Notes: generated by a model from the sequence alone, not told the origin. A stretch of 64,000 bases of DNA from Thermoanaerobaculia bacterium (GCA_963719225.1 CAVRAY010000002.1:416001-480000); one strand, 5' to 3'. Positions 1 to 64,000 are shown, numbered from the stretch's first letter. Translations and numbers: made by a program.

Positions 1-506
1 CCTACGAGAGGCGCGGCTGCGCCTCGTGTCATGGAGTGGACGGCCGGCCCGCGGCGAACGCGCCTCCGAACGCACTCGGCCTCGCCGCGCGCGCACACGT
101 CCTGGGCGGCGACGCGCTCGTCGCGCACGTGAAGGCGAAGAGTCCGAAGCCGGCCGCCGGCGACGAGGACGGAGAAAACCCCGACAAGGACGTGCCGTCT
201 CTCCTCACGTACCTCGAGGCGGTCTCGCGGGACGGCGTCAAGCTCTCCGCGCTGCCCGGGCCGATCCGCGTCGGCGGCGCCGCGATCGACCGCGAGGACT
301 GCCGGCAATGTCACCAGCTCTACGGGGAAGGCGGCCGGCGGGGGCCCGTGCTCCAGCATCTCCTCGGCAAGCGCGACAAGGACTGGCTCGTCGAGCACTT
401 CAAGGAGCCGAAGAAGGTCGTGCCGGGCTCGAAGATGCCGCCGTTCAGGTTCCTGCCCGACGCCGAGCTCCAGGCGATGTCCGACTATCTCCTCGCACTG
501 CCGTGA
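1..506 (+). CDS. multiheme c-type cytochrome, 5'-truncated by window edge
   Basis: The frame open from base 3 reads YERRGCASCHG (CxxCH at 18-32). A second motif CRQCH follows, then HFKEPKKVVPGSKMP with a candidate Met axial ligand. Confidence 0.8.
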   Translation, partial: YERRGCASCHGVDGRPAANAPPNALGLAARAHVLGGDALVAHVKAKSPKPAAGDEDGENPDKDVPSLLTYLEAVSRDGVKLSALPGPIRVGGAAIDREDCRQCHQLYGEGGRRGPVLQHLLGKRDKDWLVEHFKEPKKVVPGSKMPPFRFLPDAELQAMSDYLLALP

Positions 507-1291
507 CGAACGTCCGGATCGCGCTCGCGAACCTGAGGTACCCGGCGACGCCGGAGCAGTCGGTGGAGCTCGCCGAAGAGGCCATCGCACGCGCGTCGGA
601 GCGCGGCGCGGCGGTCGTCTGCTTCCCCGAGTGCTATGTCCCGGGCTATCGCGGGCTCGGCAAGTCCCCGCCTCCACCCGACGCCGCCTTCCTCGGGCGG
701 GCGGCGACGCGTGTGGCCGCCGCGGCCGCGAAGGCGCGCGTGGCCGTCGTTCTCGGAACGGAGCGGCTGGACGGAGACGCGCTCCTCGCGACGGCGCTCG
801 TCGTCGGGAAGGACGGGACGCGTCTGGGCTATCAGGACAAGGTGCAGGTCGACCCCTCCGAGGACGGCATCTACACGCCCGGCACCTCGCGCCGCGTCTT
901 CACCGCGGGAGAGCTCACGTTCGGCGTCGTGATCTGTCACGAGGGTTGGCGATACCCCGAGACCGTGCGCTTCGCGGCGCGGAAAGGTGCGCAGGTCGTC
1001 TTCCACCCGCATCTCGAGCTGGGCGGACCGGGCGGCGTCGCGCCGAGGACCTTCGCGGACAGTGCGAACACGTTCCACGAGAAGGCGCTCCTCTGCCGCG
1101 CGGCAGAGAACACGTGCTTCATCGCGTCCGTGAACTACGCGGCGGCCGGCTCGGCGACGACGTCGGCCGTCGTGAATCCGGACGGCACCCTCCTCGCGCA
1201 CTTCCCGTATGGCGAAGAGGGGTTGCTCATCGCCGACCTCGACCTCTCCCTCGCGACCGGCTTGCTCGCGTCGCGCTACAGAGCCGTCTAG
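503..1291 (+). CDS. carbon-nitrogen hydrolase (nitrilase superfamily)
   Basis: GTG start overlaps the upstream TGA (GTGA). E-K-C triad motifs FPEC, QDKVQ and VICHEGWRYPE; also RAAEN. Confidence 0.88.
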   Translation: MTNVRIALANLRYPATPEQSVELAEEAIARASERGAAVVCFPECYVPGYRGLGKSPPPPDAAFLGRAATRVAAAAAKARVAVVLGTERLDGDALLATALVVGKDGTRLGYQDKVQVDPSEDGIYTPGTSRRVFTAGELTFGVVICHEGWRYPETVRFAARKGAQVVFHPHLELGGPGGVAPRTFADSANTFHEKALLCRAAENTCFIASVNYAAAGSATTSAVVNPDGTLLAHFPYGEEGLLIADLDLSLATGLLASRYRAV

Positions 1292-1357
1292 AGATTTCTC
1301 TCGAAAATCGTGCTCCGTTCGTCGTTTAGCTGATCTCGTCGTTTGGTATCCTGAAAA

Positions 1358-1537
1358 AGAGTTCCCCGTGAACGCCGCGATGATCCACCGGCACGAGGTG
1401 ACGCCGTTCGCGACGGGGTCCTCCTCTGCCGGGGGAAAGCTCGGATTGAAGCTGGCTTTCTTGAATGCCAGCGCGCCACGGGCGACATCATCGGGCCGGA
1501 GAGCGAGAGCTGAAAGCCCATTCAAGAGGTTGGAACG
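1358..1537 (+). ncRNA. candidate structured non-coding RNA, family not recognised
   Basis: Intergenic between convergent genes. Extended -10 TGgTATCCT at 1344-1352. Several nested stems and two possible pseudoknots (see findings). Confidence 0.5.
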
Positions 1538-1547
1538 CTGAGCAGCG

Positions 1548-3455
1548 CTACTTCTCCGTGAAGCTCTTGAGGTCGAGCCGCTGCACGAGGTGGCGGCGGA
1601 ACTCCTCGGGCGGAAGCGACGCGACCTGGCGGCCCTCGTGGTGCTCGATCGCGGCGAGCACCTTCTCCCAAAGGAACTCGCGGCGGGCGATCTCGTCGAG
1701 GTCGCGCACCTTGCCGAACTCCTGGACGTACTTGTTGTGGCGGCAGAGCATGCGGAAAGCGTGCTCCGTGTTCGGCCTACGGACGGGAAGGCCGAGGATC
1801 CTCACGTCGTTGCCGACGTCGTGGATCGGCTGGCCCCACTCGCCGTATCCGCCGAAGATCGTGCCGAGCTTCTCGAGCGCGTTCGCGAGCTTCGGCTCGC
1901 CGCCCCTCTCGAGCGCCGTTTTCACGATCGGCAGCGTGATGTTGCGGAAGAGCGTGGGATCGGCGAGCCGCACGTTGATCCCGATCTCCTCGCGCGTGAT
2001 GCGGGCGATGTCCTCGGACCGGATGCGGTTGTCCGTCGCGAGGTGGATCCGCTCGCCGATCGACGCCGGCACCGTGAGGGCCGCGAGGATGCCCTGGACG
2101 ACCCTGTCCACGGGGACGAGGTTCAGCTCGGCCGACGCGTCGCCGGGAAAGCTCGACGCGATCGCGCCGATGAGCCAGGCCTTGCCGCGGCCCACCGCGT
2201 CCGCCTGCAGCGCGTCCATCGCCTCCTTGGAGCGTCCGAACGCGTTGATGGGCGCGTTCACGACTTTCGTGTCACCGCGGTTGTTTCCGGTCTTCGAGTG
2301 GCCGATGACGATCGAGGGCAGGAGCTGCGACACGCGGAGGCCCTTGTCGACGAGCGTGTAGTCGGTCTCCAGGGACGCCATTGCCTTCGTGAGCTCGTAG
2401 AAGTTGTTGTAGAAGTTCCGCGGAAAAACCAGCGCCGACTCCTGGGCGGTCGTCTTCTTCTTCCGCCCGTGAATGTAGGACGTCTCGATCGCGATGTGCT
2501 GGATGAACTTCGAGCCCTTCGCCTGCTGGAGAGAGAGCGCGAACTGGAGCGCGTTGCGCGCGCCCTGCACGTTCGCGCGGAAGGAGTTCTCGTAAGAGTC
2601 GTCGAAGGAGACGCTCGCGGCGCAGTGCACGACGTGCGTGAGCGTCTTTCTCAGACGGGCGAGCTCCTTCGGCGCGATGCCGAGTTCGGCCTTCTCGATG
2701 TCGCCGTCGACGAAGACGAACTTCCTGGCCTTGGCGCCGGAGATATGGAGGCGCCGGAGGAGAACGGCTCCACGCTGCGCCGGCGAGAGGATTCTCACGA
2801 CCGCCTTCGTCTTCGGATCGCGAACCTTCTCGGGCCGCACGACGGACACGACGCGCTCGATGCGGCGGTCTCCCGCGGCCTGGGCGAGGAACTCCTTGCC
2901 GAGAAATCCGGTCGCGCCCGTCAGCAACACCTGCAGCCGCGGGCTTCGTCCGCGCGCGCGCAGGAGGACGCGGGCCTCCTTCTGGAGCTTCTCGATGCGT
3001 GCCTTGACCTCTTTCTCGGAAAGATGCGACGCCTCACGGAACTTGAAGAAGACGTCCCGGTCCGTGACCCCGATGAGGTTCTTCGCGCTCTTTTCCACGG
3101 CCTTGCTGCCCGTGGCCGATCCGATGGCCTCGGCGAGCTTGATCCCGAGAAGGTTCACTTTTCTCAGGCCGTCCTTCACGGCGTTCTCGTTGCCGGTCCA
3201 CTGGATCAGGCGGCTCGCGAGATATTGGGCCGTGACGTCGATCGGATTCTTGTCGCGGTGCGCGTGGACGAGGAGGTCGTCCGGGTCGATCGGCCGGAGG
3301 ACCTCCTTGCCGGTCGAAAAGCTCACTTTCGCGATGTAGCGCGACGGTGAACTCTCCCACAGCATTTCCCCCTTGGGGTTGATCGTCGGCGAGATCTCGC
3401 GGGGAGGCGTTCCGTCGGACCCGGGGCCCGGCGGGGCAGACTTTGTCTCGGGCAT
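1548..3455 (-). CDS. extended SDR / fatty acyl-CoA reductase-like (NAD_binding_4) with N-terminal extension
   Basis: VLLTGATGFLG, HCAASVSF, NVQGARN, YELTK (YxxxK) and LNLVPVD motifs. SD GGAGG precedes ATG 3455. Confidence 0.8.
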   Translation of the reverse strand: MPETKSAPPGPGSDGTPPREISPTINPKGEMLWESSPSRYIAKVSFSTGKEVLRPIDPDDLLVHAHRDKNPIDVTAQYLASRLIQWTGNENAVKDGLRKVNLLGIKLAEAIGSATGSKAVEKSAKNLIGVTDRDVFFKFREASHLSEKEVKARIEKLQKEARVLLRARGRSPRLQVLLTGATGFLGKEFLAQAAGDRRIERVVSVVRPEKVRDPKTKAVVRILSPAQRGAVLLRRLHISGAKARKFVFVDGDIEKAELGIAPKELARLRKTLTHVVHCAASVSFDDSYENSFRANVQGARNALQFALSLQQAKGSKFIQHIAIETSYIHGRKKKTTAQESALVFPRNFYNNFYELTKAMASLETDYTLVDKGLRVSQLLPSIVIGHSKTGNNRGDTKVVNAPINAFGRSKEAMDALQADAVGRGKAWLIGAIASSFPGDASAELNLVPVDRVVQGILAALTVPASIGERIHLATDNRIRSEDIARITREEIGINVRLADPTLFRNITLPIVKTALERGGEPKLANALEKLGTIFGGYGEWGQPIHDVGNDVRILGLPVRRPNTEHAFRMLCRHNKYVQEFGKVRDLDEIARREFLWEKVLAAIEHHEGRQVASLPPEEFRRHLVQRLDLKSFTEK

Positions 3456-3500
3456 CGGCTCCTCCGAAAAGAGGACGGTCATTGTAGTCCCCGAGGCGCG

Positions 3501-4226
3501 TCAACTCAGGGCTGCGACGAAGGCGGAAGCGGCGAGCGCGACCGCGAGGGCCGCGTCGTTTCCGGCCTCGAGGTAAAGCGTGGCCGAGGGATCGGTCACG
3601 ACGGCGAGAGAGCCCGCGCGAACGAGCTTCGCCTCTTCGCCGTCCACGAGAGTGATCTTGCCGGAGAAGACGGCGATCGCGCGAACGCCGCGGAACGCCC
3701 ATCGCGCCGTGGGCGGGGGACCGAGGCGCAGAACGGCCAGGCCCGCCTCGGGCAACTGCGCGAGCGTTCGCATGCCCGTGATACCCGGAACCGCCCGTCC
3801 GCCGAGGTCGTCCCTCCTGATGTGGCGTCCGCCTTTGGGAGACGTTCTGCAAATTTCTTCGAGTGGAAGAGAGGGGGATGGGGCGCCGGGGGACGCCAAG
3901 GCCGCGAGAGCGGCAGCCGTCCAGACGAGGACGTCGCCGGCGGCGAACACGCCGCCACCCGTGAGCACGAGCAGCGCCCCTGAACGACGTTCTCCTTCCC
4001 CCTCTTCCCCTTCCAAGAAAAATCCACCGTATCCCTCGTCGAGACGCAGCAGGTTTTGAGCTGGCAAGTCTTCGAACCTGTATACCGAAATGCCCGGCGC
4101 GTGCGCGGTCGGCGCCGGAGGCGGCACGGGGCCACGGCGCTCGTCGTCGGAAGGAATGTCCTTCGCGCGAGGGGGCGGCTCCTTCTCCTTCCTCGCGCTC
4201 CGCGCTTTGCCGAATGGCCAGTTCAC
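3501..4226 (-). CDS. hypothetical protein, possibly cupin-like
   Basis: GC3-rich ORF. The C-terminal VFSGKITLVDGEEAKLVRAGSLAVV resembles a cupin barrel. TAGAGT lies 6 nt before the GTG. Confidence 0.55.
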   Translation of the reverse strand: MNWPFGKARSARKEKEPPPRAKDIPSDDERRGPVPPPAPTAHAPGISVYRFEDLPAQNLLRLDEGYGGFFLEGEEGEGERRSGALLVLTGGGVFAAGDVLVWTAAALAALASPGAPSPSLPLEEICRTSPKGGRHIRRDDLGGRAVPGITGMRTLAQLPEAGLAVLRLGPPPTARWAFRGVRAIAVFSGKITLVDGEEAKLVRAGSLAVVTDPSATLYLEAGNDAALAVALAASAFVAALS

Positions 4227-4265
4227 TCGGGAACTCTAGCGCGGCGCCGCCGGAACGGTCGAGAG

Positions 4266-5018
4266 TCAGGAGCCGAGGCGGTCGTGGAGACGCTGCGCTC
4301 CGGTCCGGCTCACGGGAAGCCGCGTGCCGTCCAGGAGCACGGCCGTCGGCGCGCCCGTCCGGGACGGCTCGAGCCGGGCGAGGCGATCGAGATTCAGGAG
4401 GTACGACCGGTGGATCCTCACGAATCGCTCGTTGGGGAGTGCGTCCTCGAGGCTCGCGAGCGTCTGGTTCTTGAGATGGTTTCGTCCCTCGGCGCGGAGG
4501 AGGACGTAGTCGTCCTCGGCTTTCACGTAATCGATCTTCGAAACGGGAAGGACCGTGACCGTGACACCGTCCTTCACGACGACACGGGAAAGAGGGGCGC
4601 CCCGGGGAACGGAACGGTCGCCACCCGGGGCGCCGCCGGAGGCGAGCCGCGCGCGGGCGCGCGCGAGCGCCGTCTCGAATCGCGCACGGTCGAAAGGCTT
4701 GAGAAGGTAGTCCACGGCGTTCTCGTCGAACGCCTTCAGCGCGTACTGGTCGTACGCCGTGATGAAGATGACGGCGGGCCGGCCCGCGTCGTCGCGCTCG
4801 ATGAGCTCGAGGACCTCGAAACCGTCGAGCTCGGGCATCTGGACGTCGAGAAAGAGGAGATCGGGCTTCTTCTCGGCGACGGCTTTCACGGCTTCGAAGC
4901 CATTCGCGCACTCGGCGAGGATCGTCACGTCCGCGTGCGCGGCGAGGAGCTGGCGCACGAGCGAGCGGGCGAGCTCCTCGTCATCCACGATCACGGCGCC
5001 GAGCGGGCGGGAGGCCAC
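4266..5018 (-). CDS. LytTR-family two-component response regulator
   Basis: REC motifs VDDE, LFLDVQMP, FITAYD, DYLLKPF. LytTR motifs FVRIHRSYLLN and LPVSR. Confidence 0.95.
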   Translation of the reverse strand: MASRPLGAVIVDDEELARSLVRQLLAAHADVTILAECANGFEAVKAVAEKKPDLLFLDVQMPELDGFEVLELIERDDAGRPAVIFITAYDQYALKAFDENAVDYLLKPFDRARFETALARARARLASGGAPGGDRSVPRGAPLSRVVVKDGVTVTVLPVSKIDYVKAEDDYVLLRAEGRNHLKNQTLASLEDALPNERFVRIHRSYLLNLDRLARLEPSRTGAPTAVLLDGTRLPVSRTGAQRLHDRLGS

Positions 5019-5052
5019 GGAACGAATATATCCGGGACCTCCCGCCCGAGGA

Positions 5053-7101
5053 TCAGGCCGTCTTGCCGAATATGGCCGAGCGAACCTTCCTCTTCATGGC
5101 CTCGACCTCCGGGCCCGCGGGAGCGCCGGCTCCCTCGCCGTCGGCCTGGTTCGCGACGAACAGCGTGAGGAGCGCGTCGAGGACGTTGCCCGTCCGCGAG
5201 CCGTCCGCGCCGCCGCCGCTCACGACGACGCGCGGCACGATGTCGACCTTCGACTTCTCGATCGCCTCCGCGAAGCGCGACAGCACAGCCTGCGCGACCT
5301 GGTAGCGCGGTCCGCCGTAAGCGCGGACCTGCTCCTCGGCGGCGATCGCCTGCGCGACGCCCACACGAGCCGCCCGGTCCGCTTCGGCCTGACCGACGGC
5401 CTGGATGCGCGCGGCCTCGGCGTCCGCGAGGAGCCGGACCTTCTTCCCTTCGGCGTCCGCGAGCGCCTGGATCTGCGCGGCCTGCTGGAGCGAGCGCTGG
5501 TACTCCGCACGGCCCTGGTTGCCCTGTACGGTGATCGAGACCTCGGATTCCGTGAGGAGCGACTGTTGCTTCGCGCGCGCCTCCGCCTCTCTCAGCTCCC
5601 TCTCCTTCACGGCGGCCGTCTGCTGGCGCGTGTACGTCTCGACCTGCTCCTCTGCGACCTGCCGCGCGCGCAGCTGGTTCAGGATCTGCTCGATCGAGCT
5701 GCCCGGCGCTGCGCCCGGCGTTCCGATGAGCACTTCCTCGAGCTCGAGGTTGTAGCGCAGGAATTTCTCCTTCATCTCGAACGACGCCGCGTCCTGGATC
5801 GCGCTGCGGTCCTGGATGAGCTGGAGGAGCGTGCGCGTCTGGCCCACGTTCTTGAAGTACGCCGAGACCATCGGGTCGAGCGTCTGCTCGACGAGCCGTT
5901 TGATGTCGCCGAAGCGCTGGATGACGAGCGGCGCCTTGCGGTAGTCGATGTGGATGACGACGGAGAGCGGCAGCGTCGGCTCGAAGGCGTCCTTCGTGAT
6001 GAGCCCGATCTCCGAGAGGTTCTCGTCGAGGCGGTGCGAGCCCGTCTCGGTCTTGATCCACTTCAGGATGATGTTCGTCGTCGGGACGGTGACGACGCGC
6101 CCGGCATACGTGTTGAACGCGTACTTGCCCGGGCCCAGGGGGATGCTCCACACGCCGCGGCAGCCGGCCGACACGGTCTCGCCGTGCGCGTACTCCGGTC
6201 CCGAGAGGTCCTCGCCCGCGCGGCCGGTGTACGACACGACGACGCCGACGGATCCGACCTCGACGACGGTCTTCGGGATCATCTCCACCGTCGCGAAGAG
6301 GCGGTTCAGGATGTACGTGCCCTCCACGAGCACCTGGAGCTGGCGGCCGCGCAGGCCGCCGGCGGCGAGGAAGCGCTCCGGGTCCTGGAACTTGTTGTGG
6401 TACGTGGCGCCCTCTCCGGGGTCGTCGCCGAGGACGGGCGCGATGATCTCCCCCTCCGGCAGCGACGGGCCGTCGTGCACCGTGACGATGCCGACGAGGT
6501 CGTCCGTGCCCTTGATGACGACGGGCGTGAAGCCCTGGCGCTCGGCGATGAGCTGCGCCATGCGGCGGAGGAGCTCCTCGTCCTGCCGGTCGAGGGGCAG
6601 ATGGAGAACTCCCGACTCCGTGATGACCGCGAAAAGCGCGAGGTTGATCGCCCACGTGCCCTCGCGGAGGACCATCCGCTGCGGGCCGCGTTGCCCGCCG
6701 CCCAGAAGGAACGCCGACGCATCCTGGAAGTCCGGAGCCTTTCCCAGGGCGGCGAGCGTCTGCGTCGGAAGAAGCGGCGCCCCGTCGCGCGCGAAGACGT
6801 AGCCGAGCTTCCCCTGCGGGATGGTCACGAGCGGGACGCGGTGGACGCGGTGCGAGAGGCGTGACAGCACGTGCCAGCCGCCGCGCAGGAGGTGCGGCTG
6901 GTATCCGGCCTCGCCTCTCAGCGCGATGAGGCCGGTCTTGACGGAGCCCTTGCCGCTCACGAGCTTCTCCACGATTCCGACCCGGTTATTCGGGATGTAT
7001 CGCAGGAAGAGCGTGAACGCGAGCGCGCCGAGAGCGCCTGCGAGAACGAGCAGACTGAGGACGAGATGAGCCGACACGAAGAGCCACAGAAGCTTCAACA
7101 C
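5053..7101 (-). CDS. SPFH/band 7 (flotillin-like) membrane protein
   Basis: N-terminal TM segment, repeated GxRGxQxxVLxEG units, SPFH core (ITKDAFEP...IQRFGD) and an Ala/Glu-rich coiled coil. Confidence 0.85.
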   Translation of the reverse strand: MLKLLWLFVSAHLVLSLLVLAGALGALAFTLFLRYIPNNRVGIVEKLVSGKGSVKTGLIALRGEAGYQPHLLRGGWHVLSRLSHRVHRVPLVTIPQGKLGYVFARDGAPLLPTQTLAALGKAPDFQDASAFLLGGGQRGPQRMVLREGTWAINLALFAVITESGVLHLPLDRQDEELLRRMAQLIAERQGFTPVVIKGTDDLVGIVTVHDGPSLPEGEIIAPVLGDDPGEGATYHNKFQDPERFLAAGGLRGRQLQVLVEGTYILNRLFATVEMIPKTVVEVGSVGVVVSYTGRAGEDLSGPEYAHGETVSAGCRGVWSIPLGPGKYAFNTYAGRVVTVPTTNIILKWIKTETGSHRLDENLSEIGLITKDAFEPTLPLSVVIHIDYRKAPLVIQRFGDIKRLVEQTLDPMVSAYFKNVGQTRTLLQLIQDRSAIQDAASFEMKEKFLRYNLELEEVLIGTPGAAPGSSIEQILNQLRARQVAEEQVETYTRQQTAAVKERELREAEARAKQQSLLTESEVSITVQGNQGRAEYQRSLQQAAQIQALADAEGKKVRLLADAEAARIQAVGQAEADRAARVGVAQAIAAEEQVRAYGGPRYQVAQAVLSRFAEAIEKSKVDIVPRVVVSGGGADGSRTGNVLDALLTLFVANQADGEGAGAPAGPEVEAMKRKVRSAIFGKTA

Positions 7102-7140
7102 GGGGCTTCCTCCGGGACCGTGCGGGTGACGGGCCGCTCA

Positions 7141-7167
7141 GAGGGCGGAGCCGCGCCGCGCGTTCCC
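7141..7167 (-). promoter_or_regulatory. putative ECF-sigma promoter for the SPFH gene
   Basis: Minus strand GGGAAC-N17-CCTCT; same spacing as the AAC-N17-CGT motifs at 38571 and 61402. Confidence 0.35.
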
Positions 7168-7214
7168 TTTTCGACGGATGGAAAACGCCCTTGCGGGAAG
7201 CCGTCAGGCCCTAG

Positions 7215-8543
7215 CAGGCTGCTGAAGAAAGGGCTCTTTTTCAAAGGAGCTTGAGCGGGAGAAGACACGTCAAGCTGAAAGAGGGGATTGCTTCGAGAGA
7301 GTGAGTCCGTGCTGCTCGCCTTTTTCGGCCCGCTTCGGTCGCACCGAGGGGCGCTTCAGGGGGAATCAGGCGGTCGAGGACTCCATTCGCGCCATTCGGA
7401 CGAGGTTGTAGGCCGTCATCACGCTGAGGACGTGAGCCGCCACGCGGGCGAGTCCTCGGAAGCGCGTCTTGGCCAGGCCTCCGATGGTCTTACTCCAGCC
7501 GAAGATTTCTTCGACGCGCTTCCTGATTCGCTGGCTCACGGCGTAGCCCGCGTGTCTCGTCGTCCTTCGGTCGATGGCGCTGCGCCTGTTGGTGGTGTTC
7601 TGGGCCACGTGGGGCGTGACGCCTCTCTCTCGGAGCCTTTCGATGAAATCCCTCGTGTCGTAGCCCTTGTCGCCGGCCAGCGTGATGCGCTTGTCCGAGC
7701 CCAGCTCGTCGACCATGCCCAGTGCGGCCGACCTCTCCCCGTAGCCGTCGGCCGTCGTTACGCGCGCCTTCACGCACAGTCCGTTTCTGTTCTCCATCAA
7801 GACGTGGCCGAGGTAGCACAGCTGCGAAGGCTGGCCGTCTCCCTTCTTGTAGAGCTTGGCGTCGGGATCGGTCGTCGAGGCGTGCGTGTCGTTGCGCCTC
7901 TTCTGGCCGCGAAAGTCGACATCGGCGTTGCGGCCGCCAGGAGCTGGCGGCTCATCGCCGCCCTTACCGTCCTTGTCCTTCCGGGGCTGGAAGCTCTTCA
8001 AGGAGGCGTTCGCTTCGATCAGCGTGCCGTCCACGGTGAAGTGCTCGTCCGAGAGAAGAAACTTCTTGCGGGCCTGTGCGACGACTTCCGAGAAGAACTC
8101 CTCGAAGACCTCGGCCTCCAACAGTCTCTGGCGGTTCTTCGAGAAGGTCGTCGGATCGAAGGCCGGTGCAAGCCCCGGCATGTCCAGGAACCAGCGGAAG
8201 AGAAAGTCGTACCCGAGCCGCTCGCAGAAGAGCCGCTCGCTTCTCACGCTGTACAGCGCGATGAGGATCTGCGCCTTGAGAAGCATCTCGGGCGGAATCG
8301 ATGGACGCCCTCGCTCCGAGTACAGCCTGGCGAGCTTGGGCTCGAGACGCCTGAGCGCTTCGTCTGCAAGCGCCTTCACCTTGCGGATCGGGTGGTCCCG
8401 CGGCACGAGCTCCTCGGGCGTCATCGTCACGACAAGATCGACCTGCTTTTCGTTGTCTCCACGCATGCACATCAAGGTGCAGCCGCATCGCGCAGCAGTC
8501 AATGCCTCGCCGCGATTTTCAGGAGCCCTTTTTCAGCAGCCTG
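7215..8543 (-). mobile_element. IS5-family insertion sequence, 1329 bp, CTAG target duplication
   Basis: Terminal IRs CAGGCTGCTGAAGAAAGGGCTC (7215-7236) and GAGCCCTTTTTCAGCAGCCTG (8523-8543). CTAG flanks at 7211-7214 and 8544-8547. Confidence 0.92.
7366..8466 (-). CDS. IS5-family DDE transposase
   Basis: GRPSIPPE...SVRSER...FRWFL N-terminal domain; DDE motifs VDGT, ADKGY-like (GDKGYD) and RKRVEEIFGWSK. Confidence 0.93.
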   Translation of the reverse strand: MRGDNEKQVDLVVTMTPEELVPRDHPIRKVKALADEALRRLEPKLARLYSERGRPSIPPEMLLKAQILIALYSVRSERLFCERLGYDFLFRWFLDMPGLAPAFDPTTFSKNRQRLLEAEVFEEFFSEVVAQARKKFLLSDEHFTVDGTLIEANASLKSFQPRKDKDGKGGDEPPAPGGRNADVDFRGQKRRNDTHASTTDPDAKLYKKGDGQPSQLCYLGHVLMENRNGLCVKARVTTADGYGERSAALGMVDELGSDKRITLAGDKGYDTRDFIERLRERGVTPHVAQNTTNRRSAIDRRTTRHAGYAVSQRIRKRVEEIFGWSKTIGGLAKTRFRGLARVAAHVLSVMTAYNLVRMARMESSTA

Positions 8544-8663
8544 CTAGGGCGTTTCGTTGCGTGACATGTGAGCCACCGATCCCAATGTGCTTCCGGAGGT
8601 GCCGTTCGTCAAGCCGTCTCTCGGCACGACTGATGCACATCGAGCCTGTACCGGGAATCACAA

Positions 8664-8680
8664 GTGCCAGCGACTGGCAC
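8664..8680 (-). terminator. possible terminator hairpin after the histidine kinase
   Basis: GTGCCAG-tcg-CTGGCAC, a perfect 7-bp stem just past the stop codon, with only a weak U-tract. Confidence 0.4.
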
Positions 8681-8686
8681 GAGATT

Positions 8687-9742
8687 TCAAGCTTCGGCAG
8701 GAACCTCGATCTCGACCCGGAAGAGCCCGTCGTGAAGGCGGGAGCCGACGTATCCAGCGTCGCCCCAGCACGCGGCGACGCGCCGCTTCACGTTCGCGAG
8801 GCCGAGCCCCGTGCCCGCGGGCCTTTCCGCTCCGGCGTCCGCGGGGTTCTCGACCACGATGGAGATGCGGCCGCCCGAGCGCTTCGTCACGAGCGACAGG
8901 ACGCCGCCCTCGAGGCGCGCCGCGATGCCGTGCTTGACCGCGTTCTCGAAGAGAGGCTGCAGGAGAAGAGGGGGGACCTCCACGTCGAGCGTGGACGCGT
9001 CGACGTTCTCGGCCACCGTGAGCCGGTCGCCGAAGCGCACGCGTTCGACGGCAAGATAGCGGTGCGCGAGCGCGAGCTCTTCGCGAAGGGAAATCGAGGT
9101 GCGTTCCGACATGCCGAGCGTCGTCCTCAGGAAGTCCGAGAGGAGCGCGCACATCGAGCGCGCCTCCTCCGGGCGCTCGGCGACGAGCGCGGCGATCGAG
9201 TTCAGGCTGTTGAAGAGGAAATGCGGGTTCAGGCGCTCGCGGAGCGCCTGAAGCTCGGCCTCGCGGGCCAGGGTCTTCAGGTCCGCGGCGCGCCGCTCCT
9301 CGACGTGCACTTTCTCCGCCGCGTCGAGCACGTAGTGCATCGCGAGGACGAGGAGGTAGAGAAGGACACCGAGGAGGAAGACGACCGGGCCTGCCCGCGC
9401 GAGGCGGTCGGGGAGCGTCTCGAAGGCGGGCAGGAGCGCGAGCGCCCAGGCGAGCGTCGTGCCGCAGAGAAGCCACAAGGAGGCCGCGACGAGGGAGGCG
9501 ACCGCGAGCGCCGACGCAGTCGCGAGGAGCCGGGCCGAGTCGACCGGAAAAGCGCGGCAGAGGTACCAGGAAGACAGGCACAGGAACGCGTAGAGGAGCG
9601 CGAGGGGGAGGGAAAGAGCCGCCGCCTCCAGGAGCGAAAGACCGCCGGCCAGAACGAGAAGGCCACCAAGGATCGCGGCCAGGGGAATCCACGCGAGGAG
9701 GTAGACGCCGAGTCGCCCGGACTGCGTGAAGAAGGGGTGCAC
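8687..9742 (-). CDS. LytS/YehU-type sensor histidine kinase
   Basis: Multiple TM helices; LNPHFLFNSLNSI H-box, LQPLFENAVKHG N-box and GTGLGLANV G-box. Confidence 0.93.
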   Translation of the reverse strand: MHPFFTQSGRLGVYLLAWIPLAAILGGLLVLAGGLSLLEAAALSLPLALLYAFLCLSSWYLCRAFPVDSARLLATASALAVASLVAASLWLLCGTTLAWALALLPAFETLPDRLARAGPVVFLLGVLLYLLVLAMHYVLDAAEKVHVEERRAADLKTLAREAELQALRERLNPHFLFNSLNSIAALVAERPEEARSMCALLSDFLRTTLGMSERTSISLREELALAHRYLAVERVRFGDRLTVAENVDASTLDVEVPPLLLQPLFENAVKHGIAARLEGGVLSLVTKRSGGRISIVVENPADAGAERPAGTGLGLANVKRRVAACWGDAGYVGSRLHDGLFRVEIEVPAEA

Positions 9743-9754
9743 GACGCGCGCCCC

Positions 9755-10465
9755 TTAGTTCTTGATGCCGAGGCCGCCGAAGAGGATGAAGCCGGTGACG
9801 AGGAGCTCTTTTTGGGGAGTGCCGGGCGCGGCCGCGAAGTGGCGGCTCTTGTCGTCGGTGCCCCCGAAGATCGGGACGACCTTCAGGATCACGTTCCAGT
9901 CCCCGGGGACGCGCAGCTCGCCGCCTCCGCAGAAGCAGAAGACGTCGATCGTCGCGCGGTCTCCCGCCATCTTCGATTCTCGGAGGTCGATGTTGAAGCC
10001 GCCGAAAACCGCGTTCGCCTGACCTCCCTGGAAGTTGGACGCCACGAACCGGCGCTCGCCGCCGCCGAAGACGGCCCACTCGTTCAGGGTGCCGCCGGGA
10101 TTCGTCGACGCGTCCCAGGTCCGCGCTCCCGGACGATGTGCGAACAGGATCCTCAGGCCGATGAGCACGAAGATGAGCGGAAAGAGATAGCGCAGGTGAA
10201 AATGAAGGAGGCCGAAGGTGCGCAGCAGGAAGAGCGTGCCCAGGCCGACGAGAATCGTCCCGGCGAAGAAAGAGCGGTTCGCGAACTTCGCCAGGCCCAG
10301 GGCGACGAGGACGAGCGGCCAGAACCTCCAGAGCTCTGAAACGTCCACGAGGCCGAAGTTGTCGAGGGTGAAGAGGATTCCGCCCGCGATGAGCGCGAGG
10401 CCGATGACGAGCCGGGACATGGTGTCGTGGCGAGGGCTGGTGTCTTTGACGATTCTTGCTTCCAT
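9755..10465 (-). CDS. LiaF-related membrane protein (LiaF-TM plus DUF2154-like domain)
   Basis: Four TM segments with WRFWPLVLVALG; C-terminal AVFGG...IDLR...GGGELRVPGDW...IFGG. Confidence 0.85.
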   Translation of the reverse strand: MEARIVKDTSPRHDTMSRLVIGLALIAGGILFTLDNFGLVDVSELWRFWPLVLVALGLAKFANRSFFAGTILVGLGTLFLLRTFGLLHFHLRYLFPLIFVLIGLRILFAHRPGARTWDASTNPGGTLNEWAVFGGGERRFVASNFQGGQANAVFGGFNIDLRESKMAGDRATIDVFCFCGGGELRVPGDWNVILKVVPIFGGTDDKSRHFAAAPGTPQKELLVTGFILFGGLGIKN

Positions 10466-10520
10466 GACGAGTCTCCCGATTGGAAGATACGGCCTCGAAG
10501 CCGGTTCTTCCCTCCCGATT

Positions 10521-10551
10521 CGGCGAACCGACTTCCGGCACCGGCGAACGG
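10521..10551 (-). promoter_or_regulatory. putative LytTR binding site (direct repeat)
   Basis: CGGCGAAC repeated at 10521 and 10542 (21-bp period), ~55 bp upstream of the liaF-like start. Confidence 0.55.
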
Positions 10552-10585
10552 CGGGATCGGGACAGCCGAGAGTAGGATGCGGGCC

Positions 10586-11368
10586 GTGAGGGCCCGGCGG
10601 CGAAGCGCGAGAGCGCCGGCTTTGGCGGTCGTCTTTCTTCTCGGGTGTGCCCAAAGCGCGGCCGCCCAGGGATTCTTCGCCGGCCTGTCCGCGAAAGGCT
10701 ACGTGAGGGGCGACGTCTCCCTCGACGTGCTGAACGCCGGCGACCAGAAGAGACCCGTCGCGCGCATCCGCTGGGTGAGGCTCGTTCTCGATCCCGGGAC
10801 GCGCGACGTCGCGTTCGAGTACTGGCCGGAGCGCGAGATGCTCCTCGTGGAGCACGCGTCCGGCGAGCGTCTCGTGTTCGAGAGGATCCTGAAGCTGCCT
10901 GCGGCCGCCGATCCGGCGGCGCTCCGGCCGCGCGGCCGCATTGGTGTCTCCGGCGGATTCGTCGAGACGTTCGCGCGGGCAGGCCCTCGCGCGGGAGCAG
11001 CGGCGGCGTGCGCCGGTCTGGACGGCCTCCTCCGGACGGGAAACACGGATCTGTCGTTCGCGATCGCCGACCTCGCCGCGCCGACCGTGAGGCTGGGCAT
11101 CGCGCAGGCGGTCGATGCCGCTCTCTCGCCGCGCGCGCGGGAGCTCGTCGCGAACACGATTCCGATCCTCTATGCCGCCCGGACGCAGGGCCTTCCGGTG
11201 GAAACGCTCGAGCTCCTCGACGTCTTCTTCCCGGGACGCGAATTCGCGCACGAAGCGCGCGGCCTTACGTTCCGCCCCTCCGGGGCGTCGCCCCTGAACC
11301 CGTCAGAGGGGGCGTGGCGCGTCGTGACCGAGCCGCCCGAGATGCTCCCCGGAGTCCCGCTTTCCTGA
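10586..11368 (+). CDS. hypothetical secreted protein
   Basis: Signal-peptide-like N-terminus ending AAA-Q; TAGGAT 7 nt before the GTG. Confidence 0.6.
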   Translation: MRARRRSARAPALAVVFLLGCAQSAAAQGFFAGLSAKGYVRGDVSLDVLNAGDQKRPVARIRWVRLVLDPGTRDVAFEYWPEREMLLVEHASGERLVFERILKLPAAADPAALRPRGRIGVSGGFVETFARAGPRAGAAAACAGLDGLLRTGNTDLSFAIADLAAPTVRLGIAQAVDAALSPRARELVANTIPILYAARTQGLPVETLELLDVFFPGREFAHEARGLTFRPSGASPLNPSEGAWRVVTEPPEMLPGVPLS

Positions 11369-11375
11369 GGCGCGC

Positions 11376-11984
11376 ATGAAACTCCGTGTCCTCGACCTCG
11401 CCGCTCTTCTCGCCGCCCTCCTGCCGGCCCTGGGCGCGCGCGCGCAGGTCGAGGTCGACATGCTCCGCGTGACGGACGGCGGCGCGCCTGTCGTCTCGGC
11501 CGTGCGGGCCGCGCGCGGGGGGACGGTCGTCGTCGCGCTCGAGATGCCTCGTGGCGACCGCCTCCTCTTGAGACGAGCCGCTCCCGAAGCGGGCGTCGTC
11601 TCCTATCAGGCCTGGATCGGCGGGCCTCCCGGCCTGGCCGTCACGCGCCGCGGAAGCGAGCCGCTCCTCGTGGAAGTGAGCGGGCGTTCGCTCCGCCTTT
11701 ACGAGACCGACCTCTCGCGTCCCACGGTGAAGTGCTGGCTCACGTCCCTCGTCGCGTCCTCCGAGAACCGGCTCCTCGAGACGGCGGCCGGAATCCGCGC
11801 GCTGCGCGACCCGATCGCGCCTTCGGGCAGCGACGACGTCTACATGCCGATGGCTCTTCTCTGGCAGGCCGCCGAGGCCGGCGAGGCTCCGCGCGGACCC
11901 GTGAAGATCCAGCGCGGGCCGTTCAAGGGCGATCCCTGGAGCCGCCTCCAGCGCGCTGCGGCGGACGAGCTCGGAAGGCGCTGA
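11376..11984 (+). CDS. hypothetical secreted protein
   Basis: Signal peptide MKLRVLDLAALLAALLPALGARA-Q; begins 7 bp after the previous stop. Confidence 0.6.
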   Translation: MKLRVLDLAALLAALLPALGARAQVEVDMLRVTDGGAPVVSAVRAARGGTVVVALEMPRGDRLLLRRAAPEAGVVSYQAWIGGPPGLAVTRRGSEPLLVEVSGRSLRLYETDLSRPTVKCWLTSLVASSENRLLETAAGIRALRDPIAPSGSDDVYMPMALLWQAAEAGEAPRGPVKIQRGPFKGDPWSRLQRAAADELGRR

Positions 11985-12027
11985 CGACCCTCGTCGTGGG
12001 GCTCCTCACCGGCTACGCGACGCAGCG

Positions 12028-15734
<3,707 letters not shown>

Positions 15735-15738
<4 letters not shown>

Positions 15739-17606
15739 GCTCGTCTCGCCTCTGCGCCGAGCGCCTCGACGATCCGCTTCACCGCTTCGTAGCGCGCCAT
15801 CGGCATGATGTGGAGGCCGCGCGAGCGCTCCGCGATCGCGCGCGCGAGCTCGACGGCGATCGCGAGGCCTTCCTCCTCCTCGAACTCGGGTCCCTTCTCG
15901 GCCGCGCGGCGCATCCGCGTGAGGATCTCCTCGGGCACGACCATGCCGGGGACCTCGTTCGCGAGGTAGAGGGCCTGCTTCAGGCTCTTCGGCGGGATGA
16001 GGCCGACGAGTACGGGAATCGCGTGCGCCTCGGCGCGCGCGTAGAAGCGGTCGAGGGCCGCCACGTCGTAGACGGGCTGTGTCTGCGCGAACGTGGCGCC
16101 CGCCTCGATCTTCGCCGAGAGTTTCGAGATCTCGACGTCGAGATCTTTCGCCGCGGGATTCGCCGCGCACGCGATTGCGAACGACGTGGCCGAGCCGATC
16201 GCACCGCCCGCGAGGTCCGTGCCGGTGTTCAGGCCCTTCACGATGCGCAGGAGACCGAGAGTGTCGACCTCGCCCACGGGCTTGCCCTGCGGATAGTCGC
16301 CGATCTTCAGGGGATCGCCGCCCACGACGAGGAGAGCCTTGATGCCGAGGCCCGCCGCGCCGAGGAGGTCCGACTGGATGCCGAGCACGTTCCGGTCGCG
16401 CGGTGAGAAATGGAAGATCGTCTCGGCACCCGTCTCGGTGCGGATGAGATGCGCGACGGCGATGGACGACATTCTCAGCCGCGCCATCGGGTTGTCCGTT
16501 ATGTTGATCGCGTCCACGCCGATCGCCTTCAACGTGCGCGCCCCGTCCACGGCCGCCGAGGCGTCGATGCCTTTCGGCGGCTCGACCTCGGCGGTCACGA
16601 CGAGCGCGTGCGCGTCCGCGAGCTTGCGTTTCAGGGCGGACGTCTCGAGCGCCGCCTCCTTCGGGCGTGTCGCGCGGCTCTCTGTCACGGTGACGGCAGC
16701 CGCCGGGCTGCGAACCGGGGCCGCGCGCGCCTTCCCCGCGATCTCGCGCGCCATCGCGGCGACGTGCTCGGGCGCGGTTCCGCAGCAGCCCCCGACGAGC
16801 GCCGCACCGGCACGCAGGAGGTCGCGCGCGCTCTGGCGGAAGTAATCGGGCGTGGCCGGATACACGGTTCGTCCCGAGACGACCCAGGGATATCCGGCGT
16901 TCGGGCGCACGGAAAGGGGCACGTCCACGGAACCGGCGACGCGCGTGAAGATCTCCAGGGCCTCCTGCGGGCCGACCGTGCAGTTCATCCCGACGACGTC
17001 GGCGCCCGCGGCCACGAGCGCCTGGAGCGCTTCCGCCGCGTCCTCGCCGAAGCTCGTCTTGCCGTCCGCGAGAAACGTCATCGAGGCGGCGATCGGAACG
17101 TCGTTCGACAGCGCGCGCGCGGCGCGCAGCGCCTCGGTGACCTCGAGCGTCGAGGAGAAGGTCTCGAAGGAGAGGAGGTCCACACCCTCCTCGAGGAGGA
17201 TCCGGATCTGTTCCGTGAAGAGCTCGCGCACGTGGGGACGCGTGAGCGGCCCGTAGGGCTTCACGAGCTGCCCGAGAGGTCCGACGGATCCCGCCACGTA
17301 CACGTATTCCCCCTCGGCAGCGGCGCGGGCGAGGCGTACGGCCGCACGGTTGATCTTCTCGAGCGAGTCAGCCCAGTCGAACCGGGAGAGCTTCGCGCGG
17401 TTCGCGTCCCAGGTGTTCGTGGAGACGACCTGCGCGCCGGCCGCCACGTAGTCGTCGTGGATCTCGCGCACGAGGTCGGGCGCGGCGACCGAGTTCGGCG
17501 AGCGCGGCCCCTCCGCGGGCGCGCCGCGCGACACGAGCAACGTCCCCATCGCCCCGTCGGTGAGGAGGACTTCGGCCTTGAGCCGCTCCCGGATGTCTCG
17601 CTTCAT
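15735..17606 (-). CDS. yitJ: bifunctional homocysteine S-methyltransferase / methylenetetrahydrofolate reductase
   Basis: N-terminal TDGAMGT...GMNC...PNAG...GGCCG; C-terminal MTHFR-like [24 protein letters not shown] and TQPVYD. Confidence 0.9.
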
Positions 17607-17636
17607 GAAAACGCCCCTTCGAGGACGAAGGGGCGT
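17607..17636 (-). terminator. riboswitch expression platform hairpin (terminator and/or RBS sequestrator)
   Basis: ACGCCCCTTCG-tcct-CGAAGGGGCGT followed by TTTC-ATG; the stem buries the AAGGGG SD. Confidence 0.7.
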
Positions 17637-17664
17637 CGGGACTCCGCGCCGTTTTCGGCCTCGA

Positions 17665-17796
17665 TCTCATCTTCCTCCGGCCGCGTCATGCGGCCTGGAG
17701 CGGGATTTGGCACCTGGCGTCCGGCGCCCCTCGGGGCGCACCGAACCGGTTGCCGCGGCATCGCAGGGCCCGTCCCTCCGCCGCTCTGGATGAAAC
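17665..17796 (-). ncRNA. SAM-I riboswitch
   Basis: Minus strand TTCATCCAGAG-CGGCGGAGGGACGGGCCCTGCGATGCCGCGGCAACC...GGTGCCAAATCC...GGAAGATGAG matches the SAM-I consensus, upstream of Met biosynthesis genes. Confidence 0.95.
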
Positions 17797-17816
17797 CCGG
17801 TCAAAGAGCCGCGGTC

Positions 17817-17846
17817 AGAGTACGGCGCGCCGGGCGCGGCCGTCAA
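17817..17846 (-). promoter_or_regulatory. sigma70 promoter of the met operon
   Basis: TTGACG (17846-17841), 18-nt spacer, TACTCT (17822-17817), just upstream of the riboswitch. Confidence 0.65.
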
Positions 17847-17862
17847 GGCCCGCCCGGCGGGG

Positions 17863-19343
17863 TGTCGTAGCTCCATGAAAGTGTCCCCTCGATAACTCGA
17901 TAGAAGTGTCCCCTCGTAAAGAAGGGGGCGCGATGGAGGAGATCGTGGGGCTGAGCACGAAGGAGAGAGCGCGGCTGGTGGAGCTCGAGCAGGTGAAGGC
18001 CGGGCGTCAGACGGTCGTGGCGGCTGCCGAGCGGCTTCAGATGAGCGGGCGGCAGGGCAAGAGGATCTGGAAGAGATACCGCGCCGAGGGCGCCAAGGGA
18101 CTGGTGCATCGCTCGCGAGGACGGCCGTCGAATCGGAAGTTGGACCCTGAGAGCAAGCAGCAGAGTCTCGAGCTCTGCCGGACGCGGCTGGAAGGTTTTG
18201 GGCCGACACTGGCGGCCGAGAAGCTTCTCGAGGTGGGGCTGAGGGTTTCTCACGAGACGTTGCGGCGGTGGCTGATGGTAGAGGGGCTGTGGAAGAAGAA
18301 AAGGAAACGAGGGCCGCACCGCAGGTGGAGGCCGCCGAAGGAGCACTTCGGCGAGCTCGTTCAGATGGACGGAAGCTTCCACGACTGGCTCGAGACGGGC
18401 CACAAGCCATGCCTGATCGACCTCGTCGACGACGCCACGGCGAAGATGGGAGGCGAATTCTTCGAGCAGGAGACCACCGAAGGAGCGATGAGGGTGCTGT
18501 GGCGGTGGATCGAGCTTTACGGGATCCCCAAGGCGCTTTACACCGACCACAAGAATCTCTACGTGGCTGATCGCGAGCCGACGAAAGACGAGCAGCTCTT
18601 AGGCCGGCCTGCACTGACGGCCTTCGGCAAGGCCTGCCACAAGCTCTCGATTCAGATCATTCCCGCAGCCAGCCCTCAGGCCAAGGGCAGGATCGAGCGG
18701 CGGCACGGCGTGCTTCAGGACCGGCTCGTCAAGGAGTTCAGGCTGCATGGCATCAAGGACCTCCAGGCGGCCAACGCCCTTCTGAGAGGAGGATTCCTCG
18801 AGACGATCAATCAGAGATTCGCGCACAGCTCGGCTAGCCGAGTCGACTACCACCGACCCGTGCCCAAGCGCCTACGGCTCGAGGATGTTTTCGTCTTCGA
18901 AGAGCAGCGCACCGTGCAGAACGACTGGACGGTCGCCTGGGACGGCCGCTGGTTCCAGATTACCGGGCCCAAGTCTCAGATGCCGCGCCGCCGCGAGAAG
19001 ATCGTGGTTCGCCACAGGCTTGATGGCAGTCGGGTGCTGCTTCACTACCATCGAGCCCTCGAGTTTCACGAAATCAAAAACCGGCCGCCTCGGCCGGCGC
19101 CACTGATCAAGCCGGCCTCCGTGGCAACACGCCGCCCTTTCAAAGCGCCCTCTGATGTTCACCCCTGGAGAACACCATTAACCGCCGCAAGCGTCCAGGC
19201 TTCATGGGAGCGCAAGGAGCGCGCCGGCCTCCGATGAGGCCGGCCTCCCGTTTTCCACATTTCCACCGCGCGACGACTACGACGACCAAAAGGGGACATT
19301 TCTAACGAGCTCTACGAGGGGACACTTCTAAGGAGCTTTGACA
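17863..19343 (+). mobile_element. IS1202-family (ISNCY) insertion sequence, 1481 bp, 16-bp target duplication
   Basis: TGT...ACA ends; imperfect IRs with two internal copies of AAGTGTCCCCTCG at the left end and related copies at the right. GGCCCGCCCGGCGGGG is duplicated at 17847-17862 and 19344-19359. Confidence 0.9.
17933..19237 (+). CDS. ISNCY/IS1202-type DDE transposase
   Basis: HTH N-terminus; FGPTLAAEKL, GELVQMDGSFHDW, DDAT, YTD and PQAKGRIER motifs. Confidence 0.93.
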   Translation: MEEIVGLSTKERARLVELEQVKAGRQTVVAAAERLQMSGRQGKRIWKRYRAEGAKGLVHRSRGRPSNRKLDPESKQQSLELCRTRLEGFGPTLAAEKLLEVGLRVSHETLRRWLMVEGLWKKKRKRGPHRRWRPPKEHFGELVQMDGSFHDWLETGHKPCLIDLVDDATAKMGGEFFEQETTEGAMRVLWRWIELYGIPKALYTDHKNLYVADREPTKDEQLLGRPALTAFGKACHKLSIQIIPAASPQAKGRIERRHGVLQDRLVKEFRLHGIKDLQAANALLRGGFLETINQRFAHSSASRVDYHRPVPKRLRLEDVFVFEEQRTVQNDWTVAWDGRWFQITGPKSQMPRRREKIVVRHRLDGSRVLLHYHRALEFHEIKNRPPRPAPLIKPASVATRRPFKAPSDVHPWRTPLTAASVQASWERKERAGLR

Positions 19344-19418
19344 GGCCCGCCCGGCGGGGGCGTGTGGTCGCAAGAAATCCGGAGGAGCCGGACGCGCGGC
19401 GACTCCTCCGGACGGGCC

Positions 19419-19970
19419 TCACTTCGGCAGGGGGTCGAACTCGATGTGGCACACCGAGCCGCAGCAGACCCGGTACGCGCAGAAGTAATGTCCGGGTGAG
19501 TGCTGGTAGCAGGTCGCCGTGACCTTGAGAAGGCAATGGGAGAGCTTGGCCTCGGCCGAGTGCTCGACGAGGCTCGAAGCGAATTGGGCCGCCGAAGCGA
19601 TCCAGCCCTCGGACGAGGAGAGAGACGCCTTTTGCGCTTTCAGGCACTTGAGGAGCTCCGGCTTGAGGTCGGACTCTCTCCCCTCCTTCAGGCGCTTGCC
19701 GTTGGCCCAGAACCCGTCGTCGGAGACGACACCCCCCTTCACGCGGACCCGCGCCTCGAACTTCCCCTGGTCGGTGTTCACCGACGCGATCGTGTGCTCT
19801 CCGTCTTTCAGGTGCAGGGTGGCGGGATCCGGCACGTTGAGCTCGTACGTCTTGCTGCTGCACGGGTCCGCCGCCACGGCGGAGCCCGCGAGAGCCAGGG
19901 AAAGGGACAGCGGCACGAGCCACCGCAGGCCCCCGAGCGAGATCCGAGTCTGGTTCGAGCGAGTCGTCAT
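19419..19970 (-). CDS. hypothetical secreted protein with Cys-rich C-terminus
   Basis: SD AAGGAGG, signal peptide ending AVA-A, six Cys in the last ~40 aa. Confidence 0.7.
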   Translation of the reverse strand: MTTRSNQTRISLGGLRWLVPLSLSLALAGSAVAADPCSSKTYELNVPDPATLHLKDGEHTIASVNTDQGKFEARVRVKGGVVSDDGFWANGKRLKEGRESDLKPELLKCLKAQKASLSSSEGWIASAAQFASSLVEHSAEAKLSHCLLKVTATCYQHSPGHYFCAYRVCCGSVCHIEFDPLPK

Positions 19971-20140
19971 CGTCGTCCTCCTTTTCGTTCGCCCGGCAGC
20001 TTTCTTCCGCGGCCGTCCGGGGCTTCCGTCAAGAGCTAAGCGGCATTTCCGGCCCGAATGGCTCACGCGCGCGGGCCTGGAGGCGAACGCCTGCCGTGCG
20101 GGCCTCCCCGGAATGTCGGGTAAACTCGATTCCTGACCAG

Positions 20141-21451
20141 ATGAGGATTCTCGTCGTCGGCTCCGGGGGTCGCGAGCACGCGCTCGTGTGGAAGCTCGCG
20201 CAGGCGCCGGGCGTCACGGACGTCTTCGCGGCGCCGGGCAACCCGGGCATGGCGAACAAGGCGACGTGCATTCCGATCGGGGTCGAGAACGTCGTCGAGC
20301 TGGCGGACTTCGCCGAGTCGATGAAGATCGACCTGACCGTCGTCGGACCCGAGCTTCCGCTCACGCTCGGCCTCGTGGACGAGCTCACCAACCGCGGCCT
20401 CACCGCGTTCGGCCCGAACCGCCTCGCGGCGGAGCTCGAAGGCTCGAAGGTCTTCTCGAAGCTCTTCATGAAGAAATACGGCATCCCGACGCCGGACGCC
20501 GAGGTGTGCCAGACGCGGGGCGAGGCGGAGCGCGCCCTCAAGTCGTACGGCCTCCCGTGCGTCTTCAAGGCGGACGGCCTCGCGGCCGGAAAGGGCGTCG
20601 TTGTGGCGCAGGAGGCCGAGGAGGCTGAGCGCGCGCTGAAGCTCTTCTTCGAGGATCGCGTCTTCGGCTCGGCTGGCGACCGCGTTCTCGTGGAACGGTT
20701 CATCGCGGGAGACGAGGTGAGCTTCATGGTCCTTTGCGACGGGGAGCACGCGCTGCCGCTCGCGACCGCGATGGACTACAAGAAGATCTTCGACGGCGAG
20801 CGCGGTCCGAACACGGGCGGAATGGGCGCGCACAGTCCTTCGGTGCTCCTCGACGCGTCCACGGCGTCCGACGTGCTCGCGTTCATCGTGCAGCCGACGC
20901 TCAAGGGAATGGCCGACGAGGGCCGCCCGTTCCGCGGCGTCCTCTTCGTCGGTCTCATCCTCGAGGCCGGACTGAACCCGTACGTGCTCGAATACAACGT
21001 GAGGTTCGGAGATCCCGAGACGCAGGCGGTGCTCCTGCGCATGGACGACAACCTGCTGCCGCTTCTCCTGGGATCGGCACGCGGAAAATTCGACGAAGGG
21101 GCGCAGCTCGGATGGCGGCGCGAGGCGACCGCCGCCCTCGTCATGACGGCCGAGGGCTATCCCGGGCCCTTCGAGCGCGGTCGCGCCATTTCCGGAATCG
21201 AGGACGCCGAGGCGATGGACGGCGTCTTCGTCTTCCATGCGGGGACGGCCCGGGGTCCCGACGACGGCCTGGTGACGTCGGGCGGCCGCGTTCTCGACGT
21301 CTGCGCCCGCGGGCGCGGCCTCTCGCAGGCGCTCGCGAGGGCGAAGGAAGCGGCGGGCAAGATCCGTTTCGAAGGCGCCCATTTCCGGCGCGACATCGGG
21401 AAGAAGGCCCTCGAGATCCTCGTGGAGCGCTCCGGCTCCATGCTCAGATGA
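20141..21451 (+). CDS. purD: phosphoribosylamine--glycine ligase
   Basis: MRILVVGSGGREHAL, VVGPE, KADGLAAGKGV, GPNTGGMGA and YNVRFGDPETQ. Confidence 0.97.
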   Translation: MRILVVGSGGREHALVWKLAQAPGVTDVFAAPGNPGMANKATCIPIGVENVVELADFAESMKIDLTVVGPELPLTLGLVDELTNRGLTAFGPNRLAAELEGSKVFSKLFMKKYGIPTPDAEVCQTRGEAERALKSYGLPCVFKADGLAAGKGVVVAQEAEEAERALKLFFEDRVFGSAGDRVLVERFIAGDEVSFMVLCDGEHALPLATAMDYKKIFDGERGPNTGGMGAHSPSVLLDASTASDVLAFIVQPTLKGMADEGRPFRGVLFVGLILEAGLNPYVLEYNVRFGDPETQAVLLRMDDNLLPLLLGSARGKFDEGAQLGWRREATAALVMTAEGYPGPFERGRAISGIEDAEAMDGVFVFHAGTARGPDDGLVTSGGRVLDVCARGRGLSQALARAKEAAGKIRFEGAHFRRDIGKKALEILVERSGSMLR

Positions 21452-22181
21452 AATCGACGAGAACCGGCGGTGGACCCGGGGCGTCGAGGAGCGCGAAGGC
21501 AGCCTCGAGGATCCGGGTCTGCAGCGCGGCATCGCCCGGCTTCCCGAGCGGATACCCGAGCGCGTAAGGCACCGCGAGAGCGCGAGGCGTTCGCACCTTC
21601 TCGGTGACCTCCTTGAGCATCGTGACGGACGTCGTCGCGATGCCGCGCCTCTCGAGCTCGCCCGCGATCAGACCGACGGTCTGGTGGCACATGGGTCAAA
21701 GCGGGACGAGGAACGCCGCGTCGACGCCGTCCGCCGCGAGGAGCGCGGCGGCCGCTGGCGCCGTTTCCTTCACGAGCCGCCCGGGCGCCGTGATCGAGCC
21801 CATGAAGGAGAGGGCGCGGCCGTTCAGCGAGCCGATCTCTCCCTTCGCCACCATCTCGCGCAGCCTCTCGAGCGGAAAGCCGAGATTGCGGTCCGCCCGA
21901 AACCCGCTCTGGTCGAACGCGTCGGATTTGTGCGCGATTCCGAGCGTCGCAACCTCCGCGTCCGCCGGGATCTCGCGGAACGACACGTCGCAGCCCTTCA
22001 ACTCTTCGGTGTCGAACGGAACCTGCGACGGCAGGTGAACGCCCCCCGTCGTCACGAGCGCGACGCGCGCCTCGTGAAGCGGTTTCGCAAGCCTCGTGAA
22101 CGGCACGGGATCGAGCGCACGGTACCGGTACATCGCCATGAAGAGCCGGTTCTTGCGCGACAGGTCCGAAAGGCTCGCCAT
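21444..22181 (-). CDS. glycine/sarcosine/betaine/proline reductase selenoprotein B family protein (PrdB/GrdB-like), Sec at TGA 21696-21698
   Basis: ORFs 21696-22214 and 21444-21692 are in the same frame, joined by TGA: FLVPL-U-PMCHQTVGLIAGELERRGIAT. N-terminal KPL..ARVALVTTGG and FPL motifs; SECIS-like hairpin follows. Confidence 0.85.
21660..21698 (-). promoter_or_regulatory. bacterial SECIS element candidate
   Basis: UGA, 12 nt, then CAGACC-GUC-GGUCUG (21683-21669) with G first in the loop; possible CCC/GGG lower stem. Confidence 0.7.
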
Positions 22182-22212
22182 GCCCTCAGTATGACGAAAT
22201 ATGATCGCGCCC

Positions 22213-22770
22213 ATGCACGTTCCCGCCGTCCTCGCGCTTCTCGCCCAGCTCGTCTCGTCGCACGCCGCGCCTTCCGCCGCGGCCTCGACTCCGGCGCCCG
22301 TCTATCCCGTGACATCGGGCGGCGGCCTGACATGGGCCGTGCCGAAGACCTGGGTGCCGGGACCCTCCTCCGCGATGAGGCTCGCGACGTACTTTCTCCC
22401 CGCGTCTGCGGGCGACGCCGAGAGGCCGGAGATGGCCGTCTTCTGGTTCGGGCCGGGAAAGGGCGGGACCGTCGACGCGAACGTGGAGCGCTGGTTCTCG
22501 CAGTTCGCCGCATCTCCCGGCGACCCGAGGCCGACGCGCAGCCTCACGCGGATCGGCTCGCTGCCCGTCACGCTCGTGAAAGCGGCGGGAACGTTTTCCG
22601 CAGGCGCCGGGATGGGCGCCTCGTCCGCGGCGAAGAGCGGCTTTGCGCTCCGCGGCGCGATCGCCGAGGGCCCGAACGGAGCCGTGTTCTTCAAGCTCAC
22701 CGGCCCGCGGCGAAGCGTGGCGGCCGCCGGAAAGGACTTCGACGCCCTCGTCGCGAGCCTCAAGCCCTGA
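22213..22770 (+). CDS. hypothetical secreted protein
   Basis: Signal peptide; GGTVDANVERWFSQF and FFKLTGP look like conserved motifs. TATGAT 7 nt before the ATG. Confidence 0.7.
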   Translation: MHVPAVLALLAQLVSSHAAPSAAASTPAPVYPVTSGGGLTWAVPKTWVPGPSSAMRLATYFLPASAGDAERPEMAVFWFGPGKGGTVDANVERWFSQFAASPGDPRPTRSLTRIGSLPVTLVKAAGTFSAGAGMGASSAAKSGFALRGAIAEGPNGAVFFKLTGPRRSVAAAGKDFDALVASLKP

Positions 22771-22782
22771 CAACCGGCCGGA

Positions 22783-24392
22783 TCATCTGATTCCGTACGT
22801 CGCGAGGAAGTGCGTGGGGCCCGGCTTTCGCGCGACGGCGTGGTCGGGATTCGCGGCGAGGTGCTCGAGCACCTTGAAAACCGTCTCGGTCTCCTCCGGC
22901 GCTTCGAGAGAGGCCGCGATGCGCTCGGCCGTCCGGAAGATTCCCTTCTCCCGCTGCAGGTCCGCGAGAAGCCTCGCCTGCAGGGCGAGCACCTGTGCCG
23001 CGGCTTTCTTTCCGGCCTCGACGCCGGGCTGGTGATACGCATTGATGCCGATGAGCTGCGCGTAGAGGCCGACCGTCCGTTCGTAGAGCGCGATGAGAGT
23101 TCCCACGGAGCGCGCGGAAGCGTCCGGAAGGGTGAGCGTGATCGAGCCCCGTCCGTTCTCGTAAAGCGCCTTCCGCGTTCCGAGGAGAAAACCGTGGAGG
23201 TAATCGCCCGAGGTCACGTCGGGCTCGACGGCGAGAGACACGGCGGCGTTCTCGCGGTCGCAGGCGACCTCGACGAACGTCACGAAGAAATTCGGGACTC
23301 CCTCGCGGAGCTGCTGGACGTAAGCATGCTGGTCCGTCGAGCCCTTGTTGCCGTAGACGGCGATGCCCTGCCGGACGACGTTTCCGGCGAGGTCTTTCTC
23401 CTTCCCGAGCGATTCCATGACGAGCTGCTGGAGGTAGCGCGAGAATAGGAGGAGCCGGTCCTTGTAGGGGAGGACGACCATGTCCTTCAGCCCTTTTCCC
23501 CCGTCTCCCGGTACCACGCGAGCGCGAGCATCGCCGCGGGGTTCTTCGAGACCTCTCCGACGCGCGTCGCCTCGTCGCACGCGGCGGCGCCGGCGAGAAG
23601 TCCCTCCACGTCGAGCCCCTGGAGCGCCGCGGGCAGGAGGCCGACGGCGGAAAGCTCCGACGTGCGTCCGCCCACCCAGTCCCACATCGGGAAGCGGTTC
23701 AGCCAGCCGCCGCGCGCGGCCACCTCGTCGAGCTCGCTCGCCTTGCCCGTGACGGCGGCCGCGTGCCTCGGAAAGTCGAGGCCCGCGCGGCGGTAGGCGT
23801 CCGCCGCCTCCAGCATCCCGTTCCGCGTCTCTTTCGTTCCGCCCGACTTCGAGATCACGACCGTGAGCGTCGCGGGCAGGCCCCCTTCGGTCGACGCGAT
23901 GCGCGACAGCTCGCGGGCCATGCCGTCGGGATCGGTGTTGTCGAAGAAGAACGGCCGCATCGGGTCGCGCGGCGAGCCGAGCGCGTCCGCGACGAATTGC
24001 GGCCCGAGAGCCGAGCCGCCGATGCCGACGACGAGGAGATTCGTGAACCGCGGCGCCTTCTGGGGCTTCGGGGAGCCGCCGTGAACGGCGTCCGCGAAGG
24101 CCTCGATTCGCGCGAGCGTCTCTTTGATCGCCTCTTTCGTCTCCGCGTCGGGGGCGCGCTCCGGCGCGCGCAGCCAGTAGTGGCCGACGCGCCTTCCCTC
24201 GTCGGGGTTCGCGATCGCGCCGGCCTCGAGGGCCTCCATCGCGGCGAACGCCGCGGGAAACGCGGAATCCACGAGCGGGTCGCGATGGAGAGCGTCGTCC
24301 TGGAGCGACGTCTTCGAGAGGTCGACGAGGAGCGAGAGGGACGGCACGTGGAGAGAGAGGGCCTGGTAGCGCTGCCACGGATGGAGGCTCAT
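22783..24392 (-). pseudogene. pgi: glucose-6-phosphate isomerase with a 1-base frameshift near 23490-23502 (sequencing error, pseudogene or recoding)
   Basis: N half has [18 protein letters not shown] and WVGGRTS. C half in the -1 frame has [19 protein letters not shown] and [12 protein letters not shown]. Confidence 0.9.
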
Positions 24393-24432
24393 GCGCGAAG
24401 ACTATCCTTCCCGGTGCAAAACGGAGGTGGAG

Positions 24433-25404
24433 ATGGCCGCTCGAACGCACGGCGAGATCACGCTCGGGATCGATCTCGGGGGGACGAAGATCCTCGCGGG
24501 CGCGGTGGACGGCGCGGGGAAGATCGTCGGGCGCGGCAAGCTCAAGACCCCCTTCGCGGACGGCGTCGGGGCGATCGGCGAAGGGCTCGTCGCGGCCGCG
24601 GACCTCGCGCTCCAGGAGGCCGGCATGCCGCGCGAGAGCGTCTCGGCGCTCGCGGTCGCCTCGCCGGGCGCCGTGGATGCCGAGAAGGGGCTCGTCCTCC
24701 ATGCCGGCAACCTGTCCGCGACGAACTGGCCGATTCTCGAGGCCATGCGCGGGGCGTTCCCGAAGGCGCGCCGCCGCCTCGAGAACGACGTGCGGCTCGC
24801 CGCGCTCGGCGAGGCGCGCCTCGGTGCGGGCCGGGGCGCCGAGACGATGGTCGCCGTCTGGGTCGGCACGGGCATCGGCGGAGCGGTCATCCGCGGCGGG
24901 AAGATTCACAAGGGGCAAAACCGCAACGCGGGCGAGATCGGGATGACGCGCATCGACTTCCGCCGCGTGAAGCCGGGTTCCTTCGAAGGGACCCTGGAGA
25001 GCATCGCCGCGAAGGTCGGAATCACCGCGTGGCTGCGGAGAAAGATCGGCCAGGGCGAGAAGACCTGCCTCGAGAAGGCCGTTTCCAAGGAGGGGGCGCG
25101 GCTCAAGGGCTCCCAGCTCCGCGAGGCCGTCGAGGCGAGGGACGCGCTCGCGCTCCGCGCGCTCGCCCGCTCCGCGAAAGCCGTCGGTGTCGTGGTTGCG
25201 AACGTCTTCAACGTCTTCGCACCCGACCTCTTCGTCCTCGGAGGCGGCGTCGCGGTGGACGTCGGAGACTCGTATCTCGCCGACGTGAGGAAGTGGGCCG
25301 ACACGTTCGCCTACACCCAGGCACTCGGAAAGCTCCGGATCGAGCCGGCCGCGCTGGGCGACGATGCAGGCCTTCTCGGAGCCGCGCTGTACGCGCGCGA
25401 ATAG
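24433..25404 (+). CDS. ROK family sugar kinase (glucokinase-like)
   Basis: [27 protein letters not shown] and [10 protein letters not shown]; SD GGAGGTGG; divergent from pgi. Confidence 0.9.
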
Positions 25405-25427
25405 CCTTCTGGCACAATCGGCCGGTT

Positions 25428-26177
25428 ATGGGCTGTACCGGCTGCTCCCTCGGAACTTCCACGAACCCCGGCGGAAACTACGTGGGCGTGCGCCTCGCCG
25501 ACGCGATGGACGGGAAGACGGCGCTCGTCTTCACGGGCGAGATCGCGGTCAAGCCGGGGGAACGCATCATCGTGGAAGCCGAGAACGGCCCCGAGTTCGC
25601 GGAGGTCACGACGACGACTCCGGTCCTCGCGAAGGCGTGCTCGTCCAAGAAAGCGAAGCGCTTCCTGAGGCTCGCCTCCGACTCGGAGTACGCCGATTAC
25701 GTCGAGAGGGTCGAGCTCCAGGATGCAGCCCGCCTCTTCACCGATGCGGCCGTCGCCGAGCTGAAGCTGGACGTCCACGTCGTCAAGTGCGCGGTCGGCT
25801 TCGACCGGCGGCGGATGACGGTGCTCTACACGTCCGAGAAGAAGCCCGAGACCCGGGAGCTCGCCCGAAGGATCTCGGACCGCTTCGAGATCCGCGTCGA
25901 GATGAAGTCGATCGGGGTCAGGGACGAAACGAAGCTGATCGGCGGGATCGGCTCGTGCGGCCTGACGCTCTGCTGCTCCACATGGCTCAAGAGCTTCCAT
26001 CCCGTGGCCATCAAGATGGCGAAGATGCAGGGCCTGACCCCGAACCCCTCGAAGCTCACCGGCCAGTGCGGGCGCCTGAAATGCTGCGTCGCGTACGAGC
26101 TGGAAGGCGGGATCGAGGCCGCCCGCCGGATGAGCCACGGCGGCGACCGGGCACGTTCGGCTCCGCCCGCCGCCTGA
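25428..26177 (+). CDS. PSP1/RicT (YaaT-like) protein
   Basis: IGVRDETKLIGGIGSCGLTLCCSTW...KMAKMQGL...KLTGQCGRLKCCVAYE. Confidence 0.9.
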   Translation: MGCTGCSLGTSTNPGGNYVGVRLADAMDGKTALVFTGEIAVKPGERIIVEAENGPEFAEVTTTTPVLAKACSSKKAKRFLRLASDSEYADYVERVELQDAARLFTDAAVAELKLDVHVVKCAVGFDRRRMTVLYTSEKKPETRELARRISDRFEIRVEMKSIGVRDETKLIGGIGSCGLTLCCSTWLKSFHPVAIKMAKMQGLTPNPSKLTGQCGRLKCCVAYELEGGIEAARRMSHGGDRARSAPPAA

Positions 26178-26273
26178 GGATTTTTCGGGCCTCGCTTTTC
26201 CGGCGGCGCGCGGAATAGACTCCCTGTCAAGTTCGTTCCCCTTCCCATGGGTCCCCCCAGAGGAGTCCTCGAC

Positions 26274-26708
26274 ATGGCTTCGGTGAAAAAGCCGCCGACC
26301 CCGGAAGAGCCTTCCGCCCCCGCGGAGGGGGCGGCGGAGCTGGGCCCGCGGAAGCTCATCCGGCCCTCTTTGGCCCGGGTCCTGCGCGACCAGGGCGTCC
26401 CGTCGCGCGGCCCCTCGTCGCGAAAAATCGTCCCCCCGGAGCAGACGAACGCCGAGGCGTACTACTACCTCAAGCAGATGCAGAGCAAGACGCCCATCGT
26501 CGTCCGCCTCGTGGACGGCGAGGAGCTGCGCGGATGGATCGAGTGGTACGACAAGGACGTCATCAAGCTGAACCGCGAGTACGGGCCGAACCTGCTCATC
26601 CCCAAGCGTTCCATCAAGTACCTCTTCAAGGAAGAAGAGGAGCGCCAGCACAAGAGAAGGCTCAGGCCGCCCGGCACGCCCTCCGAGGGGCCCTCGGGAG
26701 CCGGCTGA
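26274..26708 (+). CDS. Hfq-like Sm protein, divergent
   Basis: [22 protein letters not shown] (Sm1) and [10 protein letters not shown] (Sm2) motifs; long low-complexity N-terminus. Confidence 0.75.
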
Positions 26709-26732
26709 CCCCTGTCCTTCCCGGAGGTCGAC

Positions 26733-27233
26733 ATGAGATTCGAGCTCCTTCAGTCGCTCAGGGAGTACATGATCGCCTCGTACACGGGACACCATGCCGA
26801 CGGCCTGTGCGTGTGCGCGGTGATCGGTTTCGCGAACAACAGCTTCTCCCTCAACTCGCGCCAGATGACCCTCCTCTCCATGAGCGTTCCGGCGGTGCAG
26901 AAGCCGAACAGCGTTCTCGAGCTGTATGGCCGGACGGATCGAGCCGGCTCGGACGAGTACAACATGGGCCTGGCGCAACGGAGGCTCGGGGCGGTCCAGA
27001 ACGCTCTCGTCACCGTCGGGGCGCCTCACGACAAGGTCTTCACCGGCCTCTCGAAGGCCCTCGGCGAGAACTTCGAAGCGTTTTTCGGAGTGGCGGACGG
27101 GCAACGCGAGGCCGGCGGACGAGCGGTCTGGTCGTTCCTGTGGCCCTCCAAGGCCGCGTTCGAGGAAGGGCCGGACGACGAGTCGTCCTTCCGGGACCTC
27201 GTGATGTTCGGCCGGAACTTCACGCCGCGCTGA
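26733..27233 (+). CDS. OmpA/MotB C-terminal-like domain protein with no evident signal peptide
   Basis: GFANNSFSL...LYGRTDRAGSDEYNMGLAQRRLGAV...LGE follows the OmpA_C pattern; SD GGAGG. Confidence 0.7.
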   Translation: MRFELLQSLREYMIASYTGHHADGLCVCAVIGFANNSFSLNSRQMTLLSMSVPAVQKPNSVLELYGRTDRAGSDEYNMGLAQRRLGAVQNALVTVGAPHDKVFTGLSKALGENFEAFFGVADGQREAGGRAVWSFLWPSKAAFEEGPDDESSFRDLVMFGRNFTPR

Positions 27234-27308
27234 GAGTCGCGGGCAGGCCGGGAGGCCGGTAGACTCCGAGGCTTGCGGCCCGCCGCGAAAGGACTGACGA
27301 GACGACAC

Positions 27309-28718
<1,410 letters not shown>

Positions 28719-28857
28719 TCCGGTTCAGGGTCCGGCTTCGCGCGGACGAAAGGCCCAGAACTCCCCCCGCGATCCCGGGCACGAGCAGGCGTCCGTCCGG
28801 GAATTCGCGTCTTTTCCTCCGGCGAAGCACCCCTGGACGCCGTCGAGGACGAGGCAG

Positions 28858-28908
28858 AGGGTCCAGGATCTCGAACGGACCGAGCCGCGTTCCGGGAGCG
28901 AGGGGCAC
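28858..28908 (-). pseudogene. N-terminal relic of a Hanks-type Ser/Thr protein kinase
   Basis: MPLAPGTRLGPFEILDPL matches the typical start MxLxxGTRLGPYEIxxPLGAGGMG, then similarity ends. Confidence 0.55.
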
Positions 28909-28923
28909 TGAAGAAAGGATACG

Positions 28924-29502
28924 TCAGCGTGCGAGCCACGAAACGCCGACGACGCCGGAGTAGAAGCTCAGTCCGGGGTTGTCCGATCCCGCGAGGCCGA
29001 GATTCGAGACGTGGACGCGCCGGATGCCGAGAGAGACGACGCGATCGGGTCCGGCCCGGACGAGGACGAGGCCGGCGAACTCGTCGAGGAAGTTGAACCG
29101 CGAGCCCTCGGCGGGAATCCGCGAGAACCCCCAGAAGATCCCGACGGCTCCTTCGAGCCTCAGACCGAAACGCGCATCCTTCGACATCCACGTCCAGGAG
29201 AGAACGGGCGCGGCGGCCACGGCGTACGCGACCTCGCGCGGGCGGCCCGGCAGATCCACGCGCGTCTGGTTCACGACGAAGAGCGGCGTGAATTCGATGC
29301 CCAGCGAGAAGCGGGAGCCGAGCGGAGAATCGCGCGTCACGGAAAGCGTCGCCGCCTCCGCGAAGCCCTGCGACCGAGGCGCGGACGCCTGGCCGTAGGA
29401 CGCGAAGACGTGCCACTCCTGGGCGAGGGCACATTCACCTTCTAAGAAAAACAACGGTGCGGCAAGCAAGAACGCAGCACGACGCGAGAGGGTCCGAGTC
29501 AA
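28924..29502 (-). CDS. acyloxyacyl hydrolase / PagL-like lipid A deacylase beta-barrel
   Basis: SRFNF...HVSNLGL..DNPGL catalytic H-x-S-N motif, signal peptide, aromatic C-terminal strand; TTG overlaps the upstream TGA. Confidence 0.75.
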   Translation of the reverse strand: MTRTLSRRAAFLLAAPLFFLEGECALAQEWHVFASYGQASAPRSQGFAEAATLSVTRDSPLGSRFSLGIEFTPLFVVNQTRVDLPGRPREVAYAVAAAPVLSWTWMSKDARFGLRLEGAVGIFWGFSRIPAEGSRFNFLDEFAGLVLVRAGPDRVVSLGIRRVHVSNLGLAGSDNPGLSFYSGVVGVSWLAR

Positions 29503-30860
29503 TCCGGCCTCTTGACGACCTTTCCGCGCGAAACCACCGCGACTACTTTTTCCGTCGCCTTGATGTCCTTCAGCGGATCGCCCGCCACGGCCACGAGGTC
29601 GGCTGCACAGCCGGGCGCGAGACAGCCCAGGTTGCCCGCTTGCCCGAGAAGATCGGCCGCGACGACGGTCGCCGTGCGGAGAGCGTCCCACGGCGTCATG
29701 CCCCACGCGACCATGAAGGAGAACTCCTCGGCCTGGTTCCGCTTGTCCCAGTCGAAGCCGCCCGCGTCCGTCCCGAAAGCGATCGGTGCGCCCGCTTTGT
29801 AGGCGCGCTTGAAGGAATCCTGCGAGGCGGCCCAGAGCTGGTCCCAGATGGGGTTCGTCTTCGACCGCGGGCCCTTCACGAAGTCCGCGACCGTGATCGT
29901 CGGGCAGTACGCGACTTTCCGGGCGACCATGGCCTTCACGGTCTCGTCATCCAGCACGTCGCCGTGCTCGAGGGAATCCACGCCCGCCGCGAGCGCGACA
30001 CGGTGGCCGGACGGCGTCATGGAGTGAGCGGCGACCTTCTTCCTCAGTTTGTGGGCCTCCTCCACGATGGCCTTCATCTCGTCGGACGTGAAGTTCGGGA
30101 TCGCGGCCCAGGCACCGTCCGGCGTCCGGTAATAGCTGCGGTCCGCGTAGACCTTGATCCAGTCGACGCCGTTCTGGACCTGGAAGCGCACGGCCCTGCG
30201 GCAGTCGTCCGGCCCGTCGCACTTCAGGACGCCGTCGGGCATCTTTCGCTCCCAGGAGTAGCCGAGGAGGGGATAGCCGCCCGTGACGCTCATCGCGGGA
30301 CCCGACGTGAAGACGCGTGGTCCCGGGAGGATGCCTCGGTCGAACGCGTGCTTGAGGTCCACGTCCGCGAAGCCCGCGCCTTCGGTCCCGAGGTCGCGGA
30401 CCGTCGTGAAGCCGTGGTCGAGGGCGATGCCCGCGGCCCGGGCGGCGCGCAGGGCCCGATACGGGCCCGATTCGAGGAGCACCTGCTCGTCGTACTCGGT
30501 CGACGTCGCGTCGCCCTGGAGGAGGAGATGCGTGTGCGCGTCGATGAAGCCGGGGAGACAGGTATAGGAAGAGAGATCGAGGGCGGCGGCCGTCTTCGCG
30601 GCAGCCTCCGCTCCCGCCGGGACGCCGTCGGGGGATTTCTTCGAAGGTGAAGAGGGCGTGGGTGCGGGCGAAGCTCCCGATGGAGCGAGGCGCGCGACCT
30701 TTCCTCCTTCCAAGAAAATCTCCACGTTCGCCTTCGACGATCGCGTCCCCGGATCCAGAAGGGTCCCGCACCGAACGACCAGGGGCGCCTCGGCGGCGAC
30801 GAGACTCGTGGCGGCGAACACCGGCGCGGCGAGAACCAGCAGAAGATCCCTCGTTCGCAT
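29499..30860 (-). CDS. secreted metal-dependent amidohydrolase (Xaa-Pro dipeptidase-like)
   Basis: PGFIDAHTH, GFTTVRDLG, IKVYA, AAH, EHG and FGTDAG; signal peptide. Confidence 0.9.
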   Translation of the reverse strand: MRTRDLLLVLAAPVFAATSLVAAEAPLVVRCGTLLDPGTRSSKANVEIFLEGGKVARLAPSGASPAPTPSSPSKKSPDGVPAGAEAAAKTAAALDLSSYTCLPGFIDAHTHLLLQGDATSTEYDEQVLLESGPYRALRAARAAGIALDHGFTTVRDLGTEGAGFADVDLKHAFDRGILPGPRVFTSGPAMSVTGGYPLLGYSWERKMPDGVLKCDGPDDCRRAVRFQVQNGVDWIKVYADRSYYRTPDGAWAAIPNFTSDEMKAIVEEAHKLRKKVAAHSMTPSGHRVALAAGVDSLEHGDVLDDETVKAMVARKVAYCPTITVADFVKGPRSKTNPIWDQLWAASQDSFKRAYKAGAPIAFGTDAGGFDWDKRNQAEEFSFMVAWGMTPWDALRTATVVAADLLGQAGNLGCLAPGCAADLVAVAGDPLKDIKATEKVVAVVSRGKVVKRPD

Positions 30861-30899
30861 TTGACGGAGCCTCCATTCCAAAGCAGGATGCCGGGGATT

Positions 30900-31469
30900 A
30901 TGAGCCGCGTCGACGACCTGAGGCGGGCCCGGGATCGCATGGAGGCGGTGAGGGCCGAGATCTACGCGACCGTGTCCGGAAAGTCGGACGCCGAGCTCCT
31001 CTGCCCGCCACGCGGCGGCGGATGGTCGGCCGCGGAGGTTCTCGATCACCTCCGGGCGGCGGAGGGATCGCTCGTGAGGGCCCTGAGGAAGTTCGAAAAG
31101 GGAGAGCCGACGCGCGTGCCCAGGGTCGCGTGGTGGTACCGCCTGCCGATCTCGCCGTTCTTCTGGCAGATCCGGTTCACGGCGCCGAAGCTCGTCCGCC
31201 CGCGGCCCCGCGCGGAAGTGAGTCCGGCCGAAGTCCTCGAGGCTCTCCGGACCTCGCGCTGCGACCTCTTCGCGCTCGCGGAGCGCATGGGCGAAGAACG
31301 CTTCGCCGCGATGGTCTTTCCGCACTTCCTCCTCGGACGCTTCAGCGGCGTGACGTGGTTCCGATTCATCGGAAAGCACGAGGCGAGGCACCTCGCGCAG
31401 ATCCGCCGCGTCCTCGCGGGCCCGAAGGTGCTCCGGTGCGCGCCCGCCTCCGAGCGTCGGCTCGCTTAG
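30900..31469 (+). CDS. DinB family protein
   Basis: WSAAEVLDHL, FPHFLLG and HEARHLAQI. Confidence 0.85.
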   Translation: MSRVDDLRRARDRMEAVRAEIYATVSGKSDAELLCPPRGGGWSAAEVLDHLRAAEGSLVRALRKFEKGEPTRVPRVAWWYRLPISPFFWQIRFTAPKLVRPRPRAEVSPAEVLEALRTSRCDLFALAERMGEERFAAMVFPHFLLGRFSGVTWFRFIGKHEARHLAQIRRVLAGPKVLRCAPASERRLA

Positions 31470-32902
31470 CGCGCGCCGCGGCCCGTCAGGACGGTTGGAA
31501 TCGTGCGCAGGAGGATCTTCGCGTCGAGGCCGAGGCTCCAGTTGTCGATGTAGGCGAGATCGAGGTTCATCCACTCGTTGAACTCGGCGATCTCGTTCCG
31601 TCCCGACACCTGCCAGAGTCCCGTGACGCCCGGCTTCATCGAGAGCCGGCGGCGCTGCCACCTCTCGTAGCGCGCGACTTCCTCGGGGAGCGGCGGGCGC
31701 GGCCCTACGAGCGACATTTCGCCGCGCAGGACGTTCCAGAGCTGCGGGACCTCGTCGAACGAGAAGCGGCGGATGAGGCGGCCGAACGCCGTGAGGCGCG
31801 GATCGTTCGCCGCCTTGAAGACGGGGCCCTCGTGCTCGTTGAGGTGCGCGACGCCGGGCATCAGCTCCTCCGCCCCTTCGACCATCGTCCGGAGCTTGAC
31901 GAGCGTGAAGGGCCGGCCGTTCAGCCCGCAGCGCGTCTGGCGGAAGAGCACCGGCCCTTTCGACGTGAGCTTGATGGCGAGCGCCGCGAGCGTGACGGGT
32001 ACGACGGAGACCAGGCCGATGAGGACGGACAAAGAGATGTCGACGGCGCGTTTGACGAGGAGCGCGACGCCCTCGCCCGGTGTCGTCGAGAACGTGAGGA
32101 GCGGCGTCCCCTCGAGCTCCTCGAGCTCCACGCGCGCGAGCACGTGGGGGAAGAAGTCGAGGACGAGCCGCGTCTTGACGCCCATCTCCTCGCAGAGAAG
32201 GAAGATGTCCTCGAGCTTCGGCAGGTCGCCGCGGTCCACCGCGAGGATGACCTCGTCCACGGTGAGCTCCGTCAGGATCTTCGGAAAGTCCTGGAGGGAG
32301 CCGAGAAGCGGCACCCCGTTCGCGGTCGTCGTCTGGCCGTCCTCGGCGGGCTTCTCGCGCACGAGGCCGAGGAGCTTCAGCCCCCACCACGGGTGCTCCC
32401 GAATGAGGCGCGCCATCGAGGCGGCCCGCGGCGTGTCGCCCACGAGGACGACGGTGCGGAAATTGAAGCCCAGCGAACGCACGCGACGCGCGACGAGACG
32501 GACCGTGACGCGCACGGACACGAGGAAAAGGACGTTCACGACGAAAAAGATCGCGAGGAACGGCCGCGAGATGAAGTCCCAGCGAAGGCCGAAGACGACG
32601 AGGGCGAGGAGGAGGCTTCCGAAGAAGGACGTGCGCGTCATGAGCGCGACCTCGTCCTTGAGGCGCAGCGTGCGGTGGCTGCGATACGCCCCTTCGAGGA
32701 AGAGGAGGCCCGAAAAGATCAGCACGATGGGCCCCGCGAGGACGAGGTAAAAGTTGAAGTCGTAGAGCGGCGTGAGCCGGCTGAAAAGGTGGGGCAGGAG
32801 CTCGCTGCGAACGACATAAGCCACGGGCAGCGTCGCGAGGGTGACGCTCAGGTCGGCCGCGTACAGAAGGGCGGCGATCGTCCGGGCCTGCTGCTTCAGC
32901 AT
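31466..32902 (-). CDS. priming polyprenyl-phosphate sugar phosphotransferase (WcaJ-like)
   Basis: Five TM segments; KRAVDI, KLRTM, DPRLT, DEVPQLWNVLRGEMSLVGPRP, KPGVTGLWQVSGR and DLAYIDNWS. Confidence 0.93.
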   Translation of the reverse strand: MLKQQARTIAALLYAADLSVTLATLPVAYVVRSELLPHLFSRLTPLYDFNFYLVLAGPIVLIFSGLLFLEGAYRSHRTLRLKDEVALMTRTSFFGSLLLALVVFGLRWDFISRPFLAIFFVVNVLFLVSVRVTVRLVARRVRSLGFNFRTVVLVGDTPRAASMARLIREHPWWGLKLLGLVREKPAEDGQTTTANGVPLLGSLQDFPKILTELTVDEVILAVDRGDLPKLEDIFLLCEEMGVKTRLVLDFFPHVLARVELEELEGTPLLTFSTTPGEGVALLVKRAVDISLSVLIGLVSVVPVTLAALAIKLTSKGPVLFRQTRCGLNGRPFTLVKLRTMVEGAEELMPGVAHLNEHEGPVFKAANDPRLTAFGRLIRRFSFDEVPQLWNVLRGEMSLVGPRPPLPEEVARYERWQRRRLSMKPGVTGLWQVSGRNEIAEFNEWMNLDLAYIDNWSLGLDAKILLRTIPTVLTGRGAR

Positions 32903-32958
32903 TCGGAGACGGGGGGCCCCGCCTGCCGAATGCTAGCAAGGGCCGGGATTTCCGGGTT

Positions 32959-34059
32959 TCAGGGAGGCGTCAGGAGGGTCTCGTAGGCGTCGGCCACCGC
33001 CTCCCACCGGTAATCCCGGCGCGCGCGCTCGAGCGCCGCTTTGCCCGAAGACTCGCGAGCCGAGGGATCCGAGAGGAGGGCCGCCAGGGCGGCGGCGAGG
33101 TGGGGAGCGCTTCGCACGTCCACGTAGAGCGCGGCCTTCCCGGCCGCCTCGCGATTCTCCTGGGTGTCGTGGACGACGAGCGGCCGGCCGAAGCCCATCG
33201 CCTCGACGAGCGCCGGGTGCGTACCCCCGACTTCGGTCGCGTGCACGTAGACCGCGGCATGCGCGAGGAGCTCGCGGTAAGACTCCCCGTAGAGCGCCCC
33301 GGGAAGGAGAACCCGCGGGTCCCGCGACGCCTCGGCGCGGACGCGGACGAGAAAGTCGTCCGCGTACGGCGCATGGCCCACCAGGACGAGCTTCGTGTCG
33401 CCCGGCACTTCGCGGAACGCGCGCACGACCGCGTCCGCGTTGTTCTCCGGCTCGAAGCGGGACACGTAGAGCACGTAGCCGCCGCGTTCGAGCCCGAGAC
33501 GCTGGAGCGTCGTGGAAGACACGGGAGGGGGCAGGTCGGAGCCGTACGGAATGAAGACGGACTCTTTTCCGTATTGCTCGCGGTAATAGGCCTGGATGGC
33601 GCGGGCATCCGTCACGACGGCGTCCGGCATCACGCAGGAGAGCCGCTCCGAAAGCGCATGGACGGCCCGGCCGAGCCGGTTCCACTTGCGGCGGTTGCGC
33701 TCTAGCCCGTCCACGTTCAGGACGATCCGCGAAGGAGCCCCGAGGAGGCGGGGCAGCCGGCAGAGGAGGGCATTCGCCCCGTTGCAGACGAGAACGGCGT
33801 CGTACCCTTCCGCCGCGGCGTGGAGCCCCGAGAGCGCCGAGTGGACGACGGTGTCGAAGTATTTCAGGCGGAGCGTCGGAAGATGGACGATCCGCGCCCC
33901 GCGATGGGCCGAGACGAGGGAGCCGACGCCGTGCGGGCGCGCGTAGACCGTCACGTCGTGCCCTCGGTCCGCGAGGCGGGCCGAGAGCTCCTCGGCGAGC
34001 GTCTCGAAGCCGCCGTAGGCGGCGGGAACGCCGCGCGTCCCTATGATGGCGATTCTCAT
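32959..34059 (-). CDS. glycosyltransferase family 4 (DUF1972-type)
   Basis: IGTRGVPAAYGGFET, NVDGLE, RFEPENN and GGTHPALVEAM. Confidence 0.9.
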   Translation of the reverse strand: MRIAIIGTRGVPAAYGGFETLAEELSARLADRGHDVTVYARPHGVGSLVSAHRGARIVHLPTLRLKYFDTVVHSALSGLHAAAEGYDAVLVCNGANALLCRLPRLLGAPSRIVLNVDGLERNRRKWNRLGRAVHALSERLSCVMPDAVVTDARAIQAYYREQYGKESVFIPYGSDLPPPVSSTTLQRLGLERGGYVLYVSRFEPENNADAVVRAFREVPGDTKLVLVGHAPYADDFLVRVRAEASRDPRVLLPGALYGESYRELLAHAAVYVHATEVGGTHPALVEAMGFGRPLVVHDTQENREAAGKAALYVDVRSAPHLAAALAALLSDPSARESSGKAALERARRDYRWEAVADAYETLLTPP

Positions 34060-35090
34060 GCGCGGCGCGCCTTCTCCTCTTCGGACGTGAACCAGGGAAG
34101 GAGGTCGCGGTCGGTCACGGTGCGCGCGGCGCGGATTGCGGCTCGCTTGGCGAGAAGGCGCGCGCGGTTCTCCGCGAGCCAGCGGAGCGCCGGCAAAGAG
34201 CTCCGTTCCACCGTGAGGCAGGCGGCGACGACGACGAGGTCGCGGACGAACGTGCCCGTGAACGTCGCCAGGAGGTGCGATTTGCCGGCGTTGTTGATCC
34301 TGAGGAGGAAGCGGTTCTTGACGGAATGCAGGTTCGCGGACGGAGACATCTCGCGCCGCCGCTCGGGCAGGTTGCGCCGGCGGTGCCAGGCGAGGGCGGC
34401 GGGGACGCAGCGCGCGGTCCAGCCGCGGCCGCGCAGCCGCCAGGCGAGGTCCACGTCCTCGCGGTAGAGGAAGAAGTCGTCGTCGAAAAAGCCGGTGGCG
34501 ATCTTCACGTCGGCCAGCGCGGCCGTCCGATAGAGCGCGACGCAGCCCGAGACGCCGAAAACCTCCGCCGGCCGGTCGTAGCGGCCGTCGTCCGGGAAGC
34601 CCGCGCCGATGTCGAAGTGCCGGCCGTTCTTCGCCATGCGGATCCCGACCGTGTCGAGCACGGTCGTGGGAAGGAGGTCCGCTCCTTCGGCCCTCAGGAT
34701 CTTCCCGGTGAAGGACCCGGCCCGCGCGCTTTCCGGCCGTTCGGCTTCTGCGAGGAGGCGCTCGAGAAAATCGGGCGCGAGGACCACGTCGGAGTTGAGG
34801 ACGAGGACCCAGGGGCTGCCCTCCTCCACGGCCCTGCCGATCGCGAGGTTATGACCGCCCGTGTAACCGAGGTTCTCGCGCGAGGCGACGACCCGGAGGG
34901 GGACGGGCGTCACCTTTTCGAAGGCGGCGAACGTGGAGCGCGTTCCGTCCTCGGACGCGTTGTCCACGGCCACGATGGAGAAATCGCGGAACGTCTGCGC
35001 GAAGAGAGAAGGCATGAGGCGCTCGACGTCGCGCGACTCGTTGTGCGTCACGATCGAGACGAGAACGCGCCGCGCGTCGAGGGCCGTCAC
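34056..35090 (-). CDS. glycosyltransferase family 2
   Basis: IVTHN, VDNASEDG, NLGYTGGHN, LNSD and FFLYREDVDLAWR. Confidence 0.9.
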   Translation of the reverse strand: MTALDARRVLVSIVTHNESRDVERLMPSLFAQTFRDFSIVAVDNASEDGTRSTFAAFEKVTPVPLRVVASRENLGYTGGHNLAIGRAVEEGSPWVLVLNSDVVLAPDFLERLLAEAERPESARAGSFTGKILRAEGADLLPTTVLDTVGIRMAKNGRHFDIGAGFPDDGRYDRPAEVFGVSGCVALYRTAALADVKIATGFFDDDFFLYREDVDLAWRLRGRGWTARCVPAALAWHRRRNLPERRREMSPSANLHSVKNRFLLRINNAGKSHLLATFTGTFVRDLVVVAACLTVERSSLPALRWLAENRARLLAKRAAIRAARTVTDRDLLPWFTSEEEKARRA

Positions 35091-36037
35091 GAGGACCGCC
35101 CGCCTTCGATCAGGCTCGAGCGCCAGCCGAAGCCGAGGAGACCGCGAACGACGCGCACGTGAGCTCCCGCCGCGTCCTTGCGCGGGTGGTCGGGCCTCAC
35201 GAACGGAAGGAGCACGAGTCTGAGGACCGCGCCCGCCATCGTCGCGACACGCGCGGCCGCGCGGGCCGGCGGTGACGCATGGCGCGCCAGGTAACGGAAC
35301 ATGTTCCGGACGTAGACGGGGCGGAAGTCGCGATAGAAGAGCGCCTGCATCGTCACGCCGCCCACGTGGGTGGCGCGGCCCTCCGGAACGTACCGGATCC
35401 TCCAGCCCGCTTCCAGGAGGCGCGCGCAGAGATCCACGTCCTCGAACCACGCGGGCGCGAAGGCGGGATCGAACCCTTCGATCGCCTCGAAGGCCGTGCG
35501 CCTCACGAGAAAGGCGGCGGCCGCGGGCTGCTCGACGTCGAAGGCCGTGCGGCGATCCTCGTCGAGATAGCGGTCCCGGCGAAAGCCCGCGTTCTGAGGA
35601 AAGAGACGGTCGACGAGGAGGGCCTCCCGAACGACAGCCCGGAGCGACGGGAGGCGGCGGAGCTGAAAACGGTCCTGTCCGTCGCCCTCGAGCCGCGGCG
35701 ACACGGCCGCGACGGCGGGGTCCGCGTCCAGCGCGGCGAGAAGCGCGGCGAGCGTCCGCACGCCGTCCACGAGGGCCGCGTCGGGGTTCAGGAAGAGGAT
35801 CGTCTCCGACGGACCGCCTTCGCGGGCGGCGCGGTTGCACGCGGGACCGAAGCCGAGGTTCGCGCCGGCTTCGATCACGCGGGCGCCCGCCTTTCGGGCG
35901 ACATCGGCCGAGCCGTCCGACGAGGCGTTGTCCACGACGAGAACGGGCACGCCCTCGGGCACGGAGGCGATCGCGTCGCGCAGGTGGGCGGCGGAGTTCC
36001 AGGACACGATGGCGACGAGAACGCGCGGGACGGTCAA
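35087..36037 (-). CDS. glycosyltransferase family 2
   Basis: IVSWN, VVDNASSDG, NLGFGPACN, LNPD and FEDVDLCAR. Confidence 0.9.
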   Translation of the reverse strand: MTVPRVLVAIVSWNSAAHLRDAIASVPEGVPVLVVDNASSDGSADVARKAGARVIEAGANLGFGPACNRAAREGGPSETILFLNPDAALVDGVRTLAALLAALDADPAVAAVSPRLEGDGQDRFQLRRLPSLRAVVREALLVDRLFPQNAGFRRDRYLDEDRRTAFDVEQPAAAAFLVRRTAFEAIEGFDPAFAPAWFEDVDLCARLLEAGWRIRYVPEGRATHVGGVTMQALFYRDFRPVYVRNMFRYLARHASPPARAAARVATMAGAVLRLVLLPFVRPDHPRKDAAGAHVRVVRGLLGFGWRSSLIEGGRSS

Positions 36038-36157
36038 GCGGAACGATGATAGAGCGGCGCTTGCGGGGCGGCATGCCCTGTTCCTTCGCGCGTGAACTCG
36101 CTTCGCTCAGACAGCACGCGCGTGCGTCGCAGGGCATGCCACCCCCGCGCCGCTTAG

Positions 36158-37453
<1,296 letters not shown>

Positions 37454-37480
37454 AGCTGACCGGATCGGGATCCCAGTGAA

Positions 37481-38041
37481 TCAGCGAGGGGTGGCGCGGA
37501 TCTCGGTCAGAAGATCGCCCACGCCGCGCTCTGCCGCGAGGCGTTCGAGAGTTGTGAAATCCAGCTTCTCGCCCTGTGCCGCGAGGAGCGCGCGGACGTC
37601 GCGCACATGCTTCGAGGAGCCGCCTTCCTGGAAGAAGAGGAGTTTTCTGAGAATGACGTATTCGGGCGGTGCGACCCAGATCTCGCGCCCGCCGACCTCG
37701 AAGCGGCGGCGAAGGCCGAGAGCCCATTGATGCAACGGATCCTCGCCCGCGAAGTACACGTCAGCCTTGAGCGCCGACGGCGTGTGCAGAATATTCACGT
37801 GCCCGTGCAGGGGCCTTGCGATCTCGACGGCGAGGACGTCGACGGGTGGGCAGTAGTAGTCCGGTTGCCGAAAGGCGCCCCGAAGATCTTCAGGCGCGTT
37901 CACGCGCGCCACCACGTCGACGTCCGCCGTGAAACGTGGCTCGGCGTAGAGCATGCTCGCGACCGAGCCGGTGACCATGTAGAGGCCCCCCGCCCGATTC
38001 AGCGGCAGGACGAAAAGGTCGATTAGATCCGGATCAGGCAC
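37481..38041 (-). CDS. Pol-beta-superfamily nucleotidyltransferase (AbiEii/DUF6036-like)
   Basis: TGSVAS..Y.EPRFTADVD (GS...RxTxDxD), a later KAD, and C-terminal VILRKL...KHVRDV. Confidence 0.7.
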   Translation of the reverse strand: MPDPDLIDLFVLPLNRAGGLYMVTGSVASMLYAEPRFTADVDVVARVNAPEDLRGAFRQPDYYCPPVDVLAVEIARPLHGHVNILHTPSALKADVYFAGEDPLHQWALGLRRRFEVGGREIWVAPPEYVILRKLLFFQEGGSSKHVRDVRALLAAQGEKLDFTTLERLAAERGVGDLLTEIRATPR

Positions 38042-38261
38042 GCAGGAACTGCCGGCGCACTTCTTCGAGGACGCGCTCCTCGCTCCAGTCGGGATGCTCG
38101 GCTCGCACGCCGGCGCGTTTGACCTCTCGGGCCGTTCGATAGAGGGACTGCGCGACCGCCCACCTTTCGTCGGGCGTCATCGCCGCGAACCTCCGGATCT
38201 GCTCGGGGTCCGGAGCGTCGTCGGGTAGCCGGTGAGTCCGCTTGACCTCGCTCGAAGCCAC
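38034..38261 (-). CDS. small helical protein, putative antitoxin partner
   Basis: 75 aa with MTPDERW...HPDWSEE; overlaps the NTase start by 8 bp; TAGACT 6 nt before the GTG. Confidence 0.65.
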
Positions 38262-38296
38262 GCCCCGAGTCTATCCCCGAGGCCCTCGACGGTACT

Positions 38297-38384
38297 TGGC
38301 GGAGGAGGAGGGATTCGAACCCCCGGTACCTTGCGGTACAACGGTTTTCAAGACCGCCGCCTTAAGCCACTCGGCCACTCCTCC
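38297..38384 (-). tRNA. tRNA-Ser (anticodon TGA)
   Basis: GGAGGAG/CTCCTCC acceptor stem plus GCCA, anticodon loop CT-TGA-AA, long variable arm, GGTTCGAATCC. Confidence 0.97.
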
Positions 38385-38455
38385 GCGCGGATCGCCGATT
38401 CTCCATCGGCGATTATCCACTCTCCCTGCTAGACTTCGCGGCCCGGCGCTCACGG

Positions 38456-38549
38456 GGACAGGTGGGTGAGTGGCTTAAACCAGCGGTTTGCTAAACCGCC
38501 GTAGGGCTTTAAAACCTTACCGGGGGTTCGAATCCCCCCCTGTCCGCCA
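38456..38549 (+). tRNA. tRNA-Ser (anticodon GCT)
   Basis: GGACAGG/CCTGTCC plus GCCA, GCGGT-TT-GCT-AA-ACCGC, long variable arm, GGTTCGAATCC. Confidence 0.97.
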
Positions 38550-38567
38550 GCTCGCCGTCCCGGCGGC

Positions 38568-38595
38568 GGAAACTTTCGTCCCTCGAATCGCGTAA
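38568..38595 (+). promoter_or_regulatory. putative ECF (SigW-like) promoter
   Basis: GGAAAC-N17-CGTAA upstream of the efflux operon. Confidence 0.5.
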
Positions 38596-38638
38596 CAGGT
38601 GGAGGCGTCAAGGCGTTGCTGGAGAAGGGAGTCGTTCG

Positions 38639-39919
38639 ATGACCACGCGGATCAAGGTTTTGATCGGAGCGGGGGCGGTTCTCGTCCTCGGCTTCGTCGC
38701 CTACGCCTCGGTGAAGAGCCGGGACAAGAACCTCGTGCGCGTCACGACGGCGAAAGTCGCGAAGGCCCCGCTCGTCGCCACGGTGAGCTGCAACGGCCGC
38801 GTGCGCGCCAAGACGAAGGTCGACATCTCGTCGCAGGTCATGGGGCAGATCGTGACGCTCGCCGTGGTCGAAGGAGAGCACGTCAAGAAGGGCGACCTCC
38901 TCCTCCAGATCGACAAGGTGCAGTACGACGCCGGCGCTCAGGCGACCCAGGCGGGCCTCGAGGCCCTCTTCGCGCAGCGGGAGGCGGACAAGTTCGCGCG
39001 CGAGCAGGCCGAGCGCGACCTCGCCCGCACGAAGAAGAATTTCGCCGCGAAGATCGAGTCCGAGCAGAACCTCCAGAAGGCCCAGCTCGCGCTCGACTCG
39101 GCCCGCGCGAACGAGCGGGCTGACGAGCGCCGCATCGAGCAGGCGCGTGCGAACCTCCTCGCGAACAAGGACAGCCTCCGGAAGACGACGATCATCTCCC
39201 CCATCGACGGCGTCGTCACCGCGAAGCCCGTCGAGCAGGGCGAGAACGCGATCGTGGGCACGATGAACAACCCGGGGACGGTGCTCCTGACCGTGTCGGA
39301 CATGTCCGTCGTCGAGGGCGAGATGGAGATCGACGAGACCGACATCCCGCACGTGAAGGTCGGGCAGAAGGCGAAGCTGACGTTCGACGCATATCCCGAC
39401 AGGAAATTCGACGGCGTCGTGACCGAGATCGGCGGGAGCCCGATCACGAAGTCCGCGCTCGGCACGGACTCGTCCGCCGTGAACTTCAAGGTGAAGGTGC
39501 AGGTCGAGAAGCCGCCCGAGAACATCCGGCCCGGCTTCTCGGTCTCCGGGAAGATCGAGACCGACCGGCGCGCCGCCGCGCTCGCGATTCCCATCCCCGC
39601 CCTCGTCGTGGCGGACCCGGCGTCGCTCGAGCGCCCGAAGGGCAAGAAGCCGAAGCCCGTCCCGACGCCGACGTCGGCCGCGGCCGAGAAGAAGAAGGAC
39701 GTGGAAGGCGTCTTCATCGTGAAGAAGGACGGCGCCGTCGATTTCCGGCCGGTCAAGACAGGGATCAACGCCGACCTCCAGACCGAGGTGCTCGAAGGGC
39801 TCGCGGACGGCGAGGAGATCGTCACGGGGCCGTTCAAGGCGCTGCGCTCCCTGAAGATCGGGGACCGCGTCAAGGTCGACAACTCGGCGGCGGGTCCAGA
39901 AGCCGCGAAGAAGTCCTGA
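38639..39919 (+). CDS. efflux periplasmic adaptor (MacA/YknX-like membrane fusion protein)
   Basis: N-terminal TM, ISSQVMGQI..L.V.EG..VKKGDLL, coiled hairpin, ISPIDGVV and DETDI..VKVGQ. Confidence 0.92.
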   Translation: MTTRIKVLIGAGAVLVLGFVAYASVKSRDKNLVRVTTAKVAKAPLVATVSCNGRVRAKTKVDISSQVMGQIVTLAVVEGEHVKKGDLLLQIDKVQYDAGAQATQAGLEALFAQREADKFAREQAERDLARTKKNFAAKIESEQNLQKAQLALDSARANERADERRIEQARANLLANKDSLRKTTIISPIDGVVTAKPVEQGENAIVGTMNNPGTVLLTVSDMSVVEGEMEIDETDIPHVKVGQKAKLTFDAYPDRKFDGVVTEIGGSPITKSALGTDSSAVNFKVKVQVEKPPENIRPGFSVSGKIETDRRAAALAIPIPALVVADPASLERPKGKKPKPVPTPTSAAAEKKKDVEGVFIVKKDGAVDFRPVKTGINADLQTEVLEGLADGEEIVTGPFKALRSLKIGDRVKVDNSAAGPEAAKKS

Positions 39920-39935
39920 GGACGAAGGGTCGGGC

Positions 39936-41156
39936 ATGCTGATCGGGGAGCTCCTGCGCGTTGCCTGGAAGGCGGTGACGGCGCACAAGCTCCGCTCGTT
40001 CCTCACGCTCCTCGGCGTCATCATCGGCGTCATGACGGTCGTCGCCGTCGTGGCCGTCATCTCGGGCCTCAACAACTACGTCGCGACGAAGATCTTCTCC
40101 CTGAACCCCGATGTCTACGTGGTCACCCGATGGGGAATCATCACGTCGCACGAGGGTTTCCTCGAAGCTCTCAAGAGGAAGCCCGTCAAGAAGCCCGACT
40201 ACGAGCAGGTCGTGCGGCTCGCGCGCCTCGCGGAGAAGATCGGCGCCCAGTCGGGAACTCTTCAGCTCGTCAAGTCGGCGAACCACCGCCTTTCGGATGT
40301 CTCGATCCAGGGCACGACGTCGAACATGAGCGAGATCCGGAATCTCGACCTGGAGTCGGGGCGCTTCTTCACCGAGATGGAGAACGAGCACCGGGCTTAC
40401 GTCGCCGTCATCGGCTCGGACGTGAGAGAGGAGCTCTTTCCGCGCGTGGACCCGATCGGCCGGACGGTCACGATCGGCGGGACGCCGTTCGAGATCATCG
40501 GTCTCCTCGCCAAGCAGGGCTCCGTCCTCGGCCAGAGTCAGGACAACGTCGCGTACATCCCACGCGAGACCCTCTGCAAGGTCTGGGGCTCGAACCGCCA
40601 GCTCGGCATGTACATCCAGGCGAAAGGCGGCGTGGCCGGCGTGCCGGCGTCGATGGACGAGATCCGGAGTATTTTCCGGGCGATCCGCCACACGGAGCCG
40701 AGCGCGCCGGATCCCGTCGTCTTCGTGAACGCGGACGCGGTTCAGGTCGTGTGGAAGGCGATCACGGCGGCCGCTTTCGCCCTCCTCGTCTTCATCAGCG
40801 GGATCTCTCTCGTCGTCGGCGCGATCGTGATCGCGAACATCATGCTCGTGTCCGTCATCGAAAGGACGAAGGAGATCGGCCTGCGCCTCGCGGTGGGAGC
40901 CCGCAGGAGGGACGTCCTCTTCCAGTTTCTCCTCGAGGCCGGCCTCCTCGCGCTCGGCGGCGGGTGCCTCGGCGTGTTCTTCGGCTGGGTCATCGCGCTC
41001 GCGGTGGACGCGTTCTCGCCGCTCCCGACGCTCGTGACGCCGGGCCTCGTCGTGTCGGGCCTCGTTCTCGCGACCCTGACCGGCATCATCGCGGGCGTCT
41101 TCCCGGCCATCAAAGCCAGCCGTCTCACGCCGATCGAAGCGCTCCGCTATGAGTAG
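39936..41156 (+). CDS. MacB/FtsX-type ABC permease
   Basis: KLRSFLTLLGVIIGV, IANIMLVSVIERTKEIGLR and PIEALRYE. Confidence 0.93.
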   Translation: MLIGELLRVAWKAVTAHKLRSFLTLLGVIIGVMTVVAVVAVISGLNNYVATKIFSLNPDVYVVTRWGIITSHEGFLEALKRKPVKKPDYEQVVRLARLAEKIGAQSGTLQLVKSANHRLSDVSIQGTTSNMSEIRNLDLESGRFFTEMENEHRAYVAVIGSDVREELFPRVDPIGRTVTIGGTPFEIIGLLAKQGSVLGQSQDNVAYIPRETLCKVWGSNRQLGMYIQAKGGVAGVPASMDEIRSIFRAIRHTEPSAPDPVVFVNADAVQVVWKAITAAAFALLVFISGISLVVGAIVIANIMLVSVIERTKEIGLRLAVGARRRDVLFQFLLEAGLLALGGGCLGVFFGWVIALAVDAFSPLPTLVTPGLVVSGLVLATLTGIIAGVFPAIKASRLTPIEALRYE

Positions 41157-41159
41157 GCG

Positions 41160-42431
41160 ATGACGAACGCCCTCGAGACGTTCCGCCGGGTGATATCCGA
41201 GAACCTGCGGTTCGCGCTCACGGCTCTCCGCGCACACAAGCTGCGCGCCTTTCTCACGATGGTCGGAATCGTCATCGGCGTCTGGACCGTGATCGGGATG
41301 GTCGCCCTCGTGACGGGATTCGACCGCTCGCAGACCGAAGCGTTCTCGTCCTTCGGCACGACCCTCGTGCAGTTCCAGAAATTCGAGCCGCGCTTCGGGC
41401 CGGGCCGGCGCTCGGAGGAGGAGAGGAAGCGCAAGGACCTCACGATCGAGGACGCCGACGCGCTCCAGGAGCTCTGCCCCTCCATCCTCGCCGTCTCGCC
41501 GGAGCGCTATTTGTGGGCCGCCTCGCAGGTGAAGGGAAACGGCAACGAGGCGAACTCGCCGACGATCACGGGCGGCAATCAGAACTACGCGATCTGCAAC
41601 AACTGGTCGATCCGGGACGGCCGCAACATCTCCGACATGGACGTCCTCCACGCGACGGACACGTGCGTCGTCGGACAGGACGTCTCGGAGGCCCTCTTCA
41701 AGGGCCGGGACCCCCTCGGGCAGTCCATCTCGGTCAACGGCAAGCGTCTCCAGGTCATCGGCACGTTCGAGAAGAAGGGCTCCTCGGGCTTCGGCGGCCA
41801 GCCCGACAACATCGTCCTGATGCCGATCTCGACGTTCGACCGGCATTTTCCGCAGACGAAGAACTCGCACGACGACACGATTCACATCGCGACGATCCCC
41901 CGATCGCCGGAGCTCGTCGATCGCGTGATCGAGGAAGGCACGAGCGTCCTCAGGACGCGGCGCAAGGTTCCGTTCAACGCGCCGAACGACTTCGCGATCT
42001 TCACCGCCGAGAAGATGCTCGCGCAGATGCAGGCCGTCACGAACGCGATCTCGGGCGTCATGGTGCTCATCGCGGCGATCGCGCTCGTGGTGGGGGGCGT
42101 GGGCGTGATGAACATCATGCTCGTCTCGGTGACGGAGCGGACGAGGGAGATCGGCCTCCGCAAGGCGCTCGGCGCGCTCAGGCGCGACATCTCGCTCCAG
42201 TTCCTGACCGAGGCGATGACGCTGACCGCCCTCGGGGGCGTCATCGGCGTCGGCCTCGGGCTCCTGACGGCGCTCGTCGTGCGCCTCGTCTCGAGCCTCC
42301 GCACGGAGACGCCGCTGTGGAGCATCCTCCTCGGCCTCGGCGTATCGGTGTCGATCGGCCTCGTCTCCGGGATGTACCCGGCCTTGAAGGCCGCGCGTCT
42401 GGACCCGATCGACGCCCTGCGGTACGAATAA
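41160..42431 (+). CDS. MacB/FtsX-type ABC permease
   Basis: KLRAFLTMVGIVIGV, VMNIMLVSVTERTREIGLRKALGA and DPIDALRYE. Confidence 0.93.
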   Translation: MTNALETFRRVISENLRFALTALRAHKLRAFLTMVGIVIGVWTVIGMVALVTGFDRSQTEAFSSFGTTLVQFQKFEPRFGPGRRSEEERKRKDLTIEDADALQELCPSILAVSPERYLWAASQVKGNGNEANSPTITGGNQNYAICNNWSIRDGRNISDMDVLHATDTCVVGQDVSEALFKGRDPLGQSISVNGKRLQVIGTFEKKGSSGFGGQPDNIVLMPISTFDRHFPQTKNSHDDTIHIATIPRSPELVDRVIEEGTSVLRTRRKVPFNAPNDFAIFTAEKMLAQMQAVTNAISGVMVLIAAIALVVGGVGVMNIMLVSVTERTREIGLRKALGALRRDISLQFLTEAMTLTALGGVIGVGLGLLTALVVRLVSSLRTETPLWSILLGLGVSVSIGLVSGMYPALKAARLDPIDALRYE

Positions 42432-42453
42432 GAACTCCGTTACCATTCCCGGC

Positions 42454-42810
42454 GTGGCGGCCGTCCCGAAGAACGTTCAGGTCCTCGGCGACGAGCTCGC
42501 GATCGCCTGGAACGACGGGAAAGAGTCGTATCTCAAGCTCACCGACCTTCGCCGCCTCTGCCCCTGCGCGGAGTGCCAGGGTGAGCGCGACCTGCTGGGA
42601 CGGCTCATGAAGCCGCCTCCGCGCCCGCTGACCGCCGAGTCGTACCAGGCGCGCGGCACGACCCCCGTGGGCGGGTATGCGCTTCAGATCTTCTGGGCGG
42701 ACGGCCACGCCGACGGCCTCTACACGTACCAGAAGCTGCGCGAGTGGGGCGAGAATCCGCCCGAGCTTCCGCCGCTCGCGACCGCGTTCCCGCTGCTGCC
42801 CGTGCGCTGA
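42454..42810 (+). CDS. DUF971 (GBBH-like N-terminal) protein
   Basis: LAIAWNDG...LRRLCPCAEC...VGGYALQIFWADGH..GLY. Confidence 0.85.
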   Translation: MAAVPKNVQVLGDELAIAWNDGKESYLKLTDLRRLCPCAECQGERDLLGRLMKPPPRPLTAESYQARGTTPVGGYALQIFWADGHADGLYTYQKLREWGENPPELPPLATAFPLLPVR

Positions 42811-42820
42811 GCCGCGTCCG

Positions 42821-43963
42821 CTACGGCTTCTTCGCCTCGAGCGCCTTCTGCACGCTCTTCGAGAGCTCGGGCATGCGCTTGCCCTTCACGGTCTCGAGGT
42901 AGAGCGACACGACGGCGCGGGGGCCGGCCTGGAGAGCCGAAAGATACTTCTCGCGTCCGGACAGGCGCAGGAGCGCGTCCGTCACCTGCACGCCCACGAT
43001 GGCCGGGTACCGGCTCCAGAAGTCGCCCTTGCCCGCGTTCAGGAGGAGATCCTGGCGCTCGGTCTCCTTCTTCTTCCCTTCGAGGAGCACGTCCGCCGCG
43101 CGATTCCACCGCGCGAAGGCACGCACGATCGGCTCTTCCAGAAGGGGGACGATCGGAAAGAAATCGTCCGGGATGAGGAAGAGAGTCGGAGGCCCCTCGG
43201 CGATCGTCCGCGCGAGGAGGGTGTCGAAATCGGCCGCTTTCTCGTCGGGCCACGCCGGCGCCCTTCGCACGTGCTCGTCGAAGAGGAAGCGCCAGCCTTC
43301 GGCGGAAGCCGCGCGCAGGAGCTTCAGGACCACTTCGCGCGGCAACGGCGCCGAGGCGAGATCGCCCGTGAGGCGCGGCAGGTCCGCGGCGAGGACGAGC
43401 CGGTCTCCGTCACGGACGGTCGCGACTTCGGCGAAGCCGGAGACGCCGAAAAATGGCACGACGACGAAGGACGCCGTCACGGGAGTCGCGGTGGGCAGAA
43501 GCGACGCGATGCGCCGACCCTCCAGGACGGCCCCCGGCGTCCCGTCCGTCTCGATCGCCTCGAGGACCCTCGTGAAATACGGGATCTTCGGAATGAACGT
43601 CGTCAGGAGAGGGTCCGGCGTCCCGGCGATCGTGGAGACGAGACGCCCGTAGAAATCGTCGGGCGAGAGCCCTTCGGCCCGGATCGCCGCCGTGGCGTTC
43701 GCCGACGCCTTGAGGTGCCGAAGCGTCGCCGGCGCGTCCGGAGCGCCGGAGAGAAGCGCGAGAACGTCGCGCGCGGGCGCCGTGTCGATCGTGAACGACA
43801 GGCGGTGCGGCGTCGGAGCCGCGAGGTCGAACGGCGGGCCGGAAGGACGGGCGGCCGGAGACGCGTCGGCCGCCCGCGCCGAAGGAGAAGGCCAGGCCGA
43901 GAAGACGGCGGCGGCCGCGAGGGCCAGGAGATCGAAGCCGCGTGAGAATCTCGAATCAGCCAA
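42821..43963 (-). CDS. hypothetical secreted protein
   Basis: Signal-peptide-like N-terminus and GC3-rich coding; the start overlapping the HAD gene stop is uncertain. Confidence 0.6.
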   Translation of the reverse strand: MADSRFSRGFDLLALAAAAVFSAWPSPSARAADASPAARPSGPPFDLAAPTPHRLSFTIDTAPARDVLALLSGAPDAPATLRHLKASANATAAIRAEGLSPDDFYGRLVSTIAGTPDPLLTTFIPKIPYFTRVLEAIETDGTPGAVLEGRRIASLLPTATPVTASFVVVPFFGVSGFAEVATVRDGDRLVLAADLPRLTGDLASAPLPREVVLKLLRAASAEGWRFLFDEHVRRAPAWPDEKAADFDTLLARTIAEGPPTLFLIPDDFFPIVPLLEEPIVRAFARWNRAADVLLEGKKKETERQDLLLNAGKGDFWSRYPAIVGVQVTDALLRLSGREKYLSALQAGPRAVVSLYLETVKGKRMPELSKSVQKALEAKKP

Positions 43964-44678
43964 GGATCGCCTCGAGCGCCCGGGCGGTGTCGGAGAAGTC
44001 CGCGAGGAGCGCGTGCGCCCCGGCGGCGCGGAGGGCGGGCAGCGCGGTGCGACCCGTGCCCACGGCGACGGCACGGGCGCCGAGCGAGAGGCCGCACGCG
44101 ACGTCGTGTCGTGAGTCGCCCACGACGACGCACTCTCTCCCGGTGAAGGAAAGGCCCGTGACGGGCCGGGCACGCATGAGCGCGACGGGACCCAGGTCAT
44201 CGCGGCACGCGCCGTCGTCGCCCCACACGCCGAACGTGAAACGGTGCCAGATGCCCGCGGAAGAGAGCTTGAGCCGCGCGCCGCGCTCCACGTTTCCGGT
44301 CAGGAGCGCCAGAACGAGGCCGGGGACGTTCTCGAGCGCGTCGAGAAGGGCGAGGACCCCCGGCTTGAGAACGGGGGGGCGCTCCTCGAGGGCGGCTTCC
44401 AGCCGGTCGAGGTAGAGCGCGAGCGCGTCGGCACGCCGTGCGGCGATCGTCTCGTCCGCGAGGCCCGCCCCTCGCATGAGGTCGGTCACGATCAGGGGAT
44501 CGAGGCGCCCTTCGAAGGCGTAGCCGTCGACGTCGCCGCTCGTGCCGTAGACCTCCTCGAGCGCCGACGCGAACGTCGTGCGCGCGGCGGGCCCGGTCGA
44601 GAGGAGCGTGCCGTCGACGTCGAACAGGATGAGGCGGTTCCGGGCGACGGCGCCCGGCGCGGCGCTCGTCGCGCTCAT
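43956..44678 (-). CDS. HAD-family hydrolase
   Basis: LFDVDGTL, LLTGN and VVGDSRHDV. Confidence 0.9.
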   Translation of the reverse strand: MSATSAAPGAVARNRLILFDVDGTLLSTGPAARTTFASALEEVYGTSGDVDGYAFEGRLDPLIVTDLMRGAGLADETIAARRADALALYLDRLEAALEERPPVLKPGVLALLDALENVPGLVLALLTGNVERGARLKLSSAGIWHRFTFGVWGDDGACRDDLGPVALMRARPVTGLSFTGRECVVVGDSRHDVACGLSLGARAVAVGTGRTALPALRAAGAHALLADFSDTARALEAILG

Positions 44679-45562
44679 CGCGCCCCCTCCGGCGGAGAAA
44701 GATGCGTGGAAAGCGTGCGCACGAATTCGGGAAACACTCGTCTCCAGTACGGCCAGTCGTGCACTCCGGTTTCCAGGACGACGGAATGGGGAATGGAAAA
44801 CGCCTCGAGATAGCGGTCGAGAAAGGATGCGATCTCCGCGAGGCGATACCGGTCCTCCGTGCCGCACCGGACGTGAAGGAAGGGAACGCGCGCCGCGAGC
44901 TGTGGGTCGTCCAGGAGCATGGCGTAGAGATCGTTCTGCCTCAGGACGTTCTTCACCGGGTCGACCCCGAACGCCTTCTCGAGCGACGGCCGGACGAAAA
45001 AGGGCATCGCCTGGACCGCCGGCCAGCACATCTGCTCGATCGCGGGTGACAGCCCGCCGGCCGCGCAGAAGAAAGCGGGCTCCGCGAACGCCCAGCGCAG
45101 GGCTCCATATCCGCCCATCGAGATCCCGGCGACGAGACGGGACCCGCGCGACGCGACCGTACGGTACCGCGCGTCCACGAACGGCACGAGCGTCCTGGTG
45201 AGGAACGTCGCATAGCGCGAGCCGCCCCCCTGCGCGTCGACGAACCAGGTCCCCACGCCGCGCGGCACCACGACGAGCATCTCGGGCAGACGGCCCTCGC
45301 GCATTTCCTTCTCGAGCGCGTCGGCGAGTCCCTGGCCGAAGAAGACGCTCTCGTCGCCGCGGCCGTCGTGGAGGAAATAGAGGACCGGGAATCGCCGCGC
45401 CGAATCGGACGCGTAGGAAGGCGGCGTCATCACGACGACACGCACCCCTTTCGGCAAGGCCGGCACGACCATTCGCTCTTCGAGGCGAGAGGCCGACGCG
45501 TGCGCCCGAAAGGGCATGAGCGCGACGAGAAGGGCGGCGGCGTGGAGTCCTAGTCGCGTCAA
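44675..45562 (-). CDS. secreted alpha/beta-hydrolase esterase
   Basis: PVLYFLHD, GISMGGYG nucleophile elbow, CGTED and GVHDWPYW. Confidence 0.88.
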   Translation of the reverse strand: MTRLGLHAAALLVALMPFRAHASASRLEERMVVPALPKGVRVVVMTPPSYASDSARRFPVLYFLHDGRGDESVFFGQGLADALEKEMREGRLPEMLVVVPRGVGTWFVDAQGGGSRYATFLTRTLVPFVDARYRTVASRGSRLVAGISMGGYGALRWAFAEPAFFCAAGGLSPAIEQMCWPAVQAMPFFVRPSLEKAFGVDPVKNVLRQNDLYAMLLDDPQLAARVPFLHVRCGTEDRYRLAEIASFLDRYLEAFSIPHSVVLETGVHDWPYWRRVFPEFVRTLSTHLSPPEGAR

Positions 45563-45598
45563 GCGGCCATTCTAAAGCGCCCCTGTTAACCTTGCGGG

Positions 45599-46360
45599 AT
45601 GCCCGGGTTGGAAGGGATGCGCGCGCGGATTCTCGAAGGCGAGACCGCCATCGTGACGGGCGGGGGGCGCGGTCTCGGCCGTGCGATCGCGCTCGTTCTG
45701 GCGGGCGCCGGGGCCACCGTCGCCGTCGCGTCACGCTCCGCCGACCAGGTCGAGCGCACGAAGAGGGAGATCGAAAGCGCGGGGGGAAAGGCGCTCGCGC
45801 TCGCGACGGACGTGACCTCCCGGACCGCGGTCGAGGCGCTCATAGAGAGGACGCGGGAGGCCACGGGGCGCCTCGACATCGTCGTGAACAACGCGGGCGT
45901 CTTCGTGTGGAAGGCGCTCGGCGATCTCGACGAGAGCGAGTGGGACCGCATCCTCGACACGAACCTCAAGGCGAGCTACCTGCTCGTGCGCGCCGCCCTG
46001 CCCTCTCTCGTCGCGTGCGGGCGCGGGCGAATCATCAACGTCGCGTCCATACACGGCACGATCGGCGAGGCGAACGTCGTGGCTCACTGTGCCGCGAAGT
46101 TCGGGCTCGTGGGCTTCACGAAAGCGCTCGCCGCCGAGCTGCGCGGCGCGGGCGTGACCGTCAACGCGATCTGTCCGGGCTCCACGGACAACAAGAGCCT
46201 CGAGATGACCGGCCGGCGCCGCGCGGCGCCTCTCCGGGAAAAGCTCGACGCGCACGACGTCGCCGAGGCCGCTCTCTTCCTGGTGTCCCCCGCGGCAGCC
46301 GCGATCTCGGGAGCGGTCCTCGACATCTGGGGCGGGACCTCGATCTCCATCACGGGCTGA
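45599..46360 (+). CDS. SDR family oxidoreductase
   Basis: TGGGRGLG, VNNAG, NVAS and NAICPG; the catalytic YxxxK appears as HCAAK. Confidence 0.88.
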   Translation: MPGLEGMRARILEGETAIVTGGGRGLGRAIALVLAGAGATVAVASRSADQVERTKREIESAGGKALALATDVTSRTAVEALIERTREATGRLDIVVNNAGVFVWKALGDLDESEWDRILDTNLKASYLLVRAALPSLVACGRGRIINVASIHGTIGEANVVAHCAAKFGLVGFTKALAAELRGAGVTVNAICPGSTDNKSLEMTGRRRAAPLREKLDAHDVAEAALFLVSPAAAAISGAVLDIWGGTSISITG

Positions 46361-47444
46361 GGCGCTGGCCCGTCTCCGCGTCGAAGAGGTGTAGGGCCGC
46401 CACGTCCGCGTAAAGCGCGAGCCGGGCGCCGGACTCGGGCGGGCGCGCCGGCGCCACGCGTGCCGCCACGGCGGTCCCGGGAGGAGCGCCGACGAATCCG
46501 TGGACGATGACTTCGTGGCCGAGCGGCTCCACCATCGCGACACGCACGTCCAGCGGCGCGCGCCCCGGTCCGGGCTCCTCGTACAGGTGCTCGGGCCGGA
46601 TGCCCACGACCACGCGCAGACCTTCGCGTCCCGCCGTGGCCGCGCGCCGGGCAGGAGGGATCGGGAGGACGAACCCGTCGCCCGACAGGGCCGCCCCTCC
46701 CTCTTCGACCCGGGCCGGCAGCCGGTTGATCGGAGGGGTGCCGAGGAAGCCCGCGACGAAGAGGTTCTGGGGGTTCCGGTACACGTCGAGCGGCGCGCCG
46801 ACCTGCTGGAGAAGCCCGTCGTTGAGAACGGCGATCCGGTGGCCGAGGGTCATCGCCTCGACCTGATCGTGCGTGACGTAGATCGACGTCGTCGCGTAGC
46901 GCTCCTGAAGGCGCGCGAGCTCGGCCCGCATCTGAACGCGGAGCGCGGCGTCGAGGTTCGAAAGCGGCTCGTCGAAGAGGAAGAGCGCGGGCCTGCGGAC
47001 CAGGGCGCGGCCGAGCGCGACGCGCTGGCGCTGCCCGCCGGAGAGCTGGCGGGGCGTGCGGTCGAGGTACGGCGAGAGGCCGAGGTACTCCGCCGCGTCA
47101 CGGAGCCGCTCCTCCGCCTCCTGGCGCGGCACCTTGCGCATCTCGAGGCCGAACGAGAGGTTCTCGCGGACGGTCATGTGCGGATACAACGCATAGCTCT
47201 GGAAGACCATCGCAATGTCCCTTTCGCGCGGCGCGACGCCGTTCACGACGCGGCCCCCGATCGAGATCGTGCCCTCGGTGGGCTCATCGAGGCCCGCGAT
47301 GAGGCGCAGCGCGGTCGACTTTCCGCAGCCCGAAGGGCCCACGAGAACGAGGAATTCGCCCGCGAGAACGTCCAGGTCGAGCCCGGAGAGGACTCGCGTC
47401 GTCCCGTAGGACTTGCCGACCTTGTCGAGACGGACTCCCTCCAC
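46350..47444 (-). CDS. sugar ABC transporter ATP-binding protein (MalK/UgpC-like)
   Basis: GPSGCGKS, LSGGQRQR, DEPLSNLD and VTHDQ; SD GAGGAGG. Confidence 0.95.
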   Translation of the reverse strand: MEGVRLDKVGKSYGTTRVLSGLDLDVLAGEFLVLVGPSGCGKSTALRLIAGLDEPTEGTISIGGRVVNGVAPRERDIAMVFQSYALYPHMTVRENLSFGLEMRKVPRQEAEERLRDAAEYLGLSPYLDRTPRQLSGGQRQRVALGRALVRRPALFLFDEPLSNLDAALRVQMRAELARLQERYATTSIYVTHDQVEAMTLGHRIAVLNDGLLQQVGAPLDVYRNPQNLFVAGFLGTPPINRLPARVEEGGAALSGDGFVLPIPPARRAATAGREGLRVVVGIRPEHLYEEPGPGRAPLDVRVAMVEPLGHEVIVHGFVGAPPGTAVAARVAPARPPESGARLALYADVAALHLFDAETGQRLSP

Positions 47445-47481
47445 GGGGCCTCCTCGCGGGATGTTAGGCCCGGAATCGCAC

Positions 47482-47525
47482 TTGACATCATTCACCCGGC
47501 TTTTACAGAATGTAAACGTTTACAT
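47482..47525 (+). promoter_or_regulatory. sigma70 promoter with LacI-type operator
   Basis: TTGACA at 47482-47487; perfect 16-bp palindrome ATGTAAACGTTTACAT (47510-47525) with central CG, between the divergent ATPase and lacI genes. Confidence 0.8.
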
Positions 47526-47532
47526 CGGCGCG

Positions 47533-48660
47533 ATGCGAGACTCGCGACTTCCCTCCGGGACCCGGCGTCCACGACCCAGGAGCGGCCGTCGGCAGAGGGA
47601 TGCCAGGACCGCGACGATCCGCGAGGTCGCACGGGCCGCCGGCGTTTCGGTCGCGACGGTCTCCCGCGTCTTGAACGGAAAGGGTCCGGTGCGCGAGGAC
47701 ACGACTCGCACCGTGCGGGCGGCGGCCGACCGCCTGCGGTACGTTCCTCACGGCGGCGCCCGGAGCCTCATCACCCGGCGGACGAACGCGATCGGCGTTC
47801 TCCTGCCCGATCTCTTCGGCGAGTTCTTCTCCGAGGCGATCCGCGGCATCGACCGCGAGGCGCGCCCGGCCGGATACCAGCTCCTCGTCTCGGGCTCCCA
47901 CGGCGACCGGGCCCAGGCCGAAGCGGCTCTCCGCGCGATGCGCGGCCGCGTGGACGGGCTCGTGGTCATGTCTCCGAACGTCGCCGGGCCGACCCTGAGC
48001 GCGAATCTCCCCGAAGGCTGGCCCGTCATGCTCCTGAACTGCGCCGTGGACGGGGCGGCCTTCGATTCGATCAACATCGACAACGAAGGCGGCGCCGCCG
48101 CGATGGTGACGCACCTCGTCGCGCTCGGCCATCGCCGCATCGCGCACGTGACGGGGCCCGCCGACAACTGGGACGCGCGGGAGCGCCTTCGCGGCTACCG
48201 GCGCGCCGTCCGGGCCCGAGGCGTGGAGGACAGACGCGAGCTCGAGGTCGCGGGCGACTTCACCGAGGAGTCCGGCTACCGGGCGGCCCGCCTCGTGCTC
48301 GGGATGAAGCCTGTCCCCACGGCGATCTTCGCGGCGAACGATTCCATGGCGGTCGGCCTCCTGAGCGCCTTCCAGGAGCTGGGGGTCCGGGTCCCAACCG
48401 ACATCGCGGTCGGCGGGTTCGACGACATTCCGATCGCGCGCTTCATGACGCCGCCCCTGTCCTCCGTCGCGGTCTCGATCGCGGACCTCGGCGCTCGCGC
48501 GATGGAGCGCCTGCTGACCGCTCTCGAGGATCCGCGCCGCCACGTCCCCCGCCATGAAACCCTGCCGACCCGCCTCGTCACGCGGCGCTCGTCCGGCAGC
48601 CGCTCGCCAAAGACTTCGGCATCGAGTCGTCACTTTCATACAAGGAGGAAGGATCAATGA
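47533..48660 (+). CDS. LacI family transcriptional regulator
   Basis: TIREVARAAGVSVATVSRVLN HTH; AANDSMA and GFDD. Confidence 0.95.
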   Translation: MRDSRLPSGTRRPRPRSGRRQRDARTATIREVARAAGVSVATVSRVLNGKGPVREDTTRTVRAAADRLRYVPHGGARSLITRRTNAIGVLLPDLFGEFFSEAIRGIDREARPAGYQLLVSGSHGDRAQAEAALRAMRGRVDGLVVMSPNVAGPTLSANLPEGWPVMLLNCAVDGAAFDSINIDNEGGAAAMVTHLVALGHRRIAHVTGPADNWDARERLRGYRRAVRARGVEDRRELEVAGDFTEESGYRAARLVLGMKPVPTAIFAANDSMAVGLLSAFQELGVRVPTDIAVGGFDDIPIARFMTPPLSSVAVSIADLGARAMERLLTALEDPRRHVPRHETLPTRLVTRRSSGSRSPKTSASSRHFHTRRKDQ

Positions 48661-51473
48661 GACAGCTCTTCACACGTCTTCTTTTCCTGGGTGCGCTCTG
48701 CGCGTGCGTGCCCGCCCTCGCGCAGACCACGACGGCGCGCCTGCAGGGGGTCATCCGCGACGCGCAGGGCCCGCTCCCGGGCGTGACCGTCGCGGCCGTC
48801 AACACGGAGAACGGGCTGCGGCGCGCCACGGTCACGGGGACGGACGGCGCTTACGAGCTCGTCGTGCCGCCCGGGCCGTATAACCTCACGGCGGGTACGC
48901 CCGCGCACCAGGAGCAGACGCAGGCGATCCGGGTCCAGGTCGGCCAGACGTTCGAGCAGAACTTCGAGCTGCAGCCGGGCAAGATGGTCACGGGAGCGGT
49001 TTCGGTCACGGCCGAGCTGACGCCCGAGGTGAAGTCGACGGAGGTCGCGACGAACGTCTCGAAGCAGCAGATCGAGGGCCTCCCTCAGATCAACCGCAAC
49101 TTCCTGAACTTCGTCGTCCTCGCCCCGGGCGCGCAGGTCTCGCACAACGAGCTGCGCCAGGAAATCAGCTACGGCGCCCAGGGCGCGTCGAACACGAACG
49201 TCTTCATCGACGGCACGAGCTTCAAGAACGACGTGACGCAGGGCGGCTCGGTCGGACAGGACGCGAGCCGCGGCAATCCTTTCCCCCAGAACGCCGTTCA
49301 GGAGTACCGCGTCATCACGCAGAACTACAAAGCCGAGTACCAGAAGGCCTCGAGCGTCATCATCTCGGCCGTCACGAAGTCCGGGACGAACGACTACCAC
49401 GGGGACGCCTTCTTCTACTACCAGAACAAGAGCCTCGTCGCCCAGGACAAGTTCACGCAGGCCCAGGGGGTCGCCAAGCCCGAGTACACGCGCTACCAGC
49501 CCGGCCTCTCTCTCGGCGGTCCGATCTCGAAGGACAAGCTCTTCTTCTTCTTTTCGTACGAAGGGAACTACCAGAACCGGGAGAACTCGGTCCTGCTCGG
49601 CGGCGACACGGGCTGGCCGCAATCTTTCCGAAGCACGTTCCAGAAGTACGTCGGGAACTTCCCGAGCGACTTTCGCGAGACAGTCGCCTTCGGCAAATTC
49701 TCGGCAATTCTCTCGGAGGGCTCGACGCTCGATCTCTCCGGCGACTGGAGACACGAGACCGACATCCGCGACTTCGGCGGCCAGACGAGCAATCAGGCCG
49801 CGACGAACGTCAAGAACGACGTCGGCAGCGCGCGCCTGAAGCACACCGGCATCTTCGGCAAGGTCCTGAACGAGGCGACGCTCGGCTGGCAGAAGTTCCG
49901 GTGGAATCCGGTCCCCGAGGACTCGAGTCTTCCCGGCCAGAACTACTTCGGCCTGATGCGGATCGGGTCGAAGGAGACGATCCAGGACATTTCGCAGAGC
50001 CGGTACTCGGTCCGCGACGACCTGACGCTGACGAGCTTCCAGGGAGCCGGCGACCACACCCTCAAGGGCGGGATCACGTTCGACTACCTGCAGTACCACG
50101 TCATCAAGCAGCAGAACGGCGTTCCGGTCTTCAACTTCCGCCCGGCCACCTTCAACGTCACGCCGGGCGACATGCCGTTCGAGGCGTTCTACGGCTTCGG
50201 GAACCCCGACCTCTCGACGAACAACAAGGAGTTCGGCATCTACGTCCAGGACGATTGGCGTATCACGCCGCGCCTGACCGCGAACATCGGCCTCAGGTGG
50301 GACTTCGAGACCGACATGCTGAACAACAACTACGTGACGCCCGCGAACGTGAGGGCCGGATTCTCGTCCGTCTACCCCTCGAACTACTTCACGGACGGCA
50401 CTCAGCGCGACACGTATTACGGCGCCGTTCAGCCGCGCATCGGCCTGTCCTTCGACGTCACGGGAGCCGGCAAGACCATCGCGTACGCCGGATACGGCAA
50501 GTACTACGACCGGACGCTCTACAACGACATCCTGGACGAGAAGTTCCGGCTTCAGTGGCCCACCTACCACTTCTTCTTCTCTGCGGACGGCAGCCCGCAG
50601 GACGGCAACCCCGCGATCAAGTGGGACCCCGCGATTCTCAGCGTCGCCGGCCTGAACAACCTGATCGCGAACGGCACCGCACCGGCGCCCGAGGTCTTCC
50701 TCCTGGACAACAACACGAAGCCGCCGTCTTCCGACCAGTGGAGCGCCGGTCTTCGCCACAACTTCGGCGTCTTCAGCGCGTCCGTCGGCTACATGGGCGT
50801 CCACAGCAAGGACCAGCTCACGTGGACGTGCGGCATCAAGAACTCCACGGGGGGCTGCGACTTCGGCGCGCGTCCGGCGGCGGGGCAGGGCTTCTCGATC
50901 CTCTCCCGCGGAAAGGAATCGTGGTACGACTCTGCCCAGGTCCAGCTCGACAAGCCCTGGAGGTCGGACTCGAAGTGGGCCGCGACCTTCTCGTACGTCT
51001 ACGGCTCTGCCAAGCAGACGGGAAACGACCTCTTCAGCTTCGGCAACCACGACCCGGTCTACGGCATCAAGCAGCGGAGCCCGAACGTCCAGAAGCACAC
51101 GATCACGGCCTCGGCCGTCGTCGGGCTGCCGTTCGACTTCCGCTTTGGAACGTTGATCACGCTCGGCTCGGGGTTCCCCTTCTTCGTCAACGACTGCTCG
51201 AAGGGCTTCGACGTCTGCGTCGAGAACATCGGCGGAGGCGACCCGCCGAAGTGGACGGAGAGCATCGACCTGCGCCTCGAGAAGAACTTCGTCTTCGGCG
51301 GCTCCTATTCGGTCGGCCTCATCGCCGAGGTCATCAACGTCTTCAATTTTTCGAACGAGCAGGGTTACGACAACTTCATCACGAAACTCCCCGAAGTGAA
51401 CGCGAACTTCGGCAAGCCGAACAGCGCCTACAACCCGCGCCGCGTGCAGTTCGGCGCGCGCTTCGCGTTCTGA
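48657..51473 (+). CDS. TonB-dependent receptor (Oar-like)
   Basis: Signal peptide, carboxypeptidase-regulatory-like N-domain, VTKSGTN, YVQDDW..TPRLTANIGLRWD and C-terminal PRRVQFGARFAF. Confidence 0.92.
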   Translation: MRQLFTRLLFLGALCACVPALAQTTTARLQGVIRDAQGPLPGVTVAAVNTENGLRRATVTGTDGAYELVVPPGPYNLTAGTPAHQEQTQAIRVQVGQTFEQNFELQPGKMVTGAVSVTAELTPEVKSTEVATNVSKQQIEGLPQINRNFLNFVVLAPGAQVSHNELRQEISYGAQGASNTNVFIDGTSFKNDVTQGGSVGQDASRGNPFPQNAVQEYRVITQNYKAEYQKASSVIISAVTKSGTNDYHGDAFFYYQNKSLVAQDKFTQAQGVAKPEYTRYQPGLSLGGPISKDKLFFFFSYEGNYQNRENSVLLGGDTGWPQSFRSTFQKYVGNFPSDFRETVAFGKFSAILSEGSTLDLSGDWRHETDIRDFGGQTSNQAATNVKNDVGSARLKHTGIFGKVLNEATLGWQKFRWNPVPEDSSLPGQNYFGLMRIGSKETIQDISQSRYSVRDDLTLTSFQGAGDHTLKGGITFDYLQYHVIKQQNGVPVFNFRPATFNVTPGDMPFEAFYGFGNPDLSTNNKEFGIYVQDDWRITPRLTANIGLRWDFETDMLNNNYVTPANVRAGFSSVYPSNYFTDGTQRDTYYGAVQPRIGLSFDVTGAGKTIAYAGYGKYYDRTLYNDILDEKFRLQWPTYHFFFSADGSPQDGNPAIKWDPAILSVAGLNNLIANGTAPAPEVFLLDNNTKPPSSDQWSAGLRHNFGVFSASVGYMGVHSKDQLTWTCGIKNSTGGCDFGARPAAGQGFSILSRGKESWYDSAQVQLDKPWRSDSKWAATFSYVYGSAKQTGNDLFSFGNHDPVYGIKQRSPNVQKHTITASAVVGLPFDFRFGTLITLGSGFPFFVNDCSKGFDVCVENIGGGDPPKWTESIDLRLEKNFVFGGSYSVGLIAEVINVFNFSNEQGYDNFITKLPEVNANFGKPNSAYNPRRVQFGARFAF

Positions 51474-51477
51474 CGAT

Positions 51478-52983
51478 GTGACCCTCACGGGCGGCCCTAC
51501 GCTCATCGCCAACCGGACGGGGCGAGCCTCGATCGCTCGCCCCGTCCTCTCTGCGCTCTCCGCCGCTGTTCTCGCGGCCGCCTGTGCGCGCCCGCTCGCG
51601 CCGTCGGTCGAATTCGCGCCCGTCGCCGTCGCGCGGGAGAAGGCCGCCCTCTCGGCCGAAGACGTCGCCTTCCTCGACGATCTCGAACAGCGCACGTTCC
51701 GCTGGTTCTGGGAAAAGACGAATCCGAGGAACGGCCTCGTGCCCGACCGCGAGCCGACGCCCTCTTTCTCGAGCGTGGCGGCCGTCGGCTTCGGGCTCGC
51801 GGCGTATCCGATCGGGGTCGAGCGGGGCTGGGTCACGCGCGAGGCGGCGCGCGAGAGGACGCTGACGACGCTGCGCTTCCTTCGAGACGCGCCGGTCGGA
51901 GAGGCCGCGGCCGGCGTGGCGGGCACTCGAGGCTTCCTCTATCACTTCCTCGACATGGAGACGGGCCGGCGCTTCGAGAAGGTCGAGCTCTCGACGATCG
52001 ACACGGCGCTCTGCCTCGCGGGCGCGCTCCTTTGCGAGTCCTATTTCGACGGACAGGATCCCGCAGAGGCCGAGGTGCGCGCTCTCGCCCAGGAGCTCTT
52101 CCGCCGGGCGGACTGGGAGTGGGCCTCGCCCCGCCCGCCGCGGATCTCCATGGGTTGGGCGCCGGAGAAAGGTTTTCTCGACTACGACTGGCTCGGCTAC
52201 AACGAGGCGATGATCGTCCACATACTCGCTCTCGGATCGCCGACGCATCCCGTCGGTGGGGAAGCGTGGACGGCCTACACGTCGACGTACCGCTGGGCCA
52301 CGTTTCAAGGCCAGACGTTCCTCAACTTCGCTCCCCTCTTCGGACACCAGTACTCGCACGTGTTCCTCGATCTCGAGGGTATTCGCGACGCGTATATGCG
52401 CGAAAAGGGAATCGACTATTTCGAGAACTCCCGGCGCGCGACGCTCGCCCAGAGGGAGTATGCGATCGCGAATCCCGGCGGCTTCGCGGGCTACGGCCCC
52501 GAGGTGTGGGGTCTCACGGCGTGCGACGGCCCCGCGGACGTGACGCTCGACGTGAACGGGCGCCGCGTGCGCTTCTTCAGCTACGCGGCGCGCGGCGCCG
52601 GGGCCGGCGACGTGCGCGACGACGGCACGCTCGCGCCGGCGGCGGCGGCGGGCTCGCTGCCGTTCACGCCGGAGCTGTCCGTGAAGGCGCTTCGGACGAT
52701 GGTGGGGCGCTGGGGCGACGACCTCTACGGCGCGTACGGCTTCCGCGACGCGTTCAACCCGACGTTCACGTTCTCCGCGGCGCTCAAGCACGGCCGCGTC
52801 GTGCCGCAGAAAGGCTGGTTCGACGTGGACGCGCTCGGGATCGACCAGGGACCGATCCTCGCGATGATCGAGAATCTCCGGAGCGGCCTCGTGTGGAAAA
52901 CGATGCGTAAAAACCCGGCAATCGTGCGCGGCCTGGTCCGCGCCGGATTCACGGGCGGATGGCTCGAGCGCGCGATTCCCTGA
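51478..52983 (+). CDS. glucoamylase-family lipoprotein, probable GH144 endo-beta-1,2-glucanase
   Basis: Lipobox LAAAC; GFLYHF, ELSTIDT, YNEAM, PLFGHQYSH, WGLTA, YGFRDAFN and GIDQGP. Confidence 0.8.
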   Translation: MTLTGGPTLIANRTGRASIARPVLSALSAAVLAAACARPLAPSVEFAPVAVAREKAALSAEDVAFLDDLEQRTFRWFWEKTNPRNGLVPDREPTPSFSSVAAVGFGLAAYPIGVERGWVTREAARERTLTTLRFLRDAPVGEAAAGVAGTRGFLYHFLDMETGRRFEKVELSTIDTALCLAGALLCESYFDGQDPAEAEVRALAQELFRRADWEWASPRPPRISMGWAPEKGFLDYDWLGYNEAMIVHILALGSPTHPVGGEAWTAYTSTYRWATFQGQTFLNFAPLFGHQYSHVFLDLEGIRDAYMREKGIDYFENSRRATLAQREYAIANPGGFAGYGPEVWGLTACDGPADVTLDVNGRRVRFFSYAARGAGAGDVRDDGTLAPAAAAGSLPFTPELSVKALRTMVGRWGDDLYGAYGFRDAFNPTFTFSAALKHGRVVPQKGWFDVDALGIDQGPILAMIENLRSGLVWKTMRKNPAIVRGLVRAGFTGGWLERAIP

Positions 52984-54254
52984 AGCGCGCCGGCGCCGCC
53001 CTCGCGATCCTGCTCGCGGCGGCGGCGTGCGTCCGGGGGCCGGGAACGCGCGCCGTCCGCTTCTGGGGGCTCGGCCGCGAGGGCGAAGTCGTGAAGGAGC
53101 TCCTCCCCGCGTTCCGCGAGCGGTACCCCGACGTCCGCGTGGAGGTCCAGCAGATCCCGTGGACGGCCGCGCACGAGAAGCTCCTGACGGCGTTCGTGGG
53201 CGAGTCGCTTCCCGACGTCGCGCAGATCGGCAACACGTGGCTTCCGGAGTTCCGGACGCTCGGGGCCCTCGAGGACCTCGGCCCGCGCGTCGCGCGCTCC
53301 TCCGTCGTCGCCCCCGAAAGCTACTTTCCCGGGATCTGGGACACGAATCTCGTCGACGGGGTCCTCTGCGGCGTGCCGTGGTACGTCGACACGAGGGTCC
53401 TCTTCTATCGCAAGGACCTCCTGAAGGCCGCCGGCGTCGCGGCGCCGCCGAAGACCTGGGACGAGTGGCTCGACGCGATGCGGAAGGTGAAGGCGCACGG
53501 CGGGCCGGGGCGCTGGGCGGTCCTCCTGCCGACGGACGAATGGGCGCAGCCCGTCATCTTCGGGCTCCAGAAGGGCGCGTCGCTCCTCACGGCGGACGGC
53601 GGCGACGCCGCGTTCCGGACGCGGGAGTTCCGCGAGGCCGCGACCTTTTACGTGAGCCTGTTTCGCGAAGGTCTCGCGCCGGCGCTCGCAAACACGCAGA
53701 TCGCGAACGTCTATCAGGAGTTCGCCGCGGGCGACTTCGCGATGTACGTCACCGGCCCGTGGAACCTCGGGGAGTTCCGGCGGCGCCTCCCCGCGTCGAT
53801 GAAGGACCTCTGGACGACCGCACCCCTGCCCGCGGCAGAGGGTCCCGGCCCAGGCGTCTCCCTCGCCGGCGGATCCAGCCTCGTCCTCTTCCGCACCTCG
53901 AAGCGGGGAGACGACGCCTGGAAGCTCATCGAGTTCCTGTCCGAGCCCGCGCAGCAGGTGCGTTTCTACGCGCTCGCGGGAGATCTCCCGGCCCGAAGGG
54001 ATGCGTGGACGGACCCTCTCCTCTCCGGAGATGCCGAGGCCCGAGCGTTCGAGGCGCAGCTCCATCACGTCGCGGCGACGCCGCGGATTCCCGAATGGGA
54101 GCAGGTAGCCCAGAAGGTCGCCGAGCACCTCGAGCCCGCGATCCGGGGCGTTGCCACCGTGGACGCGGTGCTCGCGTCACTCGACAAGGACGTCTCGGCG
54201 CTCCTCACGAAGCGCCGCTGGGTCCTCGAGAGGAAGGCGGCCCATGCGCGTTGA
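52959..54254 (+). CDS. sugar ABC transporter substrate-binding lipoprotein
   Basis: Lipobox AAAC; PDVAQIGNTW, VPWYVDTR.LFYRKDLL and PKTWDE. Confidence 0.9.
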   Translation: MARARDSLKRAGAALAILLAAAACVRGPGTRAVRFWGLGREGEVVKELLPAFRERYPDVRVEVQQIPWTAAHEKLLTAFVGESLPDVAQIGNTWLPEFRTLGALEDLGPRVARSSVVAPESYFPGIWDTNLVDGVLCGVPWYVDTRVLFYRKDLLKAAGVAAPPKTWDEWLDAMRKVKAHGGPGRWAVLLPTDEWAQPVIFGLQKGASLLTADGGDAAFRTREFREAATFYVSLFREGLAPALANTQIANVYQEFAAGDFAMYVTGPWNLGEFRRRLPASMKDLWTTAPLPAAEGPGPGVSLAGGSSLVLFRTSKRGDDAWKLIEFLSEPAQQVRFYALAGDLPARRDAWTDPLLSGDAEARAFEAQLHHVAATPRIPEWEQVAQKVAEHLEPAIRGVATVDAVLASLDKDVSALLTKRRWVLERKAAHAR

Positions 54255-55146
54255 GGTCCGCGGCGGAAGACCGGCAGAAGTCCGCGCGGCTCTCTTCTTC
54301 CTCGCGCCGGGCCTCTTCGTGATCGTCGTCTTCTTCTTCCTGCCGATCGCGGCGTCCCTCCTCCTCTCGACGACGGACTTCGATCTCTACGCGCTCGCGG
54401 ACCCGTCGAACGCGCGCGTTACGGGCCTCGCGAACTACCGGGCGCTCGTCACGGACCCGGTCTTCCTGACGGCGCTCAAGAACACGCTCGTCTTCGTCCT
54501 CCTCTCGAGCCCGCTCACGGTCGCCGTCGCCCTCGCGGCGGCCCTCCTCGTGAACGCGCGCGTCGCGCGCTTCAAGGGCTTTTTCCGGACGACGTTCTTC
54601 GCGCCCGTCGTCACGACGCTCGTCGCCGTCGCGGTCGTCTTCAAGTACGTCTACCACCCGCGCTTCGGCCTCCTGAACCGTGGGCTCACGCTGCTCGGGC
54701 TCCCGGCCGTCGACTGGCTCGGTGACACGCGCTTCGCGCTCGTCGCGATCGTGATCCTCGGCGTCTGGAAGAACTTCGGGTTCTCGACGATCCTCTTCGT
54801 CGCGGGCCTGCAGGGCATCCCGGAGTCCCTCTACGAAGCGGCGCGCCTCGACGGGGCCGGGCGCTGGCAGCAGTTCCGGCGGATCACGCTGCCGCTGCTG
54901 GCGCCGACGATGCTGCTCGTGGGCCTCACGCGCACGATCGATTACTTCCAGCTCTTCGCCGAGCCTTACGTCATGACGTCGGGCGGGCCGCTCAACGCGA
55001 CGCTCACGATGGCGCTCCTCATGTACAAGGAAGGCTTCCGGTTCTGGAACATGGGGCGCGGAGCCGCGATCGCGTTCGTCCTCTTCGGCGTCATCCTCGT
55101 CGCGACGCTCGTCCAGTTCCGCTTGCAGAAGGGAGGGGAGTCGTGA
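54244..55146 (+). CDS. carbohydrate ABC permease
   Basis: EAA motif LQGIPESLYEAARLDGAG; TM helices. Confidence 0.93.
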   Translation: MRVEVRGGRPAEVRAALFFLAPGLFVIVVFFFLPIAASLLLSTTDFDLYALADPSNARVTGLANYRALVTDPVFLTALKNTLVFVLLSSPLTVAVALAAALLVNARVARFKGFFRTTFFAPVVTTLVAVAVVFKYVYHPRFGLLNRGLTLLGLPAVDWLGDTRFALVAIVILGVWKNFGFSTILFVAGLQGIPESLYEAARLDGAGRWQQFRRITLPLLAPTMLLVGLTRTIDYFQLFAEPYVMTSGGPLNATLTMALLMYKEGFRFWNMGRGAAIAFVLFGVILVATLVQFRLQKGGES

Positions 55147-55964
55147 GGCGGCCCGGCGCCGCTCTCGCCGTGAACGCGCTTCTCACGGTCGGAGCGGCGT
55201 TGACGCTCGCCCCGCTCCTCTGGATGATCTCGGCCTCCGTGATGCCCACGGGCGAGGCGAGCTCCTTCCCGCCGGGCTTCATCCCGAGCCGGATCACGTT
55301 CGAGCACTACCGCGATCTCTTCCAGAGGCTCTCGCTCGGCCGCGCGTTCGGAAGCAGCCTCCTCCTCGCGTCCTCGGTCACGTTCTGCTCGGTGATCCTG
55401 AACTCGATGGCCGGCTACGCGTTCGCGAAGCTCCGCTTTCCCGGGCGCGACCGGCTGTTCCGGCTCCTCCTCCTCGGCATGGTCATCCCCGTCCAGATCG
55501 CCATGCTCCCGCTCTTCCTTCTCATGCGCTCCCTGGGCCTCGTGAACACGTACGCCGGCGTCGTGATTCCGACCGCCGCCGGCATCTTCGGAATCTTTCT
55601 CGTCCGGCAGTTCGCGCGGTCCATCCCGGACGAGCTCCTCGACGCGGCGCGCGTCGACGGTGCGAGCGAGTGGAAGATCTACCGGCGCCTCGTCCTGCCG
55701 CTCCTCAAGCCGGTCCTCGTGACGCTCGGCGTCTTCATGTTCCTCGGAACGTGGAACGACTTCCTGTGGCCTCTCGTCGTCCTGACCGATGACACGAAGT
55801 ACACGCTACCCGTCGCGCTCGCGAACCTCGTGGGGGAGCATGCCCAGGACACGGAGCTCATGATGGCGGGCTCGGTGCTGACGGTTCTCCCCGTGCTCCT
55901 CCTGTTCCTCGGGCTGCAGAGGGCGTACATCGAAGGCATCACGGCCGGCGGGATCAAGGAATGA
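55143..55964 (+). CDS. carbohydrate ABC permease
   Basis: SIPDELLDAARVDGASE and WNDFLWPL. Confidence 0.93.
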   Translation: MRRPGAALAVNALLTVGAALTLAPLLWMISASVMPTGEASSFPPGFIPSRITFEHYRDLFQRLSLGRAFGSSLLLASSVTFCSVILNSMAGYAFAKLRFPGRDRLFRLLLLGMVIPVQIAMLPLFLLMRSLGLVNTYAGVVIPTAAGIFGIFLVRQFARSIPDELLDAARVDGASEWKIYRRLVLPLLKPVLVTLGVFMFLGTWNDFLWPLVVLTDDTKYTLPVALANLVGEHAQDTELMMAGSVLTVLPVLLLFLGLQRAYIEGITAGGIKE

Positions 55965-58900
55965 GACGGGCGGTTGTCCTGCTCGGGGCGCTCGTCACCG
56001 GCGCGGTTTGCGGCCGGGCCGCCGGCACCAGCATCGTCACGGCCGAAGCGTGGAAACCGGTCGCCGCCGCGGGCGTCGACGTCTCGCTTTCGCCCCTCGG
56101 TAAGCCGGGAATTCGAATGACGTACGACTTTCACGGCGGCTCGGGCTGGGCGGGCGTGCGACGGGGCCGGGGGCTCGTGTTTCCGGACGACTGGACGCTC
56201 TCCTTCCGCGTACGCGGCGCCGGGACGCCGAACACGCTCGAGATCAAGTTCCTGGACGCGACGGGCGAGAACGTCTGGTGGGCGCGCCGCGAGCGCTTCG
56301 CGCCTCCCGGTGAGTGGCGGGAGATCCGGGTCCGCAAGAGGCAGGTTTCCTTCGCGTGGGGTCCGGCGGGAGGGGGAGAGCTCCGCCGCGCCGCGGCGCT
56401 CGAGATCGTCCTCTCCGCGGGAGAGGGAGGAAGAGGATTCTTGGAGGTGGAAGAGCCCGTGCTCGCCGCGAGGGAGAAGCTCTCGGCTCTGCCGGAGCCG
56501 AGCGTCGCGCGGACTTCCGAAGGAATCCTCGTCGATCTCCAAGGTCTCCGGGAGCTCTCGGGCCTCGTCGTGGACTGGACTGGGCCGGCCGTCCCTGCGC
56601 GGTTCACTGTCGAGATCTCCGAAGACGGCCACACGTGGACGACCGTCCGGCGCGTCGCGCACGGTGGCGCGCGGCGGACGTGGCTCCATCTTCCCGAGAC
56701 GGAGGCGCGGCTCGTCCGGTTCGTCCTGCCGGCGGGGGACTACGGCCTGCCGCGGATCGACGTGAAGCCGGTCGAGTGGGCGCCCACCGTCAACGACTTC
56801 TTCGCCGCGATCGCGCGCGTGGCGCCGCGGGGCCTGTATCCCCGCGCCTTTCTCGGCGAGCAGACATACTGGACGGTGGCCGGCGTCGATGCCGACACCG
56901 AGGAGGTCCTCGTCGGCGAGGACGGCGCGCTCGAGCCGGGGAAGGGCTCGTTCTCGCTCGAGCCTTTCCTCTTCGCGGACGGCAAGCTCGTGACGTGGGC
57001 CGGCGCCGCGATCTCCCAGTCGCTCGAGAGGGGTGATCTCCCGATCCCGACGGTGACGTGGAAGGCGGGGACGCTCGCACTCGACGTCACGGCGCTCGTG
57101 GACGGGCCGGCCGAGGGTTCCGTCCTCCGCGCGCGCTACCGCGTCCGGAACGCCGGCGCGGGGACGGCGCGCGCGCGGCTCTTCGTCGCCGTGAGGCCGT
57201 TCCTCGTGAACCCGCCCACGCAGTTCCTGAACGCGCCGCACGGCGTCGCGCGGATCGCGTCGCTCTCCTTCAGCGGAGCGACCGCTTCCGTCAACGGCAC
57301 GCGCACGATCTCGGCGCTCCCCGCTCCCGATGCGAGCGGCGCCGCCACGTTCGACGAGGGGCCGATTTTGGATTTTCTTCTGAAAGGAAGAGTGCCGGCC
57401 GCACCGGAGATCCGCGACGAGACCGGCCTCGCGTCGGGCGCGTTCGCCTGGAACCTCGAGATCCCCTCCGGCGGCGAGCAAACCGTCGTTCTCGACGCGC
57501 CCCTGCACGCGGGCGCCTCGGTCCCTCTTACCCTTTCTAAGAGAATCTTCGACGACCGTCTCGCTCGCGCATCCGAAGGGTGGGGAGACGCCGTGGACCG
57601 CGTGCGCTTTCGGATTCCCCCTTTCGCAGAATCTCTCGTGGCGACCTTGAAGTCGAACCTCGCGTTCGTCCTCGTGAACCGGGACGGGCCGTGGATCCAG
57701 CCCGGCTCGCGCGCCTACGAGCGCTCCTGGATCCGCGACGGCGCCCTGACGTCGTCGGCGCTTCTCCGGCTCGGGCACGCGAACGAGGTCCGCGAGTTCG
57801 TCCTCGCGTTCGCGGAAAAGCAGTTTCCAGACGGCAGGATCCCGTGCTGCGTGGACGCGCGCGGCGCCGATCCCGTGCCGGAGAACGACAGCCACGGCGA
57901 GTTCCTCTTTCTCGCCGCCGAGTACTTCCGCTTCACGAAAGACGCCGCGACGCTCGGCACGCTGTGGCCTCGAATCGAGAAGACCGTGGCCGCGCTCGAC
58001 GCGCTAAGGAAACAGCGTCTCACGCGCGCCTACGAGACGCAGGAGAAACGCGCGTTCCGAGGGCTCCTCCCCGAGTCGATCAGCCACGAGGGGTATTCCG
58101 ACAAGCCGGTCCACTCGTACTGGGACGACGTCTTCGCGCGGAAGGGCCTCGCCGACGCGGCGGAGCTGGCGGTCGCGCTCGGGCACGAGGACGAGGCCCG
58201 CGGCTTCGCGGCGATTCGAGATGCGTTCGAGGCGGACCTCCTGGCTTCGATTGCGCGCACGATCGAAGAAAACAATCTCGACACCCTCCCGGCTTCGGTC
58301 GAGAAGCACGATTTCGACCCGACCTCGACGACGGCGGCTCTCGCGCCGTGCGGCCTGCAGGAGAAGCTGCCCCGGGCCGAGCTTCTTCGCACGTTCGACC
58401 GCTACGTCAGAGAGGCGCGCGAGCGGCGCGACGGGACGCGGACCTGGGACGCCTACACGCCGTACGAGCTGCGCACGGTCGGCGCGCTCGTGAGGCTCGG
58501 CCGCGTGGCCGAGGCCCACGAGATGCTCGCGTTTTTCCTGAAGGACCGCCGGCCCGCCGCCTGGAACGGGTGGGCGGAACTCGTCGGCCGCGATCCGCGC
58601 GCGCCGCGCTTCATCGGCGACATGCCGCACACGTGGGTCGGAACGGACTTCATCCGTTCGTTCCTCGACTTCTTCGCGATCGAGCGCGAGGCCGGTGACA
58701 CGCGCGGCGCGTCGCTTCTCCTCGGGGCGGGGCTGCCGGAGGAATGGGTGCGCGCGCCGGGAGGCGCCGGCGTGGAGGGGCTTCGGACGATCTACGGGCC
58801 GCTGAACCTCTCCGTCTCGGCGTCGGGAGGTGAAGTTCGCGCGCGAATCGCCGGCGTGCACGTTCCCGCCGGCGGCCTCGCGCTCGCGTGGCCGCTCGCC

Positions 58901-59002
58901 GGCGTTCCACGAGTCGCGACCGTGAACGGAAGGCCGGCCGGAATCCGGCGCGGAGAAATCCTCGTCGACGAAGTCCCCGCCGAGGTCCTCGCCCACCCAT
59001 GA
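55961..59002 (+). CDS. secreted discoidin (F5/8 type C)-domain protein with C-terminal (alpha/alpha)6 glycoside hydrolase-like domain
   Basis: Signal peptide; VEISEDGHTW discoidin motif; PGSRAYERSWIRDG, ENDSHGE, GLLPESISHEGY, HSYWDD and GDMPH. Confidence 0.72.
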   Translation: MRRAVVLLGALVTGAVCGRAAGTSIVTAEAWKPVAAAGVDVSLSPLGKPGIRMTYDFHGGSGWAGVRRGRGLVFPDDWTLSFRVRGAGTPNTLEIKFLDATGENVWWARRERFAPPGEWREIRVRKRQVSFAWGPAGGGELRRAAALEIVLSAGEGGRGFLEVEEPVLAAREKLSALPEPSVARTSEGILVDLQGLRELSGLVVDWTGPAVPARFTVEISEDGHTWTTVRRVAHGGARRTWLHLPETEARLVRFVLPAGDYGLPRIDVKPVEWAPTVNDFFAAIARVAPRGLYPRAFLGEQTYWTVAGVDADTEEVLVGEDGALEPGKGSFSLEPFLFADGKLVTWAGAAISQSLERGDLPIPTVTWKAGTLALDVTALVDGPAEGSVLRARYRVRNAGAGTARARLFVAVRPFLVNPPTQFLNAPHGVARIASLSFSGATASVNGTRTISALPAPDASGAATFDEGPILDFLLKGRVPAAPEIRDETGLASGAFAWNLEIPSGGEQTVVLDAPLHAGASVPLTLSKRIFDDRLARASEGWGDAVDRVRFRIPPFAESLVATLKSNLAFVLVNRDGPWIQPGSRAYERSWIRDGALTSSALLRLGHANEVREFVLAFAEKQFPDGRIPCCVDARGADPVPENDSHGEFLFLAAEYFRFTKDAATLGTLWPRIEKTVAALDALRKQRLTRAYETQEKRAFRGLLPESISHEGYSDKPVHSYWDDVFARKGLADAAELAVALGHEDEARGFAAIRDAFEADLLASIARTIEENNLDTLPASVEKHDFDPTSTTAALAPCGLQEKLPRAELLRTFDRYVREARERRDGTRTWDAYTPYELRTVGALVRLGRVAEAHEMLAFFLKDRRPAAWNGWAELVGRDPRAPRFIGDMPHTWVGTDFIRSFLDFFAIEREAGDTRGASLLLGAGLPEEWVRAPGGAGVEGLRTIYGPLNLSVSASGGEVRARIAGVHVPAGGLALAWPLAGVPRVATVNGRPAGIRRGEILVDEVPAEVLAHP

Positions 59003-61386
59003 CGGAAGCGGCTCGTCTCGGCGCCGGCCTGTACGGCCGCTTCTCGGAAGACGGCCGGGAATACGTCATCACCGACCCGAGGACGCCGCGCCCGTGGGCC
59101 AACGTCGTCGCGAACCCGCACGCCGGATTCGTCGTCAGCCAGACGGGGAGCGGTTTCTCGTTCGTCGAGAATTCGCAGCTCGGCGCCGTGACGCGCTGGC
59201 GGCAGGATCTCGTCGAGGATCTGTCTGGAAAGTTCCTCTATGTGAAGGACACGGAGGGCGGGGAGCTCTGGTCCCTGTCGCCCGCGCCGGTCTGGGCGCC
59301 CTTCGATTCCTTCGCGTGCCGGCACGGCCTGGGCTACACGACGTTCGAGACGACGCGGTCCGGCGTCGAAGCGGGCTGGACCCTCTTCTGCCACGGGGAA
59401 GAGATGGCCGAGATCTGGCGCGTGTCCCTGAAGAACGTGTCGGGCCGGCCGCGACGCCTGCGGCTCTGGGGTACTCTCGAATGGTGCTGCGGCGTCGCGC
59501 CATCCCCGCGGCGCGAGTTCACGAAGCTCTTCCTCGAGACGAGGTTCGACGAAGGCCGCCGCGCGATCGTCGCGCGAAACCACATGTGGGAGGTGCCGTC
59601 CGAGCGGTTCGGACACTGGAACACGAGCTTTCCCTTCGTCAGCGCCTTTTCGGCGTCCGAAGCCGTCGTCTCGGCTCACGGCGACAAGGCGGTGTTCCAG
59701 GGCCGGTACGGCAGCCTCCGCGCTCCCGCGGCGCTGCTCGGACACGGTGGGCCGCCGGCGTTCGGGCGGCACGAGGACCCGATCGCGGCGCTCGAGGTCG
59801 AGGTCGCCCTCGCGCCCGGCGAGACGCGGACCATCGGCTTCGCGCTCGCGACTTCCGACTCGGAGGAAAAGGCGATCGCGCTCGGATCCCGCTTCGTGAA
59901 GGACGAGGAGAGCCGCCGCGCTCTCGAGGACGTGACCGCCGGCTGGCGGACTCGACTCGCGGCGCACCGCATGGAGACGCCCGACCCGACGTTCGACGCC
60001 GTTGCCAACGACTGGATTCGTTACCAGGCGATCGCGGCGAGGCTCTGGGGTCGCTGCGGCTATTACCAGCAGAGCGGCGCCTTCGGCTTCCGCGACCAGC
60101 TCCAGGACTCGCAGGTCTGGCTGACGATCGATCCCGCGAAGTGCCGCGATCAGATCCGCCTCCACGCGGGCCACCAGTTCCGGGACGGCTCGGTCTTCCA
60201 CTGGTGGCACCCGCTCACCGAGCAGGGCCTCGTCACGAAGATGACGGACGACCTCCTCTGGCTCGCTTTCGTGTCGGCGAGCTACATGAAGGAGACCGGC
60301 GACTTCTCGATCCTCGACGACGAGGCGCCGTTTCTCGACGACGGGGACCCGTTTGCCCTGAAAGAGCACGTTGCGCGCGTGTTCCAGCGGGTCTTCACGC
60401 GGACGAGCCCTCGCGGCATCCCGCTCATCGGGGCCGGAGACTGGAACGACGGCCTCTCCGCGATGGGCCTCCTCGAGAAGGGCGAGTCGGTCTGGCTCGG
60501 CCACTTCCTCGCGGGCCTCCTCGCCGACTGGAGCGAGATCCACCGTCGCACGGGAGCGCCCGCGCTCGCGGACGATTTCTCCGCGCGGCGGATCGCCCTC
60601 GTCGCCGCCCTCAACGAACACGGTTGGGACGGAAGCTGGTATTCGCGGGGGACTCTCGACGACGGCTCGGTCCTCGGAAGCGCGAGGAACCGCGTGGGGA
60701 AGATCTTCCTCAACGCGCAGACGTGGGCGATCCTGAGCGACGTCGCGCCGCCCGACCGGGCGGCGGCCTGCCTCGCGGCGGTGAAGAAGCACCTCGTGAC
60801 CGAGGCCGGTTCGCTCCTGCTCGCGCCCGCATTCGACCGGCCTGTTCCCGGGATCGGCTACATCACGCGTTACGGGCCCGGACTCCGCGAGAACGGAGGC
60901 GTCTACACACACGCAGCCACGTGGGCGATCGCCGCGGCGGCCAAGGCGAAGGACGCCGCGCTCGTCGAGAAGCTCCTCGTCGCGATCCATCCGGGGAACA
61001 AGGACCCCGAACGCTACGTCGCCGAGCCGTACGTCCTGCCGGGCAACGTGGACGGGCCCGCGTCGCCTCACCACGGGCGTGCCGGGTGGACGTGGTACAC
61101 CGGCTCGGCCGCGTGGCTTCACCGCGTCGTGGCGGAATGGGTCTTCGGCGTGCGGCCCGGATGGGATTCCCTGGCGATCGACCCGTGTCTCCCGCCGTCG
61201 TGGAGCCGCGCGCGGATGGTCCGGCCCTGGCGCGGAGGGACGCTCGAGATCGAGATCGCGAGGGGAGAACCCGCCGCCGGCGCCGACGTGTCGGTCGCGG
61301 TCGACGGCGCCCTTCTCGCGACGAACGTCCTCGCGCCGCCGGAACGGCCCCGTGGCGCGCGCCGCGTCGTGGTGACGGTCCGGTAG
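58999..61386 (+). CDS. GH94 glycoside phosphorylase
   Basis: TPRPWANV, YQQSGAFGFRDQLQD, GDWNDG (catalytic Asp), GESVWL, RENGGVYTHA and GWTWYTGSA. Confidence 0.9.
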   Translation: MTEAARLGAGLYGRFSEDGREYVITDPRTPRPWANVVANPHAGFVVSQTGSGFSFVENSQLGAVTRWRQDLVEDLSGKFLYVKDTEGGELWSLSPAPVWAPFDSFACRHGLGYTTFETTRSGVEAGWTLFCHGEEMAEIWRVSLKNVSGRPRRLRLWGTLEWCCGVAPSPRREFTKLFLETRFDEGRRAIVARNHMWEVPSERFGHWNTSFPFVSAFSASEAVVSAHGDKAVFQGRYGSLRAPAALLGHGGPPAFGRHEDPIAALEVEVALAPGETRTIGFALATSDSEEKAIALGSRFVKDEESRRALEDVTAGWRTRLAAHRMETPDPTFDAVANDWIRYQAIAARLWGRCGYYQQSGAFGFRDQLQDSQVWLTIDPAKCRDQIRLHAGHQFRDGSVFHWWHPLTEQGLVTKMTDDLLWLAFVSASYMKETGDFSILDDEAPFLDDGDPFALKEHVARVFQRVFTRTSPRGIPLIGAGDWNDGLSAMGLLEKGESVWLGHFLAGLLADWSEIHRRTGAPALADDFSARRIALVAALNEHGWDGSWYSRGTLDDGSVLGSARNRVGKIFLNAQTWAILSDVAPPDRAAACLAAVKKHLVTEAGSLLLAPAFDRPVPGIGYITRYGPGLRENGGVYTHAATWAIAAAAKAKDAALVEKLLVAIHPGNKDPERYVAEPYVLPGNVDGPASPHHGRAGWTWYTGSAAWLHRVVAEWVFGVRPGWDSLAIDPCLPPSWSRARMVRPWRGGTLEIEIARGEPAAGADVSVAVDGALLATNVLAPPERPRGARRVVVTVR

Positions 61387-61398
61387 GCTCGGCGCCCT

Positions 61399-61427
61399 GT
61401 TAACCGTTCCCGCAGCCGGAGCGTCTC
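61399..61427 (+). promoter_or_regulatory. putative ECF promoter of the sigma operon (autoregulatory)
   Basis: GTTAAC-N17-CGTCT upstream of the operon encoding an ECF sigma. Confidence 0.55.
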
Positions 61428-61477
61428 AGGGGTAGCGTCGCATGTGGCGGCGTCTGGAACCTCGAAGGGAGTCACAA

Positions 61478-61963
61478 ATGAACGAGCTCCACGAAGAGAC
61501 CCTGATGCTTCTCGGCCTCGTCGCCTTCGCGGCGTTTCTCGCGTGGCTCTTCTTCCGGAGGTCCCAGCTCGCTGCCCAGAGAAGCCAGCTCGATCTGGAG
61601 CTCCGGAACCGGCTCGTCGACAAGTTCGCGAACGCGCGGGAGTTTCTCGAATTCGTCGAGACCGAGAAGGGACGAGAACTTTTTCAGGGCCTCGCGCCGC
61701 AGCCGCCACACCCATTCCTGAATCCGATGCGCTTCCTGCAGGCGGGCGTTCTGAGCGTCCTCCTCGGGTGCGCCATCCATCTGAACGCCGGACGCTTCGC
61801 CGGACTCACCGACATCAACTTCGTGAACAAGGTCAGGGACCTCGAGTCGTGGGGAACGCTCTTCGTCGCGGCCGGGATCGGCCAGGCCGTGGCGGCGGCG
61901 ATCGGATACGCGTTCGCGCGAAGGCAGGGGCTTGACGCGCGCCACGACGATCGGAAGGGCTGA
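61478..61963 (+). CDS. hypothetical membrane protein (3 TM)
   Basis: SD AAGGGAG; hydrophobic segments; first gene of the ECF operon. Confidence 0.7.
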   Translation: MNELHEETLMLLGLVAFAAFLAWLFFRRSQLAAQRSQLDLELRNRLVDKFANAREFLEFVETEKGRELFQGLAPQPPHPFLNPMRFLQAGVLSVLLGCAIHLNAGRFAGLTDINFVNKVRDLESWGTLFVAAGIGQAVAAAIGYAFARRQGLDARHDDRKG

Positions 61964-61983
61964 CGGCGCCTGCGCCGGCGCCC

Positions 61984-62496
61984 ATGGACGAAGATGAGTT
62001 CGAAGCGTTCTACGGCGAGACCCGGCAGGCTCTCCGGTCTTACCTCGTCCGTCTCACGGGGGCTCTCGGCGCGGACGACGTCCTGCAGGACGCCTACATC
62101 CGCTTCTTCAACCACCCGCCCGTGAATCGGGAGGAGCGAGCCATGAAGTCGTACCTCTTCACGATCGCGACGCGCGTCGCCTACGACCGCGGGCGGCGCG
62201 TCGGACGCGAGTCCGCTCCGGACCGTCCCGCCACCACCCAAGCGCGGGTCGCCGACGACCTCGATCTCCGCCGCGACGTCGGCCGCGCCCTCGACGCGCT
62301 CACGGCGCAGGAGCGGAGCCTCGTGTGGCTCGCGCACGTCGACGAGTACGGGCACCGCGAGATCGCGGGAATCCTGGGGCTCGGGGAAAAGAGCGTACGC
62401 GTCCTCCTTTTCCGCGCCCGGCGCCGGCTCGTGGAGACGCTCGAACGCATGGGACTCGGGCCTTCGGTTCGGGGGCCGGCGGAGGGAGGCCGATGA
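61984..62496 (+). CDS. ECF RNA polymerase sigma factor
   Basis: Region 2 ADDVLQDAYIR...YLFTIA; region 4 EIAGILGLGEKSVRVLLFRARRRL. Confidence 0.92.
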   Translation: MDEDEFEAFYGETRQALRSYLVRLTGALGADDVLQDAYIRFFNHPPVNREERAMKSYLFTIATRVAYDRGRRVGRESAPDRPATTQARVADDLDLRRDVGRALDALTAQERSLVWLAHVDEYGHREIAGILGLGEKSVRVLLFRARRRLVETLERMGLGPSVRGPAEGGR

Positions 62497-62828
62497 GCGA
62501 ATCGCTCGAGTCCCTCTCCCCGTCGGAGATCGAGGTCGTCCGTTCGCTCCGCGACCTCGCGTCCGAAGAGGGAGATGCTGAGCACGCGTATCCGAGCGCG
62601 CGGCTTCTCGTCTTCAAGGCGTCGCTGGCACGCCGGGAAGAGAAGGCCGCCGCCCGTCGGCGGCTGGACCTGGCGCTCCAGGTCGCGACCCTGGCGCTCA
62701 CGCTCGGCGGCGTGTCGCTCGCGGTCGTCGAGAGATGGCCGTTGCCGCAAGGGATGTCGATCTGGGTCCTCGCGGGTCTCGCTTTTCCGGCGGCCCTGTG
62801 GAGCCCGCTGCGCCGTCCGGAGATCTGA
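62493..62828 (+). CDS. putative membrane anti-sigma factor
   Basis: ATGA overlap with the sigma stop; two C-terminal TM segments. Confidence 0.6.
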   Translation: MSESLESLSPSEIEVVRSLRDLASEEGDAEHAYPSARLLVFKASLARREEKAAARRRLDLALQVATLALTLGGVSLAVVERWPLPQGMSIWVLAGLAFPAALWSPLRRPEI

Positions 62829-62902
62829 CCCCGCCGCCGTCCGTTCAACCCGCGACCGTCGTCCCCGAGCTCACCAGACCACCGAAGCAAATTGGAGAAA
62901 CC

Positions 62903-63997
62903 ATGCGAATGCTCCGTCTTCTTGCGCCCCTTCTCATCTGTTCCACGCTCGCGTTCCCGGCTGTCGCGCGCGCCGGCGACGACCCCGACCTGCCGATCGA
63001 CGCCGCGACGCGGAACGCCGTCCTCGAGGGCGTGGCCGAGAAGATCTCCGCGCTGTACGTCCTGCCCGACGTGGGCGCGCGGGTCGCGCAGGAAGTCCGG
63101 GCACGCGCCGCGCGCGGCGAGTTCGGCGGGTTCACGAGCGCCAGGCCATTCTGCGAAAGGGTCACGGCCGTCCTCGTCGAGGCGAGCCGCGACAAACACC
63201 TCAAGCTCGTCTACTCCGTGCGCCCGCGGCCGCTGCCGAAGGCAGGCGAGGAGGATTCGCCCGCGGAACGGGCCCGAAAGCGGGCGGACGCGGCGTTCGT
63301 GAACTTCGGCTTCCACAAGGCCGAGCGCCTGCGCGGCAACATCGGCTACCTGGAGTTCGAGCGCTTCATGGACCCGTCGATGGCCGGCGAGACGGCGGCG
63401 GCGGCGATGGCTTTCCTGTCCCACACCGACGCACTCATCTTCGATTTGCGCGGCAACGGAGGCGGGACCCCGATGATGGTGGCGTTTCTCGCGAGCTACC
63501 TGTTTCCGGAGCCGGTTCACCTCAACGACATCGCGAGCCGGACCGAAAGCGGGACGAAGCAGATCTGGACGCTGCCGTACGTCCCGGGTTCGCGGTTCGA
63601 CGGCAAGGACGTCTACGTGTTGACGAGCCACTTCACGTTTTCGGGCGCCGAGGAGTTCTCGTACGACCTCAAGAGCCTCAAGAGGGTCACGCTCGTCGGA
63701 GAGACGACGCGGGGCGGGGCGAACCCGGGCACTTTCGAGATGCTGAACGAGCACTTCGCCGTCTTCGTGCCGAGCGGCCGCGCGATCAACCCCGTCACGA
63801 AGACGAACTGGGAGGGAACGGGCGTGACCCCCGACATCGCGGTGCCGGCCGATCAGGCGCTGAAGACCGCGTACCTGGACGCCCTGGAGAAAGCCGCGAC
63901 GCGGACGACCGACCCGCAAAGGCAGGAGTCGTTCCGGGAGTGGATCGCGACGACGAAGAAGGAGCTCGAAGAACTGAAGACGAAAGGTTCGAAGTGA
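62903..63997 (+). CDS. S41 family peptidase (IRBP-like), secreted
   Basis: Signal peptide; NIGYL, DLRGNGGG, TFSGAEEF, VGETTRGGA and WEGTGVTPD. Confidence 0.92.
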   Translation: MRMLRLLAPLLICSTLAFPAVARAGDDPDLPIDAATRNAVLEGVAEKISALYVLPDVGARVAQEVRARAARGEFGGFTSARPFCERVTAVLVEASRDKHLKLVYSVRPRPLPKAGEEDSPAERARKRADAAFVNFGFHKAERLRGNIGYLEFERFMDPSMAGETAAAAMAFLSHTDALIFDLRGNGGGTPMMVAFLASYLFPEPVHLNDIASRTESGTKQIWTLPYVPGSRFDGKDVYVLTSHFTFSGAEEFSYDLKSLKRVTLVGETTRGGANPGTFEMLNEHFAVFVPSGRAINPVTKTNWEGTGVTPDIAVPADQALKTAYLDALEKAATRTTDPQRQESFREWIATTKKELEELKTKGSK

Positions 63998-64000
63998 TCC

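What the first reader, a model, noticed from the sequence alone, without database searches (positions are those of the whole stretch)
21444..22181. Hidden selenoprotein: stand-alone PrdB/GrdB-like UxxC protein recoded at TGA
Seen: two adjacent ORFs are one reading frame, ...CCG CTT TGA CCC ATG TGC CAC CAG..., giving U-P-M-C. A CAGACC-GUC-GGUCUG hairpin lies 12 nt after the UGA, in bacterial SECIS position. Established: GrdB carries a UxxC active site followed by a segment like E..GI.T, and clostridial Grd/Prd reductases need partner subunits (GrdA/C/D/E, PrdA). None of those is nearby; the neighbours are purD and a hypothetical secreted protein. Inference: an orphan ~245-aa selenoenzyme with a different, unknown redox role, implying selA/B/C/D elsewhere in the genome.
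Basis: partly seen in the sequence, partly recalled or inferred. Interest (0 to 1): 0.78.

Follow-up and report, generated by a model that had tools for sequence, protein, structure and literature searches.

The report
Lone PrdB-like selenoprotein gene, partnerless
Two short reading frames are one gene whose internal UGA is predicted to be read as selenocysteine, giving a lone relative of proline reductase subunit B that likely acts as a small redox enzyme; the gene call is sound, but such genes have been catalogued since 2005 and this is an ordinary member.

Summary
Observation confirmed, on the minus strand: 22181-21444 is one 245-codon frame with UGA at codon 162 (U-P-M-C). The genome has selA, selB, selD and tRNA-Sec. 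The hairpin matches the bacterial SECIS model, shares its GUC loop and spacing with the genome's own selD and formate dehydrogenase genes, covaries across 54 sequences, and is present behind 54 of 55 UGA but 0 of 14 Cys codons. It is PrdB-sized (32% to true PrdB) but below the PrdB/GrdB cut-offs; PrdA/GrdE, GrdA, PrdC and proline racemase were not found, with working controls, so it is not a proline or glycine reductase. Orthologues are widespread in Acidobacteriota and have no conserved neighbour. Best reading (about 50%): a stand-alone selenol/thiol reductant, by analogy with a paralogous clade that sits behind a 1-Cys/1-Sec peroxiredoxin in 14 of 15 loci; this clade itself shows no such link. 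Environmental Sec 'PrdB' sequences have been counted in print since 2005, and this scan has reported the family, and the peroxiredoxin pair, several times on other DNA. New member of a known kind; function untested.

The parts
21444..22181 (-). Gene for a 245-aa PrdB-like (PF07355) protein with predicted Sec162 and Cys165 (UxxC)
   Evidence: translation; families; homologues; model, pLDDT 95.8
21696..21698 (-). In-frame UGA, codon 162, predicted selenocysteine
   Evidence: TGA in 25 of 33 related loci and TGC/TGT in 8; 78 of 80 metagenome orthologues TGA, 2 Cys
21687..21689 (-). Cys165 codon, second residue of the UxxC motif
   Evidence: Cys in 64 of 65 rows of alignment A3
21669..21683 (-). 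SECIS apical hairpin CAGACC-GUC-GGUCUG, loop G at +18
   Evidence: (90.3% of cells paired, 6 of 8 pairs with two-sided changes)
22188..22193 (-). CATACT hexamer 6 nt before the start codon: likely -10 element of a leaderless transcript (inferred)
   Evidence: 16 of 25 close orthologues match [TC]ANNNT at 5-8 nt (background 3.2%); 8 of the other 9 have GATACT there
20096..21451 (+). purD, convergent neighbour; not part of the system
   Evidence: GARS_N/A/C domains
22213..22770 (+). Divergent hypothetical gene with a signal-peptide-like N-terminus (by eye), preceded by TATGAT at 22200-22205; not shown to be functionally linked
   Evidence: no family

Best explanation
The two frames are one gene whose UGA is predicted to be decoded as selenocysteine, and the 245-residue product likely works alone, without PrdA or GrdE, as a selenol/thiol oxidoreductase that would reduce an oxidised protein or small-molecule thiol. 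Shown by sequence and calls: one conserved frame across the UGA, a covarying SECIS, Sec machinery, no detectable Prd/Grd partner, no conserved neighbour. Predicted: an alpha/beta domain with U162-x-x-C165 at the start of a helix that follows a beta strand. Inferred mechanism: the Sec162 selenolate attacks a disulfide, mixed disulfide or sulfenic acid on the target; Cys165 resolves the adduct to a Sec-Cys selenenylsulfide, which the cell's thioredoxin- or glutaredoxin-type system would recycle. The target of this clade is not identified; peroxide defence is the most likely context. Confidence is about 0.97 for the selenoprotein gene call and about 0.5 for this function.
For: Gene call: selA 443 bits over cut-off 268, selB (13), selD with its own in-frame TGA (14), tRNA-Sec (8). 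Of the top 120 database homologues, 105 end at the UGA position, 14 have CxxC and 1 CxxG. All 42 class rows at E<=1.4e-59 and all 35 phylum rows at E<=5.2e-56 carry an in-frame TGA. SECIS. No partner: PF09338 in 0 of 151 class genomes but in 3 of 3 control plasmids; GrdA in 0 of 16 genomes, control rings; PrdC not found, control rings; racemase not found. PrdB needs pyruvoyl-PrdA to reduce proline (PMC11229817, passages). Redox role: UxxC position in the model. A paralogous PrdA-less clade lies directly behind a peroxiredoxin in 14 of 15 loci from 7 families, both genes with TGA in 7. That peroxiredoxin has no conserved second Cys, and 12 of its 120 best homologues are about 250-aa fusions of the glutaredoxin type, so the PrdB-like gene sits where its reductant sits elsewhere. 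Other paralogues lie beside CMD/AhpD-like (2 loci, one genus) or MsrB (4 loci, one genus) genes. The genome also encodes candidate Sec peroxiredoxin and OsmC-like proteins.
Against: The peroxiredoxin link belongs to another clade (35-37% identity; separate in the tree). That peroxiredoxin was beside 0 of 84 orthologue loci (many only +/-1.5 kb, some duplicated) and 0 of 80 metagenome loci, and was not found at E<=1e-38 in G000 or 16 other genomes of its family. Orthologue neighbours are unrelated to each other. No thioredoxin-fold match appeared; the best structural hits are generic (Z<=9.3). Many wider-family members lack one or both Cys/Sec (SxxC, GxxC, GxxS etc.), so the fold is not always a dithiol redox enzyme. 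Long forms sit in catabolic clusters. The characterised relatives break C-N bonds, not disulfides. No expression or biochemical data.
Confidence: 0.5

Rival explanations
1. It keeps the chemistry of PrdB/GrdB: Sec162 attacks an already activated carbon (onium compound such as a betaine or sulfonium, or a haloacetate), forms a selenoether, and Cys165 releases the reduced product. Such a substrate needs no pyruvoyl subunit.
For: Full-length homology to PrdB, 32% over 234 aa. Many non-Cys residues around the predicted core are conserved (P27, F56, D65, R69, D97, N99, P103, M127, G128), which may mark a substrate pocket. A GrdB-like protein is proposed to cleave fluoroacetate without a Schiff base (PMC10838667, abstract and passages). 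Long relatives lie in catabolic clusters with acyl-CoA dehydrogenase, MmgE/PrpD, aldehyde dehydrogenase or TauD genes.
Against: The fluoroacetate enzyme keeps a GrdE-like partner and GrdA; none was found here. No transporter or catabolic gene recurs beside the orthologues.
Confidence: 0.25
2. U162/C165 bind or move a metal, metalloid, sulfur or selenium rather than cycling as a reductant.
For: The top Foldseek row by probability was a dihydroxyacid dehydratase homologue (prob 0.89, TM 0.33, E 0.017), whose Cys motif binds an Fe-S cluster (recalled); a metallopeptidase, MlrC, scored Z 8.8. A relative lies next to selO on a plasmid.
Against: Profile comparison with the genome's own IlvD-like protein: probability 0.2%, E 0.35. 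Only two Cys/Sec are conserved. The Z-scores are at background level.
Confidence: 0.13
3. It is the Sec subunit of a proline/glycine-type reductase whose activating partner is encoded elsewhere and was missed, or is an unrelated protein.
For: The genome is an assembly, 97.19% complete. An unrelated partner could not be seen by these searches.
Against: PF09338 in 0 of 151 class genomes, 83 of which carry a homologue, with a control that rings. PrdA, PrdD, PrdE, PrdF and the PrdH-type protein give no tblastn hit below E 0.4. True PrdB forms its own clade.
Confidence: 0.1
4. The UGA is a real stop: a broken gene, or two separately translated proteins of 161 and 82 aa.
For: An ATG follows two codons after the UGA; the hairpin region is not unusually stable; no read-through peptide has been observed.
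Against: The UGA is fixed at the catalytic Cys position across a phylum, the hairpin tracks UGA and not Cys codons (54/55 vs 0/14), one-piece Cys orthologues exist, and both halves fold as one domain.
Confidence: 0.02

Closest known systems
D-proline reductase selenoprotein PrdB (NCBIfam TIGR04483; C. difficile, PMC11229817)
   Same: Size (245 vs 241 aa), 31-34% identity over nearly the whole length, Sec in UxxC at the equivalent position.
   Different: 126 bits against a cut-off of 300; separate clade; PrdA, PrdH-type, PrdC and racemase genes not found; conserved N-terminal helix and P-U-P motif instead of AG-U-GT.
Environmental 'proline reductase PrdB' UxxC selenoprotein family (PMC1088965: 42 Sec sequences, Sargasso Sea; PMC2398784: 235, GOS; PMC1794560: listed in Anaeromyxobacter and Geobacter)
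   Same: pfam07355, UxxC, found outside clostridia, predicted from UGA/Cys pairs.
   Different: Those papers (passages seen) label them proline reductase; the passages do not discuss a missing PrdA. I did not compare their sequences with this clade.
Glycine/sarcosine/betaine reductase selenoprotein B (GrdB/GrdF/GrdH; PF07355, TIGR01917/TIGR01918)
   Same: Homologous to the C-terminal half (model positions about 200-415); Sec followed by Cys three residues on.
   Different: Lacks the N-terminal ~200 aa and the third Cys of UxxCxxC; 41-49 bits, below all cut-offs; GrdE and GrdA not found.
   Same: Same PrdA-less fold family; present in the same class, sometimes in the same genome.
   Different: 35-37% identity, different motif spacing (C/U-x-x-x-C), different clade, and this gene has no peroxiredoxin neighbour.

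Membership tests
Bacterial selenoprotein (UGA-Sec) | In-frame UGA aligned to Cys in homologues, with conserved coding sequence on both sides | tested here: met
Bacterial selenoprotein (UGA-Sec) | bSECIS: 3-9-nt loop with G in the first two places, 4-16-bp stem, 16-37 nt from UGA (PMC13188914) | tested here: met
   GUC loop, 6 bp, 18 nt; covariation; energy -19.9 for 59 nt, -6.7 for the apical stem alone
Bacterial selenoprotein (UGA-Sec) | selA, selB, selD and tRNA-Sec in the genome | tested here: met
Bacterial selenoprotein (UGA-Sec) | Selenium found in the protein | not testable with these tools
   needs 75Se labelling or MS
Pfam PF07355 (GRDB) | Score above gathering threshold 22 | tested here: met
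   36.9 bits, model positions 200-345 of 347
D-proline reductase PrdB (TIGR04483) | Score above cut-off 300 | tested here: not met
   126 bits
D-proline reductase PrdB (TIGR04483) | Pyruvoyl proprotein PrdA (PF09338) in the genome | tested here: not met
   0 in G000, 3 of 3 control plasmids ring; tblastn negative; 0 of 151 class genomes
D-proline reductase PrdB (TIGR04483) | Accessory PrdC and proline racemase | tested here: not met
   control rings; control rings
D-proline reductase PrdB (TIGR04483) | D-proline reduction to 5-aminovalerate | not testable with these tools
   enzyme assay needed
GrdB/GrdF/GrdH | About 435 aa, UxxCxxC, score above TIGR01918 cut-off 65.45 | tested here: not met
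   245 aa, UPMCHQT, 42.4 bits
GrdB/GrdF/GrdH | GrdE and GrdA partners | tested here: not met
   (control rings)
Environmental 'PrdB' UxxC selenoproteins (Zhang et al. 2005, 2008) | pfam07355 with UxxC, outside clostridia | tested here: met
Environmental 'PrdB' UxxC selenoproteins (Zhang et al. 2005, 2008) | Same clade as the published Sargasso/GOS sequences | not tested
   those sequences were not fetched; supplements not read
Peroxiredoxin-linked PrdB-like clade | 1-Cys/1-Sec peroxiredoxin gene directly upstream; membership of that clade | tested here: not met
   0 of 84 and 0 of 80 loci; separate clade
UGSC selenoprotein family (NF041046 / PF24696) | Profile match | tested here: not met
   not listed; one distant relative hits PF24696 weakly, 19.8 bits
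Thioredoxin-fold redoxins | Thioredoxin fold | tested here: inconclusive
   none among the listed rows; best rows are LacI-type, MlrC and SDR folds at Z 7-9.3

The most novel reading that the evidence does not exclude
PrdA-less PrdB-like proteins are an unrecognised class of selenium 'redoxins' on a non-thioredoxin scaffold with no solved structure: they recycle peroxidases and other oxidised thiols across much of Acidobacteriota and beyond, most database and metagenome 'proline reductase PrdB' labels outside Firmicutes are wrong, and the Stickland B subunits are one specialised branch of this family.
Probability: 0.35. Interest if true: 0.65.

Novelty: new member of a known kind. Interest (0 to 1): 0.27.

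Why it matters
For this genome it corrects a split gene and a misleading label: the organism should not be credited with proline reduction. For the field, one of the most abundant environmental selenoprotein families (235 Sec sequences in GOS) has no demonstrated function and no solved structure. This 245-aa single-domain, single-copy member with natural Cys orthologues is a convenient test object, but nothing about this locus sets it apart from thousands of relatives.

Tried and rejected
Fused partner domains: the longer-protein search found nothing (weak evidence); 30 longer representatives showed only sporadic fusions (AMP-binding, HTH_3, VTT). Conserved neighbours: none across families in 42 orthologue loci (judged by eye; one locus gave no gene calls), and the largest shared cluster was 4 of 51 metagenome loci. 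Solved relatives: none by sequence or by Foldseek at E<=0.001; VIA-align gave only generic alpha/beta/alpha folds, which does not show the fold is new. IlvD-like Fe-S motif rejected. UGSC family not found in the genome (one search had no ringing control). Co-occurrence with the AhpE-type peroxiredoxin: not supported for this clade. Sigma-70 scan found no promoter. Tree rooting with GrdB is a quick, unfinished tree with a long branch, so no order of events is claimed; the 65-row tree is also quick only. No complex prediction and no protein-language-model look-alike search is available for this report. One selenoprotein candidate (C1:2923112) was scanned in the wrong frame and stays unchecked.

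Full report
1. Observation. The feature lies on the minus strand. Table 11 breaks it into a 161-aa and an 82-aa ORF; with TGA read as Sec, 22181..21447 gives one 245-aa protein with U162-P-M-C165. The hairpin CAGACC-GUC-GGUCUG starts 12 nt after the UGA. Contigs of other sequencing runs span the codon with every difference elsewhere (X1 record 4, X4 record 20). The neighbours are purD and a divergent gene without family match. Close relatives are titled Thermoanaerobaculia/Acidobacteriota.

2. The UGA is predicted to be Sec. The genome (4.75 Mb, 97.19% complete, 6.21% contamination) has selA, selB, selD with its own in-frame TGA, and tRNA-Sec; selA is in 149 of 151 class genomes. Of 1,754 database homologues the best 120 were listed: 105 end at the UGA position, 14 have CxxC, 1 CxxG. 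At DNA level 25 of 33 loci have TGA and 8 TGC/TGT; 78 of 80 metagenome orthologues have TGA; all 42 class rows at E<=1.4e-59 and all 35 phylum rows at E<=5.2e-56 have an in-frame TGA. The hairpin fits the consensus model in PMC13188914 (passages). G at +18 with a stem of at least 5 bp is found in 54 of 55 distinct TGA windows and 0 of 14 Cys windows (three Firmicutes prdB windows left out, duplicates merged), in 76 of 78 against 0 of 2 metagenome loci, and in 26 of 26 phylum loci. In 54 aligned windows 90.3% of cells pair, 6 of 8 pairs show two-sided changes, and all slid controls fall below 42% (the structure came from the window's own sequence and kin are not independent). The genome's selD and formate dehydrogenase-like genes carry the same GUC loop at +17 and +19; 31 of 92,147 TGA triplets do. 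Against: the 59-nt fold is not more stable than shuffles (z 0.43).

3. What family. Pfam PF07355 passes (36.9 bits, C-terminal part of the model). NCBIfam PrdB scores 126 of 300, the GrdB-type models 41-49 bits, all below cut-off. Identity to annotated PrdB is 31-34%. In the finished 42-row tree the window's clade (14 rows, 98/95) is apart from true PrdB (3 rows, 100/100); Cys forms fall inside the Sec clade. The family is large: 2,099 clusters at 50% identity, 83 of 151 class genomes and 67 of 251 phylum genomes. G000 holds one copy. These class and phylum tallies include G004, which is flagged unpublished; it adds one genome to each denominator and one selA hit.

4. No partners. PF09338 (PrdA/GrdE) was not found in G000 or 150 other class genomes, while the same search rings in three control plasmids. 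PrdA, D, E, F and the PrdH-type protein give no tblastn hit below E 0.4. GrdA: 0 of 16 genomes, control rings. PrdC and proline racemase: not found, controls ring. PMC11229817 (abstract and passages) shows that proline reduction needs pyruvoyl-PrdA, matured by PrdH, together with Sec-PrdB. So this protein cannot be filed as a proline or glycine reductase subunit. Flanking genes are shared among close kin, but no neighbour recurs across families. A conserved hexamer 6 nt before the start suggests a leaderless, single-gene transcript (inferred).

5. Structure. AlphaFold2 on a 65-row alignment gives one confident domain (pLDDT 95.8, pTM 0.94) with U162 at the start of helix 163-178 after strand 155-159, the place where CxxC redox motifs usually sit (established knowledge, recalled). 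No solved relative was found by sequence or Foldseek; VIA-align lists generic alpha/beta/alpha folds, Z up to 9.3. The IlvD resemblance failed a profile test.

6. Function. The only strong contextual clue in the family comes from a paralogous clade. It follows a peroxiredoxin on the same strand in 14 of 15 loci among 401 phylum genomes; the fifteenth is at a contig edge. The peroxiredoxin has no conserved second Cys, and 12 of its 120 best homologues are longer fusions, the one scanned carrying a glutaredoxin domain; one source names a homologue mycoredoxin-dependent. The 1-Cys peroxiredoxin AhpE is reduced through mycoredoxin-1 (PMC8113037, passages). I infer that the PrdA-less fold can serve as a peroxidase reductant. 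The transfer to this gene is weak: 0 of 84 and 0 of 80 orthologue loci have that peroxiredoxin, none was found at E<=1e-38 in G000 or its family (G000 has a more distant 41% homologue elsewhere), and many family members lack the Cys pair. I put a selenol/thiol reductant role at 0.5, PrdB-like C-X cleavage of a pre-activated substrate at 0.25, metal/sulfur handling at 0.13, an unseen partner at 0.1 and a real stop at 0.02.

7. Prior knowledge. Sec 'proline reductase PrdB' with UxxC was counted 42 times in the Sargasso Sea (PMC1088965, passages), 235 times in GOS (PMC2398784, passages), in Anaeromyxobacter and Geobacter (PMC1794560, passages), five times in a worm symbiont (PMC1976440, passages) and in 110 organisms (PMC5029168, one passage). 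I found no paper giving a function for PrdA-less members: 'PrdB-like'+'selenoprotein' 0 papers; 'GrdB-like/GrdB homolog/PrdB homolog/PF07355' 4 (one read in passages); five-term peroxiredoxin/operon search 5 (listing; four of them seen only in passages found with other terms); as listings. BSepDB's main text does not name the family. No supplements were read; they and subscription journals may hold such a description. This scan has already reported a close look-alike and the family and peroxiredoxin pair on other genomes; I had found the pair before that look-up, and those notes are not counted as support.

8. Verdict. A correct, well-supported call of a hidden selenoprotein gene; a new member of a widespread, long-catalogued family whose function is open. 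Interest 0.27.

Noticed in passing
L074:5925-7180, L129:5165-6421, L155-L168: Conserved two-gene unit: 1-Cys/1-Sec peroxiredoxin directly upstream of a PrdB-like paralogue; 14 of 15 phylum loci, both genes with TGA in 7; adjacent in 22 of 24 family-f5 genomes that have the peroxiredoxin. This clade is sister to true PrdB in the tree without GrdB (98/94).
   Followed up: yes
window 22188-22213: Back-to-back -10-like hexamers (CATACT on minus, TATGAT on plus), 6-7 nt before the two divergent start codons: likely a compact bidirectional leaderless promoter; xATACT is kept in 24 of 25 close orthologues.
   Followed up: partly
G000 C1:116472(+), C1:2228558(+), C1:2923112(-), C1:736134(-), C1:3642345(-): Other in-frame TGA genes of the genome: a BCP/PrxQ-type peroxiredoxin, an OsmC-like protein, a redoxin-like candidate (unchecked), a formate dehydrogenase-like gene (motif recognised from memory) and selD.
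   Followed up: partly
L126-L128, L135-L149: Paralogues in other Acidobacteriota classes lack the first Cys/Sec (SxxC, ExxS) or the second (CxxS); some genomes hold a Sec copy and an SxxC copy about 4 kb apart (L126); one has two TGAs in UxxU (L130).
   Followed up: partly
L029-L039, L072, L073, L088: Long forms (380-420 aa) with a C-terminal extension that has no Pfam match; Cys in Halieaceae, Sec in family f14; beside TauD/VTT genes or acyl-CoA dehydrogenase, MmgE/PrpD and aldehyde dehydrogenase genes.
   Followed up: partly
L130, L132, L258: A 96-aa protein without family match (motif 'RYVRLHxGDG') lies directly upstream of one Sec paralogue clade in three genomes.
   Followed up: partly
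window 17906-19237: 443-aa ORF with N-terminal HTH domains, transposase-like by appearance, between the methionine-synthesis genes and purD.
   Followed up: no
G000 C2:217541-222743 and C2:609793-615051: Two tRNA-Pro(tgg) plus tmRNA pairs in inverted orientation on one contig; a duplication or an assembly mixture (contamination estimate 6.21%).
   Followed up: no
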